NCBI GenBank assembly: GCA_018666775.1 | Contig: JABIXC010000011.1 | Location: 12,881 to 76,880, forward strand | Reading direction: 5' to 3' | From: Rhodospirillales bacterium | GTDB taxonomy: Bacteria; Pseudomonadota; Alphaproteobacteria; SMXQ01 | DNA length: 64,000 bases | Made by a program: the position numbers and the translations under genes | The notes under the pieces: model-generated | What the model was told of the DNA's origin: nothing | Database searches by the model: none | What the model saw: the letters and a program-made list of their open reading frames with translations, nothing else | In this document: piece by piece, positions 1 to 64,000 of the stretch | Position numbering within the stretch: position 1 is the stretch's first letter | Layout of the letters: the number at the start of each line of letters is the position of its first letter

Positions 1-453
1 GGGCAAACTGACATTGGTATTGAATCCACCGTTATTAATCTCAGTGAAAATACCCCTACCCTGTTGCGGCCCGGCTTTGTCACTCAGGAAATGATCGAAC
101 AGGTCATCGGGCCGTTGATGATTCCAAAAGATAACAGTGAAGATGGCGCGCATAAATCACCGGGCCGCGAATTGCGCCATTATGCGCCGAAGCACCCGCT
201 GCGCATCAACGTGACCGAGCTGCAACCAGGCGATGTCCTGCTTGCCTTTGGTGAATCCATTCCAGATCATGGGGATATGGTCCTTAACCTCAGCCCCAAA
301 GGGGACCTTCGGGAAGCAGCAGCCAACCTGTTTGCCATGCTTCACACCCTTGATAGGGCCGCCCCAAAGGCAATTGCCGTCATGGCCATTCCCGAAACCG
401 GACTGGGGGTCGCCATCAATGACCGTCTGCGCCGCGCTGCCCATTCTGACTAG
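1..453 (+). CDS. L-threonylcarbamoyladenylate synthase (Sua5/TsaC type), C-terminal part; the 5' end lies outside the window
   Basis: The reading frame is open from nt 1. The translation GQTDIGIESTVINL...LLRPGFVTQEMIEQVIG matches the Sua5 C-terminal domain. Confidence 0.7.
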   Translation, partial: GQTDIGIESTVINLSENTPTLLRPGFVTQEMIEQVIGPLMIPKDNSEDGAHKSPGRELRHYAPKHPLRINVTELQPGDVLLAFGESIPDHGDMVLNLSPKGDLREAAANLFAMLHTLDRAAPKAIAVMAIPETGLGVAINDRLRRAAHSD

Positions 454-544
454 ACCCTCTTGCCCAAACCCATCAGGCGGGATTAAATAAAGCCTGACCT
501 TCACCGAAGACCAACCAATAAAAATACCACCACAGGGAAACATC

Positions 545-1972
545 ATGGACAAAGCCATTCTTGACCAATTTCATAACGCCCTTGGCGATCGTGGGGTTCT
601 GACAGAACCCGGTGATATGGCGCCTTTTGTCGAAGATCACCGTGAAATGTATGAAGGTTCCGCCGCCGCCGTGCTGCGCCCCGCCAATACAGAAGAAGTC
701 TCCGCTGCTGTTACCATTTGTGCCAAACACAAAATCCCCATTGTCCCCCAGGGTGGCAATACCGGGCTGGTTGGTGGGTCCGTTCCCGATCAATCTGGCG
801 ATGCGGTCGTGCTCAGCCTTGGCCGCATGAACACCATCCGAAAAATGGACCCCCTTAACAACACCATGACGGTAGAAGCCGGGTGCGTTCTTGCTGATCT
901 CCAATCTGCGGCCGCCGATGCGGACCGTCTGTTCCCATTAAGCTTGGGGGCAGAAGGCAGCTGCATGATTGGCGGCAATCTTTCCACCAATGCCGGTGGG
1001 GTTCAGGTGCTTAAATACGGCAATGCCCGTGAACTGGCCCTCGGCCTTGAGGTCGTGCTTCCCGATGGCCGCATCTGGCATGGCCTGAATGCCCTGCGCA
1101 AAGACAACACGGGATACGATATTAAACAGTGGTTTTTTGGGGCCGAAGGCACGCTTGGCATCATTACCGCAGCCGTGGTGAAACTGTTTCCCCGCCCCCG
1201 ACAACAGGAAACAGCCTTTCTGGCAGTGCCAAAGCTTGATGATGTGCTCACTATTCTTTCCGATGCCCGCGCCGCATCCGGCGATTGCGTAACCGCCTTT
1301 GAATTGATCCCCCGCGTTGGAGTCGACCTTGTGATCAAACATTTTGAAGGCAGCAGGGTCCCCGTTGAAACCGTATCGCCCTGGTACGTTTTGATGCAAT
1401 GGAGTGCCGGGGACAGCGACACAACCGAAGACGGTGAAACCGGCCTGCGCCACGGGTTGGAAAACTTTCTAGAAAGCCGGTTCGATGCAGGTAGTGTCAC
1501 CGATGCGGCCCTTGCATCCAGTGAAGCCCAAACCAAAGACCTTTGGCATTTCCGGGAAGTCTTGCCCGAATCCCAAACCCGTGAAGGCGGCTCTATCAAA
1601 CATGATGTCTCTGTCCCGGTGTCTCAGGTTGCCACGTTCATTCATGAAGGCACACGCCGTTTGGAAGAAAAACTGGATGGCATCCGGGTGTTTCCCTTTG
1701 GCCATGTAGGGGATGGCAACATTCATTTTAACGTGAGCCAACCGCTGGGCATGGACAAGACCGAATTTTACAAACATTGGGATAAAATGAACCGGGTGGT
1801 TCATGATCTGGTCATGGAAATGGGTGGCAGTTTTTCTGCAGAACACGGGATTGGGCGTTTGAAGAAAGACGAACTGGCCCATTATGCCGATCCCTTGAAA
1901 CTGGAATTGATGCAGCGTTTGAAAAACACCCTTGACCCTGATGGGATCATGAACCCCGGCAAAGTTTTATAG
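545..1972 (+). CDS. FAD-binding oxidoreductase (GlcD / D-lactate or D-2-hydroxyglutarate dehydrogenase family)
   Basis: A 475 aa ORF with an FAD-binding PCMH region (PIVPQGGNTGLVGGS) and a C-terminal FAD-oxidase domain (GGSFSAEHGIGRLK...IMNPGKVL). Confidence 0.8.
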   Translation: MDKAILDQFHNALGDRGVLTEPGDMAPFVEDHREMYEGSAAAVLRPANTEEVSAAVTICAKHKIPIVPQGGNTGLVGGSVPDQSGDAVVLSLGRMNTIRKMDPLNNTMTVEAGCVLADLQSAAADADRLFPLSLGAEGSCMIGGNLSTNAGGVQVLKYGNARELALGLEVVLPDGRIWHGLNALRKDNTGYDIKQWFFGAEGTLGIITAAVVKLFPRPRQQETAFLAVPKLDDVLTILSDARAASGDCVTAFELIPRVGVDLVIKHFEGSRVPVETVSPWYVLMQWSAGDSDTTEDGETGLRHGLENFLESRFDAGSVTDAALASSEAQTKDLWHFREVLPESQTREGGSIKHDVSVPVSQVATFIHEGTRRLEEKLDGIRVFPFGHVGDGNIHFNVSQPLGMDKTEFYKHWDKMNRVVHDLVMEMGGSFSAEHGIGRLKKDELAHYADPLKLELMQRLKNTLDPDGIMNPGKVL

Positions 1973-2000
1973 CCATCAAAGAACGAACCCGGACCCAGCG

Positions 2001-2417
2001 ATGAACACCCCCCAATTCCGGCCTCTCACCCTTCCGTGGCGACGGACAGCTTTGGTGCTGTGGGGTATTTCGATCACAGCCATTACAGTCTTGTCCTTGC
2101 ATCCCAGATGGGGGCCGCCCGGGGGCATGCATTTGGACAAACTGTTTCATACCCTTGGCTATTTCACCGTGGCGGCCTTACCCTTTCTTGCCTTCACCAC
2201 CCGGACGCGTGCATGGCGCGCGATGGTGTTGATGCTGCCCCTTGGGATTGGCCTGGAATTTCTTCAGCAATATGTCCCCGGACGATCATCAGATGTGATG
2301 GATATGGTGGCCAATACAGCCGGGGTCATTATGGGCGGACTTGGCGGGCCGTGGTGCCTGAAAGTGGCAGATAGTTTGATCCAGCAGATCAATCCCGGTG
2401 CAAAAAAAGAGCCCTGA
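2001..2417 (+). CDS. VanZ-like family membrane protein
   Basis: A 138 aa hydrophobic protein with DKLFHTLGY and GRSSDVMDMVANTAG motifs typical of VanZ. Confidence 0.55.
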   Translation: MNTPQFRPLTLPWRRTALVLWGISITAITVLSLHPRWGPPGGMHLDKLFHTLGYFTVAALPFLAFTTRTRAWRAMVLMLPLGIGLEFLQQYVPGRSSDVMDMVANTAGVIMGGLGGPWCLKVADSLIQQINPGAKKEP

Positions 2418-2473
2418 TTTCGGGGTTTGAAATACACGCACCGCCTTTGCCCTACCGGCCTTCATGCTAAAAA

Positions 2474-2508
2474 GCCCCGGCATCTGACCCGGGGCATTGC
2501 CCTTTTTT
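2474..2508 (+). terminator. putative intrinsic terminator after the VanZ-like gene
   Basis: GCCCCGG / CCGGGGC 7-bp stem with an 8-nt loop, followed by CCTTTTTT. Confidence 0.4.
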
Positions 2509-2652
2509 GAATATTTTCAGAATACCTAGTATTTTTAGTAGGGTTTCTTCATTTCCGGGCATTTTCATACATTGTTATGAAAACTAATCTATATCCCTCA
2601 TATCCTTTGTGAATTTGTTTTTATGTTTTTTTATCTATGCCCTCGTGTATAA

Positions 2653-3372
2653 TTGGCCACCACTCTTTCCAAGGTGTTTGTTCTGAAAATACTGATCGCA
2701 GATGACCATCCCCTGTACCGCGAAGGATTGTCACGTCTCGTTGCCGGTCTCGATGATGATCCAGTCATTGTCGAAGCGGGAGACTTTACCGAAACACTCA
2801 GCCGTATCCAAAATGATGGTCCCTTTGACCTCATCCTCTGCGATCTCAGGATGCCTGGTGGAGAAGCCATTCCTGCCATTCGCAATGTCATTTCCCAAAG
2901 TGGTGACATCCCAGTTGTTGTCGTTTCCGGTTTTGAAACCCGGCAAAATGTTGAGGGATCATTGGAGGCGGGTGCACGGGGGTTTTTACCAAAATCAACG
3001 CCACCTGCGGTGATGTTAAATGCGCTGCAATTGGTTCTGCTTGGTGAAATTTACGTCCCAAAATCTCTGATCACCAATGAATACGGCTCCGGGGAATCAG
3101 AGAACACCGGCAACCGCCCTGACATGAGCAAAATCCAGGTCCAGATCGACATGCTGACCCAGCGCCAACGCGGCGTGCTTGCCCTGATCGGACAAGGCAT
3201 GTCCAACCGGGATATTGCTGGACGGCTCGATATCTCTGAGGGCACCGTCAAGGTCCACGTTGGGGCTATCTTGAAAACCCTGGATGTAAACAACCGCACC
3301 CAGGCGGCATTGGCGGCAACCGAGCTCGGGATCACGCCCTTGGATGATGACAGACAGGTCGTTGCTAAATAA
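2653..3372 (+). CDS. LuxR/FixJ-family two-component response regulator (REC plus HTH)
   Basis: Receiver motifs ILIADDHPL and DLILCDLRMPG plus a C-terminal LuxR HTH (QRQRGVLALIGQGMSNRDIAGRLDISEGTVKVHV). The true start may be the GTG near 2674. Confidence 0.85.
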   Translation: MATTLSKVFVLKILIADDHPLYREGLSRLVAGLDDDPVIVEAGDFTETLSRIQNDGPFDLILCDLRMPGGEAIPAIRNVISQSGDIPVVVVSGFETRQNVEGSLEAGARGFLPKSTPPAVMLNALQLVLLGEIYVPKSLITNEYGSGESENTGNRPDMSKIQVQIDMLTQRQRGVLALIGQGMSNRDIAGRLDISEGTVKVHVGAILKTLDVNNRTQAALAATELGITPLDDDRQVVAK

Positions 3373-3448
3373 GCAACCCGACGCCAAGCACGCCACCTCC
3401 AGACACTAGAGCCACCAAATACTAGAACCACTGTGGCCTTCCAGCTTT

Positions 3449-3814
3449 TTATTCCAGAATTTCGCGCAGCTCGGAAATGCTGACCGGCTTGGTCAAGGTC
3501 GTGACGCCTTTCAGCTCACCCTTTTCAGCAAGTTCGCGGGCCGAGTCCGTAAAATGAGGGTTGTGGCCCGTCACAAATACAATTTTTGCACGGCATTTTT
3601 CATGGGCAAGCCAATGGGCAAGTTCTACCCCGTCCACTTCCGGCATGACCAAATCCAGCACAACGACCGTCGGATCAAATTGCTCATAAATATCGGCAAA
3701 TTCATCCGCCTTTTCTGCGACCCGCACCTCGTAGCCCAGACCTTCCGCTACAGCACGAACAATCTCAGCAAAGGCTGGTTCGTCATCAATGGCAAGCAAC
3801 CTTTTATCGCCCAT
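3449..3814 (-). CDS. single-domain response regulator (CheY-like receiver)
   Basis: A 121 aa protein with LLAIDDEP, VVVLDLVMPEVDG and TKP motifs and no output domain. Confidence 0.85.
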   Translation of the reverse strand: MGDKRLLAIDDEPAFAEIVRAVAEGLGYEVRVAEKADEFADIYEQFDPTVVVLDLVMPEVDGVELAHWLAHEKCRAKIVFVTGHNPHFTDSARELAEKGELKGVTTLTKPVSISELREILE

Positions 3815-3904
3815 TGCCCCCTCCGAATTTGTTGCAAACCGTTCTCATACTTCTAGTACTACAACCTAACATGGCCACAAATGCAAACAGTCATGATAAT
3901 CGAA

Positions 3905-3936
3905 CAAATATTACCATAAATGAAATACCATATTTG
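3905..3936. promoter_or_regulatory. inverted repeat CAAATAT-N17-ATATTTG with internal TACCATA direct repeats, in the divergent promoter region
   Basis: Read directly in the AT-rich spacer between the receiver gene (-) and the amidohydrolase operon (+). Confidence 0.2.
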
Positions 3937-4031
3937 TTGAATACCCCACCTTTTGCTATACTGGACGATAATTAGAATACAATCCATTAAAACACCTGCC
4001 CACGGAACCACGCGGGCAAGAGAGGGAGAGA

Positions 4032-5096
4032 ATGGCCCAAAGCCTTAAAACCATTGATGCTGATGCGCATGTTGTTGAAACCCCGTTGACCTTCGAATTT
4101 ATGGAGGAATCGGAAAAAAAGTTCACGCCACTGGTAACCAACCAGGTTTCCGGCGCCCAACAACTCAGCAATGAAGGCAACGTCCGATCCGAATACTGGA
4201 TCGTTGATAACAACGTCTATGCCAAGGATCGCAATGTCGACAGCCGTTCCGCCACAGAATGGCGTGAAATGACCGACATCAAAGGCCGCGTCAATCACAT
4301 GGATGAATTGAATATTGACGTTCAAATCCTGTATCCAACGCTGTTTTTGCGCCCCTGCACCGACAATTTCGAAATCGAATTTGCGCTGTTCCGTTCCTAT
4401 AACCGTTGGCTCGCCAGCATCTGGAAACAGGCGCCCGAACGTTTGCCTTGGGTTGCCATGGCACCGCTGCATTCGCCAATCGAAAAAATCCGTGAAGAAC
4501 TGGAATGGTGCAAGGCCAATGGCGCCAAGGGCATTTTCATGCGCCCATTGGAATGTGAAAAAGAAGCGTCTGATCCATACTTCTTCCCGTTCTACGAAGT
4601 TGCCCAAGAATTAAATCTTGGCATTTGCTTCCACGCGGGCAATGGCAGCTTCAAGGTCCATGATTTCTTCTTTCCAACCAATTTCCCGATCCATAAACTA
4701 AGCATGGTTGGGGCCTTCCACGGGCTGGTCATGAATGAAATTCCCCAGCGTTTCCCTGAATTACGCTGGGCCTTCATCGAGGCATCGTCGCAATGGCTTG
4801 GCTATGCCGCCCATGATTTGGCCATCCGCCAAAAGAAAAAAGGCAAACGCCCATCCAGCAACATTCTTGCCGATAACAATATCTGGATCGCGGTTCAGGT
4901 GGATGATGATCTTGATTACATCCTTGATCGGTATGCCGATGAAAACTATCTGGTTGTGGGCACCGATTATGGCCACACCGATACGTCAGCCGAAATTGAA
5001 GCCCTGCGCATGATCCGCGACGACGGGAAAATCCCGTCATCGGTGGTCGATAAAATCCTCGGCCCTAATGCCGCCAAACTTTACGATCTGGGTTAA
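4032..5096 (+). CDS. amidohydrolase-2 family protein (PF04909, ACMSD/LigW/LigJ-like metal-dependent hydrolase/decarboxylase), paralog A
   Basis: A 354 aa ORF whose N-terminus reads IDADAHVVETPLT, with MDELNIDVQILYPTLFLR and C-terminal VGTDYGHTDTSAEI. It has a strong Shine-Dalgarno site (GAGGGAG) and is a close paralog of the ORFs at 54937 and 61385. Confidence 0.85.
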   Translation: MAQSLKTIDADAHVVETPLTFEFMEESEKKFTPLVTNQVSGAQQLSNEGNVRSEYWIVDNNVYAKDRNVDSRSATEWREMTDIKGRVNHMDELNIDVQILYPTLFLRPCTDNFEIEFALFRSYNRWLASIWKQAPERLPWVAMAPLHSPIEKIREELEWCKANGAKGIFMRPLECEKEASDPYFFPFYEVAQELNLGICFHAGNGSFKVHDFFFPTNFPIHKLSMVGAFHGLVMNEIPQRFPELRWAFIEASSQWLGYAAHDLAIRQKKKGKRPSSNILADNNIWIAVQVDDDLDYILDRYADENYLVVGTDYGHTDTSAEIEALRMIRDDGKIPSSVVDKILGPNAAKLYDLG

Positions 5097-5198
5097 TCTT
5101 TTCGATTACAAATCATAAGCCACCGAACCCGGCAGGGTGCTGTTCGCACCTGCTGCTATTTTTTAAGAACAACAACACAAGAATGGGAGTTACATAAC

Positions 5199-5933
5199 AT
5201 GGCCTTCAAAAGCTGGAGAGGAACAGTCGGCATGATCAAACCGACGCGCCGTCCTGGATCACTGGAAGAGTTGATCCGCATGTTGCCAGAAGGCATTGGG
5301 GTTATCCCCCTGTTCCTGAGCATCAATCAGGGCACGACCGATGAATTCAAACGTGCGGTTGAACCCTTTATCCCATTGCTGGATGAACTAGCCGAAGAAG
5401 AAGTCGATCTCATGCATCCCGAAGGGGCACCGCCTTTCATGCTGTTGGGGTTTGATGGCGAAGCGGAACTGATCAAAAAATGGGAAAAACGCTACAACAC
5501 GCCCATTTTCACCTCTGGCACGAACCACGTCACGGCGCTGCGTGCCTTGAAAGCCAAAAAAATTGTCGGTGCAACGTATTTCACCGGTGAGATTAACAAC
5601 ATGTTTGGCAACTACTTCAAAGAGGCCGGATTTGATGTGCTGGCCATGGAAGGCATCGACCAGCCCTTTGATAAAATCGGGCAACTGTCTTCGGAACAGG
5701 TCTATGCCCACGTCAAGGAAATCGCCCTGAGATATCCCGAAGCCGATGCGGTTTACCTGCTGGGTTCGGGCTGGCGTGTGTTGCCGGTGATCGATATTCT
5801 GGAACAAGACCTGGGCATTCCCGTCGTCCATCCAGTGCCCGCGCGGTGCTGGGAAATCCAGAAGCGCCTGAACGTTCACCAACCGGTTGAAGGCTTTGGC
5901 TATCTTCTGGCTGAAATGGTCGACATGGACTAA
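5199..5933 (+). CDS. Asp/Glu/hydantoin racemase superfamily protein (arylmalonate decarboxylase / maleate isomerase-like)
   Basis: 244 aa, the length and fold pattern of the AMDase/maleate-isomerase family. The usual catalytic Cys pair is not obvious. Confidence 0.55.
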   Translation: MAFKSWRGTVGMIKPTRRPGSLEELIRMLPEGIGVIPLFLSINQGTTDEFKRAVEPFIPLLDELAEEEVDLMHPEGAPPFMLLGFDGEAELIKKWEKRYNTPIFTSGTNHVTALRALKAKKIVGATYFTGEINNMFGNYFKEAGFDVLAMEGIDQPFDKIGQLSSEQVYAHVKEIALRYPEADAVYLLGSGWRVLPVIDILEQDLGIPVVHPVPARCWEIQKRLNVHQPVEGFGYLLAEMVDMD

Positions 5934-5981
5934 ACCTACCCGGCCGGGGCAACCCGGCTGGATTATTCTGGAGAACACAGC

Positions 5982-6434
5982 ATGGCCGGAAAAGGGTTTA
6001 CCCCAACAGGCATCCTTCATTTTGCCATTGGTGTTGGTGATCTTGATGAAGGCCGTCGTTTTTATGAAGACGTGCTTGGCTGCACCTATTTGCGCCAAAA
6101 CGATTCCACTGTTTTCTTTCAGGCAGGGGATCAGTATTTCGTCCTGACCAATGCAAAAAACCACACGCCCCCCAATCCGCCCGGGGAATATGAATTTCAC
6201 CATGCCTTTACCGTCGAAGGTGATGGCTTTGATGATGCATTGAAATATGTCGAAGAACAGGGCTATCCCATCTTGATCTATGAAGAAGAAGGCCACCGCA
6301 CCTTCACCGGACGCCACGCCTATATTCAGGACCCGTGGGGAAATTCAATCGAGCTCATCGATTTCCACGGCATCGGCGATTTCTCACGGCCCGATTTTCA
6401 AGGCCGGCAACGTCGCCAGAAGACAGCAGAGTAA
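5982..6434 (+). CDS. VOC family protein (glyoxalase / extradiol dioxygenase fold)
   Basis: A 150 aa protein with the LHFAIGVGDLDEGRRFYEDVLGC beta-alpha-beta-beta-beta motif. Confidence 0.75.
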   Translation: MAGKGFTPTGILHFAIGVGDLDEGRRFYEDVLGCTYLRQNDSTVFFQAGDQYFVLTNAKNHTPPNPPGEYEFHHAFTVEGDGFDDALKYVEEQGYPILIYEEEGHRTFTGRHAYIQDPWGNSIELIDFHGIGDFSRPDFQGRQRRQKTAE

Positions 6435-6440
6435 AAAACC

Positions 6441-7301
6441 CTAATCGGGCAATCCGGCCATCTTTCGCACAGCACCGGGGCTTAAACCCTGATCGCGGAA
6501 ATGCCTCAGGCTCAAGGCATCATTGCGCTTGGCAAGGCGCACCCCGGCACTGTCCTCGATCATGGGGTGATGGTAATATTCGGGCACATCCAACCCCAAC
6601 AAGGCCTGCAAAACCCGGTGCAGATGGGTGACAGGGAACAGATCAATGCCCCGGGTCACCAAGGTCACACTTTGATCTGCATCATCAACGGTGACACTTA
6701 AATGATAACTGGTGCCAATATCCTTACGCGCCAGCACCGCATCCCCAAACTGATTTTGATCCACCGCAATGGGGCCACGTTCCCGTTCAACAAATTCTAG
6801 CGGCCCAACCAGCCCCGCCGCCTTCTCCGCATCCAGACGCATGGCATGCTCAACGCCTGATGCCATACGAGTTTGGCGTTCCCCATCACTGAGTTTCCGA
6901 CACGTGCCGGGATAATCGATTAATCCATTTGAATGGGGCGCATCTGAATGGGGGGCACTGGCGGCGCGCTCAATCTCGGCATTAATTTCACGACGCGTGC
7001 AAAAGCAGGGATAAAGCACGCCCAAGCCTTCAAGCGTGTCCAAGGCGGCGCGATAGGCTGGATGCCTGGAATTTTGGCGCATCACCGGGGTTTCCCATGA
7101 AAGCCCCAACCAGGCCAGATCTTCAAAAATTGCTGCCTCAAAGGCATCGCTGCACCGGGTAATATCAATGTCTTCAATGCGCAGTAAAAACTGGCCCCCG
7201 GTTTTTTGGGCAATATCATGGGCAAACAGGGCCGAATAGGCGTGGCCCAGATGCAAATATCCCGTCGGCGATGGGGCAAATCGGGTTGTTTCGGGGTTCA
7301 T
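6441..7301 (-). CDS. gluQ: tRNA glutamyl-Q(34) synthetase (GluQRS)
   Basis: RFAPSPTGYLHLGHAYSALFAHDIA (a HIGH-type class I motif) and a ~286 aa length typical of truncated GluRS paralogs. Confidence 0.85.
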   Translation of the reverse strand: MNPETTRFAPSPTGYLHLGHAYSALFAHDIAQKTGGQFLLRIEDIDITRCSDAFEAAIFEDLAWLGLSWETPVMRQNSRHPAYRAALDTLEGLGVLYPCFCTRREINAEIERAASAPHSDAPHSNGLIDYPGTCRKLSDGERQTRMASGVEHAMRLDAEKAAGLVGPLEFVERERGPIAVDQNQFGDAVLARKDIGTSYHLSVTVDDADQSVTLVTRGIDLFPVTHLHRVLQALLGLDVPEYYHHPMIEDSAGVRLAKRNDALSLRHFRDQGLSPGAVRKMAGLPD

Positions 7302-7401
7302 GAATGCACTTTCTCAGTTGATCTTTTAATTATGCGGCCCCTCGCCCACAACGCAAGACTGTGATAAGTATTTGGGAAATTCTACACAAGGGAGAAACGC
7401 C

Positions 7402-8289
7402 ATGGATGCGTCCACCGATCAAGGGTTCGAAGACCAATTCACAGAAGTTGAAGGATTTAAAATCCGCTATCTGGAACGCGGCACCGGCCCTGCCGTTATC
7501 ATGCTCCATGGGGCATCGCTTGGATCCTCTGCCGATGTCTTTCGTCGCAACATTGCCGCCATTGGCGATGCGGGCTTGCGGGCCATCTCTCTGGACATGC
7601 CGGGCTTTGGCAAAAGCGACTATTCCGATGATGCATCCATGGGCCTTAAGGTCAAAATCGTCCTGGGCCTGATGGCCGCCCTTGGCATTGATAAGGCATC
7701 CATCATTGGCCATTCCCAAGCCGGCAACACCGCCGTACGCTTGGGCATTGATCACCCTGATCGCATCAACAGCGTGGTTATTCTGGGCACGGGCAGTTTG
7801 CTGCCCCCCCTTGAAAGTGGTGCGGGCCAACGCGAAGAAGCAGCGCGTGAACGGGTCGACCAACGCATGGCGCGCATTGAACCCGGCATTGAAGAAACCC
7901 GCAAGCTTTTAGAAGCAACCGTGTTTCACCACGACCTCATCACCGATGATGAACTGGCCTTGCGCCATTCGCTTTCCGTCGGCCAATGTTTCAAGGCCCA
8001 TGTTGCACGCACCGAATTATCAGCGGCGGCCAAGCAAAAGGCCAAAGATGCGCCTGCAAAACCCGCTGGAAAAGCCATGTGGGAACAGGTTGCTGATTTA
8101 ACCATCCCGTCCTTGATGATCTATGGCCGCGAAGACCGCGCCCGTGCCGCTGATCGGGCTGCCTTGTTGGTAGAAAAGCGCCCGGGCATTAATTTGCACA
8201 TGGCAGAGGGCTGCAAACATCTGGTGCCATGGGATGCATCCGCTATGGTCCACGATTTGGCCATCCCCTTCATGAAGGAAAATTCCTGA
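7402..8289 (+). CDS. alpha/beta-fold hydrolase
   Basis: HGASLGSS followed by a GHSQAG nucleophile elbow. The start was chosen at the ATG preceded by AAGGGAG. Confidence 0.8.
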   Translation: MDASTDQGFEDQFTEVEGFKIRYLERGTGPAVIMLHGASLGSSADVFRRNIAAIGDAGLRAISLDMPGFGKSDYSDDASMGLKVKIVLGLMAALGIDKASIIGHSQAGNTAVRLGIDHPDRINSVVILGTGSLLPPLESGAGQREEAARERVDQRMARIEPGIEETRKLLEATVFHHDLITDDELALRHSLSVGQCFKAHVARTELSAAAKQKAKDAPAKPAGKAMWEQVADLTIPSLMIYGREDRARAADRAALLVEKRPGINLHMAEGCKHLVPWDASAMVHDLAIPFMKENS

Positions 8290-8294
8290 ACGGT

Positions 8295-10151
8295 CTAAAA
8301 CCCGTAATACCAGGGCACAAACAGGGTGAAGGTGATCCACATCACCAGAACCAATGGCCCGCCGGTACGGATAAAGTCGCTAAAGGTGTAATGGCCCGGC
8401 CCCAAGACCAACAGATTGGTCTGATACCCGATGGGGGTCGCAAAGGAACAATTCGCCCCAAAAAGGACCGCCAGCACAAAGGGAAATGGATCAACGCCCA
8501 ACCCATGGGCCAGACTGATGGCGATAGGGGTAAACAAAACGGCCGTTGCATTGTTGGACAACACGTTGGTCATCACGGCCACCACCAGAAAGAACCCTGA
8601 CAACAGTGCCACTGGCCCTACCCCATCCAGGGCATGGATCAAACCTTCTGCAATGAACAATGCGCCCCCGGTATTGGTCAGCGCCGCATTTAACCCCAGC
8701 GCCGCCCCCACCAGAAAGAAGATGCGGCGATCCACCGCCTGAAATGCCTGGCGCAGGGTCAAAACATGGGTCAACACCATCAACACCGCGCCTGAAAATG
8801 CCGCAACGGCGATGGGCAAAATGCCGCATGCTGCCGTTATCACGGTGGCGGCAAAAATAATGCCCGCCAATTCCGCCAAATGGCGCGGCGGCAGGCTGAG
8901 CGCAGATGCATCCATCATCACAAAGCCCTGATGCCCCCGCACCTGATCCAGATCAGCCTCTGTTCCCTGCAGCACAAGCACGTCGCCTTCACGGATACGA
9001 ACATCCGTGATGGCCTTTCGAAGCACATGGGCGCGCCGTTCAATGCCCAACACCAAGCAGCCGAAATTAGCATGAAACCCGGCATCTTTCAGGGTATGGC
9101 CAATAAAGTCCGACCCCGGTGCCACCAGCACCTCCACCAAAACCTGATCGGCCCGAAGGCGGGCTTTGCGCATTTCTTCATCCGCGGGCAGGTCTTCATC
9201 GCTCACCGCAAAATGCAGATGGGGATAGGTGGTCTGGGCTTCGGCCAAGGCATCGCGGGTCGCCAGCACCACCAGCGTATCCCCGGGCTGGACTGTCAAT
9301 CCGTCAAAGGGCGGGGCGGTGGCCTGTTCATCGCGCTGGGATAAAATCACCCGGCTACCGCGAATGCCCAACAGATCAAAGCGGACATCTTCGCCAACCA
9401 GTTTGGATGATTCCGTGACCGTTAATTGCGCGATAAAGCGCCGGTGGGGGCCTTCGGTAAACTGAGCGATGGGGGATGTCCGGTCCTTCAACAGCTTGGG
9501 CGCAATGAACGCCAGATACAAAATACCCACCCCCACCAAAACCAGCCCCGGCACGGCAAAATCGAAAAAGCCAAGCGCGCGTTCCCCAGATTGGCTCAAC
9601 GCACCAGAAATCAAAAGATTGGTCGATGAGCCCATCAGGGTCGTCATGCCCGCCAAGATGGCAACGAATGACAGCGGCATCATGATCCGGCTCACCGAAA
9701 TATTGTGCTGGAGGGCGACCGATTCCAAAATCGGGATAAAGATGATCACCACCGGCGTGTTGTTGATGAACGGGCTGGATAGCAACACCGCCGCAAAGGT
9801 CAGGGCAATGGCGGCGTAACCATTCCCGCCAGTTATGCGCAAGATAAACCGCACCACCCAATCCAGTGCACCCGTGCGCACCAAACCCTGGCCCATAATC
9901 AACAGGCACAACACGGCAATTAATGCAGGATTGGCAAAACCGCTTAACAACAGCGCGGCATCAATTTTTTGAAACCCTGCCATGGGCGCCATGGGGACCA
10001 AGGAAAACCCCAGCAACAACAGCGCCAAAATGACCATGGAGCTGCGCTCGATGTTCAGCCGTTCAGACACATACAGATAAACCGCCACCCCGATCAAACC
10101 GATGCTCATCCAGATATGCAGCTGTGCAGACAATGGCTCGATCATGGTCAC
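8295..10151 (-). CDS. SLC13/DASS-family anion permease with two central TrkA-C domains
   Basis: A 618 aa polytopic protein with a central soluble tandem region carrying RCK_C-type motifs. Confidence 0.8.
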   Translation of the reverse strand: MTMIEPLSAQLHIWMSIGLIGVAVYLYVSERLNIERSSMVILALLLLGFSLVPMAPMAGFQKIDAALLLSGFANPALIAVLCLLIMGQGLVRTGALDWVVRFILRITGGNGYAAIALTFAAVLLSSPFINNTPVVIIFIPILESVALQHNISVSRIMMPLSFVAILAGMTTLMGSSTNLLISGALSQSGERALGFFDFAVPGLVLVGVGILYLAFIAPKLLKDRTSPIAQFTEGPHRRFIAQLTVTESSKLVGEDVRFDLLGIRGSRVILSQRDEQATAPPFDGLTVQPGDTLVVLATRDALAEAQTTYPHLHFAVSDEDLPADEEMRKARLRADQVLVEVLVAPGSDFIGHTLKDAGFHANFGCLVLGIERRAHVLRKAITDVRIREGDVLVLQGTEADLDQVRGHQGFVMMDASALSLPPRHLAELAGIIFAATVITAACGILPIAVAAFSGAVLMVLTHVLTLRQAFQAVDRRIFFLVGAALGLNAALTNTGGALFIAEGLIHALDGVGPVALLSGFFLVVAVMTNVLSNNATAVLFTPIAISLAHGLGVDPFPFVLAVLFGANCSFATPIGYQTNLLVLGPGHYTFSDFIRTGGPLVLVMWITFTLFVPWYYGF

Positions 10152-10227
10152 CGTTCAATAATAGGGGGAATACGCGCAACTGGCAGGGTTTTAGCCTAGA
10201 CGAAGCCTTACTTCAGAGCAACGGGAC

Positions 10228-10764
10228 CTAGCCAATCGCTACCACCCGGGTCTTGATGGCGGGGGTGGGTTCAGTGACTTCCAGAAAATCATCGGCCACC
10301 AGCCAAAACCCCAAATCCCGCGCAATTTCAGCAATTTCGCCCGGTTTTGCTAGAAAATCAGGATTGGATGGGCGGCCAAAATGGCCATTGCCTGACCCAA
10401 AGGTTTCATAAATCAACACCCCACCCGTATCGACCAATTTCATAGTCTGCAACAAGGTATCGCGGTGCAAATAATTCACCACCAACACGGCCTTGAATTT
10501 CTCATCCACAAATGGCCATGGCGTACCGTTTTCCAAATCCCATTCCAATACCTCCATCGCGCCCGCACGATCATCCAGCTGGGCCAATCCGCCACAATCG
10601 CGATCCACCGCCAACACCCGGTGCCCCCGATCCAACACGGCCATTGCATGGCGCCCCCGCCCCGCCGCCAAATCCAGCACGCGCGCTTCCCCCGCCCCAA
10701 TCCGAGACAAATGCTCCACCACCCAAGGGGACGGTGCGGGGATATCATGATTGGGATCGGTCAT
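10228..10764 (-). CDS. class I SAM-dependent methyltransferase
   Basis: VLDLAAGRGRHAMAVLDRGHRVLAVDRD (motif I) with an acidic loop. Its stop overlaps the start of the upstream gene. Confidence 0.75.
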   Translation of the reverse strand: MTDPNHDIPAPSPWVVEHLSRIGAGEARVLDLAAGRGRHAMAVLDRGHRVLAVDRDCGGLAQLDDRAGAMEVLEWDLENGTPWPFVDEKFKAVLVVNYLHRDTLLQTMKLVDTGGVLIYETFGSGNGHFGRPSNPDFLAKPGEIAEIARDLGFWLVADDFLEVTEPTPAIKTRVVAIG

Positions 10765-11861
10765 TCTCCAACAGGCTCCAAACGCAAGACGGCACCGTTG
10801 GGCTCGTCGGTTAGAAGATAGAGAAACCCGTCGGGGCCGTTGCGGACGTCGCGGATGCGGGTGTTGAATTTTTTTAACAACCGTTCTTCCGATGTGATGG
10901 TTTTTCCCTTCACGGTCAGGCGAACCAGAATTTTAGCCGCCAGCGCACCGACGAATAAATTGCCCTGCCATTTTGGAAAGGCCTTGCCGGTGTAAAACGC
11001 CATGCCGGACGGTGCGATAGACGGCACCCAGAATTTCAGGGGCTGTTCCATGTCCGGGTGATGGTGGCTGCCGCTGCCGATGGGAAAGCCCGCATACGAC
11101 ACCCCATGGGTAATCACCGGCCAGCCGTAATTGATGGCGGGTTTGATCAGGTTGACTTCATCGCCCCCACGGGCACCATGTTCATGGGCAAAAATGGCGC
11201 CGGTTTTTGGGTCCAGTGCCATGCCTTGGGGGTTGCGGTGGCCATAGGAATAAATTTCTGGAAAGGCATCGGTCCGCCCCACAAACGGATTGTCTTTGGG
11301 AACCCTGCCATCATCCATCAACCGGATCACCTTGCCCCGGTGGTCTTTTAAATTCTGGGCCGCATCTGGGGTGCCGCGCTCACCGGATGTGATAAACAAA
11401 TGCCCTGCCCGATCAAACACAAGACGCGATCCAAAATGGTGGCTGCTGTTGGTTGCGGGTTTGGCCTCAAATATATTGGTGACCTGGGTTAACCCCCCGC
11501 CAGATAATTTGGCGCGGATCACCCGGGTGGCACTGCCATCAGATTTAGATGCCGAATAAGAAAGATAGATCCATCGGTTTTTTGAAAACTGCGGATGCAC
11601 CACAACATCCAACAAGCCCCCCTGCCCACCGGCCACCACCGGGGGCAGGCCGGGAATGGGTTTGGGCAACAATTTACCCCCCGAAATACGCCGCAACCGG
11701 CCTCTGCGTTCGGTCACAATCAGGTCCCCATTGGGCAAAAAAGCGAGCCCCCATGGGTGGTCAAGACCCCGGGTAATCGTATAAAGGCGAAATTTGTGAT
11801 CCTGGGCGGTAAAAACCTGCGCCTGAATTGGCCGCACAAAGGCCATACCCGCCAGCATCAT
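10761..11861 (-). CDS. PQQ-dependent sugar (glucose/sorbosone) dehydrogenase, soluble beta-propeller type
   Basis: DHPWGLAFLPNGDLIVTERRGRLRRI and later HRNPQGMALDP motifs. The N-terminus MMLAGMAFVRPIQAQV is signal-like. The ORF that runs further upstream passes through tRNA-Phe and is an artefact. Confidence 0.75.
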   Translation of the reverse strand: MMLAGMAFVRPIQAQVFTAQDHKFRLYTITRGLDHPWGLAFLPNGDLIVTERRGRLRRISGGKLLPKPIPGLPPVVAGGQGGLLDVVVHPQFSKNRWIYLSYSASKSDGSATRVIRAKLSGGGLTQVTNIFEAKPATNSSHHFGSRLVFDRAGHLFITSGERGTPDAAQNLKDHRGKVIRLMDDGRVPKDNPFVGRTDAFPEIYSYGHRNPQGMALDPKTGAIFAHEHGARGGDEVNLIKPAINYGWPVITHGVSYAGFPIGSGSHHHPDMEQPLKFWVPSIAPSGMAFYTGKAFPKWQGNLFVGALAAKILVRLTVKGKTITSEERLLKKFNTRIRDVRNGPDGFLYLLTDEPNGAVLRLEPVGE

Positions 11862-11905
11862 AGCCAAGGCACATATCGATAAAATATTGATTTTAAAGGG
11901 AAAAA

Positions 11906-11981
11906 TGGTGCCCAGGGGCGGAATTGAACCACCGACACGAGGATTTTCAGTCCCCTGCTCTACCAACTGAGCTACCTGGGC
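11906..11981 (-). tRNA. tRNA-Phe (anticodon GAA)
   Basis: The manual cloverleaf is GCCCAGG/CCUGGGC acceptor, GCUC/GAGC D-stem, anticodon loop CUGAAAA and GGUUCAAUUCC T-arm, ending in CCA. Confidence 0.95.
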
Positions 11982-12048
11982 ATCGGGTGGCGTTATAGGG
12001 GCAATCTGGCCGCCTGTAAAGCCACCGTGAAGGGGACGGTTTGGATCA

Positions 12049-12306
12049 TTAATTTGTGTCTGCGTCTGGGTCATTCCCAAAGCCCTGTTCATCGCCTTCC
12101 GGGGGCTCTTCTGCCGGAATTCGATAGTCTTCCCGGAACCACCGGCCAAGGTCCAGATCGGCGCAGCGCTTTGAACAAAAGGGCCGATAAGCGATTTCCA
12201 TCGGCGCACCACAACTGATGCAAATCTTGCCCCGGGCCGCGGCCGGAAAATCAGCCACCACCGCGCCCTTGCCCGGTTTCTGCTTTGATTTGGTGTCTTT
12301 CGCCAT
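12049..12306 (-). CDS. yacG: DNA gyrase inhibitor YacG (zinc-ribbon protein)
   Basis: CISCGAPMEIAYRPFCSKRCADLDLGRWFREDYRIP matches the YacG signature. Confidence 0.75.
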   Translation of the reverse strand: MAKDTKSKQKPGKGAVVADFPAAARGKICISCGAPMEIAYRPFCSKRCADLDLGRWFREDYRIPAEEPPEGDEQGFGNDPDADTN

Positions 12307-12384
12307 GGAAAAATAATAATCAACCCTGTGTGTTTTCACAACTGACCTGTGTGCCTAGCACAGCTGGCCCGTGCACGGTCTCTC

Positions 12385-13593
12385 TTAATCTTCGACGCGG
12401 TCCAGTTGTTCGCGCAATGGCCCGGCCCCACGACGACGAGACAGTTCGACCAGACCAAGGGCCGAAAACCCTGTGGCTTCGATAAAGGCCGGGTCGCGCT
12501 TTAAGCCTTCCATGAGGCATTCAAGCACCTTTTCGCAATGGTCATCATTGTCCATATGAATGAAATCAATCACCACCATGCCGCCTTGATTGCGCAGGCG
12601 GAGCTGGCGCGGCAAATCATGGGCGGCTTCCATATTGGTTTCAAAGATGGTTTGCGCATGCCCACCGGCACCGTCATTGCGCCCGGTGTTGCGGCCTGAA
12701 TTAATATCGATGGCCGTCAATGCCTGGGTTTCCTCAATCAACATGGACCCCCCGCACGGCAAGGATACTTCCGTAGACAGTGCCGCATCAATTTCATCTT
12801 CAATGCCCAGCGCTTCGAACAAGGGATCTTCTTCACCCCAAAGTTCAATCTTGGTCGCAGCACCGGAAAGATAGGTTTCGAAAAAAGCCTTTGCTTCATT
12901 TTCCATGCCCGCATCATCCACCACGACCCGACGCAAGTTTTCATGGCCATGATCGCGCAGAACTTCTGAAAGCCCGACCCCTTCGCCATAAAGCAACAGG
13001 GGTGGCGTAGCACCGACCTTTGCTTGCTGGATACCGGCCCAGGTACTGCGCAAATTTTCTGCGTCCGCCTTCAACGCATCAACATCGGCATCTTCGGCAA
13101 CGGTGCGCACGATAAAACCCCCGTTTGCTTCATCCCCCCTAAAATCAGAGACGGTTTGTTCCAGCTTGGCGCGGGTATCATCATCGGTGATGCGCTTTGA
13201 AACGGCGATCCGGGGCTGGAACGGGGTGAACACCAGAAACCGCCCGGGAAGGCCAATGTTGCGCGTCAGCCCGGCCCCCTTGCCCGCCTGAGGGGCTTTG
13301 GTGACCTGAACCAGCACTTCAGCGCCTTCGTGGATGGCCGCATTGCGTTCGCTGTTCGCATCATCATTGTGACTGCGCTGTGACATAGACAAAAACCCTG
13401 ATTTATCGGTGCCAAGATCGACAAAACAGGCTTCCATGCCCTTTAAGATGCCGGTCACCCGGCCCAAAACCACATTGCCCACATGATCATTGCCGCCATC
13501 GCTCACCACGACCATCTGGATCACCTGGCCCGCTTCGCGCAGGGCGACATCCATACCACCGTCAAAGCGGCTGCAAATTATTTCATCGATCAT
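12385..13593 (-). CDS. rng: ribonuclease G (Rne/Rng family endoribonuclease)
   Basis: An N-terminal S1 domain (GNVVLGRVTGILKGMEACFVDLGTDKSGFL) and the conserved maf-rng gene order. The C-terminus ends shortly after LGLVELSRRRG. Confidence 0.8.
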   Translation of the reverse strand: MIDEIICSRFDGGMDVALREAGQVIQMVVVSDGGNDHVGNVVLGRVTGILKGMEACFVDLGTDKSGFLSMSQRSHNDDANSERNAAIHEGAEVLVQVTKAPQAGKGAGLTRNIGLPGRFLVFTPFQPRIAVSKRITDDDTRAKLEQTVSDFRGDEANGGFIVRTVAEDADVDALKADAENLRSTWAGIQQAKVGATPPLLLYGEGVGLSEVLRDHGHENLRRVVVDDAGMENEAKAFFETYLSGAATKIELWGEEDPLFEALGIEDEIDAALSTEVSLPCGGSMLIEETQALTAIDINSGRNTGRNDGAGGHAQTIFETNMEAAHDLPRQLRLRNQGGMVVIDFIHMDNDDHCEKVLECLMEGLKRDPAFIEATGFSALGLVELSRRRGAGPLREQLDRVED

Positions 13594-13596
13594 GGG

Positions 13597-14223
13597 TTAC
13601 TCTTCCTTTTTAAACCGGGTTTCCGGCACATAACAACCAAGCCCATCAAGCAGGGCATTCACTTCAAATAATGGCAATCCAACCACGTTGGAATACGACC
13701 CGTTCAGGGCCTTCACAAAGATGCTGGCAAGGCCCTGTATGGCATAGGCCCCGGCCTTGCCTTCCCATTCCCCCGAAGCGATATAGCGATCAATCTCGCA
13801 TGCTTCCAGACGTTTGAAAGAAACAGCGGTGGAGACAAGCCTTTCATGGGTTTTCCCATCGGGCGTGACCACGGCCACAGCACCCAGCACCCGGTGACGA
13901 CGCCCCGAAAGCAACGCAAGACATGCGCGGGCGGTTTGAGCATCATCACCTTTTGGCAGAATGCGCCGCCCACAGGCAACAACGGTATCCGCCCCCAAAA
14001 CAAACGCACCCCGGGATTCACTGCGCACCTCATCGCGTGCCGCAATGAGCTCAGCCTTTTCGCGGGCCATGCGCCCGGCATAAGCCACCGGGGTTTCACG
14101 CAGGCGCGGGGTTTCATCAATGTCGGGGGGTAAAATCAAATCAGGATCGCGACCGATCTGGACCAACAGGTCGCGGCGTCGCGGCGATGCGGAAGCAAGA
14201 ACGAACGTCTCCGGTGGCGCCAT
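13597..14223 (-). CDS. maf: Maf-like nucleoside triphosphate pyrophosphatase (septum formation protein)
   Basis: FVLASASPRRRDLLVQIG and later YAIQGLASIFV motifs, sited upstream of rng. Confidence 0.85.
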   Translation of the reverse strand: MAPPETFVLASASPRRRDLLVQIGRDPDLILPPDIDETPRLRETPVAYAGRMAREKAELIAARDEVRSESRGAFVLGADTVVACGRRILPKGDDAQTARACLALLSGRRHRVLGAVAVVTPDGKTHERLVSTAVSFKRLEACEIDRYIASGEWEGKAGAYAIQGLASIFVKALNGSYSNVVGLPLFEVNALLDGLGCYVPETRFKKEE

Positions 14224-14242
14224 GGTGCCCCCTCCGGGAGTT

Positions 14243-14467
14243 TTATTTGAAACGGAAAGTAATGCGCCCTTTGGTCAGGTCATAGGGAGTCATTTCCACA
14301 TTGACCTTATCGCCCACGAGAACGCGGATGCGATGCTTGCGCATTTTGCCTGAGGTATAGGCAAGGATTTCATGATCATTATCGTCGAGCTTAACGCGGA
14401 ACATCGCATTGGGAAGCAATTCGCTTACTTCGCCCGCAAATTCGATGGCATCGTCTTTTTTGGCCAT
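14243..14467 (-). CDS. infA: translation initiation factor IF-1
   Basis: A 74 aa protein reading [44 protein letters not shown]. Confidence 0.95.
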
Positions 14468-14553
14468 TTTTACTCCAGTGGATTGTCAAGTTGGGGGACA
14501 ATGAGCGGGCAAGGCCCCAGCGTCAAGTCCCAAACAGGTCTTTTTCGGCCTTT

Positions 14554-15858
14554 TTAGCGTGAAAGAGGCAAATTCAAACGAATGGCGATGGATAACGCGT
14601 GCGCATCCAGACCTTCGGCTTCGGCCAAGGCAACCGCGCTTGGCCCAATGGCCCCAAGTGCTGCCCCATCACAGGCAATGATGGAACTGCGTTTGATGAA
14701 ATCAAACACCGAAAGGGGGGATGAAAAACGGGCCGAACGGTTGGTCGGCAAAACGTGATTGGGCCCGGCTACATAATCGCCCACTGCTTCAGGCGTAAAG
14801 CGCCCCATGAAGATCGCGCCCGCGTTGTTGACAGCATCGGCCAACGATTGCGGGTCTTCGACCGCCAGTTCAAGATGTTCCGGTGCGATGTCATCGACCA
14901 AGGCTGGCACCTGATCCAGACGATCCACGGTAATGATGACGCCATTTTCAGACCAACTGGTGCCCGCAATTTTTGCACGCGGCAATGTTTTAAGCCGTGC
15001 CGCAACCGCGTCTTCGACCCGGTCTGCAAACCCTGCATCATCGGTGATCAAAATAGACTGGGCGTTGGTGTCGTGTTCAGCCTGAGACAAAAGATCAATG
15101 GCAATCCAGTCGGGATCGTTTTCCCCATCGGCCACCACCAGAATTTCCGATGGGCCGGCAATCATATCGATGCCAACGGTGCCAAACACCTGGCGCTTGG
15201 CCGCCGCTACCCAGGCATTGCCGGGACCGGTAATTTTATCCACCGGGGCAATGGTATCGGTGCCATAGGCCAATGCACCCACGGCCTGTGCGCCGCCAAT
15301 GCGATAGGCTTCGGTGACGCCACTGATGCGGGCCGCCGCTAAAACCAGCGGGTTAATCACCCCGCCGGGTGCGGGCACCGCCATAGCGATCCGGGGAACA
15401 CCGGCAATGCGCGCTGGAATAACATTCATCAACACCGAAGACGGATAAGATGCCTTTCCACCGGGCACATAAACCCCAACTGCCCCAATGGGCCGCCAGC
15501 GCCAGCCAAGCCGCACGCCTTGCGCATCGACATAGCTTTCATCTTTTGGCATTTGGCGCTTGTGGTAATCTTCAATGCGCGACGCCGCCATTGAAAGCGC
15601 ATCCAGAGCATCTTTGGGACAGGCTTTTTCAGCCGCCGCCATTTCGTCTGCGCTAATTTTCATGGTGTCCGGTGTCAGCGCCAAATCATCGAAACGTTCG
15701 GTGTATTCGATCACCGCCCCATCACCACGGGTGCGCACCCCATCCAGAATTTTGGCAACATCGCCATTTACATCTGATGCTGCATCACTGCGCGCCGAAA
15801 GTTTGGCGGAAAATTTTGCCTTAAAATCAGAATCGGAAAAATTAAGTCTAGTTACCAT
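14554..15858 (-). CDS. hisD: histidinol dehydrogenase
   Basis: HisD family motifs throughout. The start was taken at the internal Met (MVTRLNF...) because the longer ORF overlaps hisG. Confidence 0.9.
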
Positions 15859-16546
15859 TGGCCGCACCATTGGCTGCACCCTTAACCGCAACACCAACGG
15901 CATCAATCAGGCTGTTGACCTCTTCGGTCCGGGTTTTCAATGCCGCGCGGTTAACCACAAGGCGCGAAGAAACCTCGGCGATGCGTTCCACCTCAACCAA
16001 TCCATTGGCAGCCATGGTCGCACCGGTGGATACCAGATCGACGATGCGTTGGCACAGCCCCAGCGATGGCGCCAATTCCATGGCACCGTTCAATTTGATA
16101 CATTCCGCCTGAACCCCGCGCGCGGCAAAATAGCTTCGGGTGATTTCAGGATATTTGGTGGCCACCCGAACGTGGGACCACCGTCTGGGATCATCGCTGG
16201 CCGCGGTTTCAATTGGTTCCGCTACCGCGATGTGACATTTGCCAATGCCCAGATCAAGGGGGGCATAAATTTCTGTGTAATCGAATTCATCCAAAACATC
16301 AGACCCTGCAATGCCCAATTGTGCGCCACCAAAGGCGACGATGGTCGCCACATCAAAAGACCGCACGCTGATAATATCGAGCATGGGATTGTTGGTGTGA
16401 AACCGCAGCTTGCGCGTTTTGGGGTTATCGAACTCTGCTTCCAGTTCAATCCCGGCAGCCGACAGCAACGGGCGCGCCTCTGTAAAGATGCGCCCCTTGG
16501 GCAGGGCCATTACCAATGGTTCGTTGTCACGCATGTCGTCACGCAT
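15848..16546 (-). CDS. hisG: ATP phosphoribosyltransferase (short form)
   Basis: [15 protein letters not shown] and later [10 protein letters not shown] motifs. It overlaps the hisD start by 11 bp. Confidence 0.85.
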
Positions 16547-16635
16547 TTTAGGTCTCTAAATCATTAAAAATTTCAGGGTATGCAATCAAAGCGCGGGATT
16601 ATTAGCGCGTTATGGCTCTCTGATCCAGTTGATCT

Positions 16636-17142
16636 TTATGGTGCATCCTCATCGGGGTGATGGGGTTGGCGCAAGGTGGGCCAGAATTCGCCCATGTCCT
16701 GGGCAAAAATATCGATCCCGGCAACCTCAAGACAGACGGCAGCATCACCAGAAAAGATCAGAGTCAGGGCATTGCCTTCGACCTGTATGTCCAGCACTTC
16801 CAGAATTTGGTCGTCATCACGGGCAGCAGCCTGTGAAAACCCTCTAATCTTCGTTTTTTCGACATTTTCGAAGGTAATTCCACATAAAACACGCTCGAAA
16901 ACAGGTTTTTCATCGATACCATCTATTTTTTGCGCGCCATCGGCGGGTTTTTCGGAAAAATCAACCCGTTCCCAGCAAAAACGGTTGGCAACCAGCACGA
17001 AACGGCGTTCATTGGGGATGAATTGCATGTCACAGACAGGCACCAGCGCATCTTGCAAGAATGCACCCAGCACGTCCAGATCATCGGAATCAATGGCGCG
17101 CAGTTTAAGCGGCTCTCGGCTCACCCTTCCCCCCTTTGACAC
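16636..17142 (-). CDS. DUF2948-family protein (conserved alphaproteobacterial protein upstream of murA)
   Basis: 168 aa. The family assignment is from memory of the conserved DUF2948-murA neighbourhood and is not verified. Confidence 0.45.
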   Translation of the reverse strand: MSKGGRVSREPLKLRAIDSDDLDVLGAFLQDALVPVCDMQFIPNERRFVLVANRFCWERVDFSEKPADGAQKIDGIDEKPVFERVLCGITFENVEKTKIRGFSQAAARDDDQILEVLDIQVEGNALTLIFSGDAAVCLEVAGIDIFAQDMGEFWPTLRQPHHPDEDAP

Positions 17143-17168
17143 GTATTACCCTCGACAGGGTTTTGAAA

Positions 17169-18455
17169 TTACTGTTTGAGACGAACAATATCTGCACCAC
17201 AGGCAGATAATTTATCTTCCAGTTTCTCATACCCTCGGTCCAGATGATAGACCCGGTTGACCACGGTTTCGCCATCGGCCACCAGCCCCGCCAGCACCAG
17301 GCTGACGGATGCCCGCAGGTCCGTTGCCATCACTTCGGCACCGGTCAGGCTTTTTTGGCCCCGCACCATGGCGGACCCCCCATGGACGGTAATATTGGCA
17401 CCCATGCGGCTGAGTTCCGGCACATGCATGAAGCGGTTTTCAAAAATGGTTTCGGTAATCATGGCAGCCCCCGATGCAACAGACATCATGGCCATCATCT
17501 GTGCTTGGAGGTCTGTGGGGAAACCGGGATAGGGTTCCGTCATCACATCAACGCCCTTGATCCGCCCACGGCCCAGCGACACCCTGAAACCCTTTTTGGT
17601 CTCCGTCACTTTGATGCCGGCCATGCGAAGCACATCAATCAGGGCTTCATTGTGGGCGATATCGGGACCAACCAGCTCTACGTCGCCCCCCGTCATCGCC
17701 GCCGCCATGGCATAGGTGCCGGTTTCAATCCGGTCTGCGATCACATTATGGGTGGCACCGTGCAAAGATTTATTGCCCTGAATGGTCAGGGTATCGGTAC
17801 CCAGACCATTGATTTCGGCCCCCATGGCAATCAAACATTTGCCAAGATCCGTCACTTCCGGCTCTTTTGCCACATTGGACAGCACGCTTTCCCCACGGGC
17901 AAGACATGCAGCCATCATCAGGTTTTCCGTAGCGCCCACAGAAATAAACGGGAAGACCACATGGCCGCCCTTCAATCCCTTTGGCGCGCGCGCCTCGATA
18001 TAGCCATTTTGGACATCAATTTTGGCGCCCAGTTGTTCCAGACCTTTCAGGTGCAAATCCACGGGCCGGTTGCCGATGGCACAGCCGCCCGGCAAAGACA
18101 CCCGGGCAACCCCTTCGCGGGCCACCAAACCACCCAACACCAGAACCGATGCACGCATCCGGCACACCAGATCATAGGGCGCCGTGGTCGATGCAATTTT
18201 ACCTGCCTTCAGGCTCAACACCCGGCCAAAGTGCCCGCCATTGGGGGCATCGCCCTCCATGGCAATTTCCACGCCCAGCTCGCCCAGCAAGCTGGCCATG
18301 GTTGATATGTCTGCAAGATGGGGCAGATTGCCAAGCAACAATGGCTCTTCTGATAACAGGCTGGCCGCCATCAACGGCAGGCCCGCATTCTTGGCACCTG
18401 AGATGGGGATTTTACCCTTAAGGCGTTTGCCGCCCCTGATCCGAATTCTATCCAT
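17169..18455 (-). CDS. murA: UDP-N-acetylglucosamine 1-carboxyvinyltransferase
   Basis: [31 protein letters not shown] and a C-terminal [13 protein letters not shown], at 428 aa. Confidence 0.95.
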
Positions 18456-18468
18456 ACGCGTCTGTGAC

Positions 18469-19023
18469 CTAAAGCTTGGGCAGGGTCACGCCCTTTTGAC
18501 CCATATATTTACCGGCGCGATCAGCATACGACACGTCGCAATCGCCCTCACCCTTGAAGAACAAGAACTGACACGCACCTTCATTGGCATAAATTTTTGC
18601 GGGCAACGGCGTCGTGTTTGAAAATTCCAATGTCACGTGGCCTTCCCATTCCGGCTCCAACGGGGTCACGTTGACGATGATGCCGCATCGGGCGTAGGTG
18701 GATTTTCCCAAACAGACCACCAACACGTCGCGGGGAATGCGGAAATATTCCACCGTGCGGGCCAGCGCAAAACTGTTGGGCGGAATAACGCAAACCGGGC
18801 CTGGGCGATCGACAAAGCCCTTTTGGTCGAAATCTTTTGGATCGACGATGGCCGAATCGACATTGGTGAAAATCTTGAATTCTTCGGAAACCCGGGCGTC
18901 ATAACCATAAGAAGACACCCCATAAGAGATCACGCCATCACGCTTCTGGGCTTCAACGAAAGGCTCGATCATACCGTGATTTGTTGCCTGATCCCTGATC
19001 CAGGCGTCGGGCAAGATGCCCAT
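18469..19023 (-). CDS. dcd: dCTP deaminase
   Basis: A 184 aa protein with [14 protein letters not shown] and GKSTYARCG motifs. Confidence 0.9.
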
Positions 19024-19059
19024 AAAGCATTCTCCTGTTTCTAGCCAGTTACTGGCTTT

Positions 19060-19248
19060 TTATCGACCACCGCCACCGGGACGGCGGAGGGTCTTTTTCG
19101 CAGATAAGTTCATGGCGTGCTTTTGCGCCTTGCGACGATGCAAGTTGGTGCGCAAAGCCTCGCCCTGGCGCGATTTTCGTGCGGCCAGCAATGCTTCTGC
19201 ATTTTTCTTGAGATTGCTTTTCTCGTCGGGCTTTTCATCATCACTCAT
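19060..19248 (-). CDS. small basic hypothetical protein
   Basis: Lys/Arg-rich 62 aa ORF (MSDDEKPDEKSNLKKNAEALLAARKSRQ...). No recognisable family. Confidence 0.3.
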   Translation of the reverse strand: MSDDEKPDEKSNLKKNAEALLAARKSRQGEALRTNLHRRKAQKHAMNLSAKKTLRRPGGGGR

Positions 19249-19454
19249 GAAACGGAGAATACGCCGGGCACGCAGAACTGGCAACCGCAAGGGCGCAATT
19301 TTTTACCCCAATCCATGCCATTTTGAAAAACCACGGACCAGATCCGCGTTACGGCACAAATTGCGCCATATTCATGATCTATTTACCCAAATTTTCTATA
19401 CATTAACCGTATTGCGCCGCCATGATCCTTATGGCATGTTGCGCAACTTCTCGG

Positions 19455-19529
19455 GCCGCAGTAGCTCAGGGGCAGAGCACTCCCTTGGTAAGGGAGAGGC
19501 CGGCGGTTCGATTCCACCCTGCGGCACCA
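19455..19529 (+). tRNA. tRNA-Thr (anticodon GGT)
   Basis: GCCGCAG/CUGCGGC acceptor stem, anticodon loop UUGGUAA, GGUUCGAUUCC T-arm, A73 and CCA. Confidence 0.95.
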
Positions 19530-19564
19530 TTCTTTTTCTACAAATTCAAAGACATTCCGGGGCT

Positions 19565-19903
19565 TTAGCCAAGGTCGGGGAAGATGTGTGTGCCGTCCTC
19601 GTCCAAAGCCAAAGGGTCGGTTTTGGTGACGGCGGAAACGGGGAGACCGCCATAGACATGGGGGAATAAAATCCCGCCGCGGGCTTCTTCCCACTTTACC
19701 GCATCGCCCAGTGGGTCTGGATCAACGCTTAACAATATCAATCCATCCTGACCGGCACGGTGTTTTGCGGCGCTGGCAACGATGTGCTCAGCCGTTGAAA
19801 AATGGATGAAGCCGTCTGCGATATCCTGGGATGATCCGCCATACACCCCTGCTGCCTCTGCGGCCTGCCATTCTTCAGCCTTGCACATGTGATAGATGAT
19901 CAT
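19565..19903 (-). CDS. DUF952-family protein
   Basis: 112 aa, MIIYHMCKAEEWQAA... Family recalled from memory. Confidence 0.5.
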   Translation of the reverse strand: MIIYHMCKAEEWQAAEAAGVYGGSSQDIADGFIHFSTAEHIVASAAKHRAGQDGLILLSVDPDPLGDAVKWEEARGGILFPHVYGGLPVSAVTKTDPLALDEDGTHIFPDLG

Positions 19904-19987
19904 TGTTTGTAATCCTGTTTTGAAATCTTGTGGTTCATTGTCCCCATTTTGGCCCTTTCTTCAATAATCTTTCCCCGTACGTTGATC

Positions 19988-20074
19988 CACAATTTATACG
20001 CGTACAACTGTGTATAAATTTGTGCAAAATAATTATAACACTATAATATATATAGATATTATTCGTACGCGTAC
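19988..20074. promoter_or_regulatory. AT-rich intergenic island carrying an imperfect 12-bp inverted repeat (CACAATTTATAC / GTATAAATTTGTG) and repeated (T)ACGCGTAC palindromes
   Basis: Read directly in the sequence. The 220-bp spacer is about 35% GC, against about 57% for the surrounding window. Confidence 0.25.
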
Positions 20075-20123
20075 TATCATAATACACGTACAGACTCAGC
20101 CCCATTCGAGGCGTGAAACGGGG

Positions 20124-21005
20124 TTATTCCAGGCAGGCCTTGATGGCGAGGATCAGGCGGCGAAACCGTGACAGGCGCAAGCGTTGGTCAATGACATCGG
20201 GGGCAAAGCCACGATGGCGAAGTCTGGCCAACAGGTCTTCATAGACCCCGATCATCATCCGGGCCGGGCGGGATGGGGTTTTGGGGCACGCCTTCAAAAC
20301 CCGGCGTGCCGAATAGAACCGTTCATCGGCGATTTTCGCCATGTCCGCGGCCACTTTGGGAAAGTTGGGGTGGGCCAATACAGTCTTTGGGTCCCGGCTT
20401 TCAATACCATGGGCTTCCAGAAATTGTCGGGGCACGTACAGGCGACCCGCCACTGCGTCTGCGCCAAGATCGCGCAAAAAATTAGTAAACTGCAACGCTT
20501 GGCCCAAAGACAAGGCAAGGCTGCGCCCTTCGGGGCGCGGCAGGCCAAACACCGAGGCCGACAACATGCCAACGGCCCCGGCAGCCCTGCGGCAATAAAG
20601 CTCTAATTCCAAAATGCCCGGGGCGAGCATGCGTTCGGCCGCATCCATTTCCATGCCTTCAATGATGGCAAGAAAATCATCGGCATGAAGATCAAACCGT
20701 TTGATGACCGGGATCAATGCTTTTGCGGCCCCATGGCTGACGGGCTCATTTGCGAACAGGGCTCGGATTTCATTGCGCCAAAATTTTAGGCCCGCCTGTT
20801 TTTCAGGGAGCGACCCTGGCCCATCGGCAATATCATCGACAATGCGGCAAAACCCATACACCGCATAGATGCCATCACGGCGTTCGCGGGGCAAAATCCG
20901 CATGGCCCAGTAAAAAGAAGATCGGGTTGAGGCACTTTTGCCCGGTGCCACCTTCGGGGACAAGTTCGGGGATAAGTTCGGCTGAAGTTCTGTCACATCA
21001 CCCAC
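20124..21005 (-). CDS. hpnD: presqualene diphosphate synthase HpnD (squalene/phytoene synthase family)
   Basis: SSFYWAMRILPRERRDGIYAVYGFCRIVDDIADG matches the HpnD signature. The N-terminus carries an NLSPNLSP duplication. Confidence 0.8.
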   Translation of the reverse strand: MGDVTELQPNLSPNLSPKVAPGKSASTRSSFYWAMRILPRERRDGIYAVYGFCRIVDDIADGPGSLPEKQAGLKFWRNEIRALFANEPVSHGAAKALIPVIKRFDLHADDFLAIIEGMEMDAAERMLAPGILELELYCRRAAGAVGMLSASVFGLPRPEGRSLALSLGQALQFTNFLRDLGADAVAGRLYVPRQFLEAHGIESRDPKTVLAHPNFPKVAADMAKIADERFYSARRVLKACPKTPSRPARMMIGVYEDLLARLRHRGFAPDVIDQRLRLSRFRRLILAIKACLE

Positions 21006-21020
21006 CCGTGCAATCCGGGG

Positions 21021-22943
21021 TCAGGCAATGGTTGTGTTTTGATGCCCGCTTTCGCCCAGGGCGGAAAGCACCGTGGCAACGATGCTGTCTGCATCCAGCC
21101 CGGCTTTGGCGTATTGGATTTTGGGCGCATCATGATCGATAAAGCGATCGGGCAACATCATCGGGCGCACTTTCAGGCCGCTTTCGGCCAAGCCCTGATC
21201 TGCCAGAAATTTCAGGACGTGGGCTGCAAAGCCGCCAACAGCGCCTTCTTCGATGATCACCAAAACCTGATGGTTGCGCGCCAATTGGGCGACCAAATCT
21301 TCATCCAGCGGTTTGGCAAACCGGGCATCGGCCACCGTTACGGACCAGCCCTGCGCGCCCAGGTCATCGGCGGCCTTGAGACATTCCCCAAGACGCGTAC
21401 CAAAACTGAGCATGGCCACGGTATTGCCTTCGCGCAAAATACGGCCCTTGCCAATTTCCAGCGCCGTGCCGGTGGCGGGCAGTTCAACCCCAACCCCTTC
21501 GCCGCGCGGATAGCGCAGCGCGCTGGGCCGGTCATCAATGGCCGCAGCAGTGGCAACCATATGAACCAGTTCCGCTTCATCCGAAGGGGCCATCAACACA
21601 AAGCCCGGCAAACAGCCAAGATAGGCAATATCAAAGGCCCCGGCATGGGTTGCCCCATCGGCCCCAACCAGCCCGGCCCGGTCCAGCACAAAGCGCACAG
21701 GCAGGCCCTGAATGGCAACATCGTGCACGATCTGGTCGTAGCCCCGCTGCAGGAACGTTGAATAAATGGCACAAAATGGCTTCAGCCCTTCTGTGGCAAG
21801 CCCTGCGGCAAAGGTCACCGCATGTTGTTCGGCGATGCCCACATCGAATGTCCGTTCAGGATATTGTTCTGCAAACACATCCAACCCGGTGCCCGATGGC
21901 ATGGCGGCAGTAATGGCGACAATTTTTTCATCGCGCGTGGCTTCTTCCACCAGCGCATTGGCAAACACTTTGGTATAGACCGGGGCGTTGGTTTTTGCTT
22001 TCACCTGTTTGCCGGTGACCACATCAAACCGGCTAACGCCGTGATGTTTGTCAGGGGCTTCTTCTGCCGGGCCATAGCCGTGGCCTTTTTTGGTCACCAC
22101 ATGGAGCAAGACCGGGCCTGTTTCTTTTGAATCGCGGATGTTTTTCAGCACCGGCAAAAGATGATCCAGATTATGGCCATCGATCGGGCCGATATAGAAA
22201 AAGCCAAGCTCTTCGAACAAAGTGCCACCGGTCACCATGCCACGGGCGTATTCTTCTGCCCGTTGGGCGGCCTGTTTAATGGGCCGGGGGAATTTATCTG
22301 CCATCACCTTGCCGAAGTGGCGAAGGGAGCGATAGGATTTCGATGAAATCAGCCGCGATAAATACGCGCTCATGGCACCAACGGGTGGGGCAATGGACAT
22401 ATCGTTGTCGTTCAAAATGACGATCAGGCGCGAATCCATAAAGCCCGCATTGTTCATGGCTTCATAGGCCATGCCGGCACTCATGGCGCCATCGCCGATC
22501 ACACAAATCACTTCGTTGTCGCCACCGGCCAGATCGCGCGCAACGGCCATGCCCAGCCCGGCGGAAATTGATGTAGAACTATGCGCCGTACCAAAGGGGT
22601 CGTATTTGCTTTCAGACCGTTTGGTAAACCCGGACAGGCCGCCGCCTTGGCGCAAGGTGCGGATGCGCTCACGGCGTTCGGTCAATATCTTGTGGGGATA
22701 GCTCTGATGGCCAACATCCCAGATTAGGCGATCATCGGGGGTGGAAAAAACGTAATGAAGGGCCACGGTCAATTCCACAACCCCAAGCCCGGCCCCCAAA
22801 TGGCCGCCGGTGATGGAAACCGCATCAATGGTTTCGATGCGCAATTCATCAGCGACCTGGCGCAGGTCACTTTCTGCCAATTCGCGCAAATCGGCGGGCG
22901 ATGCGATGGTATCCAGCAATGGTGTGGTGTTGGTTTCAGTCAT
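21021..22943 (-). CDS. dxs: 1-deoxy-D-xylulose-5-phosphate synthase
   Basis: A 640 aa protein with a TPP-binding [18 protein letters not shown] motif and [10 protein letters not shown]. Confidence 0.95.
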
Positions 22944-23050
22944 GGTCCACGGAGTATCAAAAAAGCCAAAGAAAACCTAGGAAAAAGACCATAGCAGATT
23001 TTGGCCATCCCCCCGGCACATAACACGAAACCTGCTGATTTTTAAAGGTT

Positions 23051-23839
23051 TTATTGAATTTTACGGCAATTTGCGATCAAACCCCAAAGCCCGCCAAACA
23101 CAACCGCCAGCCCAAACCCAATGCGCGACAGGGCCACCCTTTGGGAAAGGGGGTCTTTGCGCATAAGCATCCAGACAAGCCCACGGCCGACGGCCACAAA
23201 AACGCCGGCCTCCATCGCAAGACGCCGCCCCTTCACAACACGGGGCAAAACCATGGCATCATCAAGCAAGGCCTCTACGTCTATCAAAACGCGATCAAAA
23301 ACCTTTTTGAGCCCGGGCGTTGACCGATCTTCTCCAAGGGCCGCCACAGAAACGCATTCGTCCGAAAACCAGGGTTCCGGGATATAGACGCGATCCAGCG
23401 TTTTATAATCATCCCCGCAATCTTGAAGATGATTGAGAATTTGCAAGGCCGCGCACAACGCATCGACCGCGTGTTTGGCACGCCAATCGCGTTCACCATA
23501 AAGATCGAGAAAGAAATGCCCGACCGGGGCTGCAGAAAGCGCGCAATAAGCCAGCAATTCATCCCAGTTTGAATAACGATTTTTATAAACGTCCTGAACA
23601 AAGGCCTTGATCAGGTCACCGCCAAAAATTTGGCGCTCCGGGCTTAAGCTCGCGCGCAGGGCATCAAGGCGCGCAAGTTTTTCTTCCTTCTTTAAGCTGG
23701 GGTCATCGGCGATATCATCGCCGGTGCGGGCAAAGGTGTAAAAATTACGGATGGCGTCACGGGCCCAAACCGGGGTCAAAAACGAAGCTACGGGAAAGTT
23801 TTCTTCCCCTGCCTGTTTGCTGGGAAATGCCCTATCCAT
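23051..23839 (-). CDS. hpnC: hydroxysqualene synthase HpnC (squalene/phytoene synthase family)
   Basis: ENFPVASFLTPVWARDAIRNFYTFARTGDDIADD matches the HpnC signature. Confidence 0.75.
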   Translation of the reverse strand: MDRAFPSKQAGEENFPVASFLTPVWARDAIRNFYTFARTGDDIADDPSLKKEEKLARLDALRASLSPERQIFGGDLIKAFVQDVYKNRYSNWDELLAYCALSAAPVGHFFLDLYGERDWRAKHAVDALCAALQILNHLQDCGDDYKTLDRVYIPEPWFSDECVSVAALGEDRSTPGLKKVFDRVLIDVEALLDDAMVLPRVVKGRRLAMEAGVFVAVGRGLVWMLMRKDPLSQRVALSRIGFGLAVVFGGLWGLIANCRKIQ

Positions 23840-23849
23840 TTTTAATCCG

Positions 23850-24851
23850 TTATTGATCCACCATAATCACCGTGCGCCCGCGCACCCGGCCGCCGATGAT
23901 TTCATCAGCAAGTCCCAAAACATCCGATAGTGGAACCACCGTCCGCATGGCAGCAAATTGATCAGAGGTAAGCGTCGATGCAATCCTGGCCCAGGCTTCT
24001 TTACGTTCTTCAATGGGGCCATACCCCCCATCGATGCCCACCACCCGGGTGCCACGCAATAAAAACGGCAGCAATGAAATTTCAGACTGGTTGGATGCCG
24101 CCAATCCACAAGATGCAATGACGCCGCGTTTGTGCAGCGATGACAACACAGTTGAAAAAGTGCCCCCACCGACAGAATCAATACACCCCGCCCAACGCCG
24201 GACCATCAAGGGCCGCTCGGGCCCATTTTCCAGCTCAGACCTAGAAATAACCGATGCCGCACCCAAAGACTTTAGGTAATCGGCCTCTTCCATGCGGCCC
24301 GTCGATGCTTCGACCCGGTAGCCAAGTGCCGATAGGATGGTAATGGAAACAGACCCAACCCCACCGGCCGCACCGGTGACCAGAATATCGCCAGATTTGG
24401 GGCTTACCCCTTCATGCTCCATAAACATAACCGACAACATGGCTGTTAAACCTGCGGTGCCAATGGTCATGGTGTCCTGGGTTGTCATGCCATCGGGCAC
24501 AGCCACCAGGCAATCACCGCGCGTGCGCACATGGGATGCGAACCCCCCGGACGTGCTCTCTCCCGTGCCATACCCGTTCAACACAACCTTATCGCCAGCT
24601 TTAAAATCGGCGTGATCGGAATCTTCCACCACGCCCGCAACATCAATGCCCGGAATAAAGGGGAATTCTTTCAGGTTATAACCCAGACCCTTCAGCATCA
24701 TGGCGTCTTTGTAATTGAGCGACGAACATTCAACCCGGATCAACACATCGCCATCGGCCAGAACGGAGCCCGGAATATCACCCAGTTTGCAAACCGGCGG
24801 CGTGCCACCAGATTCCAGATAAAGCGCGCGAATGGTTTCAGGTGTTTTCAT
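23850..24851 (-). CDS. MDR-family NADPH-dependent oxidoreductase (YhdH/AcuI-like putative quinone or acrylyl-CoA reductase)
   Basis: A 333 aa protein with a GAAGGVGS cofactor motif and zinc-free MDR architecture. Its start overlaps the pyrC stop (ATGA). Confidence 0.8.
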   Translation of the reverse strand: MKTPETIRALYLESGGTPPVCKLGDIPGSVLADGDVLIRVECSSLNYKDAMMLKGLGYNLKEFPFIPGIDVAGVVEDSDHADFKAGDKVVLNGYGTGESTSGGFASHVRTRGDCLVAVPDGMTTQDTMTIGTAGLTAMLSVMFMEHEGVSPKSGDILVTGAAGGVGSVSITILSALGYRVEASTGRMEEADYLKSLGAASVISRSELENGPERPLMVRRWAGCIDSVGGGTFSTVLSSLHKRGVIASCGLAASNQSEISLLPFLLRGTRVVGIDGGYGPIEERKEAWARIASTLTSDQFAAMRTVVPLSDVLGLADEIIGGRVRGRTVIMVDQ

Positions 24852-25921
24852 AACACGGGTCCTTTGTTTGTCGGCCCAATGCCCACCACCCGCCAGCCAA
24901 GGGTTTCCCCTGCCATAAAGGGTCGCACGGCATCTTCGCCCGAAACATCAACCTGTTCGGGCACTGTAAAATCAGCCCGTTCCAAAATCAGGGATTCTTC
25001 ATTCACAGGAAGGCCATAAAATTCCGCACCAAAATGGGATGCAAAATTTTCCAGCCGGGCCAAATGCCCTTCTTCTTCAAAAACGGTTGCGTAAATTTCC
25101 ATGGCGATGGGCGCGTTAAAAATTCCGGCACAGCCACACGCGCTTTCCTTTGCCCCAATGCCATGGGGGGCTGAATCGGTGCCCAAAAAGAATTTTGGAT
25201 TGCCCGAAACGGCAGCTGCACGCAGGGCCAACCGGTGGCTTTCACGCTTGGCCACGGGCAGACAATAAAGATGGGGCCGAATACCGCCTTTAAACATATC
25301 GCTGCGGTTAATCACCAAATGATGGGGCGTCACGGTCGCGGCCAGCGTTTCGGGGCCATCGGTCACAAAATCCACCGCGTCTTTGGTGGTGATGTGTTCA
25401 AACACGATGCGAAGTTTTGGGAAATCTTTCATCACCCCGGCCAGGACGCGTTCAATAAAGACCGCTTCACGGTCAAACACATCGACATCCCCGTCCACCA
25501 CTTCGCCGTGGACCAGCAATGGCATATCAATCTTTTCCATCCGGGCCAGAACGCCAGCGATTTTGGCAACATCGGTTACCCCGTGTTCGGCACCGGTTGT
25601 GGCATTGGCGGGATACAGCTTTGCCGCAATGACCACGCCGCCCTTATAGGCCTTTTCCAGATCATCGGCGTTGGTGTCATCGGTCAGGTACAGCGCCATC
25701 ATCGGCGTAAACCGCGCGCCGCCAAAGCCAGCCTTTTTGATCCGGTTGCGATAGGCGGCGGCATCTTTGGCGGTAACCACCGGATTTTTGAGGTTTGGCA
25801 TGACCATCGCGCGGGCGAAAACCCGGGCGGTTTCAATCGTCACCGCGCCCAGCATGGCACCGTCGCGCAAATGCACGTGCCAATCATCAGGCCTGCGAAT
25901 GATCAATTGTTCGCCCATCAT
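24848..25921 (-). CDS. pyrC: dihydroorotase (homodimeric type II)
   Basis: RRPDDWHVHLRDG... and later FLGTDSAPH. Confidence 0.85.
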   Translation of the reverse strand: MMGEQLIIRRPDDWHVHLRDGAMLGAVTIETARVFARAMVMPNLKNPVVTAKDAAAYRNRIKKAGFGGARFTPMMALYLTDDTNADDLEKAYKGGVVIAAKLYPANATTGAEHGVTDVAKIAGVLARMEKIDMPLLVHGEVVDGDVDVFDREAVFIERVLAGVMKDFPKLRIVFEHITTKDAVDFVTDGPETLAATVTPHHLVINRSDMFKGGIRPHLYCLPVAKRESHRLALRAAAVSGNPKFFLGTDSAPHGIGAKESACGCAGIFNAPIAMEIYATVFEEEGHLARLENFASHFGAEFYGLPVNEESLILERADFTVPEQVDVSGEDAVRPFMAGETLGWRVVGIGPTNKGPVL

Positions 25922-25991
25922 GTCTTATCCCGTTTTTGTGCATTCCATGGATAAATCAGTTTTGCCCCCGGTGCAAATTCGGCCAAGCGCA

Positions 25992-27026
25992 TCATGAAAG
26001 GATATCGTTGTAAAAAGCCAAATACCGGGCCGCCACCGCCCCTTCGGTAAAGGTTTCATCGAATTCCTTGCGCGCATTGGTGACAAGGGATGCGCACAGG
26101 GCATCATCATCCATCAATTGGTCCATGGCAGCTGAGAGTGCCTCTGCATCATCCATGGGCACCATAAGGCCATTTTCGCCGTTTTTGATCAAGCCGAGCG
26201 GCCCTTTGGCATCGGCCGTGATCAACGGGGTATTCTGGACCCAGGCCTCAATCATCACCGTGCCAAACGGCTCATACCGCGATGGCATGACACAGTAATC
26301 AACGGCGGCAAACAAGGCTGCGCGATCATCGCGCCAACCCAGGATGCTTACCCGGTCCCCCACATCAGCGCTTTCAATCTGGCGGATCAATTCGTCTCTC
26401 AGTTCCCCCTCCCCGGCGATCCAGACATGGGCGCGCGGGGAAAGCGTTGCCGCTTCAATTAAAATATCAAAGGCCTTTTTGGTATGCAGTCGGCCCAGGG
26501 CCAGAAACAACGGCGCATCCGGCGGCGTCCCGAATGCCGCACGGTCAACGGGTGGGGCACTTTCCAAATGGGCAAAGGTTGGGATGTAATGGGCGTGGGA
26601 AACATCTCTGCCGCCAGCAATTTGATGATCGCGAATATCCGGGGTCACCCCAACCAGATGATCACAGTGTGTGTAATTGCTGACTTTGTAATAGCCGCCG
26701 AACCAGCCAACATGAACAAAGGCCGCATTGTTTGGCCGGGACACGAAACGGGTGGAACGGTTCATCCAGCTTTGCACCACATCGGGGGCGAAATCATCAA
26801 TGATGGTCGCCAGTTTTCCCTTGGTCGTGAAATCAAGCAAGCCACCGAACGCAAGTTCTGCCACATCCAGCCCGGCGTCTCGCAACTGGGCAGCCCGGGC
26901 CGCGTTTTTACGGATGACCACTTTTTGTTCAAGGCCGACCCGATGCAGGGCGATCACCATATCGACAAAATAGGTTTCCGCCCCGCCATGTTCGGCACCG
27001 GCCATAATTTGCAGCACCCGCATCAC
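25992..27026 (-). CDS. glycosyltransferase family 4 (GT-B, group 1)
   Basis: MRVLQIMAGAEHGGAETYFVDMV and a C-terminal EPFGTVMIEAW motif. Confidence 0.8.
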   Translation of the reverse strand: MMRVLQIMAGAEHGGAETYFVDMVIALHRVGLEQKVVIRKNAARAAQLRDAGLDVAELAFGGLLDFTTKGKLATIIDDFAPDVVQSWMNRSTRFVSRPNNAAFVHVGWFGGYYKVSNYTHCDHLVGVTPDIRDHQIAGGRDVSHAHYIPTFAHLESAPPVDRAAFGTPPDAPLFLALGRLHTKKAFDILIEAATLSPRAHVWIAGEGELRDELIRQIESADVGDRVSILGWRDDRAALFAAVDYCVMPSRYEPFGTVMIEAWVQNTPLITADAKGPLGLIKNGENGLMVPMDDAEALSAAMDQLMDDDALCASLVTNARKEFDETFTEGAVAARYLAFYNDILS

Positions 27027-27985
27027 GCAGCGCCTTTCGTTTTTTCAAGCAATTCAAGGGCGGCGCGCTCAACCGCATCAACGCCAAGACCGCCCATCAA
27101 GGACCCGGTATTTTTGACATCTAAATCGGGGGCAAACAATTCTTCAAATGATTGGGGTGTGCGAACCACCGCACAATGGGGGCCAAAGGGCGCATACAGA
27201 TCATCGCGCGTTGGCCCAAAAAGACCAAGGGTCGGCGTTTGGGCCGCCGCTGCCATATGCATCAACCCGGAATCATTGCCAACATATAACGCTGCCCTTG
27301 CCATGCAGGCATAGGCAGACAAAAGCGACACGCCATCAAATACCTCAATCACATCGCTGCCTTGATCCTTGATGTCCTTTATCAAGGGCGCTGCGGTTTC
27401 CCGCTCCCCCGGTGCGCCCAGCACCATGACACGGGCACCGGCCAGCGGTGCATTTGGTGCGGTTAAGCGACGGGTGAGGTCGATAAAGTTTTCAATGGCC
27501 CATTCCTTGCCCCGCCAATTGGCTGTGGGGCCAAGGGCCAGCACCGGGGTGCCATCAGGCACCAGTTGCTTTGCTTCTTCTTCGTGGGACGGTAAGGGCC
27601 ATAATTTGGGTGCAGCGACATCATCCAACCCTAAAAATTTTGAAAGCTGGATTACTCTGGCCACAGGCGCGCGGTTGGTGTGATAGGCATAGCGTTTGCC
27701 CCGCATTAAAATCAGGGTTGCCAAAGACCCCCGCAAATCAACCACCACATCCCAATATTGGGTGATGGTTTCCCCGATAAAATCCAGCCAATGGCCGTTA
27801 AAGCGCTTCTTTTTAAGGGCAATCACCCGTTCCAACCCCGGAACGCCTTCAAACAAGGGTGCCGCCACCGGCCCACAGGCAACGGTGATCGCAGCGCCCG
27901 GATGCATCGCAATCAGGCGGTTTAAAAGCCCCGTAGACAATATCGCATCGCCTATCCGGGTCGAGGTGACAAACAAAATTCGCAT
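27023..27985 (-). CDS. glycosyltransferase family 9 (LPS heptosyltransferase-like)
   Basis: MRILFVTSTRIGDAIL and later GNDSGLMHMAAA, both GT9 signatures. Confidence 0.8.
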   Translation of the reverse strand: MRILFVTSTRIGDAILSTGLLNRLIAMHPGAAITVACGPVAAPLFEGVPGLERVIALKKKRFNGHWLDFIGETITQYWDVVVDLRGSLATLILMRGKRYAYHTNRAPVARVIQLSKFLGLDDVAAPKLWPLPSHEEEAKQLVPDGTPVLALGPTANWRGKEWAIENFIDLTRRLTAPNAPLAGARVMVLGAPGERETAAPLIKDIKDQGSDVIEVFDGVSLLSAYACMARAALYVGNDSGLMHMAAAAQTPTLGLFGPTRDDLYAPFGPHCAVVRTPQSFEELFAPDLDVKNTGSLMGGLGVDAVERAALELLEKTKGAA

Positions 27986-28072
27986 TGATCGGGTTATACA
28001 GGCACCGAGGACCCCTTGCCAAAGGCTTTTGGGTCCATTACCTGATGGGGGGTTAAAAAGCGGCGGAGAAAT

Positions 28073-29005
28073 TTGATGTTAATGGATAGCCAAAAATGCC
28101 TCATCGTGATGGATGATCGTGGCGTCATCAGCCTTGGGGGGGACGATGTGCGCGATTTTCTCCAAAACCTGATCACCCAGGATATCGCAACCCTGGAACC
28201 GGGCCATGGCGCATGGGCGGCCCTTTTAAGCCCTCAGGGCAAATACCTGTTCGATTTTTTCGTGGTCGCCATGAATGATGGTTCCCTGATGCTCGATTGC
28301 GAAGCATCAAGGGTGTCCGACCTGATTGCCCGGCTTGAAACCTATAAATTGCGTGCAGATGTGGAAATTACCGATGCCTCCACGCCCTGGACGGTCGCGG
28401 CCCTTTTGGGCACAGAGGCTGATTCCCGAGCACTTGTCGGGTTTGAAGGCCGGGGTGGACCATTTGGCGGCGGGGTATGTTATGTCGATCCCCGGTTTGG
28501 TGCCATCGGTGCGCGCGCGCTTTTACCCCGCCCTGCCCTTGCCGCACTTTTGGGGGCTGGCTTTGAAGAACAAGACCGCGATGCCTATGATCACGCCCGC
28601 ATCTGTCTGGGCCTGCCCGATGGTGCGCGCGATTTGGCAATCGACAAAGCATTGCCCCTTGAAAACGGGCTGGATGTGCTGAACGCCATCAATTGGGAAA
28701 AAGGCTGTTATGTGGGCCAGGAACTGACCGCGCGCATGCGCTATCGCGCCACCGTGAAACGCAGGCTATTGCCGGTGGCCATCGAAGGCGATGCACCAAA
28801 GCCCGGGACCCTGATTATGTTGGGCGATAAAGAAGCCGGTGAAATGCGTTCATCCTTTGAAGACATCGGCCTTGCCCTGTTGCGGCTAGACGCCCTTGCC
28901 ACCCTGCACGAAAAAGGCGGCGTGTTGACCGCAGGCGACACCACCCTGTCGCCCCTGCGCCCACCCTGGATGACCGCATCCAGTGAAGAACCGCCTATTG
29001 GCTAG
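28073..29005 (+). CDS. ygfZ: YgfZ/CAF17-family folate-binding Fe-S cluster repair protein
   Basis: [16 protein letters not shown] motif. Confidence 0.8.
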
Positions 29006-31074
29006 CCTTCGATTTTTGAGAAATCCGCGACCTGATTGACGGCCGCGCGAATGCGCGCCAAAAGGTTCAAGCGGTTGGCCCGAAGCTTTGCGTCATCATC
29101 ATTGACCGTCACATCATCGAAGAATTTATCAACGGCTGCGCGCAGATGCGCAAGGGCACCCATGGCTGCGGTGAAGTCTTCGAATGACAAGGCCATAGCC
29201 AGCGCTTTTTCTTCCAGATCCAAAATCTTGTTCAGATCTTTTTCAGGTCCATCCACCAAAAGGCTTTCATCGATGGTGCCTTCATAGGTGTTCTTATCTT
29301 TCTTTTCTTCGATGGCAACGATATTGGCCGCACGCTTGTAAGCGATCAAAATATTGGCGCCATCATCGGTGTCCAAAAATTTAGCCAATGCATCGACCCG
29401 GGCAAGCAAGCGCACCAGATCATCTTCCATGCCGCCTTCTTGTTTCGGGGTCGCAAACACGGCCTCAATCAAATCATGGCGCACGCCCAAACCCCGCATT
29501 TGGACCTTTAGGCGATCTGCAAAGAAGGTAAGCAATTCAGATTCATCAAGGGCCATTTTTGAGCCATACCCACTAAGGGCTGCCGGAATAATTTCTGACA
29601 ATGAAATCCGCAAATTATTTTCGGTAATGATGCGGATCACGCCAAGGGCGGCACGGCGCAGCGCAAACGGGTCACGGGACCCTGTGGGCTTTTCATCAAT
29701 GGCAAAGAACCCAACCAGAGAATCGATTTTATCGGCCAAGGCAACGGCCATGGTGATGGGTTCTGTCGGGCACGCGTCACCCGGGCCTTGGGGTGAATAA
29801 TGGCCGGCAATGGCCTCGGCAATATTTTTATCTTCACCATCATGAAGGGCGTAATAGCGCCCAATCAGGCCTTGTAAATCGGGAAATTCGCCAACCATGC
29901 CGGTCACCAGATCGGCTTTGGCCAGATGGGCTGCGCGGGTGGCTGCATTGCGATCTGCATCGGGGATGTATTCGCATAATTCTGCGGCCAGACTTTCCAT
30001 GCGGTCCACCTTGTCGCCAACGCTTCCCAATTTCACATGGAAGGTGACGCCCGAAAGACCGGCGGTGCGGCTTTCCAGTTTTTGCTTGCGGTCTTGGTCC
30101 CAGAAAAAACGTGCATCGGACAGGCGCGCGCGCAGTACGCGTTCATTGCCTGCCGCCACCATCTTGCCGCCATCATCGGTGCGCATATTGGCAATGGTAA
30201 TAAAACGCGGCGCCAAAGTGCCATCGGCATTTTCAAGGGAAAAATATTTCTGATGGGTCCGCATGGAAGATGTCAGAACCTCTGCCGGGACTGCCATAAA
30301 TTCATCATCAATGCCCCCGATCAAGGCTTCGGGCCATTCCACCAGTCCTGCGACCTCTGCCAAAAGGGCGGGGTCATCTTGCAATGCCAGGCCTTCTGCT
30401 TCTGCCAATCGGGTGGCATCTTGTGTGATGATCTCTGCCCGTTCCCCATGATCCAAGACAACAAAGGCGCTGCGGAGTTTGGCCTGATAATCGGCAAAAT
30501 CTGTCACAGTGATAGGGTCCGGTGCCATAAAACGGTGGCCCCGGGTGGTGTTCCCGGACGTTTTTCCCGCAAAGGAAAAATCAACCACGGAACCCGCGAA
30601 CAGGCAGGCAATGGCATGAAGCGGGCGCACCCAGCGGGTATCATTGGCCCCCCAGCGCATGGATTTGGGCCAAGGCAATTTTGCAATGGCTTGAGGCATA
30701 ATATCTGACAACACATCACGTGTTGGGCGACCTTTTTGTTCAATCACCACAAAGTAAAATTCTTTGCCCTTTATTTCGCGCTTTTCGCATTGGTCCAGCG
30801 TAAGACCATTGGCCTTTAAGAACCCGGCCATAGCTTTTTCCGGCGCACCTATTGGCGGGCCTTTGCGTTCTTCGGATACATCGGGCTGTTGTTCGGCCAA
30901 ACCATCGACCACCAGACACAAGCGCCGGGGCGTGACATAGGCCCGGGCATCATCGAACGCGAGGCCTGCGTCTTTCAAACCGTCACACACCAACCGCTTC
31001 AGATCATCGGCGGCGCGCACCTGCATGCGGGCGGGAATTTCTTCGGACAAAATTTCCAGTAATAATTCAGCCAT
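29002..31074 (-). CDS. glyS: glycine--tRNA ligase beta subunit
   Basis: [19 protein letters not shown]-terminus, about 690 aa. Its start overlaps the glyQ stop. Confidence 0.9.
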
Positions 31075-31933
31075 TGGCCCGGCTCTCAATCCAGGCTTCA
31101 CAGCAGCCCTTTGACAGATCGCGTACTCGCCCGATATAGGCGGCGCGCTCCGTGACCGAAATCACGCCGCGCGCATCCAATAGATTAAACAAATGGCTGG
31201 CCTTGATGCATTGGTCATAGGCTGGCAGGGCCAAACCTTGGTCCAGCAATGCCTTGCATTCGGTCTGGGCCTTGGTGAAGCCTTCGGTCAAACCCGTTGT
31301 GTCGGCATGTTCAAAATTATATGCGGAAAATTCGCGTTCATTTTGCAAAAACACGTCACCATAGGTGACGCCTTCGCCATTCCAATCCAGATCATAAACA
31401 TTTTCGACGCCCTGGACGTACATTGCCAACCGTTCCAGCCCATAGGTGATTTCTGATGTCACCGGTGAACATTCAATGCCGCCCACTTGTTGAAAATAGG
31501 TGAACTGGGTGACTTCCATGCCATCACACCAAACTTCCCAGCCCAGCCCCCAGGCACCCAATGTCGGGCTTTCCCAATCATCTTCGACAAAGCGGATATC
31601 GTGCAATGCGGGCGTAATGCCAAGGGCCGCCAAAGACCCCAGATACAAATCCTGAACATCTTCGGGGGATGGCTTTAACACCACCTGATATTGATAGTAA
31701 TGCTGCAATCGGTTAGGGTTTTCACCATAGCGCCCATCGGTGGGCCGCCGGCAAGGCTGCACATAGGCCGCGCGCCACGGATCAGGACCAAGGGCGCGCA
31801 ACGTCGTTGCCGGATGAAAGGTGCCAGCACCCATTTCCATGTCATAGGGTTGCAAAATGACACAACCCCGTTCGGCCCAATAGGCCTGGAGTGTCATTAT
31901 CAATCCCTGAAAGCCGGGTTTTTCCCCCGCCAT
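31067..31933 (-). CDS. glyQ: glycine--tRNA ligase alpha subunit
   Basis: [24 protein letters not shown] motif. Confidence 0.9.
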
Positions 31934-31970
31934 CGTTTCCTAACCTTTCACCATCAGGCGCGCATGCCTG

Positions 31971-32201
31971 TTATTTAATCATTGGACAGTCATCACGCCC
32001 ATCGGGGCATTCCGCCAAATTCCTTGGGCCATAGCTGTCACAAACCGGGCACTGGACAAGATCAAGCTGGGCATCTTCATTCCCATCATCAATTTTTTCC
32101 GTGCCGCCCTTACTTTTCAGTTCCAGCCATTTAAAGCCATACCAAACGGCCCCGATAATCAGGGCGAGGACAAGAAGCTTAGGGATGCTCAATCCAAACA
32201 T
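31971..32201 (-). CDS. small membrane protein with a C-terminal Cys-rich (zinc-ribbon-like) tail
   Basis: An N-terminal transmembrane helix (LLVLALIIGAVWYGF) followed by CPVC...C...C. Confidence 0.35.
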   Translation of the reverse strand: MFGLSIPKLLVLALIIGAVWYGFKWLELKSKGGTEKIDDGNEDAQLDLVQCPVCDSYGPRNLAECPDGRDDCPMIK

Positions 32202-32249
32202 GGCAGAGTTTTAATCGGACAACGGCAAAAGGGCAAGGAATGGCATGAC

Positions 32250-33035
32250 TTAGAGGACAAGATTAGCCCCTTTACGAAGGATTTCTTCGGCCCGATCTGT
32301 ATATTTGCCATCCGCACCGTGCAAAACCATCCCCCGGGCCAGCCGTAAGCCGCCCTTGAGGCCTTTACGGCCTTGAACAATCACCCGTTTTGCAGGGGTT
32401 TCGCCGCTATCGGGCCAAAGCGGAAAAACCACGATCTCTCCGATGCACCCCGATAAATGGGCCAATAATCCGTCCAGCCGATCGGCGCGGTGGATCAGGG
32501 TCATGGTGCCCTTTTCACGCAACATCCCGAGCCCAAAACGCAGCCAGGCATCCAGACCTTCACGTTCCATATTGGCGCGCGCCCGCCCCCCATGGGGTGA
32601 AACCGTGCCGTGATCTGCTTCCAGATAGGGTGGATTGGCCAAAACGTGATCAAACGATGCTGGCAACAAACGCCCCGGGGGCCGTGACAGATTGCCCACC
32701 ATAAATTCCACCCGGTCATCCAGCCCGTTGAGGCGCGCGTTATCGCTGCCAAGGCGAACAAGATCGGGGTCAATTTCCAGCCCTGTTACCTTCAATCCTG
32801 AAACCCGCCATGCCAGCATGATGGCCGCAGCCCCCACCCCGGTGCCGATATCCAGCGCACTTTCACCATTTTGGGCTGGAATGCTGGCCGACAGAAAGAC
32901 AGGATCAATGGCCGCGCGATAGCCAGTACGGGGCTGGCGCAGGCGCACTTGATTATCCAGAAACCCGTCTTCTGTAACCCCTGAATTTTCGGATTCTATC
33001 GGTTGGGTCATGCTTCGTCTTCCTTGTTTCCCCAC
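32250..33035 (-). CDS. N6-adenine methyltransferase of the TrmN6/YfiC family (NPPY motif)
   Basis: LDIGTGVGAAAIMLA (motif I) and HVLANPPYL (motif IV). Confidence 0.75.
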   Translation of the reverse strand: MGKQGRRSMTQPIESENSGVTEDGFLDNQVRLRQPRTGYRAAIDPVFLSASIPAQNGESALDIGTGVGAAAIMLAWRVSGLKVTGLEIDPDLVRLGSDNARLNGLDDRVEFMVGNLSRPPGRLLPASFDHVLANPPYLEADHGTVSPHGGRARANMEREGLDAWLRFGLGMLREKGTMTLIHRADRLDGLLAHLSGCIGEIVVFPLWPDSGETPAKRVIVQGRKGLKGGLRLARGMVLHGADGKYTDRAEEILRKGANLVL

Positions 33036-33259
33036 CGAATATCTGCAGAAAGGTCTAACTCGGCCCGGGCAACATCCACCAATGCGCGCGCGGCCTCAAA
33101 ATCTGTGTCATCCACCATCATGCGCCTTGGGATGGCATTGGCGCTGCCTTCCAGTACCGACATATTGCCATCAAGGACAAAGGTCTTGATGCCATCGCCC
33201 AAGAGCAAGGCTTCGGCCCAGGAAATCAACACAGGATCGTTGGTCCTGAAAAGTTCTTT
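33008..33259 (-). CDS. DUF2007-domain protein
   Basis: A GTG start gives VKELFRTNDPVLISWAEALLL, which matches the DUF2007 N-terminus. It overlaps the methyltransferase gene by 28 bp. Confidence 0.5.
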   Translation of the reverse strand, partial: KELFRTNDPVLISWAEALLLGDGIKTFVLDGNMSVLEGSANAIPRRMMVDDTDFEAARALVDVARAELDLSADIRWGNKEDEA

Positions 33260-33448
33260 CACGTGGCCTCTCCGCCAATAAACCCACAAATTTGCCCCCC
33301 CTCAAAACACCGCCACAAGACTTGCGGTCCTAGGGGGGTGCTTCTATGCTCCGCCACTCCATGCGCCCCGTCAAGGCTGCATCGGATTCAGCAACGCTCC
33401 CCTACTGTCCCAAACAGGGCAGGTCTTGTTAATTTAAGTGAGGTTCTC

Positions 33449-34471
33449 TTGGCCATCGTCGTCAATCTGGATGAAAAACGTGGAAAACCCGTACAGCCAT
33501 CGCTGGATGGATTGCATCAGCTTGTGGCCGATGATCTTGGCCGCGTCAATGAAGCCGTTCTGAAAAACATGGAAAGCTCCGTGGCGCTAATTCCGCAACT
33601 GGCCGGACACATCATTGCCGCCGGGGGAAAACGAATCCGGCCCATGCTGTTGCTGGGGACTGCCAAACTGTGTGGCTATGAAGGCACCCGCCAAGTGGGA
33701 TTGGCAGCGGCGGTAGAATTCATCCATACCGCAACCTTGCTTCACGATGATGTGGTTGACGAGTCTGATCTCCGCCGGGGCAAAAGCACCGCCAATGCGC
33801 TTTGGGGCAACAAATCAAGCGTCCTGGTTGGCGATTTTCTGTTTTCGCGGTCTTTCCGCCTCATGGTCGCCGATGGATCTTTAGAGGTTCTTTCTATTCT
33901 TTCCAACGCCGCCGCGGTCATCGCCGAGGGTGAGGTCATGCAGTTGACCACCGCAAATGATACCGCCACGTCCGAAGATGATTATCTGGAAGTCATCACC
34001 GCCAAGACGGCCACCCTGTTTGCAGCCGCCACCCAATTGGGTGCCGTTGTCGCTGGCCGGCCAAAGGTCGAACAGGCAACGCTGGAAGCGTTCGGACGCA
34101 ACCTTGGCATCGCCTTTCAGTTGACCGACGACGTTTTGGATTATGTGGCCGCATCAGAAGATATGGGCAAAGACCCGGGTGATGATTTCCGCGAAGGGAA
34201 AGTAACCCTGCCCGTGGTTCTGGCCTTCAGGCGTGGCGATGAAACCGAACAGGCCTTTTGGCGGCGAACGCTGGAAGATCTGGAACAAGATGATGCCGAT
34301 TTTGACCATGCCAGAGCATTAATGGAACGCCATGACGTGTTGACCGACTGTCAGGAACGGGCGCGGCACTACACACAAATCGCAAAAGACTCCCTTGATC
34401 CATTCCCTGATGGCGAGATCAAGGATGCGCTTTTAGAAGTGGTCGCCTTCTCCGCAGCGCGCAGCCACTAA
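33449..34471 (+). CDS. ispB: polyprenyl diphosphate synthase (octaprenyl-diphosphate synthase-like)
   Basis: GGKRIRPMLLL, FARM motif LLHDDVVDESDLRRG and SARM motif DDVLDY. The longest ORF starts at 33263 but overlaps the opposite-strand DUF2007 gene, so a start at TTG 33449 (340 aa) was preferred and remains uncertain. Confidence 0.8.
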   Translation: MAIVVNLDEKRGKPVQPSLDGLHQLVADDLGRVNEAVLKNMESSVALIPQLAGHIIAAGGKRIRPMLLLGTAKLCGYEGTRQVGLAAAVEFIHTATLLHDDVVDESDLRRGKSTANALWGNKSSVLVGDFLFSRSFRLMVADGSLEVLSILSNAAAVIAEGEVMQLTTANDTATSEDDYLEVITAKTATLFAAATQLGAVVAGRPKVEQATLEAFGRNLGIAFQLTDDVLDYVAASEDMGKDPGDDFREGKVTLPVVLAFRRGDETEQAFWRRTLEDLEQDDADFDHARALMERHDVLTDCQERARHYTQIAKDSLDPFPDGEIKDALLEVVAFSAARSH

Positions 34472-34489
34472 ACCGGTTCTAAGCAGCCG

Positions 34490-35560
34490 TTAAATCACCA
34501 GCTTATACAGATCGATGACATTCTGGCTTAAGACCCGTTTCTGGGCTTCGGGTGAAAGTTCGCCGCACTGGCGTCCCACAAAAGCTCTGGAATTGGGCCA
34601 GGTCATATTGGGGTGGGGATAGTCGCTGGACCACATGCAGTTTTTATCACCCCAGAATTTGAGGGTTTGTCCACCCACGTAATCATCCATAAACGTGGCA
34701 TGAACATGATCCATAAAGATTTCGCTGGGCAATCTGGAAATCAAAAAATCTTCATTGGAATGGCCGGGCTTTGTATTGCGAAGATAATAATAATCCCACT
34801 GCTGCAAAATAAAGGGGATCCAGCCAATTTCGCCTTCGACGATTTCCACCGTCAGTTTGGGGTGACGTTCAAACACGCCAGACCAGATCAAATCGAACAC
34901 CGTGGTCACCACCTCTGAGGTTTTGATGTTGACGGAACCGCGCACTTTTTCCATGCCCGCGCGTTTTTCACGGAAATAATTAAACCCGGTCAGAATGTGG
35001 AAATTAAGCGGATAATCCATTTCAGCCGCAGCCGCCCAAAGCTTTTCATAATGGGGCGAGGTCAGCGGCAATTTCGGATCCGGCACCTGCCAGACCAGCG
35101 CACCCTTAAGGCCCATATCATTGCAGCGATGCATTTCCTTGATCGCGCCATCGATGTCGTAAACCGAAATGCAAGGAATGGCGAACAGGCGCTTCGGAGA
35201 CGTATTACAAAAATCAGCGATCCAGTCGTTGTAAACCCGAAAGGCTGCTTCTTGCACATCAGGCTCGGATGCAAACAGGCCGAGGGTAAAGGTTGGATAC
35301 AGCACCTCTGCGGCAACGCCATCAATATCCATGTCGGTGATCCGGACGGCAGGGTCGCTGCCCCCCTTTGGCCGGGTATCGGGCTGAACCTTTGGGCGGG
35401 TCATCCGGTCAAGAATGCTTGGTGGCAATTCATTGAACATATCGGCCGGTTCATCCACATGGCCATCTGCGGAAACAAGAAAGCTCGGGACCTTTTCGCC
35501 CGCCGCTTTCATCTCCGGATCAACATAGCGCGCAGACATTTCATCGATTGTCATGGACAT
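34490..35560 (-). CDS. amidohydrolase-2 family protein (PF04909), divergent paralog B
   Basis: SADGHVDEP N-terminal metal-ligand motif and a C-terminal SSDYPHP motif. Confidence 0.8.
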   Translation of the reverse strand: MSMTIDEMSARYVDPEMKAAGEKVPSFLVSADGHVDEPADMFNELPPSILDRMTRPKVQPDTRPKGGSDPAVRITDMDIDGVAAEVLYPTFTLGLFASEPDVQEAAFRVYNDWIADFCNTSPKRLFAIPCISVYDIDGAIKEMHRCNDMGLKGALVWQVPDPKLPLTSPHYEKLWAAAAEMDYPLNFHILTGFNYFREKRAGMEKVRGSVNIKTSEVVTTVFDLIWSGVFERHPKLTVEIVEGEIGWIPFILQQWDYYYLRNTKPGHSNEDFLISRLPSEIFMDHVHATFMDDYVGGQTLKFWGDKNCMWSSDYPHPNMTWPNSRAFVGRQCGELSPEAQKRVLSQNVIDLYKLVI

Positions 35561-35699
35561 CGCATTTCTCCCATCTGTTAAGCGCTCAGGTTGGCCCTGA
35601 GCATTTTCGAAATTATGATTGGCTGGATTATATGGGAAAATACCGGCCCTTGGGAACCGTTTCGGGAATTTAAGGGTCCGACCATTGGCCTTGATGCAT

Positions 35700-35776
<77 letters not shown>

Positions 35777-35909
35777 AAATGGCGGGTGCCAGCAACAAAG
35801 GCCGAACCCGCTTCAAGGCCGCCCTTATAGACCGCCCTTGACCCTTGCGCAACGCCACACAGCCCCAATGAGGGCCGGGACAGTCAATAAATGAGGGGTT
35901 CTGGCGGGG

Positions 35910-37061
35910 TTAGCCCGAAGAACGGTTCAGGGTCTCTTCGCTTGAACAAGTCTCAAGCTTGCTCAGCAGGTATTCCAGACTTTCTTCATCGATGGGGATT
36001 GCGCCGCCTTCTTTGTTTTCAAAATGGGTCAGAACGCGTTCCAGCATCCGGCGACGGAACCGCTCACGATCATATTTTTCACCGTCATAGCCCATTTCCT
36101 CAGCAACCTTTACGCCCACCAAGGTCGCAGGCAACAATTCCTTGCCCAAGCCTGCCTTCCCCCATAATGCCTGCAGACCCAGCTGTCCTTCGTCATGGAT
36201 TAGAATCTGGGCATTGATCAACGAGATTTTGGCAAGATGGGCGAGGGATGATTCAAAAAAGGCAATATCGCCCATGCAAAGCGCCCTGAAGATGATCGAA
36301 TCTGTCAGGCGATTACTTTCCGACAGGCTTTCCACCAAAGACGTCACTTCGCCGATGCCAAAACGGGGGTCCACAAGCCCCAATGTCGCCCGTTCGCGCA
36401 CCTGAAGCACCAAATCTGCGGTATGATCGGGGGCTCCTTCGCCTTTATCTGCAAGAAGCGCTTCCAGGCTGGTTGTCACCATCGTGACCAACCGCTCGGC
36501 GATGTTGATGGGCACATGAGGGCGCCGGGTTACGGCTGTCGAAATTTCTTCCGAGTCACCAAACCGATCCAGGGCCCGCGCCAGGGTCGTTTCCCTGACA
36601 TCAGCAGTGGTATTATGCATCAAGGTTGCGACTGTTTTTTCATTGCCTTGCTCAACCAGCGTATCGGCAACATTGGCTGAAATGCCTTCGCGCCGGGCAA
36701 TGGCATTCTGTTTGTCTTCCCCTGTGGTCATAACAATTTCGATCAAATCCTGATCGGTCAGGATTTCCGAAAATTCCAAAACAGGGATCGCCACAGAATC
36801 AACGTCTTTAGCCAAACTCAGTGCCAATTCATGGGGGATATCGGGACATTCTTTGAGATGGTCAGAAAGGGCTTGGCGCACACGAATTTCCGCATCCTCG
36901 ACCATGATCGAGAAAATTTCGAGCGCCATACCCCGTTCTTCTTCATTGAAAGTTTCTGCCTGGAACTGACCAGCCATCTTCTCAACCGTTTCCACCCGGG
37001 CTTCGGGGGATGGATCAGTTAGCAGACGCTCAACATCCTGTGCAGTAAGACGATCGACCAT
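35910..37061 (-). CDS. DUF2336-like helical-repeat protein
   Basis: A 383 aa acidic alpha-helical repeat protein. The family assignment is tentative. Confidence 0.45.
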   Translation of the reverse strand: MVDRLTAQDVERLLTDPSPEARVETVEKMAGQFQAETFNEEERGMALEIFSIMVEDAEIRVRQALSDHLKECPDIPHELALSLAKDVDSVAIPVLEFSEILTDQDLIEIVMTTGEDKQNAIARREGISANVADTLVEQGNEKTVATLMHNTTADVRETTLARALDRFGDSEEISTAVTRRPHVPINIAERLVTMVTTSLEALLADKGEGAPDHTADLVLQVRERATLGLVDPRFGIGEVTSLVESLSESNRLTDSIIFRALCMGDIAFFESSLAHLAKISLINAQILIHDEGQLGLQALWGKAGLGKELLPATLVGVKVAEEMGYDGEKYDRERFRRRMLERVLTHFENKEGGAIPIDEESLEYLLSKLETCSSEETLNRSSG

Positions 37062-37290
37062 AAAACCTCACATATTAGAGCAAGCGGAAGCCGTCATTCT
37101 TCAAACTTCGAAAACGGCCCCCACCCCAGGGAAAATCGTTCCCGTCTATTCGGATTTTCTATTGTCAGGGGAACCTGTTAACCAAGCCTTAATATCAATC
37201 TCTAGGCCCCTGCCACAAAATGGCCAAAAATGTATGGCCTCTGTTGAATTGCTTGGCCGAAAGTGATACTGGAACACCAGCAAATTCGGG

Positions 37291-37306
37291 AAGCGGCATG
37301 CCGCTT
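37291..37306. promoter_or_regulatory. perfect 16-bp palindrome AAGCGGCATGCCGCTT in the divergent promoter region upstream of the cytochrome c gene
   Basis: Read directly. It lies 77 bp upstream of the cytochrome c start. Confidence 0.25.
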
Positions 37307-37382
37307 ATCAGTGGGGGTGGTCCTCTCTGGGATAACCCCCGGTAATTTCAGTTCTAAATTACAGTTCAAGGAGATGAACAAC

Positions 37383-37760
37383 ATGGCTAAATTTCGTTTT
37401 TTATCGGCATTACTGGCACTTGGCATTGTGTTTACAGGCACCAATGCAATTGCCGCAGGCGATGCCGCCAAAGGCAAGAAGGTCTACAAAAAATGCGCCA
37501 TCTGCCATTCGACCAAAGCTGGCAAGAATAAAATCGGCCCGAGCCTTCATGGCATATTTGGGCGCAAGGCTGCCAAGGGCAAGGGCTTTCGCTATTCAAA
37601 GCCGATGAAAAAATCCGGCCTGACCTGGGATGCAGCCACCCTCGACAAATTCCTTAAAAAGCCCCGCAAAGTGGTCAAGAAAACACGGATGACCTTCCCC
37701 GGCCTGCGTTCTGCATCTCAGCGCGCTGACGTTATTGCGTATATCAAATCGCTTAAGTAA
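37383..37760 (+). CDS. class I cytochrome c (c2/c550-like)
   Basis: Signal peptide, GDAAKGKKVYKKCAICH (CXXCH), GPSLHGIFGRKA and MTFPGL. The start was taken at the ATG 8 nt after AAGGAG. Confidence 0.9.
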   Translation: MAKFRFLSALLALGIVFTGTNAIAAGDAAKGKKVYKKCAICHSTKAGKNKIGPSLHGIFGRKAAKGKGFRYSKPMKKSGLTWDAATLDKFLKKPRKVVKKTRMTFPGLRSASQRADVIAYIKSLK

Positions 37761-37785
37761 CCACGAATACCTTTAAACGCATGCG

Positions 37786-37820
37786 AAAAAGGCCGGACAT
37801 ATGTCCGGCCTTTTTTCATT
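37786..37820. terminator. bidirectional intrinsic terminator (GGCCGGACAT / ATGTCCGGCC palindrome flanked by an A-run and a T-run)
   Basis: A 20-nt perfect palindrome with AAAAA on one side and TTTTTT on the other, sitting between convergent genes. Confidence 0.5.
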
Positions 37821-37825
37821 TTGCC

Positions 37826-38593
37826 CTAACCCAGAACGGCCCGTATTCGATCAACTCGGTCCGGCACGGAAATCATCTTATACGATGTAACCTCCAGGGT
37901 GCGATCTTCAAAGACCGTTGGGGCGGAACCGTCTTCTGCCGGGGCTGGGACCCATTTTTCAACCACCCCATCGCGCTCTTTGATCAAGGCGGCAATTTCA
38001 AATGCATACAAACGAACCATGGCGTTTAACCACCGATTGACCGGCCAGGATGGTTGGGCATGGGTGATTTCAAACATCCCGGTTAGTTCGATGACATCCT
38101 CACCTTTATACCAAATCTCGCCCGTGACCCAACGGTTGGTCGTGAACAAGCAAATCGGCTCACCCGCTTCATTCATGGAAATTCCAATGAGATGACTGAG
38201 CGCGTCAGTGGGATCATCCGGCATTTCAAAATCAGTTACCTCGGCCGGGCTCACATGATCAGGCATGCCTGCGGGACGCATAAATGTATGGAAATGCCCG
38301 TGTTCGCCAACCCTTAGATCAGCCGGATGCGCATGATAGAAAAACTGGCTGCCGCTATCCTTGTCATAGACATCGCCATCGGGATAATGATTCCATTCGT
38401 AAAATGTGCCCTTATCGCGCAGCAATTCACCGACGACATTGTCCCCGGTCTTTGCCAACACCGCCTTGATTTCCAGCGCCGTTTCACCCGCAACCCGCAT
38501 TTTTTCAAGGGCGTCACGGTCCAGTTGTTCAAGAGCCACATCGAAGGCGCTTTCTTCAATGTTATCTGCCTTATCTGCTGGTTTTACCACCAT
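37826..38593 (-). CDS. conserved hypothetical protein with a His-rich motif (FYHAHPADLRVGEHGHFHTF), possibly metal-binding
   Basis: A 255 aa ORF with no confident family assignment. Confidence 0.5.
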   Translation of the reverse strand: MVVKPADKADNIEESAFDVALEQLDRDALEKMRVAGETALEIKAVLAKTGDNVVGELLRDKGTFYEWNHYPDGDVYDKDSGSQFFYHAHPADLRVGEHGHFHTFMRPAGMPDHVSPAEVTDFEMPDDPTDALSHLIGISMNEAGEPICLFTTNRWVTGEIWYKGEDVIELTGMFEITHAQPSWPVNRWLNAMVRLYAFEIAALIKERDGVVEKWVPAPAEDGSAPTVFEDRTLEVTSYKMISVPDRVDRIRAVLG

Positions 38594-38775
38594 GATGCCT
38601 TGCCTTCATGCCATTACAAATACAGTCACTCGGGTTTTAAACACGCCCATCCCCTTTGAACAGTGCCGGGAACGCAGATCACGAATTTGTGACCCATTGT
38701 GCATTTTACGACGTTAAATCAAACGATAGGATTATGTCATACACTGGTTGCACATAAAAAAATGAGGATAAATTT

Positions 38776-39765
38776 ATGAAAACCTACCGCGATGGATTGC
38801 TTTCCGGCACCGTGCTTTCTGCCATCATTGGACTTTCCGGTTTTGGGATCAGTATTGGGATGGCCACCAATGCCCAAAGTGCTGGTCTGAACCTGCCCGC
38901 CCAACCCCGTGCAGAATCGACCCTGGTTGCGGCAAACAACCCCTGTAATCCCTGTGCCGCAAAAAATCCATGCGCGGCTAAGAACCCCTGCGCCGCTAAG
39001 AACCCCTGTGCGGCTAAGAACCCCTGTGCGGCTAAAAATCCCTGCGCCGCGAAAAACCCCTGCGCCGCGAAAAACCCGTGCAACCCGTGTGCCGCAAATC
39101 CATGCAACCCCTGTGCAGCAGGCGCATCGGCCAAAGCATCCAACTGTTTTGTCCCACGCCTGACAAAGGCCAAGGCCAACCCCTGTGCAGCCAAAAATCC
39201 CTGTGCCGCTAAAAATCCCTGTAACCCCTGTGGGGCCAAGAACCCTTGCGCCGCATCCGATGACATCGCAGTTTCCAATGCCGAAGCCGTCAAGGCTTAC
39301 GCCTGCATCAGGCCTGTGTTGCAAACAGCCTATGGCAAATCAGGAAATTCAGTCGCGCTGGCCTATACGAAATGGAAAGATTACAGCGCGGTCCCCTATC
39401 CATCATCCACCCATGGCGGCCGCTTTGTTCGCAACTACGCCAACCCCAAGGGGGCCAATTACGGAAAATTTGAAAAGTCCGGGATCATGCCCCAGGGCAC
39501 GGTTCTGGCCAAAGACAGTTTTTCGGTTACCAAAACCGGTGCCGTCGCCCCCGGCCCCTTATTCTTGATGGAAAAAATGGGCCGTGGCTTTAACAAGGCA
39601 TCGGGAAATTGGCGCTACACCATGATCATGCCCAATGGGACAACATTCGGCGTTACCAAAGGCAAAAATTCGGCCGGAATGAAATTCTGCACCGAATGCC
39701 ACGCGGCTGTCGGTGAAAATCAGGATCACATGTTCTTCCTTCCCGAAGAATTCCGATCAAAGTAA
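38776..39765 (+). CDS. cytochrome P460 / cytochrome c'-beta family haem protein with an N-terminal Cys-rich (NPCAAK)n tandem-repeat region
   Basis: Signal peptide, about 17 NPC units, then a C-terminal domain with QGTVLAKDSFSV, GNWRYTMIMP, a CTECH haem site and DHMFFLPEEF. The P460 match is from memory. Confidence 0.7.
   Translation: MKTYRDGLLSGTVLSAIIGLSGFGISIGMATNAQSAGLNLPAQPRAESTLVAANNPCNPCAAKNPCAAKNPCAAKNPCAAKNPCAAKNPCAAKNPCAAKNPCNPCAANPCNPCAAGASAKASNCFVPRLTKAKANPCAAKNPCAAKNPCNPCGAKNPCAASDDIAVSNAEAVKAYACIRPVLQTAYGKSGNSVALAYTKWKDYSAVPYPSSTHGGRFVRNYANPKGANYGKFEKSGIMPQGTVLAKDSFSVTKTGAVAPGPLFLMEKMGRGFNKASGNWRYTMIMPNGTTFGVTKGKNSAGMKFCTECHAAVGENQDHMFFLPEEFRSK
38935..39255 (+). repeat. coding 18-bp tandem repeat array (AAR AAY CCN TGY GCN GCN), about 10 units in two blocks
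   Basis: Read directly. The units differ mainly at synonymous positions. Confidence 0.9.
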
Positions 39766-39797
39766 CCTTTATACCCAAAATATGTTGATTCAAGATC

Positions 39798-39828
39798 GGG
39801 CGGGAACAATGTTCCCGCCCATTTTGTG
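39798..39828 (+). terminator. intrinsic terminator after the P460-like gene
   Basis: Perfect 10-bp stem GGGCGGGAAC / GTTCCCGCCC with an AAT loop, followed by ATTTTGTG. Confidence 0.55.
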
Positions 39829-39830
39829 AA

Positions 39831-40259
39831 TTAGTCTCTCACCACCAAAACTGAAACATCGGCATGGCGCACCACCTGCGCCGCATTCGGCCCCAACAGA
39901 TAATCTTTCAATGCCGGGCGATGGGACGCCATGATGACAAGATCAGCGCCAATTTCGTGCACGGTATCCAAAATTTCCTGATAAATGGTGCCCTGGGCAA
40001 CGTGGCACGCCACCTTGATGTCGGCGGGCACCTGATCATCGATCAGCTTTCCCAATCTTTGGACGGTTTCGGTTTGCGCTTTTTCCATAAAGCCCGGTGG
40101 GAAATATCCCCCAACCAAACCTGTGCCAAAATCAGGGAGCACCGTCAGCGCATGAAGTTCCGCACCAAAAGCCTTGTTGTATTCGATCGCCACCGGAAAC
40201 GCGCTGGCCCAGGAACTTTCCTGATCAATATCCACAGGAACCAAAATTATTTTGTACAT
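39831..40259 (-). CDS. universal stress protein (UspA family)
   Basis: A 142 aa protein with ILVPVD and a C-terminal GSHRPALKDYLLGPNAAQVVRHADVSVLVV ATP-binding motif. Confidence 0.85.
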   Translation of the reverse strand: MYKIILVPVDIDQESSWASAFPVAIEYNKAFGAELHALTVLPDFGTGLVGGYFPPGFMEKAQTETVQRLGKLIDDQVPADIKVACHVAQGTIYQEILDTVHEIGADLVIMASHRPALKDYLLGPNAAQVVRHADVSVLVVRD

Positions 40260-40293
40260 GGCATCCTCCTTTATTTAACCCGTGCGGGACTGG

Positions 40294-42873
40294 TTATTTC
40301 TTGATTAAGCGCGCGCGCCGACGCTGCAAAACAACAACGCCCCCCAACAACAACAACGCCAGAATAAACATCCATTCCTTTGATGGACGATCAACAGGGA
40401 CACTGACCGAACGAACCAGCCACCCTGCCTGCAAGCCTGCTTTTTCCGCCGAAGACCCGAAACCAACACTGGCAACACGCACACCATCGGGGCCAGCATT
40501 AATGCGAAGCCCGGCACCCTGAAGACGCTTTTTTGCCGACTGTTTTCTGCCCATGGGCAAAACGACAGACCGGGAAACAATGCCGCCGGTCGCTTTTTCA
40601 CCCCGAGCCAGAAGCCGTAGAAAACCATCATCTGGCAATGATCCCGCAATCTTTTCTAGTTCCACTGCCGGTCGGGCCTGATAGGGCGGATAAACCTCAT
40701 CCCAGAAAAATCCGGGCCTGAACAGGGTAAAGGCCACCAGAAATAGCACCGCGGTTTCCCAGAGACGGCTTTTGGTCATAAACCAGCCCATGGTCGCGGC
40801 CGCAAATACCAGCATAGCAATAAACGCACTGGCCACGGTTAAGACCAGATGCCAACCCCCATCAATGCCGATCAAAAGAATTTGGGTATTGAAGATAAAC
40901 AGGAAGGGCAAGGCAATGGTCCGGGCAGAATAGAAAAATGCCTGAATGCCGGTTCGAATGGGATCGGCACCGGATATGGCCGATGCCGCAAAGGTGGCAA
41001 GGCCAACAGGCGGCGTCACATCGGCCATCAATCCAAAGTAAAACACAAATAAATGCACCGCGATCAACGGCACCATCAACCCGCCCTGGGCAGCCAATGC
41101 CACCACCACCGGTGCCATCAAGGTGGCGACCACAATGTAATTGGCCGTGGTTGGCAAGCCCATGCCAAGGATAAGGCTGATGATGGCGGTGAACACCAGC
41201 ATCAAAACCAGATTGCCGCCGGAAATTAATTCGACAAATTCTGTCATGACAAGGCCAAGCCCGGTCAACGTGACGGCACCAACCACGATGCCCGCCGTGG
41301 CCGTGGCAATGGCAATCCCCACCATGTTCCGCCCACCGGAAACCAGCCCGGCCACAAGATCCCCAACACTGGCAGAAAACGTATCGCCCCAGGAAACTCG
41401 GCCCGTCGCGAACAGCATTTGCAAGGGCCGCTGGGTCAGTAAGATGCCAATCAGGCAAATGGTCGCCCAAAAGGCGCTTAGCGACGGAGAGAACCGCTCT
41501 ATCATCAGGCACCAAACCAAAATCACCACGGGGATCAAATAATAAAGCCCGCCCTTTACTGTTTCGCCAAGGGGTGGCAATTGGGCACCAATGGGCGCAT
41601 CCGCTGCCGGCTGGGGATAGCGCGATGCAAGCCGCAACAGCCCCAAATACGCCCCAAGTAAGATGGCCCCCGCAACCCAGGGCAGTGCATCACCCAAAAG
41701 CCCACGGGTCCAGGCCAGCCCCCAGTAAATGGCACCGGAAAAAGCCAGCACGCCTGAAAGAATCAGGCCATTGGAAATGACCCGGTCCCGCCCGCGAAGC
41801 CTGCCCTCGTGGCGAGGCAAGCCCACAAGCCCGGTTTTCACCGCCTCCAGATGCACAATGTAGAGAAGGGCTGCATAGGAAATGATGGCGGGCAAAAATG
41901 CGTGTTTGATCACCTCGATATAGGGAATCCCCACATACTCGACCATCAAAAATGCAGCCGCCCCCATAACCGGCGGCATGATCTGTCCGTTGACCGAAGA
42001 GGCAACTTCTACCGCCCCGGCCTTATCTGCCGGAAAACCAACCCGCTTCATCAGTGGAATGGTGAATGTGCCGGTGGTCACCACGTTGGCAATGGAAGAC
42101 CCCGAAATCAGGCCCGTTAATCCAGAAGACACCACCGCCGCCTTGGCCGGCCCACCGCGCAGATGGCCCAACCCCGCATAGGAAACGCGAATAAACCATG
42201 CGCCCGCCCCAGCGCGTTCCAGCAACGCGCCAAACAACACAAACAGGAATACAAAATTGGTGGAAACGCCCAAAGCCACCCCAAAGACGCCTTCACTGGA
42301 AAGCCATTGGTGCGACATGGTCTTGGCCAGCGATGCACCCTGATGGGCGATCACCGCAGGCATCCACGGCCCGGCAAACCCATACCCCAGAAAGACAATG
42401 GCAACAATTGCCAGCGGCAGCCCCAATGCGCGCCGGGTGGCTTCCAACAGCAAAACCATGCCCACCGAAGCAATTGCGATATCGGTCAGGATTGGCGCCC
42501 CCGGACGCGATGCCAACGCATCCTGAAAAACAAGAATATAAGCCGCAGCAGATGCCGCCAGAATAGCCAGCACCCAGTCTATCACCGGCACCCGGTCGCG
42601 GGGCGAATGCGCACTGGCGGGGAATGCTGCAAAGGCCAGTAAAAGCGCGAATGTTAAATGGGTTGATCGTGCTTCTACAAAATTCAGATTAAAGACGCCA
42701 AACACAAATGGCAGCGGGGATGCATACCACAGCTGGAACAAAGACCACCCAAGTGCCAGAGAAAACAAAACCCGTTCAGCCATGCCCTTTGGTGCCCGCG
42801 CACCACTATCTGCGGCATGGACCAGTTCATCGACACCAGAACCGGGATTTGTTGTTTCTGTAGTTTCCGTCAT
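40294..42873 (-). CDS. TAXI-type TRAP transporter fused permease (DctQ-DctM fusion) with a C-terminal extension
   Basis: An 859 aa polytopic protein adjacent to a TAXI receptor. The roughly 150 aa C-terminal tail ends in a transmembrane helix. Confidence 0.85.
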   Translation of the reverse strand: MTETTETTNPGSGVDELVHAADSGARAPKGMAERVLFSLALGWSLFQLWYASPLPFVFGVFNLNFVEARSTHLTFALLLAFAAFPASAHSPRDRVPVIDWVLAILAASAAAYILVFQDALASRPGAPILTDIAIASVGMVLLLEATRRALGLPLAIVAIVFLGYGFAGPWMPAVIAHQGASLAKTMSHQWLSSEGVFGVALGVSTNFVFLFVLFGALLERAGAGAWFIRVSYAGLGHLRGGPAKAAVVSSGLTGLISGSSIANVVTTGTFTIPLMKRVGFPADKAGAVEVASSVNGQIMPPVMGAAAFLMVEYVGIPYIEVIKHAFLPAIISYAALLYIVHLEAVKTGLVGLPRHEGRLRGRDRVISNGLILSGVLAFSGAIYWGLAWTRGLLGDALPWVAGAILLGAYLGLLRLASRYPQPAADAPIGAQLPPLGETVKGGLYYLIPVVILVWCLMIERFSPSLSAFWATICLIGILLTQRPLQMLFATGRVSWGDTFSASVGDLVAGLVSGGRNMVGIAIATATAGIVVGAVTLTGLGLVMTEFVELISGGNLVLMLVFTAIISLILGMGLPTTANYIVVATLMAPVVVALAAQGGLMVPLIAVHLFVFYFGLMADVTPPVGLATFAASAISGADPIRTGIQAFFYSARTIALPFLFIFNTQILLIGIDGGWHLVLTVASAFIAMLVFAAATMGWFMTKSRLWETAVLFLVAFTLFRPGFFWDEVYPPYQARPAVELEKIAGSLPDDGFLRLLARGEKATGGIVSRSVVLPMGRKQSAKKRLQGAGLRINAGPDGVRVASVGFGSSAEKAGLQAGWLVRSVSVPVDRPSKEWMFILALLLLGGVVVLQRRRARLIKK

Positions 42874-42883
42874 TATCCGGAAA

Positions 42884-43885
42884 CTACATCATGCCCTTTT
42901 CCTTGAAGTAACGGGCAGCCCCATCATGAAGCGGGGCAGAATTGCCGTCTTTGGCAAGGCGTTTCGGATCAAGATGACCAAATGCCGGATGCAATTTTTT
43001 GAACGCGGCAAAATTATCAAACACTGATTTGACCACATGATAAATGATATCTGCACTGGTCCGGGTCGATGCAACAAAGGTGGCTTTCACCCCAAACGTT
43101 GGAACGCCGCTGGCATTGCCCTTGTACATGCCGCCAGGAATGGTGGCCTTGGCATAATAGGGTGCCTTCGCAACCAATTTATCAATGGCAGCCCCTGTTA
43201 CCGGGATCAATGCCGTATCACAGGCTGTGGTTGCTTCCTGGATCGACCCATTGGGATGGCCCACCACATAAACGATGGCGTCCACCTTGTTGTCACACAA
43301 TGCCTGGGACTGTTCCGCAGGCTTCAATTCTGATGCCAGGGAAAAGTCCTTCGCGGTCCAGCCCATGGCACCCATAACAACTTCCATGGTCGCCCGCTGG
43401 CCAGAACCGGGATTGCCGATATTCATACGCTTGCCTTTAAGGTCCCCCAACGTCTTGATGCCAGAATCGCGGCGCGCCACCAGGGTAAAGGCCTCAGGGT
43501 GGACGGAAAACACCGATCGCAATTCTTTGAAAGCGCCCGATTTTGCAAATTTCGAACTGCCCCGTGATGCGTGATATTGCCAATCTGACTGGGCGATGCC
43601 CATATCCAGGTCACCGGAACGAATGGCATTGATATTATAAACCGATCCCCCGGTGCTTTCGACCGTGCACCGCACACCGTGTTCCTTGCGCCCCTTGTTG
43701 ACCAACCGACAGATTGCACCGCCTGTGGGATAATAAACACCAGTCACACCACCGGTGCCAATGGTCACAAATTTCTGGCCGCCCTGATTGGACCCGCCGT
43801 TCATATTCAGCCCGCCGCCAAACAGAGCCCAAGCCCCAACAGCAACGATTGCGACAATAATGATGACAACAACATTCTTATTCAT
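42884..43885 (-). CDS. TRAP transporter solute receptor, TAXI family
   Basis: Signal peptide and the TAXI fold motifs ([19 protein letters not shown]). Confidence 0.85.
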
Positions 43886-44029
43886 AACAAATATCTCCCA
43901 TTGGCCTTTATGCCGGGTTGCGGGTAACTTGGGAACAGTCTAACAGAAAATGAGGCCATGCAAACCCGGCCAAACACAATGCCCTTCAGCGGCCTTCAGG
44001 GGGCCCTCAAACTAAGGATTTTTGGTTTT

Positions 44030-44557
44030 ATGGACTTAAAGCAACACATCCGTTCAATCCCGGACTTTCCCAAACCCGGAATACTTTTCTACGATATTGC
44101 CACCTTGCTTGCCCATAGCGAAGCCTGGAAAAGCACGATTGATCAATTGGCAGAGATCATACGCCCCATGAAACCCACAGCCCTTGCAGGCATTGAATCT
44201 CGGGGCTTTCTAGTGGCAGCCCCCCTTGCCCTGCATTTGGGACTGGGATTCTTCATGATCCGCAAAAGCGGCAAACTACCCGGCCCCACCATTGCCCATG
44301 AATATGCGCTTGAATACGGGACCGACACCATCGAAATTCAGGAAGATGCCGTCAAGGCAGATGATCGCATTGTGGTCCTTGATGACCTTCTTGCTACCGG
44401 CGGGACGCTTGCGGCTTCCATCGACCTGATCCACCAACAAGGTGCTGATAACGGGGCAAAGGTTGTCGGGGCTGCGTGTGTTGTCGAGTTAACGTTTCTC
44501 GATGGCCGTCAACGTCTCGACGTGCCGTTTGAATCTCTGGTGACTTACGATTCCTGA
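44030..44557 (+). CDS. apt: adenine phosphoribosyltransferase
   Basis: [18 protein letters not shown] and the PRPP motif [12 protein letters not shown]. The start is at the ATG with an AAGGA site 10 nt upstream. Confidence 0.9.
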
Positions 44558-44562
44558 AATAT

Positions 44563-44970
44563 TTAAGACTTTTCCGGGCCTAAGGCTTCGGTGACAAACC
44601 GTGCAAGGGCTTTCAGGGGAACCGGCTTTTCGATCACGGCAAAGATGCTGGCGTCTTCCTGATGCGCCTTATAGATATATTCGGGATACCCAGACATCAA
44701 GATCACCTTGGGCTGGTAATCCAGCTTGCTGACCAGCCGAGAAACGTGAATACCGTCAAGCCCGGGCATTTTCATATCCATCACAACCACTGCAGGACGG
44801 GTATTCTTGATTTCATGGAAAGCCGCAAAGCCATTATCAGCAACAATCACATCAATACCGCGCCGGGTAAGAAACTCCGTGATCTCACCTTGCTGTAAGG
44901 GATCATCATCAACCACCAAAACCTTGGTGCTGACGGCTCTGCTTTCCCCGCTGGTTTCCATATTTATCAT
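44563..44970 (-). CDS. single-domain response regulator (receiver)
   Basis: VLVVDDDP, VVVMDMKMPGLDG and EKP motifs, immediately downstream of the histidine kinase. Confidence 0.85.
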   Translation of the reverse strand: MINMETSGESRAVSTKVLVVDDDPLQQGEITEFLTRRGIDVIVADNGFAAFHEIKNTRPAVVVMDMKMPGLDGIHVSRLVSKLDYQPKVILMSGYPEYIYKAHQEDASIFAVIEKPVPLKALARFVTEALGPEKS

Positions 44971-45019
44971 TTTTCTTGCCGCCTAAAGTTTAAATTGGGG
45001 TATCAAACACAGCTTTCGC

Positions 45020-46582
45020 TTAAATCCCCGGATCATGGTTTACATCATGATCTGCTTCCACTTTTGGAAGGACTAGCGTGAAGATGGCACCCCCACCAAA
45101 ATTTTCAACCTTAATCTGCCCCCCCATTGCATTAATGATGCCAAAGCTGATGGACAAACCAAGCCCGGTTCCTTTGGTCACTTCCTTGGTCGTGAAAAAA
45201 GGATCAAAAATACGCTCTATCACATCGTCGGGAATTCCCCCGCCATTATCCTTAACCTGAATGACCACGCCATCACGGCGGCTATCCAAAATGACATCAA
45301 TCCGCCCAGAAGTTCCCGGGTTTCTATCCATATTTTCAGGCTGATTCTCGACAATGGCATCCCGGGCATTGGTCATAAAGTTGATAAGCACCTGGGCCAG
45401 TTCATTGCGACTTCCAAGAATCCGAAGGGGGGTATCATCCAAATCTAGGGTCACAATAATGCCGTCATCGACAAACTGAAGCGCCAAAAGGGAACAGGCA
45501 TCCCTGATCGATTCCCGGGGGTCAATAATGTCCAAAGGCCCTTCGCTACGGCCAACCACACACATGCGCTGAATCATTTCGCCCATTTTGGCCGACTGTT
45601 CAGAGATCATTCGTAATTTAGAGAGTTCAAATTCTTGATTAGAAAAGCCATCTTCGATGGCATGTTGTGCATTTTCTGATGCCAGACGAATGGTATTAAG
45701 GGGCTGGTTCAATTCATGGGCCATGCCCACGGCCATTTCACCAAGGGTGGCAAGCCTGGATACTTCGGAAACCTGTTTCAAGTTCACCGACACTTCCTCC
45801 AATGTCTTGGCAAGCTCTCCTAATTCACCGGCCCCGTTTGGCGGCGGCGTTTCATCATATCGACCAACCCCGATGCGCCGGGCATACCGTGCTAGTTTGT
45901 GAATAAATCCTGATAGGTTGCGAACCATCATCAGACTGATGCCAAGACCAAGGAGCCCAATCACGGCAGCAATCACGGCAGCAATCACACTATAAATTGT
46001 CAGAAATTTCTGGCCGCTTTCTTTTGTGATATCCCCGATATGGCCCGTGACGGTCTTGATGCTGCCCTTGATGCGTTCAAGGGAAAGCCCTAATTTCACG
46101 CACCCGATCAGCTTTGTTCCCAGTTGCACCGGGGCCACCAAATGCAACACTGAACCATCATTGCCCGAAACCACATGTCCCGCAGCCAACCCCCGGGCCA
46201 CAGCCTGTTTTCCCATTGGGGCATTTTTATATGCAATGCTGGATGAGCCACGTTCGGCAAGAACCCTGTTCTGGGGATCCAGCACCGCCACATAAAGAAC
46301 ACCGGGTTGGCCAGACAGAGCCTTGACATGCTCTTCTATGATGCTGATCTCTAGTCGGTAAACATGCTCAATCAGAGACGTCGCAAGCAAGCGAGAAAGG
46401 CTCTCACCCTTGATTTTCGTTTGACGATAGAGCGAGGAGGATACTGCCTCTGTGGTCGCCTGCGAAACGCTGGAAACCATGGTGCGGAATTCAAACAGAT
46501 GCGCCACAGACATCAGCCCGACGATTGTCACCACCAAGGCAATGACAAAAATGGAATAACGGGCCTGAAGACCAAGTTTCAT
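45020..46582 (-). CDS. sensor histidine kinase with a periplasmic sensing domain
   Basis: Two transmembrane helices flank a periplasmic domain of about 160 aa. An H-box (MAHELNQPL) and HATPase motifs (DNGGGIP, GTGLGL) follow. Confidence 0.85.
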   Translation of the reverse strand: MKLGLQARYSIFVIALVVTIVGLMSVAHLFEFRTMVSSVSQATTEAVSSSLYRQTKIKGESLSRLLATSLIEHVYRLEISIIEEHVKALSGQPGVLYVAVLDPQNRVLAERGSSSIAYKNAPMGKQAVARGLAAGHVVSGNDGSVLHLVAPVQLGTKLIGCVKLGLSLERIKGSIKTVTGHIGDITKESGQKFLTIYSVIAAVIAAVIGLLGLGISLMMVRNLSGFIHKLARYARRIGVGRYDETPPPNGAGELGELAKTLEEVSVNLKQVSEVSRLATLGEMAVGMAHELNQPLNTIRLASENAQHAIEDGFSNQEFELSKLRMISEQSAKMGEMIQRMCVVGRSEGPLDIIDPRESIRDACSLLALQFVDDGIIVTLDLDDTPLRILGSRNELAQVLINFMTNARDAIVENQPENMDRNPGTSGRIDVILDSRRDGVVIQVKDNGGGIPDDVIERIFDPFFTTKEVTKGTGLGLSISFGIINAMGGQIKVENFGGGAIFTLVLPKVEADHDVNHDPGI

Positions 46583-46586
46583 AAAA

Positions 46587-47666
46587 CTACTTTAAAAGGT
46601 CTTTGATTGATCGGTAAAGCTTCCTTGCATCCATAAGCGCCATGGCTGATTTTCCTGTTAATTTGGAATAACGGCTGACTCTATAATGTTTTTCTCGCAA
46701 TTCTTCCGCTTTCGGGTCCGTCGCAAATTGCAAATGGGCTTTTTCGATCGCCCGGACCATATCAGGGGCCATATCACCCCGGACAAGAACCAGAGACCGA
46801 ATGACCGGTTGCGACGTGAATAAAATCCGCAAATCCTTCTTAAAGCGAAGCGGCGTTTGATTTTGCCGATCCCAATCCAGATTTGACACAGCCCCCCCAT
46901 CAACACGGCCACGGGCAACCCAGGCTGAAACATTTTTTTCATCCCCAGCAAACACATATCCAATCCGCCCTGCGGGCACCGGATCTCTGGCGTTGGCAAG
47001 AGCAACCATTTGCAATCCTTGTTCGCGCAATTTGGCCATGGGGAGTAAAAAGCTGGTTGTCGAGCCAGGGTCCTCAAACACAAGCCGCTTACCTTTCAAA
47101 TCGGCAAGCGTTCCTATGGTGCTCATACGGGAAACAACGAATATGGAATTATAACTGGCCTTTCCCCCACGCCATTCGTGCAAAAGAATTTTGGCACCCG
47201 TTTGGGCCTCTAACGAAAGCGCCAAAAAAACGCTCTCGGTGATGAGGTCAACACGCCCGGTGCGCAATAGATTTTTCATTTCCGCACCATTGCGCGTCAC
47301 AATAACCCTGCTCGCCCGAATGCCCTGATGCTTTAACAATGGCACAATCCACCTGGCCGCTGCCTCAAGACGAGGGATAACCCGTCGTGCCCGACCAGAA
47401 ACCCGGCCAATAATAAATGTCTGGCTTCGGGGAATGGCTTCGACACCCTGTTCAGGATGATCCAGAATTTGTTGTGCCAAAATTTGCTGTGTAGGGAATT
47501 GGGAAACAGAGAATGGAGCTTCTTTCTGCTGGCCTAGCTGCTGGCCTAGCTGCTGGCCTAGCTGCTGGCCTAGCTGCTGGCCTGGCGCGGCAAACGCCTC
47601 ATGGACGAGCACGCCGCCCAACAGAGGGAAAAACAGAACAATAATGCCAAGCAACCTGCCGAACAT
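46587..47666 (-). CDS. PhnD/SsuA-like periplasmic solute-binding protein, likely co-sensor for the adjacent kinase, with an N-terminal (QQLG)n linker
   Basis: Signal peptide MFGRLLGIIVLFFPLLGG, then AAPGQQLGQQLGQQLGQQLGQQ, then a PBP type-2 fold. It is separated from the kinase gene by only 4 bp. The longer ORF beginning at 47798 is probably a start-codon artefact. Confidence 0.65.
   Translation of the reverse strand: MFGRLLGIIVLFFPLLGGVLVHEAFAAPGQQLGQQLGQQLGQQLGQQKEAPFSVSQFPTQQILAQQILDHPEQGVEAIPRSQTFIIGRVSGRARRVIPRLEAAARWIVPLLKHQGIRASRVIVTRNGAEMKNLLRTGRVDLITESVFLALSLEAQTGAKILLHEWRGGKASYNSIFVVSRMSTIGTLADLKGKRLVFEDPGSTTSFLLPMAKLREQGLQMVALANARDPVPAGRIGYVFAGDEKNVSAWVARGRVDGGAVSNLDWDRQNQTPLRFKKDLRILFTSQPVIRSLVLVRGDMAPDMVRAIEKAHLQFATDPKAEELREKHYRVSRYSKLTGKSAMALMDARKLYRSIKDLLK
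47526..47586 (-). repeat. coding 12-bp tandem repeat (CTGCTGGCCTAG on the plus strand, about 4.5 units) encoding (QQLG)n
   Basis: Read directly in the sequence. Confidence 0.85.
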
Positions 47667-47894
47667 ATCTGCCGCATCCTTTCTGGCCTTGTGGTCAACA
47701 AATCCCACGACAATTCTGACCCCGGTTTTGCCTGTCTTTTCAACACTACGGCCGAGACCAAACCTCCAGACAACCATGTCCCTTGGAACTATGGCCACCC
47801 TAGGTTACAGTAACAACCTAAAAAATGTTTGAATCCTTCTGCCCAAACAAGGGCAACACCCAACTGCCACAGAGGCAACCATGAGAGGCCCAAC

Positions 47895-48660
47895 ATGAAA
47901 AAAAACACTTTCCATCGTCGCTCTTGCCGTCCTTACCATCAGTGTTGGGGCAGCCATTTATCTCTATCTGTCTTTTGGCACTCTGGTAAAATCGGGTGTT
48001 GAAAGCTATGGGCCTAAATTCACCCAGACCAAAGTCACCCTTGGTGGGGTTCAAGCATCCCTGTTCGGCGGAAAAGTCGGAATATCAGATTTGTTTATTG
48101 GCAACCCCAAGGGGTTCAAAACCAACCACGCCTTCAAGGTGGGGACAGTCCGGGTTGTTGTCGATCGCGGCACACTGGCCAGCGATGTGATTCACATCAA
48201 GGAAATTACCATCGATGCCCCAGACATCATCTATGAAAAGGGCAAGGGTGGATCCAATTTTGATGTCATTCAGAAAAATGTTGCCGAGGCTGCCAATGAC
48301 AAAGGCAAGACCGAAAAAAGCGAAACAGACGCAGACAAGGGCGAGGGGCCAAAGCTGGTTATCGATAATCTATACATTCGCAATGCCAAAGTAGCCTTCA
48401 GTGCAAGTTTCCTTGGCGGCAAGGTCATTCCCATTCCCATGCCTGACATTCACCTGAAAGATATCGGCAAGGAAAAAAAGGGCGCAAGCCCTGCAGACGT
48501 TGCGAAGAAAGTCATCGACAAGCTTACGGGTTCCATTACCGGAGCGGTGGCTGGCATTAATATGGATGCAATCAAAAAACAAACCGAGGCCATTACCGAA
48601 GGCGCAAAAGGTGCGCTGGAAGACGTAACCAAAGGCATCAAGGGCCTGTTTGGGAAATAG
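47895..48660 (+). pseudogene. membrane-anchored hypothetical protein interrupted by a +1 frameshift at an A8 homopolymer (47898-47905); alternatively a sequencing error or a slippage-prone tract
   Basis: The ATG at 47895 is followed by A8. With A7 the frame reads MKKTLSIVALAVLTISVGAAIYLYL... continuously into the 48091-48660 ORF. As it stands, the start-frame hits a stop after 33 codons. Confidence 0.45.
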
Positions 48661-48682
48661 ACCAGCTGTAAAAGTCAGGGTT

Positions 48683-49228
48683 TCAGTCGAACAATTCGTC
48701 CACGGCCGACTGGTCAAGGGTGGATGCTGCGGCTTTGTCTTTCGTCTCAGTGGCATCTAATTGATCGAATGTCACGATGGCACCGTTTATGATTGATCCT
48801 GCAGATTCCTGTAATGCCCTGAGGGCTGGCAGGGTTGATGCAACAACTTCGCGCAGAATATCGTCATTGCCACCTGACAGCGCTTTTTCGGCTGCCTCAA
48901 TCCCTTCGAACAATGCAACATCAAGCCGGGCCGTCACCGTATCAAACGGCACGCGGTAACAATCAGGGGCATGTTCATAGGCCTTTATTGCCAAATCACG
49001 GTCGGAAAAACCGGAATAACGAAAATGATTCACATATGATTTTGGACGCCATGCCTTCACATCTTCCAGGCAATCAGGCATGTCAGGCAGCATCTCATAC
49101 ATCATCATCACTTCGTTATAATGATTGAGATAGTCCGTCGCGAGCATGCTTTGCTCGTTGATATTCGTGCCCGCAAGCGCCGCCTGAACAGCTTTGCTTT
49201 CAACAATATGGGAACGTTTTGTATTCAT
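48683..49228 (-). CDS. hypothetical protein
   Basis: ORF with a start at the internal Met (MNTKRSHIVESK...). No recognisable family. Confidence 0.4.
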   Translation of the reverse strand: MNTKRSHIVESKAVQAALAGTNINEQSMLATDYLNHYNEVMMMYEMLPDMPDCLEDVKAWRPKSYVNHFRYSGFSDRDLAIKAYEHAPDCYRVPFDTVTARLDVALFEGIEAAEKALSGGNDDILREVVASTLPALRALQESAGSIINGAIVTFDQLDATETKDKAAASTLDQSAVDELFD

Positions 49229-49365
49229 TTCTTCCTTCCAGATTCTTCTAAAGAAGAAAATCTCACCACACAAACAACCATACCATCTTAACCGCCCCCG
49301 GTTTCTGGCAGGTTAACGATTGCCCGTTTAAAAGCATCTTATAAAAATTATTAAAAATCAGGGTG

Positions 49366-50145
49366 TTAGCAGCTATCACACCGCTTGCGCGCCGCAACAA
49401 CCAATTGTCGGAGGGTCGCTAAATCTACAAATCCGGGCATCATCACGTCGCCAATAATGAATGCGGGCGTGCCCGTTATGCCCAACCGTTCAGCCAGCAT
49501 TTTGCTCTCACCAATCACGTGATCAATACGCGGGTCTATCATATCTGCACGCAACCGGGGAACATCCATCCCAAGTGAACGCGCCATTCCCATGACAGTG
49601 GCATCACTAAATTCGCCCCGGTGCCCCATGAGTTTTTCATGCATTTTCTGATATTTTCCCTGAGCAACCGATGCGATCGCAGCACGCGCAGCGAAAACCG
49701 AAGGCGGTCCCAAAATGGGAAATTCCTTGAACACCACCCGAATATTGGGATCAGATTTCAACAAGGCAAGAACCGGTGCCAACGACCGTTTGCAATAGGG
49801 ACAGCGGTAATCAAAAAATTCGACGATTGTAACATCGCCCTTTGGGTTGCCTAGAACGGGCAAGCCGCGGCCTTCACGGATCAATTTCTTGTGGGCCGTC
49901 ATGATTTGCACACGCTGTGCATTCATCGCCGCATCACGGTGCTGTTCCAGTGCCTGGATGGCATCTGTAATCATGGTCGGGTTCGCCAAAATGGCACCGC
50001 GCACCCGTTGCCCAAAATGATTGTCCGGAATATTTCCAGAATTTGGCGCATTTGAGGGCAGCGTTAAGGGCACCATTACCAAAGCCCCAACGACCACAAC
50101 CACCAAAACAGCGACCAGCGCCACAAACCGTGCCTTCATAAACAA
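49366..50145 (-). CDS. DsbA-family thiol:disulfide oxidoreductase (membrane-anchored)
   Basis: N-terminal transmembrane helix and a CPYC active site within a thioredoxin fold. Confidence 0.8.
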   Translation of the reverse strand: MFMKARFVALVAVLVVVVVGALVMVPLTLPSNAPNSGNIPDNHFGQRVRGAILANPTMITDAIQALEQHRDAAMNAQRVQIMTAHKKLIREGRGLPVLGNPKGDVTIVEFFDYRCPYCKRSLAPVLALLKSDPNIRVVFKEFPILGPPSVFAARAAIASVAQGKYQKMHEKLMGHRGEFSDATVMGMARSLGMDVPRLRADMIDPRIDHVIGESKMLAERLGITGTPAFIIGDVMMPGFVDLATLRQLVVAARKRCDSC

Positions 50146-50247
50146 CCCCTAACCCAATAAACAAAGAATTTTTAAGCACTCAGAAAACGCAGTATAACAT
50201 GGTGATACTTTTATTGATCAGCTATTCAGTGCCAGAGAGGGAGCCTC

Positions 50248-51348
50248 ATGAAAATTGCCGAAATGCACATTGATCCGTGCAGCCTGTCCAAGGAAGACCC
50301 GACATGGCGGTTTGCTCTTGCCGCCAATCCCATGACGGAAGGCTGGGCCGTTTCTATCACGGCCGAAGACGGCACCACAGGCTATGGCTACGCATCATCC
50401 ATGCCCCATTACGGCGCACCCCTGGCTTCGGTAAAAGGCAATCTTGAGGGGTTTTCCGAAATTTTGATCGGCCATGATTCCAGGCGGATTGCAGAGATTA
50501 TGACCGCCTTGGACCACAAGGTGGTCGGCAACAATCAGGCCAAGGCGGCCATTGATTGTGCCCTTCACGATCTTTTGGCGCGCCGCCTTGGGGTGCCGCT
50601 TTGTGACTTGTTCGGCGGTGCATGCCGCGAAGATTTTCCATCCCTTCGTATTCTTGCCATCAAAAGCCCAAAAGATATGGCCGCAAGTGCCAGAACCCTG
50701 ATGGACAAGGGCGTGCGCCACTTCAAAATCAAGGTCCATGGCGATGTCGAAGAAGATGTTGCAAGGGTTGGGGCCATTCGCGAAGAAGTGGGCAAAGATG
50801 CCTTTCTCACCATTGATGCCAATCAGTCCTACACCCCGAAAAATGCCATCCGGGCCATCAACCGCATGGCCGATTTCGGAATTGATCTGGCCGAACAGCC
50901 CGTCCCGGCCCGGGATCTGGAAGGCCTGAAAATGGTAACCCAATCGGTTTCGGTTCCAATCGAGGCGGATGAAGCAGCCGATTCTCTCGACCAAGTCATG
51001 GCTCTGGTGCGCATGCGCGCCGTTGATGCCATCAGCCTTAAAATCACCAAATTGGGTGGCTTGCGCAACACCATCGCTGCGGCGCGCATCTGTGAAGCGG
51101 GCAACGTGCGTTACCGCATCGGCGCCCATGTCGGATCACGGCTGATTGCCGCCCATGCCATGCACATGGCGGCCACCTTGCCCGGCATCTGGTATGCCTG
51201 TGAATTAACGGAATTTGATCGCCTGCTTGATGATCCATTTGAAGGCATCGAAGTCGATAACGGCACCCTGCACCTAACCGATGCACCGGGTTGTGGCGTC
51301 AGCCCACGCAGTGACAGCGCCATTGCCCTCGCCCATCAGGCGGGCTGA
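50248..51348 (+). CDS. enolase-superfamily enzyme (mandelate racemase / muconate-lactonizing enzyme family)
   Basis: KIKVHG...LTIDANQSY and AEQP motifs with the MR/MLE barrel metal ligands. Confidence 0.8.
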   Translation: MKIAEMHIDPCSLSKEDPTWRFALAANPMTEGWAVSITAEDGTTGYGYASSMPHYGAPLASVKGNLEGFSEILIGHDSRRIAEIMTALDHKVVGNNQAKAAIDCALHDLLARRLGVPLCDLFGGACREDFPSLRILAIKSPKDMAASARTLMDKGVRHFKIKVHGDVEEDVARVGAIREEVGKDAFLTIDANQSYTPKNAIRAINRMADFGIDLAEQPVPARDLEGLKMVTQSVSVPIEADEAADSLDQVMALVRMRAVDAISLKITKLGGLRNTIAAARICEAGNVRYRIGAHVGSRLIAAHAMHMAATLPGIWYACELTEFDRLLDDPFEGIEVDNGTLHLTDAPGCGVSPRSDSAIALAHQAG

Positions 51349-51353
51349 TAAAA

Positions 51354-53483
51354 ATGTCTAGGGGTAACAAGCGCCCCCGTGCCATGGATGCCCTGATGGC
51401 GCCCCGTTCGGTTGCCGTGGTCGGCGCATCAGACAAAGCCAATGTCGGCGGGCGCATTTATCGCAACATGTTGGGTCGGGGGTTTTCTGGCCCCCTTTAT
51501 CCGGTGAACCCAAATTACAAACGCGTGGGCGGGCAGCCCTGCTGGGCCGATATTGATAGCTTGCCCGAAATCCCAGATTGCGTGGCCATCGCCGTGCCGG
51601 TTCATGGGGTGTTTGAGCCTTTGGAGGCTGCCGCCCGCAAAGGCGTGCGCGCCGCCGTGGTCATGGCAGAAGGGTTTAATGATGCAGGCACCCCTGAGGG
51701 GCGCGCCCGAACCGCGCGCCTGAAAAAGCTCGCCGTCAAATATGACATGGCCATATCGGGTCCTAATTCCATGGGCATCGTCAGCCTTAATCGAAACTTT
51801 GCCACGGCCTTTACCAATCTGCCCGATGGCTTGATCCCGGGGGCTGTTTCGGTGGTATCCCAATCGGGCGGATTGCTCAATGCCACAATCGAACTTGGCC
51901 ATAACCGATCCATCGGGTTCAACCACCTGATATCGGCAGGCAATGAAGCCATCGTCAACAGTGCCGATTACATCACCTGGCTGGCCGATGATTCCAAAAC
52001 CAAAGTCATCATCAACATCGTTGAAGGCGTGGTTGATGGCAGGCGTTACGCCGCCGCCCTTCGCTATGCCAACACCAAAAAACCGGTGGTGGTTTTAAAA
52101 CTGGGGCGCACCGATGCGGGCCGCCGGGCCGCCATTGCTCATACCGGCAGCCTGTCTGGAGATCAGGCCGCCTGGGACGCGATGATGGAAACCACTGGGG
52201 CCATATCGGTGGAAAGCGTTGACCAGTTGATTGAAACGGCAAACCTGTTTTCAAAACTTAAGCCCCCCAAAGGGGACCGGGTATTTATCTTTTCAGTCTC
52301 GGGCGGGGCCACGGTATTGGCCGGTGATCTGGCCAGAAAAGCGGGGCTCCGATTGCCGCCGCTTTCGGAAAAAACCAGCCGGGCATTGGGCAAAATTCTT
52401 GGCGTTGACCGTAAATTTCAAAATCCCATGGATGTGGTTGGTGCGCCCCGGCTGGTGCGCGACGACAACCTCACGCGCTGTCTTGATGTTTTGGCAAAAG
52501 ACACCGCTTTTGATGCCATCGCCCTGGTTATGGTGGTGCAACGCGACACCTCTGCCAGCCACAAGATTTTGCACGAACAATTTCACACCAAAACACCAAC
52601 GATAAAAAAACCGGTGATTATGGTTTCCGAAATGGCATGGACCCCGGCATTAAGGCCCGCCCCCGGGGGGCCAGCAGTCGCCGCCACCCTGGATGACGGT
52701 TTGCTGGCCATTCGCCATTTGGTGGATTATGGCGCACACAAAAAGCCTAAAGCGCCCGCGCGCGCGCGCCGGACGATTGACCTGAATTTGGTACAATCTG
52801 GCCCCCTCACAGAACCCGAAAGCGCCGGGCTTTTGGCGGAAAAAGCGAACCTGCCCTTCGCCCGTTGGGAATATGTCAAAACACCCGCTGACGCCATCAA
52901 AGCAGCAAAAAAGATGGGCTTTCCGGTTGCCCTGAAAGGGGTTGCACGCGGATTGGTCCACAAAACTGAAGCCCATGGGGTTCATCTTGACCTTCAAACC
53001 GGGGCTGGCGTTAAACAAGCCGCCATTAATATCGCCCGCGCCGTCAAACGCCACGCACCCAAAGCCCAGTGGGAAGGCTTCATGGTCCAAAAAATGATTG
53101 AAGCCCCCGCTGGCAGTGTCGAGATGATTTTAGGCGCGCGATTTGATCCACAATTTGGCCCCCTGTTGGTGATCGGTGCGGGTGGAAAATTCGCAGAATT
53201 ATTCGACGATAGCCAAACCATGCTGGCCCCTATCACGGCGTCTCAGGCACGCGCAGCACTTAGCCGCCTTAAAGTCGACCGGCTGCTGCGGGGGTTCCGG
53301 GGAAGCCCCGCACTGGATCGGGCGGCATTGATCAAAACAATGGTGAATTTTTCACGGTTTATTGCTGCCACCGAAGGCCAAATTCTCGAAATCGACCTCA
53401 ACCCCGTGATCGTTTTGCCGAAAATGGGCAAAAAAAGCGGCGTGGTCATTGTCGATGCACTCGTCGTCCCCAAAAGTCGCTAG
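51354..53483 (+). CDS. ADP-forming acyl-CoA synthetase (fused CoA-binding, succinyl-CoA-synthetase-like and ATP-grasp domains)
   Basis: A 709 aa protein with an N-terminal RSVAVVGAS CoA-binding Rossmann motif and a C-terminal ATP-grasp domain. Confidence 0.85.
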   Translation: MSRGNKRPRAMDALMAPRSVAVVGASDKANVGGRIYRNMLGRGFSGPLYPVNPNYKRVGGQPCWADIDSLPEIPDCVAIAVPVHGVFEPLEAAARKGVRAAVVMAEGFNDAGTPEGRARTARLKKLAVKYDMAISGPNSMGIVSLNRNFATAFTNLPDGLIPGAVSVVSQSGGLLNATIELGHNRSIGFNHLISAGNEAIVNSADYITWLADDSKTKVIINIVEGVVDGRRYAAALRYANTKKPVVVLKLGRTDAGRRAAIAHTGSLSGDQAAWDAMMETTGAISVESVDQLIETANLFSKLKPPKGDRVFIFSVSGGATVLAGDLARKAGLRLPPLSEKTSRALGKILGVDRKFQNPMDVVGAPRLVRDDNLTRCLDVLAKDTAFDAIALVMVVQRDTSASHKILHEQFHTKTPTIKKPVIMVSEMAWTPALRPAPGGPAVAATLDDGLLAIRHLVDYGAHKKPKAPARARRTIDLNLVQSGPLTEPESAGLLAEKANLPFARWEYVKTPADAIKAAKKMGFPVALKGVARGLVHKTEAHGVHLDLQTGAGVKQAAINIARAVKRHAPKAQWEGFMVQKMIEAPAGSVEMILGARFDPQFGPLLVIGAGGKFAELFDDSQTMLAPITASQARAALSRLKVDRLLRGFRGSPALDRAALIKTMVNFSRFIAATEGQILEIDLNPVIVLPKMGKKSGVVIVDALVVPKSR

Positions 53484-53512
53484 AATGACACCAAATCTGG
53501 GAGGAAAAAACC

Positions 53513-54028
53513 ATGACGGATTTGCCAAAAGCACCTAAAAAATCAGACCCTATCCCTTGGGACGGGGATCACGATGCAAAACCCAGCTTTTTTAAAATGA
53601 AGGCGCAATTGCTTGATGGGGGCAACACGGAAACGCCGCTCGCCATCGGTGATCATCTTTGGCTCAAGATCAAGGTCTATGCCAAAGGCGGCGAAAACCA
53701 GCTTCATGCCCACCCCCACCAAGACCATTCATTTATCGTTCTTGATGGGCGCGCCTGTTTCCACGGGCCTCGGGATGAACAAAAGGAACTGGGGAAGGGT
53801 GAGGGGATTTTCCTGCCCAAGGGCAGTTTTTACTGGTTTGAAACCATCAGTGAAGAACCATTGGTTTTGCTTCGCGTCGGTGCTACCGAAGCCGATGTCG
53901 CGAGCCAAGACACCAAACACCCAGACACACGCATCATGCCCGATGGCAGCTGGCAGGTCCGTCGCGGACGGAGCGACACCTTTGTGTCAAAAGACATCGA
54001 TTATCGTGATGGGGAATTTTACGAATAA
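53513..54028 (+). CDS. cupin-domain protein
   Basis: LHAHPHQDHSFIVLDGRA...GEGIFLPKGSFYWFE, a two-motif cupin signature. Confidence 0.7.
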   Translation: MTDLPKAPKKSDPIPWDGDHDAKPSFFKMKAQLLDGGNTETPLAIGDHLWLKIKVYAKGGENQLHAHPHQDHSFIVLDGRACFHGPRDEQKELGKGEGIFLPKGSFYWFETISEEPLVLLRVGATEADVASQDTKHPDTRIMPDGSWQVRRGRSDTFVSKDIDYRDGEFYE

Positions 54029-54037
54029 AGAAAAAAA

Positions 54038-54077
54038 TTGCGTGCGCGAAAGCGATTAATCGCCTGCGCGCACGCAA
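54038..54077. terminator. nested 40-bp palindrome (11-bp outer arms TTGCGTGCGCG / CGCGCACGCAA enclosing a 12-bp GCGATTAATCGC palindrome) between convergent genes; likely a bidirectional terminator
   Basis: Read directly. It is flanked by an A7 run and AAAAT. Confidence 0.45.
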
Positions 54078-54082
54078 AATAC

Positions 54083-54892
54083 TCAGTGTTCGGTGATGTC
54101 GAGCCAGGTGCCGTCGGGATCGCACATCTGGTATTCACCGGTTGCCCATTGGCGGAAAAAACCGGCGCGAACGTCGGCTTCTTTTGCACCGCCCAGGTTC
54201 ACAGGGGCCAAATATTGGTTGGCACCGGTTGCGTCTTTCACGTCTTGTTTGAGCTGTTCAATGCTTTCAACCTTCAGGCCAATGTGATCGGGGCCGGGCC
54301 GTTTGATGACCATGCCTTCGAGCACGCCAATGGACCACGGCATCAAGGCCAAGGTCACACGACCATCGGTCAATTCGACCGAGCCGTTATCGGGTTGTTT
54401 GTTGGAAAGCTTCAATTCAAACACGTCTTGATAAAAATCAGCGACCCTTTGAACATTCGGAGTGCGGATCGCAAATTTGTTAAGATAGCGATCCTGATTC
54501 CAGCTTTCCTTTGCCGATTCGGCATACATGTTGGAACGCTTGTCGTCCTTTTTCTGGGCAAGATCGAAGATATTACAATCAGGATCATTACCGCTATAGG
54601 CCGCAAAAGGCCGGGTCGAAGGCCGCTTGACCAGATCGGAATCTGGCCATTTTTTCTGGATGCGCGCCAAAACTTCTTCGACATCATCGACGACAAACCC
54701 AAAATGATCGAGCCCGCCTGAACAGCCATCGCGTTTTGGGTTGATGTTGATGCCGGCATAACCGTCACTACAAACGACCCCGTGAAATGGACGGTGTGTC
54801 CCGGTTTTAAGGCCGAATACGGCTTCATAGAACCGGCCAACCATGGGGTAATTACTGCTGGCCATGGCCATATGATTGATAGATGCAAACAT
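54083..54892 (-). CDS. two-domain VOC family protein (glyoxalase / extradiol-dioxygenase fold)
   Basis: 269 aa with two beta-alpha-beta-beta-beta modules (YEAVFGLK, YQDVFELK). Confidence 0.7.
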   Translation of the reverse strand: MFASINHMAMASSNYPMVGRFYEAVFGLKTGTHRPFHGVVCSDGYAGININPKRDGCSGGLDHFGFVVDDVEEVLARIQKKWPDSDLVKRPSTRPFAAYSGNDPDCNIFDLAQKKDDKRSNMYAESAKESWNQDRYLNKFAIRTPNVQRVADFYQDVFELKLSNKQPDNGSVELTDGRVTLALMPWSIGVLEGMVIKRPGPDHIGLKVESIEQLKQDVKDATGANQYLAPVNLGGAKEADVRAGFFRQWATGEYQMCDPDGTWLDITEH

Positions 54893-54936
54893 ATTTTTAT
54901 CTCCCTAAAATAAGGTCTCCGCCTCTTTGAAAAAAA

Positions 54937-55989
54937 CTAGATGCCGTAGAGCGCTTTGGCATTGGCGTTGAGAATTTTCTCTGCCACCTCTGCCGACACT
55001 TTGCCGTCATCTTTCAATTTGCGCAGAGCTTCGATCTCAGCCGAGGTATCGGCATGGCCGTAATCCGTGCCGACCACCAATTGGCCATCGCCTGCGTATT
55101 TCAGCACATATTCCAGATCATCTGTCACCTGACAGGCGACAAACATGTTGTTATCGGCCATGGCGGTATCAGACAGTCTTTTGCCTTTGCGCTTGAACCG
55201 GATCGCAAGATCATTCAGCGCATAGGGAATCCACTGTGAACTAACCTCAACAAAGCCCCAGCGCAATTTCGGGAACATCCCAGGCACACCCTTCATCAAC
55301 AAGGAATGGAAGGCGCTGACCACGGGCAATTTTGAACGTCCAAAGCCTGCTTCGGATGCGTAGATATCGCGCACACCGAATGAATTGTTTCCGGAATGGA
55401 AACAAATCGGCATATCCAGTTCTTGGGCCTTTTCGTACATCGGATAAAAATAAGGATCATCCAGACGGCGTTCGCATTCAAGACCACGGATAAAGATTCC
55501 GACGGCGCCATTTTCCTTGCCAAATTCCAGTTCTTCCATGGTTTTATCCATGGACATAAGCGGTGGCATCACGACCCATTTAAGGCGGTCCGGTGCCTTG
55601 CTCCAGATATCTGCCAACCACCGATTATATGATTTGCAAATGGCCGCCTCGGCCAACGCGTTCTGGGTCCAGGCCCGCAAAAAAACCGTGGGATAAAGAA
55701 CCTGAACATCAATGTTGAGCTCGTCCATGTGATCGAGGCGAATTTTAACATCAACCATCTCGCGGGAATCTTTGGTCGTGTTATGGCCGACATTGCCTTC
55801 TTTTGGCTGGATGCGGCCATCAATGGCCCAAAATTCCTTTTGAATGTGTTTGCCTTCGTTATCCAGTTGGCCCGCATCTTCATTCTTGTGAAGGATCACC
55901 TGTGGCTTCAGGTGTTCATATTCTGGGTCCATATAATCAAAGGTTCTTTCACACTCGACAACATGAGCATCGGAATCGATCGCTCCCAT
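54937..55989 (-). CDS. amidohydrolase-2 family protein (PF04909), paralog C
   Basis: IDSDAHVVE, MDELNIDVQVLYPTVFLR and VGTDYGHADTSAEI. About 50% identical to paralogs A and D. Confidence 0.85.
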   Translation of the reverse strand: MGAIDSDAHVVECERTFDYMDPEYEHLKPQVILHKNEDAGQLDNEGKHIQKEFWAIDGRIQPKEGNVGHNTTKDSREMVDVKIRLDHMDELNIDVQVLYPTVFLRAWTQNALAEAAICKSYNRWLADIWSKAPDRLKWVVMPPLMSMDKTMEELEFGKENGAVGIFIRGLECERRLDDPYFYPMYEKAQELDMPICFHSGNNSFGVRDIYASEAGFGRSKLPVVSAFHSLLMKGVPGMFPKLRWGFVEVSSQWIPYALNDLAIRFKRKGKRLSDTAMADNNMFVACQVTDDLEYVLKYAGDGQLVVGTDYGHADTSAEIEALRKLKDDGKVSAEVAEKILNANAKALYGI

Positions 55990-56201
55990 AGGGTTCTCCT
56001 TGTACGCTTTGTTTGTACTTGATCAGATGGGGCCATTTTACTTCGCTTTCTAATGGATTGGAAGGGGTCTTGCGCACAAGACCCAAAAAATGAGCATTTT
56101 AGCCAGTATTGCCTGCCCGGTCTTTGGGCGATACATTGGAAACAATCCGCAACAATGCGGGGAATACATCACAAGAACGATTTTCACAGGAACCACCCCC
56201 C

Positions 56202-57347
56202 ATGACTGCTGCCCTTGATGACATCACCATTTTAGAATTCGCCTCATACGTATCGGGGCCATATGCCGGTATGTTGCTGGGGGATCTTGGCGCAGAAATC
56301 ATCAAGATCGAAGACAACAAATCCGGCGATTCCTTCCGCGGTTGGGGTGCCGCTGATTATTCCGCCACCTTTGGGTCCGTTAATCGCAACAAGAAAAGCA
56401 TCATTTTAGACCTTAAATCCGAAGAAGGCCGGGCCGCCGCACTGGCTTTGGCCGAAACCGCCGATGTGGTGATTGAAAATTTCCGCCCCGGCGCCATGGA
56501 TCGTTTGGGGCTTGGCTATGATGCCTTGGCTGCCATTAATCCACGGCTGATTTATTGTTCCATCACCGGCTTTGGCCGCACCGGGCCGTATGCTGATCGC
56601 CCGGGATACGACACCGTGGGTCAAGCCATGGGTGGGTTGCTGTCCGTGCTGACCGATCTTGAAAAACCTCAGCCCATGGGCATTTCCCTATCCGATCACC
56701 TGACCGGCATCATGGCCACCTATGGCATTTTGGGCGCGTTAATGGCGCGCACGAAAACCGGCAAGGGCCAGCGCGTTGAAACATCGCTTTTGTCTTCGAC
56801 CCTTGCCTTTTTGGGTGAAAATGCCGCACGGTATTTCGAAGAAGGGAATGTTCCGGCCCGCAAGACCCGCACCGAAACAGCCCAAGTGTATGCCTTTGTC
56901 GACAGCGAGGAAAAACCCTTCGTCGTGCATCTATCATCGCCCCCTAAATTCTGGAAGGGCCTGTGCGATGTTGCCGGTCACCCGGAATGGGTTGAGGATG
57001 AACGGTTCAAGGACAAGGCTGCACGGCGTAAATCATACGATATCCTCCATGCCGGGTTTCAAGACATCTTCAAGGCCAAACCCCGCGACCATTGGCTGGA
57101 TGCCTTGCGCAAAGCCGATGTGCCATCGGCCCCCATTTACACCCTGGACGAAGCCCTGGCGGATCCACAAGTGCAACACCTTGATATGGTGACCGAGCTG
57201 GATCATCCCAAAGTGGGGAAGGTCAAATTGCTGACGGGGGCTGTAAAGTTTTCGGACACACCGGTGGAAATCAAAACCCCGGCACCGATGCATGGCCAAC
57301 ACACTGCTGAAATTCTTGCCCGCCTGAAAAACAGGGAGACAAAATGA
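56202..57347 (+). CDS. family III CoA-transferase (CaiB/BaiF)
   Basis: ILEFASYVSGPYAGMLLGDLGAEIIKIE N-terminal signature. The stop overlaps the start of the next gene. Confidence 0.85.
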   Translation: MTAALDDITILEFASYVSGPYAGMLLGDLGAEIIKIEDNKSGDSFRGWGAADYSATFGSVNRNKKSIILDLKSEEGRAAALALAETADVVIENFRPGAMDRLGLGYDALAAINPRLIYCSITGFGRTGPYADRPGYDTVGQAMGGLLSVLTDLEKPQPMGISLSDHLTGIMATYGILGALMARTKTGKGQRVETSLLSSTLAFLGENAARYFEEGNVPARKTRTETAQVYAFVDSEEKPFVVHLSSPPKFWKGLCDVAGHPEWVEDERFKDKAARRKSYDILHAGFQDIFKAKPRDHWLDALRKADVPSAPIYTLDEALADPQVQHLDMVTELDHPKVGKVKLLTGAVKFSDTPVEIKTPAPMHGQHTAEILARLKNRETK

Positions 57348-58537
57348 ACACCCCCATCGCCAATCCTGCCTTGCGGGATAAATATGCCGTCGTCGGCACC
57401 GGGGTATCACAGCTCGGCAAGGTGCCAGAGCAAAGCGCCCTTGGCCTGACCGAAGACGCCTGTGCCAATGCCCTTATTGATGCCGGGCTGAGCGCCAAAG
57501 ACATCGATGGTCTGTTGATCCGGGGACCCGATGACATTTACACCTTTCATCAAGTGGTCGGCGAACGGCTTGGCATTAATGCCAGCTTTTCCACCACCAC
57601 GGCCAATGGCGGTGCCAGCCAGATCCTGTCCGTCATCATGGCGGTCATGGCCATTGATGCAGGCCTGGCCACCACGGTCTTGTGCGGGTATGGCCGCAAT
57701 GCCTGGTCACGGTCGCATGCCAATGAAACCACCAAACTGCGGTCATCAACCCGGTCTGAAGAAATGGATTCGTCCGAATTTGGCCCCGAATACGGGCTTT
57801 ACGGTGCCCCCGCCATGCATGCCTTCGGGGCCCAGCGCCACATGCATGAATTTGGCACCACCCGCGAACAGTTTGGCGCCATATCATTGGCCTTTCGCGA
57901 ACACGCCATGCGCAACCCGGTGGCCCAGATGCGCGACAAACCGTTATCCATGGAAGATTATCTGGCCGCCCGCATGATCGTCGATCCGTTCTGTCTGCTT
58001 GATTGCAGCCTGCGATCCGATGCGGCAGGCGCAGTCATTGTCACGTCAGCTGAGCGGGCCAAAGATATGAAACAAACCCCTGTGTTGATCAAGGGCTTTG
58101 GCACCCACAATAATTTGCAAGGCTGGTTTGCGGGCGACAACATGATCCGCACCGCCGCCGGGCCATCGGGCAAAACGGCCTATGCCATGGCCGGCCTTTC
58201 CCCCAGCGATATATCCTGTGCCCAGATTTATGACTGCTTCACCTACATGGTTTTGGCCCAGCTAGAAGATTATGGCTTCTGTGAAAAGGGTGCCGGCGGG
58301 GCATTTGTTGAATCGGGCGCATTGGCCCTGAACGGTGCCTTGCCCACCAACACCTCTGGTGGCCAATTGTCCGAAGCCCATGCCGAAGGCATGTTGCAAA
58401 TCGTTGAAGGCGTGCGCCAATTACAAGGTATTTATGGCCCCGATCGACAGGTCAAAAATGCCGAAACCTGCCTTGTATCGGGCCATGGTGGCAACACTGT
58501 GTGCCATTCAACCCTGATTTTGGGGGTCGCATCATGA
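57344..58537 (+). CDS. thiolase-fold protein (SCP-x / lipid-transfer-like thiolase, a DUF35 partner)
   Basis: A 397 aa thiolase-like protein with a C-terminal GHGGN motif. It is translationally coupled to the OB-fold gene. Confidence 0.8.
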   Translation: MNTPIANPALRDKYAVVGTGVSQLGKVPEQSALGLTEDACANALIDAGLSAKDIDGLLIRGPDDIYTFHQVVGERLGINASFSTTTANGGASQILSVIMAVMAIDAGLATTVLCGYGRNAWSRSHANETTKLRSSTRSEEMDSSEFGPEYGLYGAPAMHAFGAQRHMHEFGTTREQFGAISLAFREHAMRNPVAQMRDKPLSMEDYLAARMIVDPFCLLDCSLRSDAAGAVIVTSAERAKDMKQTPVLIKGFGTHNNLQGWFAGDNMIRTAAGPSGKTAYAMAGLSPSDISCAQIYDCFTYMVLAQLEDYGFCEKGAGGAFVESGALALNGALPTNTSGGQLSEAHAEGMLQIVEGVRQLQGIYGPDRQVKNAETCLVSGHGGNTVCHSTLILGVAS

Positions 58538-58941
58538 CCGAATACACCAAACCCCTGCCCCGCCCATCGACAGAAACGAAGCCGTTTTGGGATGGCGCAA
58601 AAGCGCATCAGTTTTTGATCCAGAAATGCAATGATTGTGGGAAATTCTGGTTCCCCCCCTCTACCCGCTGCATCCATTGCTTGTCGGAAAACCATGGCTG
58701 GGTCGAAGTATCGGGAAAGGGCCGCGTGTTTTCCTTCGTCACCTATCACCGCATGTATCACAAGGGCTGGAAAGATGACCTGCCCTACGTTGTTGCTGTG
58801 ATTGAACTGGAAGAAGGGCCAAGGCTGTTGTCCAACATCACCAACTGCGCCCCCGAAGACGTCAAATGCGATATGGCCGTGAAGGTCGTGTTTGACGATG
58901 TCACCGAAGACACCACCTTGCCAAAATTCAGCCCGGTATAA
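58534..58941 (+). CDS. Zn-ribbon / OB-fold protein (DUF35 family)
   Basis: A CNDCGKFWFPPSTRCIHC rubredoxin-like ribbon followed by an OB fold. Confidence 0.75.
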   Translation: MTEYTKPLPRPSTETKPFWDGAKAHQFLIQKCNDCGKFWFPPSTRCIHCLSENHGWVEVSGKGRVFSFVTYHRMYHKGWKDDLPYVVAVIELEEGPRLLSNITNCAPEDVKCDMAVKVVFDDVTEDTTLPKFSPV

Positions 58942-58949
58942 CGCGCCGT

Positions 58950-59936
58950 TTATTTGCCGTTGGAATCGGCGTTCATCTCGGCCAGATCGTCGCGATGGGA
59001 CACCCAGCTTTGGGCTTCGATAAAGACCCGGGTCACCTGAGGATAGGTGGTTTTGATTTCCTTTTCCATGACACTGATGGCGCTTTCAACCCCATCGGAT
59101 GTAATGCCGCCCAGAAAATCGAGGCTGATGTTCACCAAAACATCCTTGGGCCCCATATGCATGGTCAGGACTTCGTTGATGGAAAGGATGCCTTTTTGTT
59201 GGACCAGAATGGATCGAATGCCATTGACGACTTCCACGCTGGCCGCTTCGCCCACCAACAATCCCTTGCTTTCATAGGCGAGTAAAATTGCCGTCCCGGC
59301 CAAAATCACACCAATGACCACCGATGCCACCCCATCAAGGATCGGCAGATCAAAATATTGTGCCGCGCCAATCCCGACAAAGGCCGCAAACAGGCCCAAC
59401 ATGGCTGCGGAATCTTCGAATAAAACGGTAAAGATTGTTGGGTCTTTGGAATGGCGCACTTCTTCGAACCAACCACGCCTACCTTTGACCCGGCCAAATT
59501 CACGGACCGCGATCAACCAGGCTGCACCTTCAAACACCATGGCAAACCCAAGGACGATGTAGTTCACTTGTGCATTCACGATCGGTTGAGGATGCAAAAT
59601 TTTGCCGACCCCTTCATAAATGGAAACCCCGGCGCCCAAGGCAAAGACCAGGATTGCCACCACGAAGGTCCAGAAATAAAGTTCCATGCCATAGCCAAAG
59701 GGGTGGCCTTCATCGGCCGGGCGGGCGGCGGCACGGATGCCATAGAGCAGCAGCACCTGATTGCCCGTATCCACAACAGAGTGAACTGCTTCGGACAGCA
59801 TGGCCGAAGAGCCTGTATAAAAAGCGGCCACAAATTTGGTGACGGCAATGACCGAATTACCAAAAAGGGCCGCATAGATTACTTTTTTAGATGCTGGTGA
59901 TGCCATAATTCGCTCAAAGCCTAGCAGGGCAGTCAT
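58950..59936 (-). CDS. cation diffusion facilitator family transporter
   Basis: Six transmembrane helices with HSVVDTGNQ metal-site residues and a cytoplasmic C-terminal domain. Confidence 0.85.
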   Translation of the reverse strand: MTALLGFERIMASPASKKVIYAALFGNSVIAVTKFVAAFYTGSSAMLSEAVHSVVDTGNQVLLLYGIRAAARPADEGHPFGYGMELYFWTFVVAILVFALGAGVSIYEGVGKILHPQPIVNAQVNYIVLGFAMVFEGAAWLIAVREFGRVKGRRGWFEEVRHSKDPTIFTVLFEDSAAMLGLFAAFVGIGAAQYFDLPILDGVASVVIGVILAGTAILLAYESKGLLVGEAASVEVVNGIRSILVQQKGILSINEVLTMHMGPKDVLVNISLDFLGGITSDGVESAISVMEKEIKTTYPQVTRVFIEAQSWVSHRDDLAEMNADSNGK

Positions 59937-59978
59937 TGGACATAAAGAAAATTTAAAATCTGTGAAAATTAAACCGGG

Positions 59979-61223
59979 TCAGGAATGCTCCGCTTCTAGG
60001 GCGGCCGTCATGGTGGATCGGCGTGAAAGGGTGCTGAACCACATAACAAGGCAGATGCCCCCCGCCACCGCAAAAGTGAGCCGAAGCCCAAGACATTCAG
60101 CAAGAAGCCCGGTGCCAAGGGCACCAAGGGCCGGGGTGCCGCGATAGATCAGGGTATAGAGCCCCATCACCCGCCCCCGTTTTGAATCGTCCACCGCATA
60201 TTGCACCAATGCCTGGGTGCCCGTAGACATGGCATTGAGGGAAAACCCTGAAAATACGGCAAAAATAATGGCCACCCATAAGTAATTGGTGGCAACAAGG
60301 CCCAAGGTTGAAAGGCTGAGTCCTAAGAATCCAAAAAGCACCATTGATGTCAAACCACTGACGCGCCCGCGCAGGGCAATCCAGGTGGCGCTCATGGTAG
60401 CACCTACCCCCATGCCTGATGTCAACCATGCCAAGCCCACGGCACCACTATCAAACACGGCACCAGCGAAGCCCGGCAGCATGTCCTGAACCGGGCGGAT
60501 AAAAACCGAAATCAATGTCATAAAAAACAAAATGGGGCCGATGCCTGCATGGTTTCGCACATAAGAAAAGCTTTCGCCGACATCGCGCAAAATATTGCGA
60601 CCGGCCTTCTTTTCTCGCACCGGCGGCTCAAGATCCATAAAAAACATGGACCCCAGAAAAATCAAATTACCAACCACATTTGCAGCAAAGGTGCCGCCAA
60701 CCCCCACCTGCAAGATAACGATCCCGGCGATTGCCGGCCCAATGAAACGCGATGCATTGAACAGGGCCGAATCTACGGCAACGGCGGTGGCAAATTCCGC
60801 TCTTGGCACGGTTGCAGGCACAATGGCATGACGCGCCGTGGATGCCAGGGTATGGGTCAACCCCAGAAACAGGGTCAGGCCAAACAGGATTCCAATGTTC
60901 ATCCAGCCAGCAAACAGAAATACCGCCAGCGCCAAGGCGTGAAGGACGGATAAAACCTGGGTAATTTTTTGCAAGGTCAGCGGGATATAGCGATCTGTCA
61001 TGGCACCGGCAATGGGTGCCAATAGCAGCATGGGCATCAGGTCAGCCGCCGCAATGACGCCAAGCCATGTTGGCGATTTGGTCATTTCCCATGCCAACCA
61101 GCCAACCCCCACCCGCTGCATCCAGATGGTGATCAGGTTCGGGGTCATGCCCCCCATATAGAGCGCATAATTTCGGTGGGCAAAAACCCGGGTGATCGGC
61201 GTGAACCAACTGGAAGCGGCCAT
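59979..61223 (-). CDS. MFS transporter
   Basis: A 414 aa protein with 12 predicted transmembrane helices and the MFS motif between TM2 and TM3. Confidence 0.85.
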   Translation of the reverse strand: MAASSWFTPITRVFAHRNYALYMGGMTPNLITIWMQRVGVGWLAWEMTKSPTWLGVIAAADLMPMLLLAPIAGAMTDRYIPLTLQKITQVLSVLHALALAVFLFAGWMNIGILFGLTLFLGLTHTLASTARHAIVPATVPRAEFATAVAVDSALFNASRFIGPAIAGIVILQVGVGGTFAANVVGNLIFLGSMFFMDLEPPVREKKAGRNILRDVGESFSYVRNHAGIGPILFFMTLISVFIRPVQDMLPGFAGAVFDSGAVGLAWLTSGMGVGATMSATWIALRGRVSGLTSMVLFGFLGLSLSTLGLVATNYLWVAIIFAVFSGFSLNAMSTGTQALVQYAVDDSKRGRVMGLYTLIYRGTPALGALGTGLLAECLGLRLTFAVAGGICLVMWFSTLSRRSTMTAALEAEHS

Positions 61224-61384
61224 ACAGTCTTATGAAACCTGATTTTTAAATTGAGAGCCCTCTATTAGCACGGTTTGGGGCCTTTACAAGAATCACTCTC
61301 AATTCAAAGCTGTCCTCATGGGTGACACAGGGTCCCTGGTCGCGATAGAATGGCCGGAAAGCACCAAGTAACCGGGAGAACGCT

Positions 61385-62437
61385 ATGGGCTGCGTAGATG
61401 CAGACGCACACGTTATTGAATCGCCATTGACCTGGGATTTCATAGCCGAAGAAGACAAAGCACACACCCCCTTGATGGTCGTCCAGACAGAAGGGCGTGA
61501 GGTCAAGAGCAACGAAGGCGGGACGTCCAAGGAATACTGGCTGATGGACAACCGTTTCCACGCCAAAGACAAGAACGTTGGCTCTGATACATCAATCGAA
61601 TCCCGCGAACTCAGCGATATCGGCGCACGCATTGCGCATATGGATGAATTGGGCATTGATATTCAGGTCTTATATCCCACGCTATTTCTGCGTCCCGCTG
61701 TTCGCACGGCCGCCGCTGAATTGGCCGTGACCAAAGGCTATAACCGCTGGCTTGCCAGCATTTGGAAACATGCCCCAAAGCGTCTACCCTGGGTCGCCAT
61801 GCCACCCTTGATGTCACCCGATAAAATTCGCGACGAATTGACGTGGGCCAAAGACAATGGGGCCTGCGGCGTTTTCATGCGCGGCCTTGAATGCGACCGC
61901 ACCGTGGCGGATCCCTTTTTCTTTCCGCTGTATGAAGCGGCCAGTGAACTGGATTTAGCCATCTGTTTTCATTCGGGAAACAATTCCATTATCCACCATG
62001 ATTTTTTCCTGGAAGACACCACCTTCACCAAATTCAAACTGGCCGTGGTGGGGGCATTTCATTCCCTTTTGGAAAAAGACATCCCCGGAAAATTCCCCGA
62101 CCTGCGTTGGGGCTTTGTTGAAATCAGCGCCCAGTGGGTGCCCTATGTCTGTCATGATCTGCGCTATCGTTTCATGCGCCTTGGCCGTCGTATGCCCGAA
62201 AATCTTTTGGAAGCAAACAAAATTTTTGTCGCCTGCGAAGTGACCGATGACATTCCCTATATCCTGAAATATGCAGGCGATGATCAATTGATGGTCGGCA
62301 CCGATTATGGACATCACGACCCATCGGCAGAAATCAACGCCTTCACCATTATGCGCAACCGCGAAGATGTGGCGCCCGATGTAATGACCAAAATTCTGGA
62401 AACCAATGCACGGACGCTTTACGGGCTTGACGGATAA
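61385..62437 (+). CDS. amidohydrolase-2 family protein (PF04909), paralog D
   Basis: VDADAHVIESPLT, MDELGIDIQVLYPTLFLR and VGTDYGHHDPSAEI. Confidence 0.85.
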   Translation: MGCVDADAHVIESPLTWDFIAEEDKAHTPLMVVQTEGREVKSNEGGTSKEYWLMDNRFHAKDKNVGSDTSIESRELSDIGARIAHMDELGIDIQVLYPTLFLRPAVRTAAAELAVTKGYNRWLASIWKHAPKRLPWVAMPPLMSPDKIRDELTWAKDNGACGVFMRGLECDRTVADPFFFPLYEAASELDLAICFHSGNNSIIHHDFFLEDTTFTKFKLAVVGAFHSLLEKDIPGKFPDLRWGFVEISAQWVPYVCHDLRYRFMRLGRRMPENLLEANKIFVACEVTDDIPYILKYAGDDQLMVGTDYGHHDPSAEINAFTIMRNREDVAPDVMTKILETNARTLYGLDG

Positions 62438-62474
62438 AAACACAAATCAAAAATGAAACACCGGGGAGAAAACC

Positions 62475-63296
62475 ATGACCGATATCAATTCGGGAAATCT
62501 TGACGCTGCCATCGAAGAAGGTGGCCAGACCATCAAACGGGATTTTCTAAAACCAAAAGACACCATGGTTGTCACCGGCTGTGCCCGTGGCTTTGGCCGC
62601 GCCATTGCGCTGCGGCTGGCGCGCGAAGGGGCCAATTTGGCGGTTTGGGATGTGATCGATGATGAAGGCGAAGAAATCGCCACGTTATGCCGGGATTTAG
62701 GCGTGGAAGCAGAATTCTTCCACTGCGATATGGGCGATATTGACGACATCCAAAAGGCCGCTGCCCAAACCCTTAAACGGTTTGGAACGGTTTATGGGGT
62801 GGTCAACAATGCCGGGATCAACCCCCGCGAATCGGTCATGGACCTGAAGCCTGAAACCTGGGACCGCACCCTGAATATCAATCTGCGCGGCACTGTTTTT
62901 TGTTCCCAAGCCTTTGCCCCCCAAATGATGACAGAAAACCGGGGTGCCATCATCAATCTGGCATCAGGGCGCGCCATCGAAGCAACGCCCAATGGCATCC
63001 ATTATGCCGCATCCAAGGCAGGCATCGTTTCCGCCACCAAAACCATGGCCGCTGAATGGGGCCCGGTTATTCGCGTCAATGCCATCATCCCCGCTGCTTC
63101 AGAAACCCGCCAGCCGCTGGAGGCCGCAGGGGTTACCCTTGAAGCCCTGCGCGAACGGGGCCGATCCACGCCCATGGGCAGGGTTGGCCATCCCGATGAT
63201 ATCGCTGGCATGGTGGTGCTTTTGCTTTCCAAAGACGCGGGCTTTATCACCGGACAGGCCATCGCCTGCAACGGCGGAAGGATTATGTTGCCCTAA
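62475..63296 (+). CDS. SDR-family oxidoreductase
   Basis: TGCARGFG cofactor motif, NNAG, and the catalytic YAASK. Confidence 0.85.
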   Translation: MTDINSGNLDAAIEEGGQTIKRDFLKPKDTMVVTGCARGFGRAIALRLAREGANLAVWDVIDDEGEEIATLCRDLGVEAEFFHCDMGDIDDIQKAAAQTLKRFGTVYGVVNNAGINPRESVMDLKPETWDRTLNINLRGTVFCSQAFAPQMMTENRGAIINLASGRAIEATPNGIHYAASKAGIVSATKTMAAEWGPVIRVNAIIPAASETRQPLEAAGVTLEALRERGRSTPMGRVGHPDDIAGMVVLLLSKDAGFITGQAIACNGGRIMLP

Positions 63297-63350
63297 GGCC
63301 CTGACAGGGCACGGACAAACAAATCCTAACAGGAGACAGGAGACAGAAAC

Positions 63351-64000
63351 ATGCAATATCGTGACATTGGGGGCGCGGATAAACTGACGGTTTCCGCCAT
63401 TGGCATGGGTGGACGACGGTTGTCAGATGCCTACACCGAAACCAAGGATGATGAAACCAAGGCCCAAGCCGTTGTCGATCGGGCCATTGATATGGGCCTG
63501 ACCTTGATCGATACCGCCGATGTGTATGGGGCAACCGCCAACGAAACCCTTTTTGGCAAATTGTTAAAAGGCAAACGCGACAAGGTGGTTCTGTCATCCA
63601 AGTTTGGCTTCATCACCAAACCCGATGGCAATCGTGGCGTTTCTGGGCATCCCGATTATGCCATAGAGGCGTGCGAAAAAAGTCTGCAGCGTCTTCAGAC
63701 CGATTGTCTGGATCTTTATTACCTCCATCGGGTTGATCCCGATGTCCCGATCGAAGACACCGTCGGGGCCATGACCAGATTAAAAGAACAGGGGAAAATT
63801 CTCCATATCGGCCTGTCCGAAGCGGGGCCTGAAACGCTCAAACGTGCATCCAAAATTCACCCCATCACGGCCCTGCAAAGTGAATATTCCTTGTGGGTTC
63901 GCGATTATGAAGCCGACACCCTTCCCGCCTGTCATGATTTGGGAATTGGGTTTGTTGCCTATTATCCATTGGGCATGGGCTTTTTCGCAGGGGCCATTCG
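63351..64000 (+). CDS. aldo/keto reductase; the 3' end lies outside the window
   Basis: IDTADVYG, LDLYYLHRVD and IGLSE motifs. The frame is open to the window edge. Confidence 0.85.
   Translation, partial: MQYRDIGGADKLTVSAIGMGGRRLSDAYTETKDDETKAQAVVDRAIDMGLTLIDTADVYGATANETLFGKLLKGKRDKVVLSSKFGFITKPDGNRGVSGHPDYAIEACEKSLQRLQTDCLDLYYLHRVDPDVPIEDTVGAMTRLKEQGKILHIGLSEAGPETLKRASKIHPITALQSEYSLWVRDYEADTLPACHDLGIGFVAYYPLGMGFFAGAI

Follow-up and report, generated by a model that had tools for sequence, protein, structure and literature searches.

In the work of Pan et al. (2015), as summarised in PMC7306690, squalene is formed in Zymomonas mobilis and Rhodopseudomonas palustris by the three enzymes of the HpnCDE pathway, of which HpnE is cited there as an FAD enzyme with an amine-oxidase fold. 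Gene loss has been made responsible for the irregular distribution of hpnCDE (PMC7306690). Several phyla have retained hpnD but usually lost hpnC and hpnE, one squalene producer possessing hpnD only, and in Verrucomicrobia and Ca. Poseidoniia ‘only hpnD and sqs remain’ (PMC9907078). Genes for isoprenoid precursors can also be part of such loci, as in the hopanoid cluster of Rhodomicrobium, which includes ispH (PMC4263297). The marine and terrestrial alphaproteobacterial clade to which the present locus belongs is not discussed in PMC7306690 or PMC9907078.

The locus lies in a 64 kb stretch of DNA, referred to as the window, from a marine alphaproteobacterium belonging to a clade of uncultured Alphaproteobacteria (the window clade). 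Reading of the sequence and its open reading frames gave, in order on the minus strand, pyrC, a YhdH/AcuI-type MDR reductase gene, hpnC, dxs and hpnD, embedded among housekeeping genes (GT9-GT4-pyrC-MDR ... dcd-murA-hisGD). Family profile scores agreed with the identities given to these five genes in a preliminary description of this DNA. pyrC (24848-25921) encodes a type II (homodimeric) dihydroorotase (TIGR00856, 438.6 bits against a cutoff of 293), and is followed by the gene of a zinc-free NADPH oxidoreductase of the YhdH/AcuI family (23850-24851; TIGR02823, 370 bits, cutoff 297), by an hpnC-like gene for a predicted hydroxysqualene synthase (PSPP to HSQ; 23051-23839; TIGR03464, 219.1 bits, cutoff 250.45), by dxs (21021-22943; TIGR00204, 813.5 bits, cutoff 466) and by an hpnD-like gene for a predicted presqualene diphosphate synthase (20124-21005; TIGR03465, 278.0 bits, 0.6 below the cutoff of 278.6). 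The pyrC stop and the MDR start share 4 bp (ATGA), the MDR gene is 10 bp from hpnC, and the gap between dxs and hpnD measures 15 bp if hpnD begins at its GTG and 24 bp if the NCBI-annotated start is taken; the overlap and the gaps of 10 and 15 bp had been described before and were read again from the sequence. Between hpnC and dxs lies a 107-bp spacer (22944-23050, minus strand), in which neither a sigma-70 consensus nor an Rfam match was found and which could possibly hold a promoter or leader for the dxs-hpnD unit. Beyond hpnD, an AT-rich spacer (19904-20123), shown by sequence reading and repeat analysis to contain TACGCGTA palindromes, separates the locus from a DUF952 gene (19565-19903, minus strand) and, further on, a tRNA-Thr gene (19455-19529, plus strand).

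The dxs gene between the two synthase genes is full-length as proposed, residues 12-629 of its product matching TIGR00204 model positions 3-615 and all three transketolase-like domains (PF13292, PF02779 and PF02780) being found. Like their counterparts in the HpnCDE pathway, the two flanking products are head-to-head prenyl synthases of the HpnC and HpnD families with both Asp-rich motifs and the N-terminal signatures, and the signatures reported earlier, here read as ENFPV in HpnC and SSFYWAMR in HpnD, do fall in invariant alignment columns. In HpnC, which has the PF00494 (SQS_PSY) fold (136 bits), the motifs ENFPV, DDIAD, AAPVG and QDCGDDY..LDRVYIP are all intact in the alignment, and E13-N-F-P-V17, D41-D-I-A-D45 and D140-C-G-D-D144 occupy invariant columns. 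In HpnD the first Asp-rich motif (D57-D-I-A-D61) is intact, and the second (D179-L-G-A-D183) retains its outer Asp and has the conserved Glu replaced by Ala (E182A). The window nevertheless differs from the described pathway in that hpnE is missing in cis, dxs splits hpnC and hpnD, HpnC scores below and HpnD at the NCBIfam equivalog cutoff, and hpnC is fast-evolving in the clade.

No member of the Amino_oxidase or SQHop_cyclase families was present among the called genes at contig positions 9821-85817 (76 kb, including the whole window), nor did these 76 kb contain sqs, hpnG/H genes or a squalene-hopene cyclase gene (PF13243/PF13249), the last two of which are present in the sister-clade loci described below. 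When four HpnE queries and one SHC query were run against the window with tblastn, nothing emerged at E<=1 beyond noise, and no hpnE remnant was detected in the spacer at 19904-20123, the place where the sister clade has hpnE-shc. Family calls and tblastn thus confirmed the reported absence of an amine-oxidase-like gene and a squalene-hopene cyclase from the 64 kb.

Related loci and the divergence of hpnC

Related loci were drawn from genomes and metagenomes, most of them being metagenome contigs whose completeness is not established. The window clade is adjoined by a sister clade with hopanoid-type clusters in the HpnD and Dxs NJ trees, which are rough and built from tblastn segments (the HpnC tree being poorly resolved). 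The gene order is hpnC-dxs-hpnD-hpnE-shc in L075, the same sandwich of hpnC, dxs and hpnD as in the window, and dxs-hpnD-hpnE-shc in L046, L055, L090, L091 and L098; the sister-clade HpnE reached 368 bits with TIGR03467 and the SHC Pfam match an E of 1e-142. In all six of these clusters dxs lies directly upstream of hpnD as in the window, but hpnE and shc follow hpnD, whereas the window clade stops at hpnD. The dxs-hpnD linkage is therefore inherited from a hopanoid-type cluster. Another hopanoid cluster with MEP-pathway genes is that of Streptomyces coelicolor, which includes dxs/ispG.

Throughout the window clade (at least eight lineages) dxs-hpnD was always retained, the pair being present in the window, L015, L027, L030, L107/108, L109 and L110. 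No HpnE or SHC gene was encountered downstream of it within 3.8-10 kb in these relatives (76 kb for the window), the downstream view being short in L028 (855 bp only) and in L029 and L031, which end at or soon after hpnD. The physical coupling of dxs to the pathway, asserted in the preliminary description, was borne out by this adjacency in every clade member and in the sister clade. Dxs of the window shares 78-82% identity with its orthologues in the clade and 66-76% with the sister-clade proteins. Clade members tentatively have in common a semi-conserved TTG..AAA-rich stretch, located 70-110 bp upstream of their dxs.

The syntenic HpnD orthologues of the clade scored 290-309 bits with TIGR03465 and that of L075 332 bits. 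Three of 49 conserved columns are substituted in the window HpnD, E182A among them, and the HpnD/Dxs divergence ratio, computed like the other rate ratios from p-distances, is 1.7-2.5 in the window clade vs 1.85-2.7 in the hpnE-shc-bearing sister clade. hpnD is thus maintained under normal constraint, and dxs-hpnD is the conserved core of the locus, probably a unit retained by selection.

HpnC presents a different picture. Its 219.1 bits are spread over two stretches, and the cutoff is missed largely because the window HpnC is a short form in which ∼22-27 aa following the first Asp-rich motif are missing, a natural deletion which is also carried by short-form HpnCs of complete hpnCDE operons that likewise remain below the cutoff (L007, 215 bits; L010, 240 bits). 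Clade orthologues reached 195-236 bits, and L075, at 264, exceeded the cutoff. Eight of 55 columns conserved to >=95% are substituted in the window HpnC (reference mean 0.5, maximum 5) and 21 of 55 in that of L015, while clade members have HpnC/HpnD divergence ratios of 1.13-1.55, the reference median being 0.97 (95th percentile 1.16). In L029 hpnC has been cleanly deleted, and it is absent in L107/108. Fast evolution throughout the clade together with deletion in at least two lineages suggests that the constraint on hpnC is relaxed or altered. The nearest relatives of the window HpnC (∼50% identity) are located in canonical hpnC-hpnD-hpnE operons, and of its eight unusual substitutions, three (A84V, R108H and A218G) also occur in the short form of L007; as these are shared with a complete operon and the motifs are kept, the window HpnC may still be fully functional.

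Routes to squalene

The locus is probably a trimmed remnant of a dxs-containing (hpnC)-dxs-hpnD-hpnE-shc cluster, in which an eroding HpnCDE module has kept its dxs-hpnD core. hpnE and shc would have gone from the locus in the window clade, hpnE by loss rather than by relocation, and selection would act on the dxs-hpnD pair. HpnD is predicted to convert FPP to presqualene diphosphate and HpnC to convert the latter to hydroxysqualene, both synthases having their catalytic motifs intact, and co-expression of dxs in a putative operon with them would feed the MEP pathway. As a dedicated reductase gene is missing in cis, squalene production would hinge on an unlinked hpnE or sqs.

A complete three-step pathway whose genes are dispersed, with hpnE and possibly also shc or genes of the crtN type elsewhere in the genome, squalene made normally and only the gene order rearranged, is possible, and we entertain it tentatively. 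It would agree with the intact motifs of both synthases and the normal constraint on HpnD; moreover, no hpnC was found within 2.6-6.7 kb in the sister-clade hopanoid loci L046, L090 and L091, so that hpn genes can be unlinked, and our view covers 76 kb of the genome. As a counterpoint to erosion, other contigs of the MAG may carry hpnE, shc or sqs. However, hpnE directly follows hpnD on its 3′ side in 55 of 64 metagenome loci, and in most phyla hpnCDE is reported to be transcribed as a unit (PMC7306690). The acceleration of hpnC across the clade and its deletion in two lineages would be unexpected in an intact pathway, and this clade-wide erosion speaks for abandonment of the three-step route and not merely for its dispersal.

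A special case of the remnant reading is that an unlinked one-enzyme sqs makes squalene, with hpnE gone, hpnC decaying and hpnD retained. The clade loses its genes in the order known from the hpnD-plus-sqs pattern of PMC9907078, hpnE being absent and hpnC in decay while hpnD persists, but the 76 kb inspected hold no sqs, and we regard this replacement as unlikely.

The MDR reductase and pyrC

In the preliminary description it was proposed that either hpnE lies elsewhere or the MDR reductase performs the last reduction; the observation behind this proposal was correct and its interpretation is supported in part. In the profile search the MDR protein passed the TIGR02823 (YhdH subfamily) cutoff, while its 367 bits with the AcuI equivalog stayed under the cutoff of 440. 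Its closest solved structures, matched over the full length at E ∼1e-80, are 3NX4, 5GXE/5GXF (AcuI) and 1O89 (E. coli YhdH), and it is 45-49% identical to crystallised acrylyl-CoA reductases. SSLNYKD and PGIDVAG stand at the positions of the Cys/His ligands in zinc ADHs and the structural-zinc Cys cluster is absent, in accordance with the earlier reading of the enzyme as zinc-free. It is thus like the YhdH/AcuI acrylyl-CoA reductases in its full-length match, zinc-free MDR fold and AAGGVG NADPH motif, and unlike them in missing the AcuI equivalog cutoff and in being paired with pyrC. Judged from its sequence, it is an ordinary YhdH/AcuI-family enoyl-thioester reductase. Enzymes of this family add hydride to an activated enoyl-thioester. 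Dehydroxylation of hydroxysqualene, in which an unactivated allylic alcohol is reductively dehydroxylated, does not fit this chemistry.

In every relative showing both genes the MDR gene overlaps the pyrC stop or adjoins it directly, the pairing being kept in L015, L016, L027, L030, L107 and L109. MDR homologues in 10 other genomes had no equivalent adjoining pyrC (in L018 only a weak amidohydrolase match of 25% identity), and those outside the clade had no hpn neighbours; the pyrC-MDR pairing is peculiar to the window clade. In all clade members showing it, each of them lacking hpnE in cis, the MDR gene lies within ∼0.9-2.3 kb upstream of hpnC, or of dxs where hpnC is lost, but GT9, GT4 and pyrC are equally conserved in this block and the proximity is therefore accounted for by synteny. 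A Sel1-repeat gene, usually accompanied by an opposite-strand aldo-keto reductase (AKR) gene, stands between MDR and hpnC in the relatives (L015, L027, L030, L107 and L109), and the 10-bp MDR-hpnC junction is thus a window-specific deletion product; deletion of the Sel1 and AKR genes would have brought MDR next to hpnC. Since pyrC-MDR also persists in L107/L108, where hpnC is lost, we judge that MDR belongs with pyrC and outside the squalene module. Compared with HpnE, the enzyme has an NADPH-dependent MDR fold, not an FAD amine-oxidase fold, and no conserved co-occurrence with hpnC/hpnD. Despite its same-strand position just upstream of hpnC, it is thus highly improbable that a co-transcribed MDR reductase replaces HpnE in the NADPH reduction of hydroxysqualene to squalene.

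HpnD in isolation

The window clade resembles the sets in which HpnD occurs in isolation (Verrucomicrobia, Ca. Poseidoniia and Rubritalea squalenifaciens; PMC7306690, PMC9907078) in that hpnE has apparently disappeared, hpnC is on its way out and hpnD is retained under constraint. The window differs from them in representing an intermediate state, with hpnC still present and the retained hpnD fixed beside dxs. It is a rather doubtful proposition that the clade truly lacks HpnE, SHC and any Sqs, and yet keeps the dxs-hpnD operon under normal purifying selection, HpnD having a physiological role of its own.

The window locus is a further example bearing on the function of HpnD alone. If HpnE, SHC and Sqs are truly lost, HpnD, together with the diverging HpnC where present, might produce C30 lipids that derive from presqualene or are of the hydroxysqualene type, or HpnD might form squalene without a partner enzyme, which is suspected to happen in Rubritalea squalenifaciens. 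If this is true, the clade, with hpnC present, diverged or deleted, would be a natural series for working out ‘HpnD in isolation’.

Organization of the hpnC-dxs-hpnD locus

The stretch was annotated on the 115-kb record JABJJK010000015.1 (positions 9821-85817, 76 kb) of the marine MAG GCA_018660925.1, window coordinates being obtained by subtracting 13380 from those of the record. The same locus is present in five other assemblies and, as these contigs show 99.94-100% identity, dN/dS analysis of strain variants is without power. On the minus strand, eight genes are arranged head to tail, starting with a GT9 heptosyltransferase gene (27023-27985) and continuing with a GT4 glycosyltransferase gene (25992-27026), pyrC (24848-25921), the gene of a medium-chain (MDR) oxidoreductase (23850-24851), the hpnC homologue (23051-23839), dxs (21021-22943), the hpnD homologue (20124-21005) and, beyond a 220-bp AT-rich spacer, a DUF952 gene (19565-19903). 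The spacings reported in the preliminary description were all correct, namely a 4 bp pyrC/MDR overlap and gaps of 10 bp between MDR and hpnC and 15 bp between dxs and hpnD; the gap between hpnC and dxs is 107 bp. Its protein assignments were also borne out, in that the HpnC and HpnD homologues carry their family signatures with both Asp-rich motifs and the MDR lacks every zinc ligand. Likewise, neither the window nor the annotated 76 kb of its contig holds a gene encoding an amine-oxidase-fold protein (HpnE) or a squalene-hopene cyclase (SHC), and tblastn with the HpnE and SHC proteins of related loci as queries gave no match.

Promoter and terminator scans revealed nothing exceeding the shuffled expectation and nothing within the hpnC-dxs spacer, and a tRNA was the sole Rfam match. 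A tRNA-Thr(GGT) gene is located at 19455-19529, just past the DUF952 gene. The arrangement xseB-ispA-dxs is a common one, from which the dxs of the window differs, as no FPP synthase gene (ispA) accompanies it in the window. The sole polyprenyl synthase gene in view (33263-34471) is IspB-like, its best NCBIfam match being octaprenyl diphosphate synthase (315 bits, cutoff 412). Elsewhere in the window, four scattered paralogues of Amidohydro_2 (PF04909) were found at 4032-5096, 34490-35560, 54937-55989 and 61385-62437. CoA-transferase, thiolase-like and ChsH2-type OB-fold genes next to one such group, at about 56.1-58.9 kb, suggest a module for aromatic or steroid-like side-chain degradation.

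Related loci with and without hpnE and shc

HpnC has its nearest homologues, at no more than about 50% identity, in canonical overlapping hpnC-hpnD-hpnE operons. Related loci (L-numbers) were gathered by an MDR search of the genome collection (best match 57% identical), an HpnD-alignment search of metagenomes and context look-ups of HpnD homologues, and were annotated by tblastn and Pfam/NCBIfam. Neighbour-joining trees of HpnD and Dxs showed two related groups. In the sister clade, the gene order is hpnC-dxs-hpnD-hpnE-shc in L075 and dxs-hpnD-hpnE-shc in L046, L055, L090, L091 and L098. Thus, dxs beside hpnD is a feature of a hopanoid-type cluster, as is even the placement of dxs between hpnC and hpnD. 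No hpnC was found in L046, L090 and L091 over 2.6-4.5 kb on the upstream side and as much as 6.7 kb on the downstream side; even in these apparent hopanoid clusters, hpnC is either absent or unlinked.

The window clade comprises the window, L015, L027, L030, L107/108, L109 and L110 together with the fragments L028, L029 and L031, whose Dxs and HpnD are 78-82% and 53-64% identical, respectively, to those of the window. Its layout is GT9-(GT4)-pyrC-MDR-Sel1-(AKR, opposite strand)-hpnC-dxs-hpnD, with a Sel1-repeat gene and an aldo-keto reductase (AKR) gene before hpnC. Neither HpnE nor SHC was detected in any member within the 3.8-10 kb visible downstream, in contrast to the metagenome loci with sufficient flank, where hpnE lies immediately 3' of hpnD in 55 of 64. 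Two candidate ORFs were rejected. One, in L015, is a short amine-oxidase-fold ORF located 2.5 kb downstream of hpnD; it is renalase/COG3380-like, reached 36.6 bits with the HpnE model against a cutoff of 283 and is paired with an SDR gene that follows it immediately (19077-20839). A 702-aa ORF immediately 3' of hpnD in L027, considered as SHC, is really a fused TctA/TctB transporter.

In the window, the AT-rich spacer of ∼220 bp past hpnD (19904-20123) contains TACGCGTA palindromes and the direct repeats ATTTATACGCGTAC and ATTCGTACGCGTAC, 69 bp apart. As sister-clade loci hold hpnE-shc at this very position, the spacer may mark a past rearrangement or bind a protein. Furthermore, a semi-conserved TTG...(A)nGGCAAA-like stretch 70-110 bp 5' of the dxs start, at ∼22980-23090 in the window, where it reaches into the 3' end of hpnC, and at equivalent positions in L015, L029, L030, L109 and L110, may represent a candidate dxs-hpnD promoter.

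Five metagenome loci (L032, L037, L064, L093 and L105) carry SHC directly after the HpnD homologue, and no HpnC or HpnE matches were found in their flanks (up to 10 kb on each side in L093 and L105). Such loci bear on whether HpnD acts alone.

Loss of hpnC and constraint on hpnD

DNA alignment of L029 with L015 revealed that hpnC had been cleanly excised between the AKR gene and the dxs leader, and L107/L108 are organized as pyrC-MDR-Sel1-dxs-hpnD, hpnC being absent. The remaining HpnCs of the clade leave conserved columns far more often than any reference: of the 55 columns with 95% or greater conservation among 49 reference HpnCs, 8 are substituted in the window, 21 in L015, 5 in L027 and 7 in L030, compared with a mean of 0.5 and a maximum of 5 in the references. 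The HpnC/HpnD divergence ratio is 1.13-1.55 in the clade, the reference median being 0.97 and the 95th percentile 1.16. HpnD, on the other hand, shows 0-4 substitutions per 49 conserved columns, and its divergence relative to Dxs (1.7-2.5) is the same as that of the full-pathway sister clade (1.85-2.7). Considering the deletions, substitutions and rates of hpnC against this normal HpnD, the conserved unit is dxs-hpnD, and hpnC is dispensable within the window clade.

The window HpnC nevertheless keeps all recognized motifs. A 22-27 aa deletion accounts in part for its NCBIfam score of 219 (cutoff 250). The short-form HpnCs of complete hpnCDE operons have this deletion too, and as these likewise miss the cutoff, the low score was ruled out as a sign of non-function. 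The window hpnC may possibly be a foreign replacement: it has this deletion and three substitutions in common with the marine short-form HpnCs, but the neighbour-joining tree lacks resolution. Two marine hpnC-hpnD-hpnE operons, L007 (10001-12647) and L010 (10001-12644), encode unusually short proteins (HpnC 254-257 aa, HpnD 261-267 aa and HpnE 361-363 aa), follow an MFS transporter gene and lack shc over 10 kb. The HpnC scores of both fall below the NCBIfam HpnC cutoff, and such genes are thus likely under-annotated.

Fate of the pathway and role of the MDR

Judging from family membership and intact motifs, HpnD would join two FPP molecules into presqualene diphosphate, from which HpnC probably still makes hydroxysqualene. 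Dxs would feed the MEP pathway, dxs being presumably transcribed with hpnD, possibly from a promoter of their own in or near the 107-bp spacer, and the final reduction has no local gene. We consider it rather probable that the locus is an eroding module with a retained dxs-hpnD core, including the sub-case of replacement by sqs. Loss of hpnC and hpnE with retention of hpnD, at times alongside sqs, is a published pattern (PMC9907078) which agrees with the losses across the window clade; one squalene producer with hpnD only is described in the same study, and irregular hpnCDE sets have been put down to gene loss (PMC7306690). A pathway that is complete but dispersed is a less likely explanation; if hpnE were merely elsewhere, the locus would be an ordinary rearranged pathway.

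The MDR, described as co-transcribed, had been proposed as a possible substitute for HpnE. It belongs to the YhdH/AcuI family (TIGR02823, 370 bits; nearest structures 3NX4, AcuI 5GXE/5GXF and YhdH 1O89), whose members catalyse the NADPH reduction of activated enoyl-thioesters, whereas HpnE is an FAD enzyme of the amine-oxidase fold that strips an allylic hydroxyl (PMC7306690). In every relative showing both genes, the MDR start either overlaps the pyrC stop or immediately adjoins it, and between MDR and hpnC the relatives have one or two genes, of which one is often on the opposite strand. The 10-bp MDR-hpnC junction of the window is therefore a derived state, Sel1 and AKR having been lost; the window has an AKR homologue 40 kb away. 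Furthermore, MDR is still present in L107/108, where hpnC is gone, and neither pyrC nor hpn genes adjoin the homologues of this MDR in ten other genomes, save a weak amidohydrolase match in L018. With its coupling to pyrC, its separation from hpnC in relatives, its retention without hpnC and its different family chemistry, the MDR is most improbable as HpnE, and adjacency of this kind may be a deletion artefact, not necessarily a functional link.

Precedents exist for incomplete hpnCDE sets, for HpnD in isolation and for MEP-pathway genes within hopanoid clusters; the dxs-anchored arrangement lacking hpnE and the graded decay of hpnC across the clade are new. Caution is needed where a marine MAG is credited with the capacity for squalene or hopanoids on the strength of hpnC and hpnD matches alone. 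The role of HpnD without its partners has been posed as unexplained in the evolution of carotenoids and hopanoids (PMC9907078). If hpnE is truly absent, the eroding module would make the window clade a graded natural experiment, in which hpnC is intact, diverged or deleted and dxs-hpnD is always kept.

Follow-up and report, generated by a model that had tools for sequence, protein, structure and literature searches.

A P460-like gene with a cysteine-repeat arm and a divergent DUF6969 gene flank a candidate shared operator in a Rhodospirillales bacterium

Results

Organization of the locus

The locus under study lies within a 64,000-nucleotide stretch of DNA from a Rhodospirillales bacterium that was analyzed as a whole and is referred to here as the window. 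Positions 37383-37760 on the plus strand encode a 125-aa cytochrome c (PF00034; E 3.6e-12). Downstream is a bidirectional intrinsic terminator (37786-37815), a perfect palindrome bordered by an A-run and a T-run on opposite sides, with folding energies of -25.5 and -25.7 kcal/mol on the two strands (z -5.6 and -4.1). It separates two convergent genes, those for cytochrome c and DUF6969. The latter, on the minus strand (37826-38593), encodes a 255-aa member of the DUF6969 family (PF22308) that contains YHAHPADLRVGEHGHFH. It diverges from a P460-like gene on the plus strand (38776-39765; 329 aa; PF16694, 33.7 bits), and the promoter region between the two holds a TCAC-N6-GTGA inverted repeat, TCACGAATTTGTGA (38679-38692), as a candidate shared operator. 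The P460-like gene has a terminator of its own (39798-39820, plus strand), a hairpin whose G+C-rich 11-bp stem precedes ATTTTGTG (folding energy, -26.3 kcal/mol; z -4.6), and directly beyond it lies a Usp gene on the minus strand (39831-40259). A perfect 16-bp palindrome, AAGCGGCATGCCGCTT (37291-37306), occupies the spacer between the SpbR and cytochrome c genes. The genes, both terminators, and the palindrome were all found where a preliminary description of this DNA had placed them.

That description had also read the cytochrome c, DUF6969, and P460-like genes as one unit. However, their strands alternate (plus, minus, plus) and terminators lie in between, which is at odds with a single operon on one strand without internal terminators. 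The region is thus made up of three separately transcribed genes. No nitrogen-cycle or sulfur-cycle genes were found near the locus.

The P460-like protein

The P460-like protein is an exported protein in two parts, with a signal peptide, a cysteine-repeat arm (38935-39255, plus strand), and a C-terminal P460-fold domain (39259-39762, plus strand). Among 1492 homologs retrieved, the best 120 have this same architecture throughout. The match to PF16694 covers residues 199-320 (E 5.4e-8; cut-off, 27 bits). When a predicted model of the domain (pLDDT 85) was compared with the PDB by Foldseek, the top 17 matches were all P460 or c'-beta proteins (probability 1.0; TM 0.41-0.62). Sequence searches of solved structures required family profiles, as the single P460-like sequence returned low-complexity noise only. 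The family profile found 7EAD, 7S5O, 6HIU, and 2JE2, and with a broader profile the cytochromes c'-beta were the best solved-structure matches (E 8e-8 and 2e-7).

Like the cytochromes P460 of Nitrosomonas europaea (NeP460; 2JE2/2JE3) and Methylococcus capsulatus (McP460; 6HIU), the protein has a beta-sheet fold in the predicted model, a single C-terminal CxxCH, a Lys at the cross-link position, a Glu that aligns with NeP460 Glu96, a periplasmic location, and a gene that frequently adjoins one for a small class I cytochrome c. The heme motif, C305-T-E-C-H309 (39688-39702), falls in the P460 domain, and 120 of 121 family members carry exactly one CxxCH. In alignments to the deposited chains, K246 (39511-39513, plus strand) stands opposite McP460 K78 and NeP460 K70, and E266 (39571-39573, plus strand) stands opposite the catalytic Glu96 of NeP460. 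The cytochromes c'-beta (McCP-beta, 6HIH; TtCP-beta, 7EAD; NeCP-beta, 7S5O) have the same fold but bind gases and do not oxidize substrates, and they carry Phe or Met in place of the Lys of the P460-like family and Gly or Ala in place of its Glu. K246 is matched by Phe61 in TtCP-beta and by Met79 in NeCP-beta, and E266 is matched by Gly82 in TtCP-beta; in the NeCP-beta alignment, a Gly of the P460-like protein, not E266, faces the listed equivalent, Ala109. The distal carboxylate of McP460, Asp102, lands in an insertion of the alignment, and unlike McP460, which has a capping Arg50, the P460-like protein has a Val at that position. Residue numbers of the P460 and c'-beta proteins are those of PMC11928373, Table 2.

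The Lys at the K246 position is invariant in all 25 close members, and of 53 diverse subfamily members, 47 carry the Lys and 47 carry the Glu. As read from alignments at 17-20% identity and a predicted model, which are also the basis for the putative K246 cross-link and the geometry of E266, the P460 domain retains the putative cross-link Lys and a candidate proton-relay Glu. Pfam, predicted fold, CxxCH, Lys, and Glu concur on the P460-like identity that had been proposed for this gene.

The differences from known cytochromes P460 are nonetheless considerable. Sequence identity is only 17-20%, and the domain is preceded by an extra helical segment and approximately 130 residues of cysteine repeats. 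The gene has its own candidate operator motif and a DUF6969 partner. Moreover, its hosts are marine Alphaproteobacteria, uncultured and heterotroph-like, and amo, hao, and nir genes are missing from the neighborhood.

The arm, N-terminal to the P460 domain, is composed of NPCAAK and NPCNPCAAK units, split by a conserved C-x-VPRL linker, and contains nearly all of the 21 Cys of the protein. Part of it is encoded by an 18-bp tandem DNA repeat (38950-39081; 7.3 copies). This N-terminal NPCAAK repeat is a mobile module, found flanking unrelated domains in other phyla: SoxA/TsdA-type mono-heme cytochromes (PF21342) in many phyla and also CusF-like, LysM, and TPR domains. The searchable literature yielded no description of NPCAAK repeat peptides or of P460 combined with cysteine-rich repeats.

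DUF6969 and its association with the cysteine repeat

The 255-aa product of the neighboring gene matches PF22308 at profile positions 3-199 of 201 (E 2.3e-77), and 3515 homologs were found. The family has an invariant His cluster (H69, H87, H89, E97, H98, H100, and H102). No solved fold relative was found, a permissive Pfam scan detected no DNA-binding domain, and the searchable literature on DUF6969 held nothing relevant. The HxH...E...H motif had suggested a cupin metalloprotein, an assignment rejected for want of the cupin beta-barrel fold. The protein has no signal peptide, a point that, like the cysteine repeats, the preliminary description had not mentioned. DUF6969 is cytoplasmic and therefore not the periplasmic accessory that the His-rich protein had been taken for. 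With the supposed client in the periplasm, any direct role of DUF6969 would require a step before export or a regulatory function.

Genomic context shows that DUF6969 follows the cysteine repeat rather than the P460 domain and its chemistry. In three loci (L169, L170, and L172), it comes directly after repeat-bearing SoxA/TsdA-like cytochromes, and in five others (L105, L148, L158, L164, and L166), it adjoins ORFs that consist of a signal peptide plus the repeat only. A repeat gene is missing nearby in 17 of 25 fully flanked DUF6969 loci. Conversely, 28 of the 43 repeat-bearing P460-like genes within 45 fully flanked loci lack a nearby DUF6969 gene, so that the coupling between DUF6969 and the repeat is not obligatory in cis. 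Because nearly all of the P460-like genes in these loci (43 of 45) carry repeats, a comparison of DUF6969 adjacency with repeat presence among them has no power.

The link between the His-rich protein and the P460-like gene, in contrast to its proposed role as an accessory, stood up: the two genes are neighbors in one third of the loci (15 of 45) and have a conserved promoter element in common. These are 15 fully flanked species-level loci in which DUF6969 lies at most 4 kb from the P460-like gene; related Alphaproteobacteria supply much of the synteny, which to that extent is not phylogenetically independent. The adjacency occurs in at least five arrangements, including divergent pairs in either order relative to an FGE-sulfatase-like gene and pairs without the latter; L046 is co-directional in the order P460, FGE, DUF6969, and L057, L059, and L060 have P460 followed by DUF6969. 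Most of the 15 loci fall outside the conserved backbone, in which the order is TRAP, Usp, (FGE), DUF6969, cytochrome c, SpbR. Seen from the other side, only about 10 of 80 DUF6969-centered loci contain the P460-like gene.

The FGE-sulfatase-like protein of these loci is periplasmic, has about 295 aa and the FGE-sulfatase fold, and is encoded next to the P460-like and DUF6969 genes in most relatives. In the closest relatives (L002, L004, L090, L092, and L093), its gene lies between those for DUF6969 and cytochrome c. In the window, the stop codons of the latter two genes are 65 bp apart, and a tblastn search with 25 FGE-like partner sequences found neither an FGE-like gene nor a remnant in the 64 kb. 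No curated model identifies the FGE-like partner as a formylglycine-generating enzyme, and its best solved relative is ToxD. A pairing of the NirK-NirV type, in which an FGE-sulfatase-fold accessory stands beside a periplasmic nitrogen-oxide enzyme, may offer an analogy for the arrangement in most relatives; the window lacks the FGE-like gene. The searchable literature on NirV and formylglycine was limited to passing mentions.

The shared element TCAC-N6-GTGA

The DUF6969 and P460-like genes diverge from a 182-bp region with TCACGAATTTGTGA at its center, the sole exact TCAC-N6-GTGA copy in the window. The element is kept in L002, L004, and L090 although the flanking sequence diverges. Of 73 P460-like genes in related Alphaproteobacteria, 40 have it upstream, compared with a background frequency of one per 29 kb, and it also occurs upstream of DUF6969 or FGE-like genes in loci without a P460-like gene. 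In the 1.9 Mb of loci analyzed, 66 copies were counted, the window's own copy being counted apart: 47 are less than 700 bp from the 5' end of a Cys-repeat ORF, 2 are upstream of repeat-less P460-like genes of Kiloniella, and 11 are beside DUF6969 or FGE-like genes. TCAC-N6-GTGA thus marks promoters of P460-like/Cys-repeat, DUF6969, and FGE-sulfatase-like genes in marine Alphaproteobacteria. It is lineage specific, as it is absent from the non-alphaproteobacterial repeat loci L169-L174. Judged from sequence and gene order, the pairing of DUF6969 with the P460-like gene is genuine, involves common regulation, and is undescribed.

The neighboring cytochrome c and the 16-bp palindrome

The cytochrome c resembles the mitochondrial-type cytochromes c2/c550 in its CxxCH, Met ligand, signal peptide, and approximately 100 mature residues. 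It aligns over its full length with solved mitochondrial-type cytochromes c and c2 (E 2e-29), and its translation reveals a CAICH heme motif, a Met ligand in TRMTFPGL, and an N-terminal signal sequence; at 91.8 bits, it stays below the CycA equivalog cut-off of 240.

P460-like genes are found not only with DUF6969 but also with class I cytochrome c genes, the latter in 16 of 45 loci and in several arrangements, and in L018, L023, L066, and L079 the P460-like gene is followed immediately, on the same strand, by the gene for a close homolog of this cytochrome c (59-63% identity). The cytochrome c gene, however, also occurs where a P460-like gene does not: the slot between DUF6969 and SpbR is likewise occupied in L087, L088, L094, L134, and L137. 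Furthermore, its promoter region (37062-37382) contains no TCAC-N6-GTGA copy, even with up to 1 mismatch. The cytochrome c is therefore not, as had been suggested, dedicated to the P460-like protein but is a resident backbone gene with its own promoter. A function as electron acceptor is plausible.

The 16-bp palindrome, previously put forward as an operator, was rejected as such because it is unconserved, single copy, and of chance-level frequency. The orthologous spacers between SpbR and cytochrome c in L002 and L004, the closest relatives, do not conserve it. The window has no second copy of AAGCGGCATGCCGCTT with up to 3 mismatches, and 46 of 100 shuffles match as often. Perfect 16-bp palindromes number two in the window, this one and the terminator, where about one is expected by chance. 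At the RNA level, its folding does not stand out (z -0.3 and -1.3), and it is probably incidental.

Discussion

We slightly favor an explanation in which the locus comprises a functional pair, the exported Cys-repeat P460-like protein and the cytoplasmic DUF6969, next to a resident cytochrome c. In the mechanism that we propose, the P460 domain would hold a Lys-cross-linked, five-coordinate heme with a Glu proton relay and would oxidize a small nucleophile in the periplasm, for which hydroxylamine/NO is the best precedent; by analogy, we infer that the P460-like protein may serve in NH2OH/NO detoxification. The electrons might be accepted by a soluble cytochrome c of class I, the neighbor for instance, and go on to the respiratory chain, while the thiol-rich arm could act as a tethered carrier, trap, or buffer for substrate or product. 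DUF6969 would serve the arm and not the heme chemistry, acting before export as a metal-dependent factor for maturation or handling, or else functioning as a sensor. For most relatives, we suppose joint action with the periplasmic FGE-like protein, a partner apparently lost from the locus in the organism studied.

A different chemistry, that of periplasmic sulfur or thiol redox and not of nitrogen, is an unlikely alternative. The poly-Cys arm would then be a tethered carrier of sulfane- or thiosulfate-type adducts, much as the swinging arm of SoxY is, the heme would oxidize them, and the electrons would go to cytochrome c. The presence of the repeat beside SoxA/TsdA-type mono-heme cytochromes in many phyla speaks for this idea, as do three loci (L170, L172, and L174) with a YeeE-like Sulf_transp gene, a DUF302 gene, and a conserved 155-aa periplasmic protein, two of which also have DUF6969. 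The likeness to a SoxYZ arm working with SoxAX would lie in Cys on a flexible arm, a c-type heme oxidant, and a small cytochrome c acceptor. Against this analogy, there is no sequence relationship with SoxYZ, and SoxY has a single C-terminal Cys compared with the 21 of the P460-like protein. No sox, sqr, or sulfur-transport genes are near the window locus, the precedents for the P460 fold are nitrogen-oxide only, the repeat flanks CusF-like, LysM, and TPR domains as well, and the sulfur link depends on three loci of unrelated organisms.

The preliminary description envisaged one dedicated periplasmic hydroxylamine/NO detoxification unit, with the P460 protein, its own cytochrome c, and the His-rich accessory run from the 16-bp palindrome. 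The P460 fold with its cross-link Lys and Glu at the Glu96 position is compatible with this proposal, and so is the recurrence of cytochrome c genes beside P460-like genes, including the close homologs directly downstream on the same strand. We nevertheless regard it as quite improbable in view of the alternating strands and intervening terminators, the persistence of the cytochrome c in genomes without the P460-like gene, its promoter without TCAC-N6-GTGA, the single and unconserved palindrome, and a DUF6969 protein without signal peptide that pairs with non-P460 heme proteins too.

It is also very doubtful that the arm is a periplasmic device for binding or buffering soft metals (Cu(I), Zn, Cd, or Hg), with DUF6969 and the FGE-like protein handling the metal and the P460 domain incidental to the pairing. 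Repeats do flank CusF-like barrels, one such protein being named a Cu/Ag efflux protein in one source, and one repeat-cytochrome locus (L173) has CopZ and HMA genes in its vicinity. FGE is a copper enzyme, and the FGE-like partner retains two Cys near its C-terminal GGSW motif. Yet L173 has no DUF6969, the window locus has neither a metal transporter nor a metal regulator, and disulfides are likely to form from the CxxC motifs in the periplasm.

Finally, the absence of any functional tie, that is, a chance insertion of the P460-like gene into backbone synteny inherited in one alphaproteobacterial lineage, would fit a backbone (TRAP, Usp, FGE, DUF6969, [cytochrome c], SpbR) that is widespread without this gene and the low share of DUF6969-centered loci that contain it, but it is strongly disfavored, and we give it hardly any credence, given that P460-like, FGE, and DUF6969 genes co-travel outside the backbone in several orders, have an otherwise rare promoter element in common, and that DUF6969 adjoins repeat proteins in unrelated loci.

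Returning to the functional pair of P460-like protein and DUF6969, a broader version can be formulated, which we offer tentatively and with more reserve than conviction. DUF6969, a cytoplasmic protein with a His cluster and possibly a new fold, might be devoted to exported proteins with poly-cysteine arms across phyla and, together with the NPCAAK module, might make up a system not recognized so far, with the TCAC-N6-GTGA operator as an alphaproteobacterial feature. If so, its clients would include cytochromes of the P460 and SoxA/TsdA types as well as peptides that consist of the repeat alone; the arm would be a tethered thiol carrier of a new kind or else the target of a novel post-translational modification; and in Alphaproteobacteria the periplasmic FGE-like protein would usually join DUF6969.

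In nitrifiers and methanotrophs, cytochromes P460 have been investigated for their production of N2O and their detoxification of hydroxylamine. The conservation of the Lys and the candidate Glu in a subfamily abundant among uncultured marine Alphaproteobacteria would carry P460 chemistry to ocean heterotrophs. For DUF6969, with its more than 3500 sequences, a first lead comes from the surroundings of its genes, from a defined cis-element, and from a candidate client. Likewise, the NPCAAK cysteine repeat would constitute a new module on heme and other periplasmic proteins across phyla.

Results

Every feature named in the preliminary description was recovered in the ORF list and the sequence. 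An exported class I cytochrome c (37383-37760, + strand; PF00034 match) is followed by a terminator (37786-37815), a perfect palindrome with strong folding on either strand, and then by the 255-aa DUF6969 ORF (37826-38593, - strand; E value, 2e-77) with its YHAH...GEHGHFH motif. The P460-like ORF (38776-39765, + strand), which matches PF16694 at 33.7 bits against a cut-off of 27, has its own terminator at 39798-39820, and a Usp gene lies 3' of this terminator (39831-40259, - strand). Upstream of the flagged region is an SpbR/DUF2336 gene (- strand), separated from an amidohydrolase gene by a tRNA-Pro (CGG) (35700-35776, - strand), and downstream is a fused TRAP permease. The identical gene order was found for the same organism in several marine metagenome assemblies.

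The P460-like protein has two parts behind its signal peptide, an arm of ~130 residues, in which NPCAAK/NPCNPCAAK repeats surround a conserved C-x-VPRL linker, and a 168-residue domain; this architecture is common to the best 120 of 1,492 homologues (median, 30 cysteines). An 18-bp tandem repeat in the DNA (38950-39081; 7.3 copies, 85% matches) specifies the NPCAAK units of part of the arm, and its copy number could change by slippage; in all four same-species contigs examined, the encoded protein is 329 aa long. At 50% clustering, the P460-like subfamily comprised 172 representatives below an E value of 1e-30, and only 28 of the 109 full-length representatives carried repeats, which marks the arm as optional. 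Kiloniellaceae-type loci (L028, L041, L042, L047, L053, L058, L068, and L072) contain a tandem pair of P460-like genes whose domains are 46 to 52% identical to that of the window.

The domain is predicted (model pLDDT, 85) to share its fold with the cytochromes P460 and c'-beta, which account for all of its top 17 PDB matches. In profile alignments with the deposited chains, K246 is opposite the cross-link Lys of the cytochromes P460 McP460 (K78) and NeP460 (K70), whereas the same alignments place it opposite Phe61 and Met79 of the cytochromes c'-beta TtCP-beta and NeCP-beta, respectively (residue numbering checked against Table 2 of PMC11928373). Likewise, E266, in the motif MEKM, is opposite the proton-relay Glu96 of NeP460 and Gly82 of TtCP-beta, the NeCP-beta and McP460 alignments being inconsistent at this position. 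The protein differs from McP460 in having Val at the position of the capping Arg50. Among 53 diverse members of the subfamily, 47 retained the Lys and 47 retained the Glu.

Synteny was examined around P460-like genes in 80 loci from species-representative genomes, nearly all of uncultured marine Alphaproteobacteria, and neighbors were counted in the 45 loci with full flanks. DUF6969 and the gene for an FGE-sulfatase-like (FGE-like) protein accompanied the P460-like gene in 10 loci and were joined by cytochrome c in another 4; the window's own pattern, DUF6969 with cytochrome c, occurred once, as did FGE-like alone. Class I cytochrome c was the only one of the three neighbors in 11 loci, and none was in range in 18. 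Arrangements varied (divergent in either gene order, co-directional P460>FGE>DUF6969, or P460>DUF6969), and most lay outside the window-type backbone.

The status of cytochrome c became clear from synteny centered on DUF6969 (80 metagenome loci and several long contigs). The dominant backbone consists of TRAP, Usp, FGE-like, DUF6969, sometimes an opposite-strand cytochrome c, and SpbR, and the P460-like gene is part of it in only ~10 of the 80 loci. Since P460-less loci (L087, L088, L094, L134, L137, and others) also have cytochrome c between DUF6969 and SpbR, the window cytochrome c is a resident backbone gene and not, as had been proposed, one dedicated to the P460-like protein. Its best solved relatives are mitochondrial-type cytochromes c (E value, 2e-29).

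The commonest neighbor of DUF6969 is the FGE-like gene (e.g., L002, 2788-3678, -; L032, 8408-9295, -; L085, 5040-5933, +), which encodes a periplasmic protein of ~295 aa with an FGE-sulfatase fold. No curated subfamily fits this protein, and ToxD is its best solved relative. In the closest relatives of the window (L002, L004, L090, L092, and L093), its gene sits between DUF6969 and cytochrome c. No FGE-like gene is present anywhere in the window, where the stop codons of DUF6969 and cytochrome c are 65 bp apart; the gene has been cleanly lost from this interval.

Between the divergently transcribed DUF6969 and P460-like genes lie 182 bp with little conservation apart from TCACGAATTTGTGA at 38679-38692, the single copy of TCAC-N6-GTGA in the window. 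The 1.9 Mb of loci retrieved contained 66 copies of this element (consensus, TCACR-N4-YGTGA). Of the 73 P460-like genes with a testable upstream region, 40 had it there, usually 90 to 150 bp 5' of the start codon. Among the 66 copies, 47 were no more than 700 bp away from the start of a Cys-repeat ORF, 2 more were upstream of repeat-less Kiloniella P460-like genes, and a further 11 adjoined DUF6969 or FGE-like genes, almost always directly 5' of them and mostly in P460-less loci. The element thereby characterizes promoters of these three gene types across Alphaproteobacteria; example sites are L017 (about 9186), L085 (5937), L094 (1964 and 2030), and L043 (9769), the last belonging to the repeat-less P460-like gene of the culturable Kiloniella laminariae. 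The cytochrome c promoter region contains no copy, even with one mismatch allowed. This distribution independently supports co-regulation of the P460-like/Cys-repeat, DUF6969, and FGE-like genes, with the window cytochrome c outside it. DUF6969 and the P460-like gene are paired and share a candidate operator.

The 16-bp palindrome AAGCGGCATGCCGCTT (37291-37306) had been put forward as an operator, a role that our results do not support. The window contains two perfect 16-bp palindromes, the second being the terminator, where ~1 is expected per 64 kb by chance; AAGCGGCATGCCGCTT has no related copy elsewhere in the window, its fold is unremarkable, and neither of the two nearest relatives has it in the orthologous spacer. 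Upstream of it, the SpbR/cytochrome c spacer (37100-37275) shares blocks with L002 and L004, GTTAA...CTTAA and CTGTTGAATTGC...GTGATAC with promoter-like spacing, which probably represent the cytochrome c promoter.

Searched alone, the repeat region (38935-39255) proved to be a mobile module present in many phyla (proteins P0241 to P0360). It stands alone in secreted repeat-only peptides or flanks P460 domains and, at N or C termini, SoxA/TsdA-type mono-heme cytochromes, CusF-like barrels, LysM, and TPR proteins; in P0500, it is inserted within the P460 domain. DUF6969 follows this module. It was immediately downstream or one gene away in three of six non-P460 repeat proteins examined (L169, L170, and L172), and in DUF6969-centered loci, small ORFs that encode nothing beyond a signal peptide and repeats adjoin it, filling the slot of the P460-like gene in L158 and L166. 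In three loci of unrelated organisms (L170, 2585-4687; L172, 7074-9215; L174, 7877-9534), genes for repeat-bearing SoxA/TsdA-like cytochromes adjoin a conserved 155-aa periplasmic protein with a weak cupredoxin-like match and a YeeE-like Sulf_transp gene, with a DUF302 gene in addition in L170 and L172. These neighborhoods hint at sulfur chemistry.

Discussion

The proposed link between the His-rich protein and the P460-like gene is borne out by synteny and the shared element, but its role as a periplasmic accessory is not, as DUF6969 lacks a signal peptide. Its His/Glu cluster is invariant, and a fold search with its predicted structure (pLDDT, 88) returned no PDB match.

In the reading that we favor, the P460-like protein would use a Lys-cross-linked heme to oxidize a small nucleophile in the periplasm, with a soluble class I cytochrome c taking up the electrons. 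Given the potentials of characterized P460 hemes (-300 to -424 mV [PMC11928373]), electrons would flow downhill to a mitochondrial-type cytochrome c. The sole precedent for the P460 fold is hydroxylamine/NO, the chemistry that the preliminary description suggested for the three genes as a detoxification unit. The association of DUF6969 with the thiol arm suggests that the arm might act as a tethered carrier or trap, and such a role keeps sulfur or metal chemistry alive as a rival to hydroxylamine/NO; YeeE-like transporter genes in some repeat-cytochrome loci speak for this alternative.

A 2025 review of the P460 superfamily does not mention P460-cysteine-repeat fusions, and our literature search found no mention of DUF6969, the repeat, or P460 fused to cysteine repeats. 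The chance that the association of DUF6969 with the Cys repeat represents a system that has not yet been recognized is substantial.

Follow-up and report, generated by a model that had tools for sequence, protein, structure and literature searches.

The window, that is, the whole 64-kb stretch of DNA that was analysed, carries on its forward strand a complete coding sequence of 329 amino acids (38776..39765), as defined from the list of open reading frames and the sequence. The encoded protein, referred to here as the P460-arm protein, consists from N- to C-terminus of a signal-like N-terminus, an arm of NPC repeats, a linker and a P460-type haem domain. A Shine-Dalgarno-like GAGGA was read from the sequence 8 nt 5' of the ATG (38764..38768, forward strand), and an intrinsic-terminator-like hairpin with a 10-bp stem, including 8 G-C pairs, is followed by a T tract downstream of the gene (39798..39820, forward strand). 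Long antisense open reading frames also overlap the gene. The exact 329-residue sequence was recovered on at least 22 independent contigs (42 index blocks), including those of the NCBI MAG GCA_018675775.1, Logan run SRR3719629 and JGI metagenome 3300037842, with unchanged neighbours, confirming that the arm is stable across independent assemblies.

Hydrophobicity and the N-termini of the family identified a candidate export signal or anchor at approximately residues 1-35 (38776..38880, forward strand). This segment begins with basic residues (K2 and R5), continues with a hydrophobic stretch and ends in GMA/TNAQS; its Kyte-Doolittle maximum is 1.76 over 19 residues, at residue 12. The N-termini of the listed homologs are alike (M-x-P-F-K-x-x-L-L-S-T-V-I-P-V...). 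We infer from these features that the protein would be exported by the Sec pathway and reside in the periplasm.

The arm is composed of two repeat blocks on the forward strand. Block 1 (residues 55-113; 38938..39114) contains 12 NPC units, including 7 consecutive NPCAAK hexapeptides, and block 2 (residues 135-158; 39178..39249) contains 5 NPC units; between them lies an inter-repeat linker (residues 114-134; 39115..39177) with the conserved sequence C124-F-V-P-R-L (C124 codon, 39145-39147). The original prediction of about 17 NPC units, mostly as NPCAAK, agreed with the count, which gave exactly 17 NPC tripeptides between residues 55 and 158 and 9 exact NPCAAK hexapeptides. The whole protein has 21 Cys residues, namely the 17 of the NPC units, C124 in the linker, C177, and C305 and C308 of the CTECH motif. 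The 105-residue window arm comprises 18 Cys and 13 Lys with a single Phe and no Asp or Glu, and a similar composition was found over 119 homologs (19% Cys, a mean of 15.5 basic versus 0.6 acidic residues, and approximately one aromatic, His or Met residue), although arm size varies from about 10 to 59 Cys. CNPC, which is a CXXC motif, occurs in most homologs and at 4 sites in the window arm. However, repeat units with a single Cys occur in the window protein and in homologs including L077 and L046, and the invariant core is NPC, not CXXC.

Tandem Repeats Finder detected an 18-nt period with 7.3 copies (score 152), together with a second block. The DNA units encoding the 9 identical NPCAAK peptides differ at a mean of 3.17 of 18 nt, and all of these differences are synonymous because the units were picked as identical peptides. 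Since identical peptides come from diverged DNA units, the repeat reflects neither chance nor recent slippage. Judged from the sequence, the arm is under selection, with synonymously diverged units keeping the same peptide. In addition, the linker motif C-x-[VI]-P-R-L is present in 112 of 121 family members. Cys177, in helix 1 of the haem domain (39304..39306, forward strand), is invariant in 120/120 close homologs; it occurs in 24 of 25 representatives with the linker motif, and the linker is missing in 60 of the 61 without Cys177. This covariation suggested that the linker is probably pinned to the haem domain by a disulfide between C124 and C177.

The haem domain (residues 159-329; 39250..39762, forward strand) was identified by Pfam, an AF2 model and Foldseek, in accordance with the proposal that the C-terminal part is a P460/c'-beta domain. 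The Pfam family PF16694 (Cytochrome_P460) matched residues 199-320 (39370-39735, forward strand) over model positions 6-124 of 125, with 33.7 bits against a curated gathering cutoff of 27. The AF2 model of the domain had a pLDDT of 92.1 and a pTM of 0.88, and in a Foldseek search of the PDB ranks 1-9 were all P460 or c'-beta structures (E 4.5e-7 to 3.6e-4), with rank 10 at E 0.15; the top matches were 7ead (4.5e-7), 9hrk, 6hiu, 7s5o, 2je2, 8gar, 6e0z and 6e17. TM-scores for the P460/c'-beta matches, normalised to the target, were 0.48-0.69, and the sequence identity in these Foldseek alignments was 17-23%. A sequence search of PDB chains with the whole protein gave no P460 match, a 27-sequence domain profile found no solved P460 among PDB chains even at E <= 10, and an NCBIfam search with the protein gave no match. 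The link to solved P460s thus came from fold comparison with Foldseek and from hhalign only, and by sequence the kinship to characterised P460s is remote.

The motifs of the domain were further compared by profile alignment with Nitrosomonas europaea P460 (NeP460), for which the sequence used was matched against 2je2. GNW, GTVxxK and DHMF each align with their NeP460 counterparts, and the single CXXCH haem c attachment motif is CTECH at residues 305-309 of 329 (39688..39702, forward strand), of which C305, C308 and H309 are invariant in 120/120 homologs; the GNW stretch, single CXXCH and DhMF-like tail noted at first reading were therefore all recovered. Lys246 in GTVLAK (39511..39513, forward strand) falls on NeP460 Lys70 in GTVTVK in a single hhalign profile alignment (probability 74%, E 2.7e-5), bearing out the expectation of a Lys at the cross-link position of the nitrifier enzyme. 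In characterised members, the Lys cross-linked to the haem gamma-meso carbon is NeP460 Lys70, McP460 Lys78 or NsP460 Lys106 (2025 superfamily review, Table 2). Lys246 is conserved in 120/120 close homologs and 20/21 armed representatives, and arm-less relatives have K in 83, M in 7 and T in 5 cases. Our reading of the sequence is that the haem domain is of the Lys type within the P460/c'-beta superfamily.

For NH2OH oxidation by a P460, the criteria considered were a distal carboxylate (NeP460 Glu96, McP460 Asp102) and a capping residue (Phe41, Arg50 or Phe76). The hhalign alignment is gapped over NeP460 residues 91-99, and the candidate distal carboxylates here are E266 (in LFLMEKM) and D247. 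The NeP460 capping-residue loop also falls in an alignment gap; the invariant H213 and near-invariant R216 lie in that region and may be equivalent to it. Because these residues could not be placed, the description of the haem as hydroxylamine/NO-reactive in the original prediction is an assumption. Among 120 homologs, H213, N220, K267 and D317 were found in 120/120, R216 in 119/120, D247 in 112/120 and E266 in 105/120. The invariant Lys at the cross-link site and the invariant or near-invariant polar residues His213, Arg216, Asn220, Glu266 and Lys267 make it more likely that the domain is a small-molecule-oxidising enzyme than a hydrophobic gas binder.

Relatives of the P460-arm protein are numerous. 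Database searches returned 1,492 matching proteins. In species-representative genomes, relatives were located at no fewer than 532 loci and for the most part share the layout; those listed are mostly from marine Alphaproteobacteria. No N-terminal extension, repeat or cysteine arm figures in a 2025 review of the P460 superfamily, and on this basis no P460 with such an arm has been described. The remark that no P460-family protein with such an arm was known holds for described proteins but not for the databases. Literature searches on the NPC-repeat motif, DUF6969, cytochrome P460 with cysteine-rich, and FGE/NirV with Cys-rich periplasmic repeats returned nothing specific. Cultured carriers include Terasakiella sp. 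A23, Oceanisphaera ostreae, Motiliproteus sp. MSK22-1 and Pelagibius sp. CAU 1746. The 64-kb window has no ammonia or methane oxidation genes in view and, as supposed beforehand, the host shows no nitrifier-like machinery there.

A search with the arm alone revealed that the repeat is not specific to P460 proteins. The proteins listed in this search were all of <=214 aa, so larger non-P460 carriers may be missing. The NPC repeat was also found on SoxA/TsdA-type cytochromes c, where it stands at the N- and/or C-terminus, on small beta-barrel proteins with weak CusF/DUF5666 matches, on YHS, TPR and LysM proteins, and as stand-alone secreted peptides; in one case, P0504, it is inserted in a surface hairpin inside the P460 domain. 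Many non-P460 carriers have the SoxA/TsdA-type domain (PF21342, E 4.9e-10 to 6.2e-14), and their conserved Cys aligns, weakly (E 0.018), with SoxA Cys114 in 1h31, which we take to be a haem axial ligand. One armed cytochrome adjoins MerT/HMA/CopZ genes. Moreover, genes for thioredoxin and a DsbD/CcdA-type protein, or for a redoxin, lie near NPC peptides, which is consistent with thiols that are kept functional. These distributions show that the NPCAAK repeat is a portable module, a finding that is new here, and it appears to be a flexible polythiol module, present across several phyla and on two kinds of substrate-reactive haem domain.

The genes around the P460-arm gene were then considered. 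A DUF6969 gene (37826..38593, reverse strand; Pfam PF22308, E 2.3e-77) is divergent from it across a 182-bp intergenic region, and DUF6969 lies near the P460-arm gene in 25 of 40 full-flank genome loci. It also lies directly 3' of NPC-armed SoxA/TsdA cytochromes c in three unrelated, non-syntenic contexts and near 3 of 10 sampled non-P460 NPC proteins, the other 7 having no DUF6969 nearby. Much of its co-occurrence with the P460-arm gene reflects one syntenic alphaproteobacterial clade. Conversely, Cys-rich repeat ORFs, mostly NPC, were found in just 11-12 of 43 DUF6969 loci, most of those syntenic with the window, so the linkage is real but partial. These neighbourhoods indicate that DUF6969 is likely a functional partner of NPC-armed haem proteins. 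DUF6969 is His-rich and cytoplasmic, and AF2 modelling of homologs gave a fold without a solved relative; its invariant His/Asp/Glu cluster suggests a metal centre, and it is unlike known modifying enzymes.

An FGE-like gene followed by DUF6969 forms a tight co-directional pair in 31 of 43 DUF6969 loci. The FGE-like gene is missing from the 64-kb window, but it is present in 20 of 40 full-flank P460-arm loci, always together with DUF6969 (20/20). A full-length FGE-sulfatase domain (E 1e-42) was identified in the FGE-like protein, together with a signal peptide and a GCG[VI]CR Cys pair that is invariant in 29/29 sequences. A dependence of this neighbour on the CNPC (C-x-P) content of the arm was considered and rejected, as no correlation was seen (0.86 vs 0.83). 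Four arms of the single-Cys type occur without FGE, and stand-alone single-Cys NPC peptides do adjoin FGE-like genes.

In addition, a class I cytochrome c is encoded at 37383..37760 on the forward strand (Pfam PF00034; 125 aa from a MAKFRF start, within a longer open reading frame from 37263). It is called as 125 aa on other contigs and occurs within the fetched flanks (<=6 kb) of the P460-arm gene in 23 of 80 loci, making it a candidate redox partner of the P460-arm protein. YeeE/Sulf_transp genes were found in 12 of 80 P460-arm loci and at L084 and L089, and DUF302 and cysteine desulfurase genes also lie near NPC genes in the loci sampled. No sox, dsr or sqr genes are present in the 64-kb window, in the loci examined no gene for MNIO (DUF692), DUF2063 or DoxX was noticed, and no sulfatase gene is among the recurring neighbours. 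An Rfam scan of the window returned three tRNAs and nothing else.

Taken together, we tentatively favour the view that the arm is a lysine-rich, high-capacity polythiolate that would bind soft metals beside a catalytic haem, in the manner of a metallothionein. According to this model, a member of the P460/c'-beta superfamily with a single haem c, exported to the periplasm by the Sec pathway, would bear a flexible NPC arm of 17 thiols, rich in Lys, free of acidic and nearly free of aromatic residues, and probably pinned to the haem domain by the C124-C177 disulfide. The arm thiolates would most likely capture soft metal ions of the Cu(I) type and hold them next to the haem domain, whose probable electron acceptor is the class I cytochrome c two genes upstream. 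DUF6969, the His-rich cytoplasmic protein, seems to service the armed haem proteins, and most relatives additionally encode a secreted FGE-like protein carrying an invariant Cys pair. Parallels are the His-rich or Met-rich low-complexity loops of periplasmic metal proteins and the Cys-repeat bufferins/oxazolins. The occurrence of the repeat at termini, in a loop of P0504 and as a stand-alone peptide is behaviour expected of low-complexity loops that capture metal, rather than of a spacer. Several observations run against a metal-binding arm: classical metallothioneins have CxC/CxxC clusters, unlike the C-x5-C spacing with Pro of NPCAAK, free thiols in the oxidising periplasm tend toward disulfides, and most sampled contexts are not metal-resistance loci, several of them pointing to sulfur handling. 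The proposed servicing pair is likewise weakened by the partial linkage of DUF6969 and by the window's lack of an FGE-like gene. A catalytically competent haem domain is also a presumption, given that the family profile reached no solved P460 by sequence and that the distal carboxylate and capping residues fell in alignment gaps.

The sulfur-related contexts raise the alternative of a substrate or sulfur carrier, which we consider unlikely. Here, the NPC Cys would act like the swinging-arm Cys of SoxY and be loaded by the attached catalytic haem domain, of P460 type in this protein and of SoxA/TsdA type in others, which would oxidatively couple thiosulfate, sulfide, polysulfide or possibly NH2OH/HNO-derived species to the arm thiols; the cargo would be a persulfide, thiosulfonate or S-N adduct, and the electrons would exit via the neighbouring cytochrome c. 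This proposal is consistent with the SoxA/TsdA-type domain (PF21342) of many non-P460 carriers, the alignment of their conserved Cys with SoxA Cys114 and the YeeE/Sulf_transp, DUF302 and cysteine desulfurase genes near NPC loci. Furthermore, a Lys beside each Cys would be expected to lower the thiol pKa, and the P0504 repeats beside the haem pocket hairpin would put thiols near the active site. However, proteins without haem (beta-barrel, YHS, TPR and LysM proteins) carry the repeat too, and it forms stand-alone peptides, indicating that a haem catalyst in cis is not required. Moreover, the window lacks sox, dsr and sqr genes, the SoxA alignment is weak, and at least 17 carrier sites per protein are without precedent.

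An arm that serves as a substrate for modification, as a protein-sized analogue of Sec-exported Cys-repeat RiPPs (bufferins/oxazolins), is also rather improbable. The NPC Cys would be converted, for example to formylglycine at C-x-P or to a heterocycle, by DUF6969 in the cytoplasm prior to export and/or by the secreted FGE-like enzyme, and the modified arm would be the functional entity, such as a metal chelator, or a trap or cross-linker based on aldehydes. The tight FGE-like/DUF6969 pair argues for such a role, since it stands beside Cys-rich repeat ORFs (12/43) far above the expectation for an approximately once-per-genome gene, and so do the C-x-P core of the FGE motif CxPxR within CNPC, the possible metal centre of DUF6969, and the signal peptide and invariant Cys pair of the FGE-like protein, located where FGE binds Cu(I). 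Bufferins and oxazolins provide a precedent (PMC12452194), in which the signal segment is reported to belong to the recognition sequence of bufferins; by eye, the signal-like segment of this family looks unusually similar among the listed sequences. On the other hand, the arm is kept under selection in a window without an FGE-like gene, most units here are NPCAAK and offer no C-x-P site, and the arms lack the Arg of CxPxR. FGE presence is also uncorrelated with CNPC content, MNIO/DUF2063 genes were not noted in the loci examined, DUF6969 is unlike any known modifying enzyme, and it was not near 7 of the 10 sampled non-P460 NPC proteins.

A disulfide element is very unlikely. The oxidised arm would then be a laddered, rigid tether off a membrane anchor or a sacrificial dithiol/disulfide redox buffer of the periplasm. 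The periplasm favours disulfide formation, the N-terminal hydrophobic segment could be an uncleaved anchor, CNPC in most homologs is a CXXC motif, and some NPC genes have thioredoxin, DsbD-type or redoxin genes nearby. Nevertheless, the invariant core is NPC with single-Cys units in the window protein, L077 and L046; the 17 NPC Cys are an odd number, with no obvious parity pattern among homologs by eye; the arm varies from about 10 to 59 Cys; and repeats at C-termini, at both domain ends, inside a loop or alone do not fit a tether. Finally, an assembly or gene-calling error or a functionless, drifting low-complexity expansion, which a repetitive sequence overlapped by long antisense ORFs might suggest, is effectively refuted by the independent contigs, the more than 1,400 homologs with the same layout, the peptide identity despite synonymous DNA divergence, the conserved linker and domain, and the gene's own ribosome-binding site and terminator.

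More broadly, the repeat recurs on other periplasmic cytochromes of many bacteria, often beside the same two unstudied genes, and for this reason we propose that it probably marks an unrecognised periplasmic thiol system. It is possible, although we hold this with some doubt, that a widespread periplasmic polythiol-arm system (NPCAAK/CNPCAAK) is matured or serviced by DUF6969 and a secreted homolog of the FGE cuproenzymes. The module would be grafted on P460-type and SoxA/TsdA-type haem domains and small beta-barrels or exist as stand-alone peptides. In the strongest form of this proposal, enzymes would convert or load the Cys, giving for example formylglycine, heterocycles or persulfides, and the arm would supply the attached haem with substrates or metals or trap them for it. 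If true, this would add a new kind of cofactor arm borne on a protein and give Lys-type P460 enzymes a physiological role in marine heterotrophs that do not nitrify. Research on P460 enzymes has concentrated almost entirely on nitrifiers and methanotrophs, where they are sources of NO and N2O (2025 superfamily review). The clade described here, of more than 1,400 sequences from marine heterotrophic Alphaproteobacteria, has an invariant Lys at the cross-link site and a conserved polar set, which suggests that Lys-type P460 chemistry is spread far more widely than has been characterised. The arm appears to be an undescribed module, as literature searches gave no match for the motif or DUF6969, and it is linked to DUF6969, itself without a solved structural relative, and to an FGE-like protein. 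Because cultured carriers exist, the role of periplasmic poly-cysteine arms is directly testable, with a new metal-handling, sulfur-handling or protein-modification system as a possible outcome.

Comparison with known systems places the window protein closest in its haem domain to cytochromes P460 (NeP460, 2je2/2je3; McP460, 6hiu; NsP460, 6amg), with which it shares the beta-sheet-rich fold and the Lys at the cross-link position, and to cytochromes c'-beta (McCP-beta, 6hih; TtCP-beta, 7ead; NeCP-beta, 7s5o), with which the fold is common. A single CXXCH near the C-terminus, the GNW and D-x-M-F motifs and, presumably here, a periplasmic location are features of the whole group. In contrast to described members, the window protein has an extra N-terminal helical segment, a linker with a putative disulfide and the 105-residue NPC-repeat arm, and its host is a heterotroph-like marine alphaproteobacterium with no genes for ammonia or methane oxidation in view.

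A flexible Cys arm that would present substrate to a catalytic haem is, as a concept, shared with SoxYZ/SoxAX. Other NPC carriers have, as in SoxAX and TsdA, a SoxA/TsdA-type haem domain in which the ligand-position Cys is conserved, and YeeE-type transporter genes lie near NPC loci. However, SoxY has one carrier Cys on a GGCGG tail and is a separate protein, and the haem domain of the window protein is P460-type, not SoxA-type. With the FGE/SUMF1 family (including NirV and PvdO), the FGE-like neighbour shares the FGE-sulfatase domain and an invariant Cys pair, although the FGE pair is C-x4-C and that of the neighbour is CxxC. The recognition motif of FGE is CxPxR, and FGE substrates carry it; CNPC has the C-x-P core, and at the 4 CNPC sites of the window arm none has Arg at +4.

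In metallothioneins, Lys offsets the anionic metal-thiolate clusters, and the composition of the arm resembles these proteins. Periplasmic metal capture is also known from the His-rich loop of ZnuA, the Met-rich inserts of the CueO/PcoC/CusF type and the copper storage protein Csp1. High Cys and Lys content, absence of aromatics and low-complexity, position-independent decoration are common to such elements and the arm, but the arm differs from metallothioneins in having a regular C-x5-C or CNPC spacing with Asn-Pro instead of CxC/CxxC clusters and an attached haem domain.

Bufferins/oxazolins (Buf_EGKCG) are Sec-exported Cys-repeat RiPPs that sequester periplasmic copper; their precursors, which are modified before they leave the cytoplasm, bear a Sec signal peptide and a repeated Cys motif (EGKCG) with up to 58 Cys (PMC12452194). 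Copper-binding bufferins include a Buf1|Cytochrom_C|FGE-sulfatase chimera, and the FGE family are cuproenzymes (PMC12452194). The systems have in common a Sec-type signal, short Cys-Lys repeats, tens of Cys, a periplasmic location, adjacent conserved genes for cytoplasmic partners and, now and then, an association with cytochrome c and FGE-sulfatase domains. With its signal-like N-terminus and 17 NPC units, the window protein combines a signal with a Cys repeat as bufferins do, a resemblance in kind only, whereas the order of precursor followed by MNIO (DUF692) and DUF2063 genes was not noted in the loci examined. The bufferin motif is EGKCG, while the repeat here is NPCAAK and its partner is DUF6969, with or without the FGE-like protein; bufferins are peptides, whereas the NPC repeat here is an arm on folded haem or other domains.

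The gene for the P460-arm protein is a clean open reading frame of 329 codons in the ORF list (38776–39765, + strand). A GAGGA ribosome-binding site was read from the sequence 8 nt 5′ of its ATG, and a strong terminator-like hairpin (39798–39820, +; 10-bp stem with 8 G–C pairs) lies 33 nt past its stop. The N-terminus is basic and then hydrophobic (Kyte–Doolittle maximum 1.76 at residue 12). It is followed by a first repeat block (residues 55–113) of 12 Asn-Pro-Cys (NPC) units, seven of them consecutive NPCAAK hexapeptides, a linker containing N-C124-F-V-P-R-L, a second block (residues 135–158) of five NPC units, and a C-terminal haem domain of 170 residues with a single CTECH (305–309). The protein contains 21 Cys in total. 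The arm comprises 105 residues, including 18 Cys (17 in NPC units plus the linker C124), 13 Lys, one aromatic residue and no Asp or Glu. Tandem Repeats Finder reported an 18-nt period with 7.3 copies, and among the DNA units of the nine identical NPCAAK peptides an average of 3.2 of 18 bases differ, every difference being synonymous, indicating selection on the peptide and not fresh slippage. Two antisense ORFs of 195 and 169 aa (38737–39324 and 38784–39293, both − strand) overlap the repeat region, and virtually every related locus has similar ones; they arise from the repeated GC-rich codons and are not genes.

The haem domain was evaluated by profile, structural and alignment searches. The protein matched Pfam Cytochrome_P460 at 33.7 bits against a curated cutoff of 27, and sequence searches with the whole protein and with a 27-sequence family profile found no solved P460 or c′-beta chain; the relationship is remote. 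The AlphaFold model of residues 158–329 was confident (pLDDT 92.1, pTM 0.88), and its best nine Foldseek matches in the PDB were all cytochromes c′-beta or P460 (E 4.5e-7 to 3.6e-4; 7ead, 9hrk, 6hiu, 7s5o, 2je2, 8gar, 6e0z and 6e17 among them), the first match outside these nine having an E-value of 0.15. The superfamily features that matter are the Lys cross-link (Lys70 in Nitrosomonas europaea cytochrome P460, NeP460), a distal carboxylate (Glu96) and a capping residue (PMC11928373, a 2025 review). When an NeP460 sequence identical to PDB 2je2 was aligned to the family profile by hhalign, QGTVLAK246D aligned with DGTVTVK70E (probability 74%, E 2.7e-5), the GNW and D-x-M-F motifs aligned too, and the NeP460 carboxylate and capping positions landed in gaps. 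K246, H213, N220, Y229, K267 and D317 are invariant among 120 homologs (120/120), and R216 (119/120), D247 (112/120) and E266 (105/120) are nearly so. By the K246 alignment and the conserved positions, the domain is a Lys-type superfamily member with a polar set of conserved residues. Taken together, the fold, the Pfam score, the CXXCH motif and the Lys place the protein in the P460/c′-beta superfamily. The original prediction therefore stands for the C-terminal domain, supported by Pfam and the nine Foldseek matches, and for the Lys, which aligns with Lys70 and is kept in all 120 homologs; its estimate of about 17 NPC units, mostly NPCAAK, proved exact in number (17 NPC, nine of them NPCAAK).

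A search with the whole protein at E ≤ 1e-3 returned 1,492 database relatives, all without functional names (unnamed or "hypothetical protein"). Apart from a fragment truncated at its N-terminus and one short form, the 22 sequences inspected are built alike: a similar hydrophobic segment at the N-terminus is followed by (C)NPCAAK repeats, the linker, more repeats and the domain. The linker motif C-x-[VI]-P-R-L occurs in 112/121 family sequences, and the number of Cys per homolog ranges from 10 to 59. Relatives are encoded at at least 532 loci in species-representative genomes, where the best is only 56% identical; among the loci listed, nearly every carrier is a marine or saline alphaproteobacterium (Rhodospirillales, Sneathiellales, Kiloniellales, Terasakiella, Minwuia and Denitrobaculum). 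Most homologs have CNPCAAKNP units with two Cys each, and single-Cys NPCAAK units are found in the window protein and a few others (L077 from Terasakiella, L046 and L066). In one homolog (locus L126, 2577–3875, − strand), CGAC-type repeats (GACGACGACKAA...) replace NPC, which shows that the arm tolerates a different Cys repeat. These single-Cys and CGAC variants indicate that the constant element is NPC, or Cys with small residues and Lys, and not CXXC.

Searched alone against a 50%-identity representative library, the haem domain matched 634 clusters, of which 122 representatives with adequate coverage were analysed using a cut-off of fewer than five xPC units. By this measure 101/122 were low in xPC, mostly arm-less proteins of 200–245 aa with some fragments, and 21/122 were armed; at this cluster level arm-less relatives outnumber armed ones by far (101 vs. 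21; representatives P0361–P0510). One low-xPC representative contains 32 Cys, evidently in a different Cys repeat. The cross-link position is K in 20/21 armed representatives, and K (83), M (7) or T (5) in arm-less ones. Cytochrome NeCP-beta has Met79 at this position (PMC11928373, Table 2), and the arm-less variation amounts to a P460 versus c′-beta-like split within one subfamily. Arm-less sequences mostly have two Cys (CXXCH only) or four. The helix-1 Cys (C177 in the window protein) is present in 24/25 sequences with the linker motif, and 60/61 sequences without this Cys also lack the linker. Because of this co-occurrence, we infer that a C124–C177 disulfide pins the linker to the haem domain; the thiols remaining in the arm would then be odd in number, at 17.

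The arm is not peculiar to the window protein, given its 1,492 relatives, mostly of the same layout, nor to P460-type proteins, given the non-P460 hosts of the repeat. The arm-only search originally proposed found the repeat elsewhere, with 588 matches, the 120 listed all being ≤214 aa. NPCA[AVM]K repeats are carried at the N- and/or C-terminus by SoxA/TsdA-type mono-haem cytochrome c domains (PF21342, E 4.9e-10 to 6.2e-14), flank small beta-barrel domains on both sides (weak DUF5666, CusF or PDZ matches), occur among the listed arm-only matches on YHS, TPR and LysM proteins, and form stand-alone secreted peptides of 85–110 aa (Motiliproteus, Nitrosomonas and others). In the armed cytochrome c domains, the conserved Cys matches SoxA Cys114 of 1h31 in alignment (E 0.018), a residue that serves as a haem axial ligand. 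In P0504 (710 aa), the P460 domain itself is interrupted by NPC repeats, placed in the hairpin into which the Lys strand leads; P0397 (481 aa) and P0130 have a LysM domain inside the arm, together with an additional embedded repeat block in P0397. Source names of the matches include Burkholderiaceae, Thermodesulfobacteriota, Deltaproteobacteria, Nitrospinae, Nitrosomonas, Oceanisphaera, Amphritea and a cyanobacterium. Given these varied hosts and placements, the repeat behaves like an add-on to periplasmic proteins that is not tied to any one position, above all to haem domains of an unusual, substrate-reactive kind.

In window order, a class I cytochrome c gene (37383–37760, +) comes first, a DUF6969 gene (37826–38593, −) lies between it and the P460-arm gene, and universal stress protein and TRAP/TAXI transporter genes lie beyond. 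Recurring neighbours were obtained from 80 genome loci by tblastn and de novo clustering, and counted in the 40 whose flanks reach at least 3 kb on both sides. DUF6969 was found near the P460-arm gene in 25/40 of these full-flank loci, a gene for a secreted protein with an FGE-sulfatase domain (Pfam E 1e-42) in 20/40, with DUF6969 present in all 20, and a cytochrome c gene in 12/40; a YeeE/Sulf_transp gene was found in 12/80 genome loci. This pair of DUF6969 and the FGE-like gene is broken in the window, where DUF6969 is present and no FGE-like gene was found anywhere within 64 kb. DUF6969 (5,362 homologs, all unnamed) lacks a signal peptide and has an invariant His/Asp/Glu cluster (H68, D73, H86, H88, E96, H97, H99, H101 and H133). 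In the NCBI MAG GCA_018675775.1, where the P460-arm protein is identical, DUF6969 (L082, 2051–2725) is annotated with 224 aa and not 255, a discrepancy that probably stems from the choice of start codon. The FGE-like neighbour carries a signal peptide and contains just two Cys, which make up an invariant G-C-G-[VI]-C-R pair (29/29) in the region where true FGEs bind Cu(I).

The linkage was further evaluated in 43 metagenomic loci that contain DUF6969 and span at least 6 kb each. The FGE-like gene lies directly upstream of DUF6969 and co-directional with it in 31/43; examples are L098 (4090–5702), L105, L106 and L121, and genome loci that have the two genes together include L013 and L021. A cytochrome c gene is present in 14/43, and 12/43 contain ORFs with Cys-rich repeats, in most cases NPC, which encode P460-arm proteins or stand-alone peptides. 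Many loci share synteny with the window (DUF2336 in 33/43), and common ancestry thus accounts for some of the association; the non-syntenic loci are decisive for the link between arm and DUF6969. At L085 and L086, DUF6969 lies immediately 3′ of an NPC-armed SoxA/TsdA cytochrome c (gap 43 bp), and in the cultured gammaproteobacterium Oceanisphaera ostreae it follows such a gene by 9 bp. At L089 (3558–8041), a run of seven consecutive genes includes DUF302, YeeE/Sulf_transp and a small secreted protein (cupredoxin-like by eye) upstream of a stand-alone NPC peptide (103 aa), an NPC–cytochrome c–NPC protein (272 aa) and DUF6969, the last three consecutive; the run may represent the whole system in compact form.

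DUF6969 was absent near seven other sampled NPC proteins, with flanks of usually 6 kb examined. One such neighbourhood contains MerT, HMA and CopZ, and another contains peroxiredoxin/redoxin, a SoxA-TsdA cytochrome, an NrfA-like cytochrome, YeeE and cysteine desulfurase. In a Nitrosomonas MAG (L172, 6001–9044), an 86-aa stand-alone NPC peptide without DUF6969 in the flanks examined neighbours thioredoxin, a DsbD/CcdA-type protein and a pyridine-nucleotide disulfide oxidoreductase, which suggests that the thiols of the repeat are maintained in reduced form. Genes for NPC-armed beta-barrel proteins and NPC-armed cytochromes c of other phyla (L088, L090 and L171; P0122, P0239 and P0123) lie next to those for multihaem c552/c554-like cytochromes and DUF3179 proteins, a second recurring NPC context, without DUF6969. 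One of these three loci also has an ECF sigma/anti-sigma pair.

The other window genes are of housekeeping or heterotroph type (hisD, an EPSP-synthase-family enzyme, dxs, glyS, RNase E/G, transporters and amidohydrolases), and no amo, hao, nir, nor or sox gene was found within the 64 kb. This gene content is consistent with a non-nitrifier, in agreement with the first impression of the organism. Four paralogous Amidohydro_2 (PF04909) genes are scattered over the window (4032–5096, 34490–35560, 54937–55989 and 61385–62437), and its Rfam matches are three tRNA genes only (11909–11981, −; 19455–19526, +; 35703–35776, −).

In the proposed mechanism, the P460-arm protein would be exported by Sec to the periplasm with its C124–C177 disulfide formed, would exchange electrons with the neighbouring cytochrome c, and would use the arm through its thiol(ate)s. 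We tentatively favour a metallothionein-like, Lys-balanced polythiolate arm that may capture soft metals beside the haem domain, because of the arm composition, its position-independent, loop-like deployment, weak copper/metal associations (CusF-like and YHS hosts, MerT/HMA/CopZ neighbours and the cuproenzyme family to which the FGE-like partner belongs) and the precedent of bufferins/oxazolins, Sec-exported Cys-repeat copper binders that include a Buf1/cytochrome c/FGE chimera (PMC12452194). The SoxA/TsdA hosts and YeeE neighbours point instead to a SoxY-like carrier of sulfur or other nucleophiles, which we consider unlikely. It is likewise improbable, in our estimate, that the arm is a substrate modified by DUF6969 and/or the FGE-like enzyme, a role with which later metal binding would be compatible. 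A disulfide tether or redox buffer is harder still to credit, as single-Cys units, the odd Cys count, and internal and C-terminal repeat placements argue against it. That the repeat is an artefact has next to no probability: independent assemblies keep the arm, and separate projects yielded the identical 329-aa protein with the same neighbours on no fewer than 22 contigs (42 index blocks), including NCBI MAG GCA_018675775.1, Logan SRR3719629 and JGI 3300037842.

In the literature covered, which excluded most subscription journals, we found no mention of the NPC-repeat motif and no paper on DUF6969 or on a cysteine-rich cytochrome P460. No MNIO or DUF2063 genes were noted in the loci examined, and the system is therefore not of the bufferin type. 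Unlike FGE substrates, the window protein has no CxPxR motif and the window has no FGE gene, so that the protein does not strictly qualify as an FGE substrate. Compared with the known P460/c′-beta superfamily, the window protein has extra parts, namely a helix at the N-terminus, a linker and the NPC arm, the last being a widespread, undescribed and portable Cys-repeat module tied genetically to an uncharacterised gene pair.
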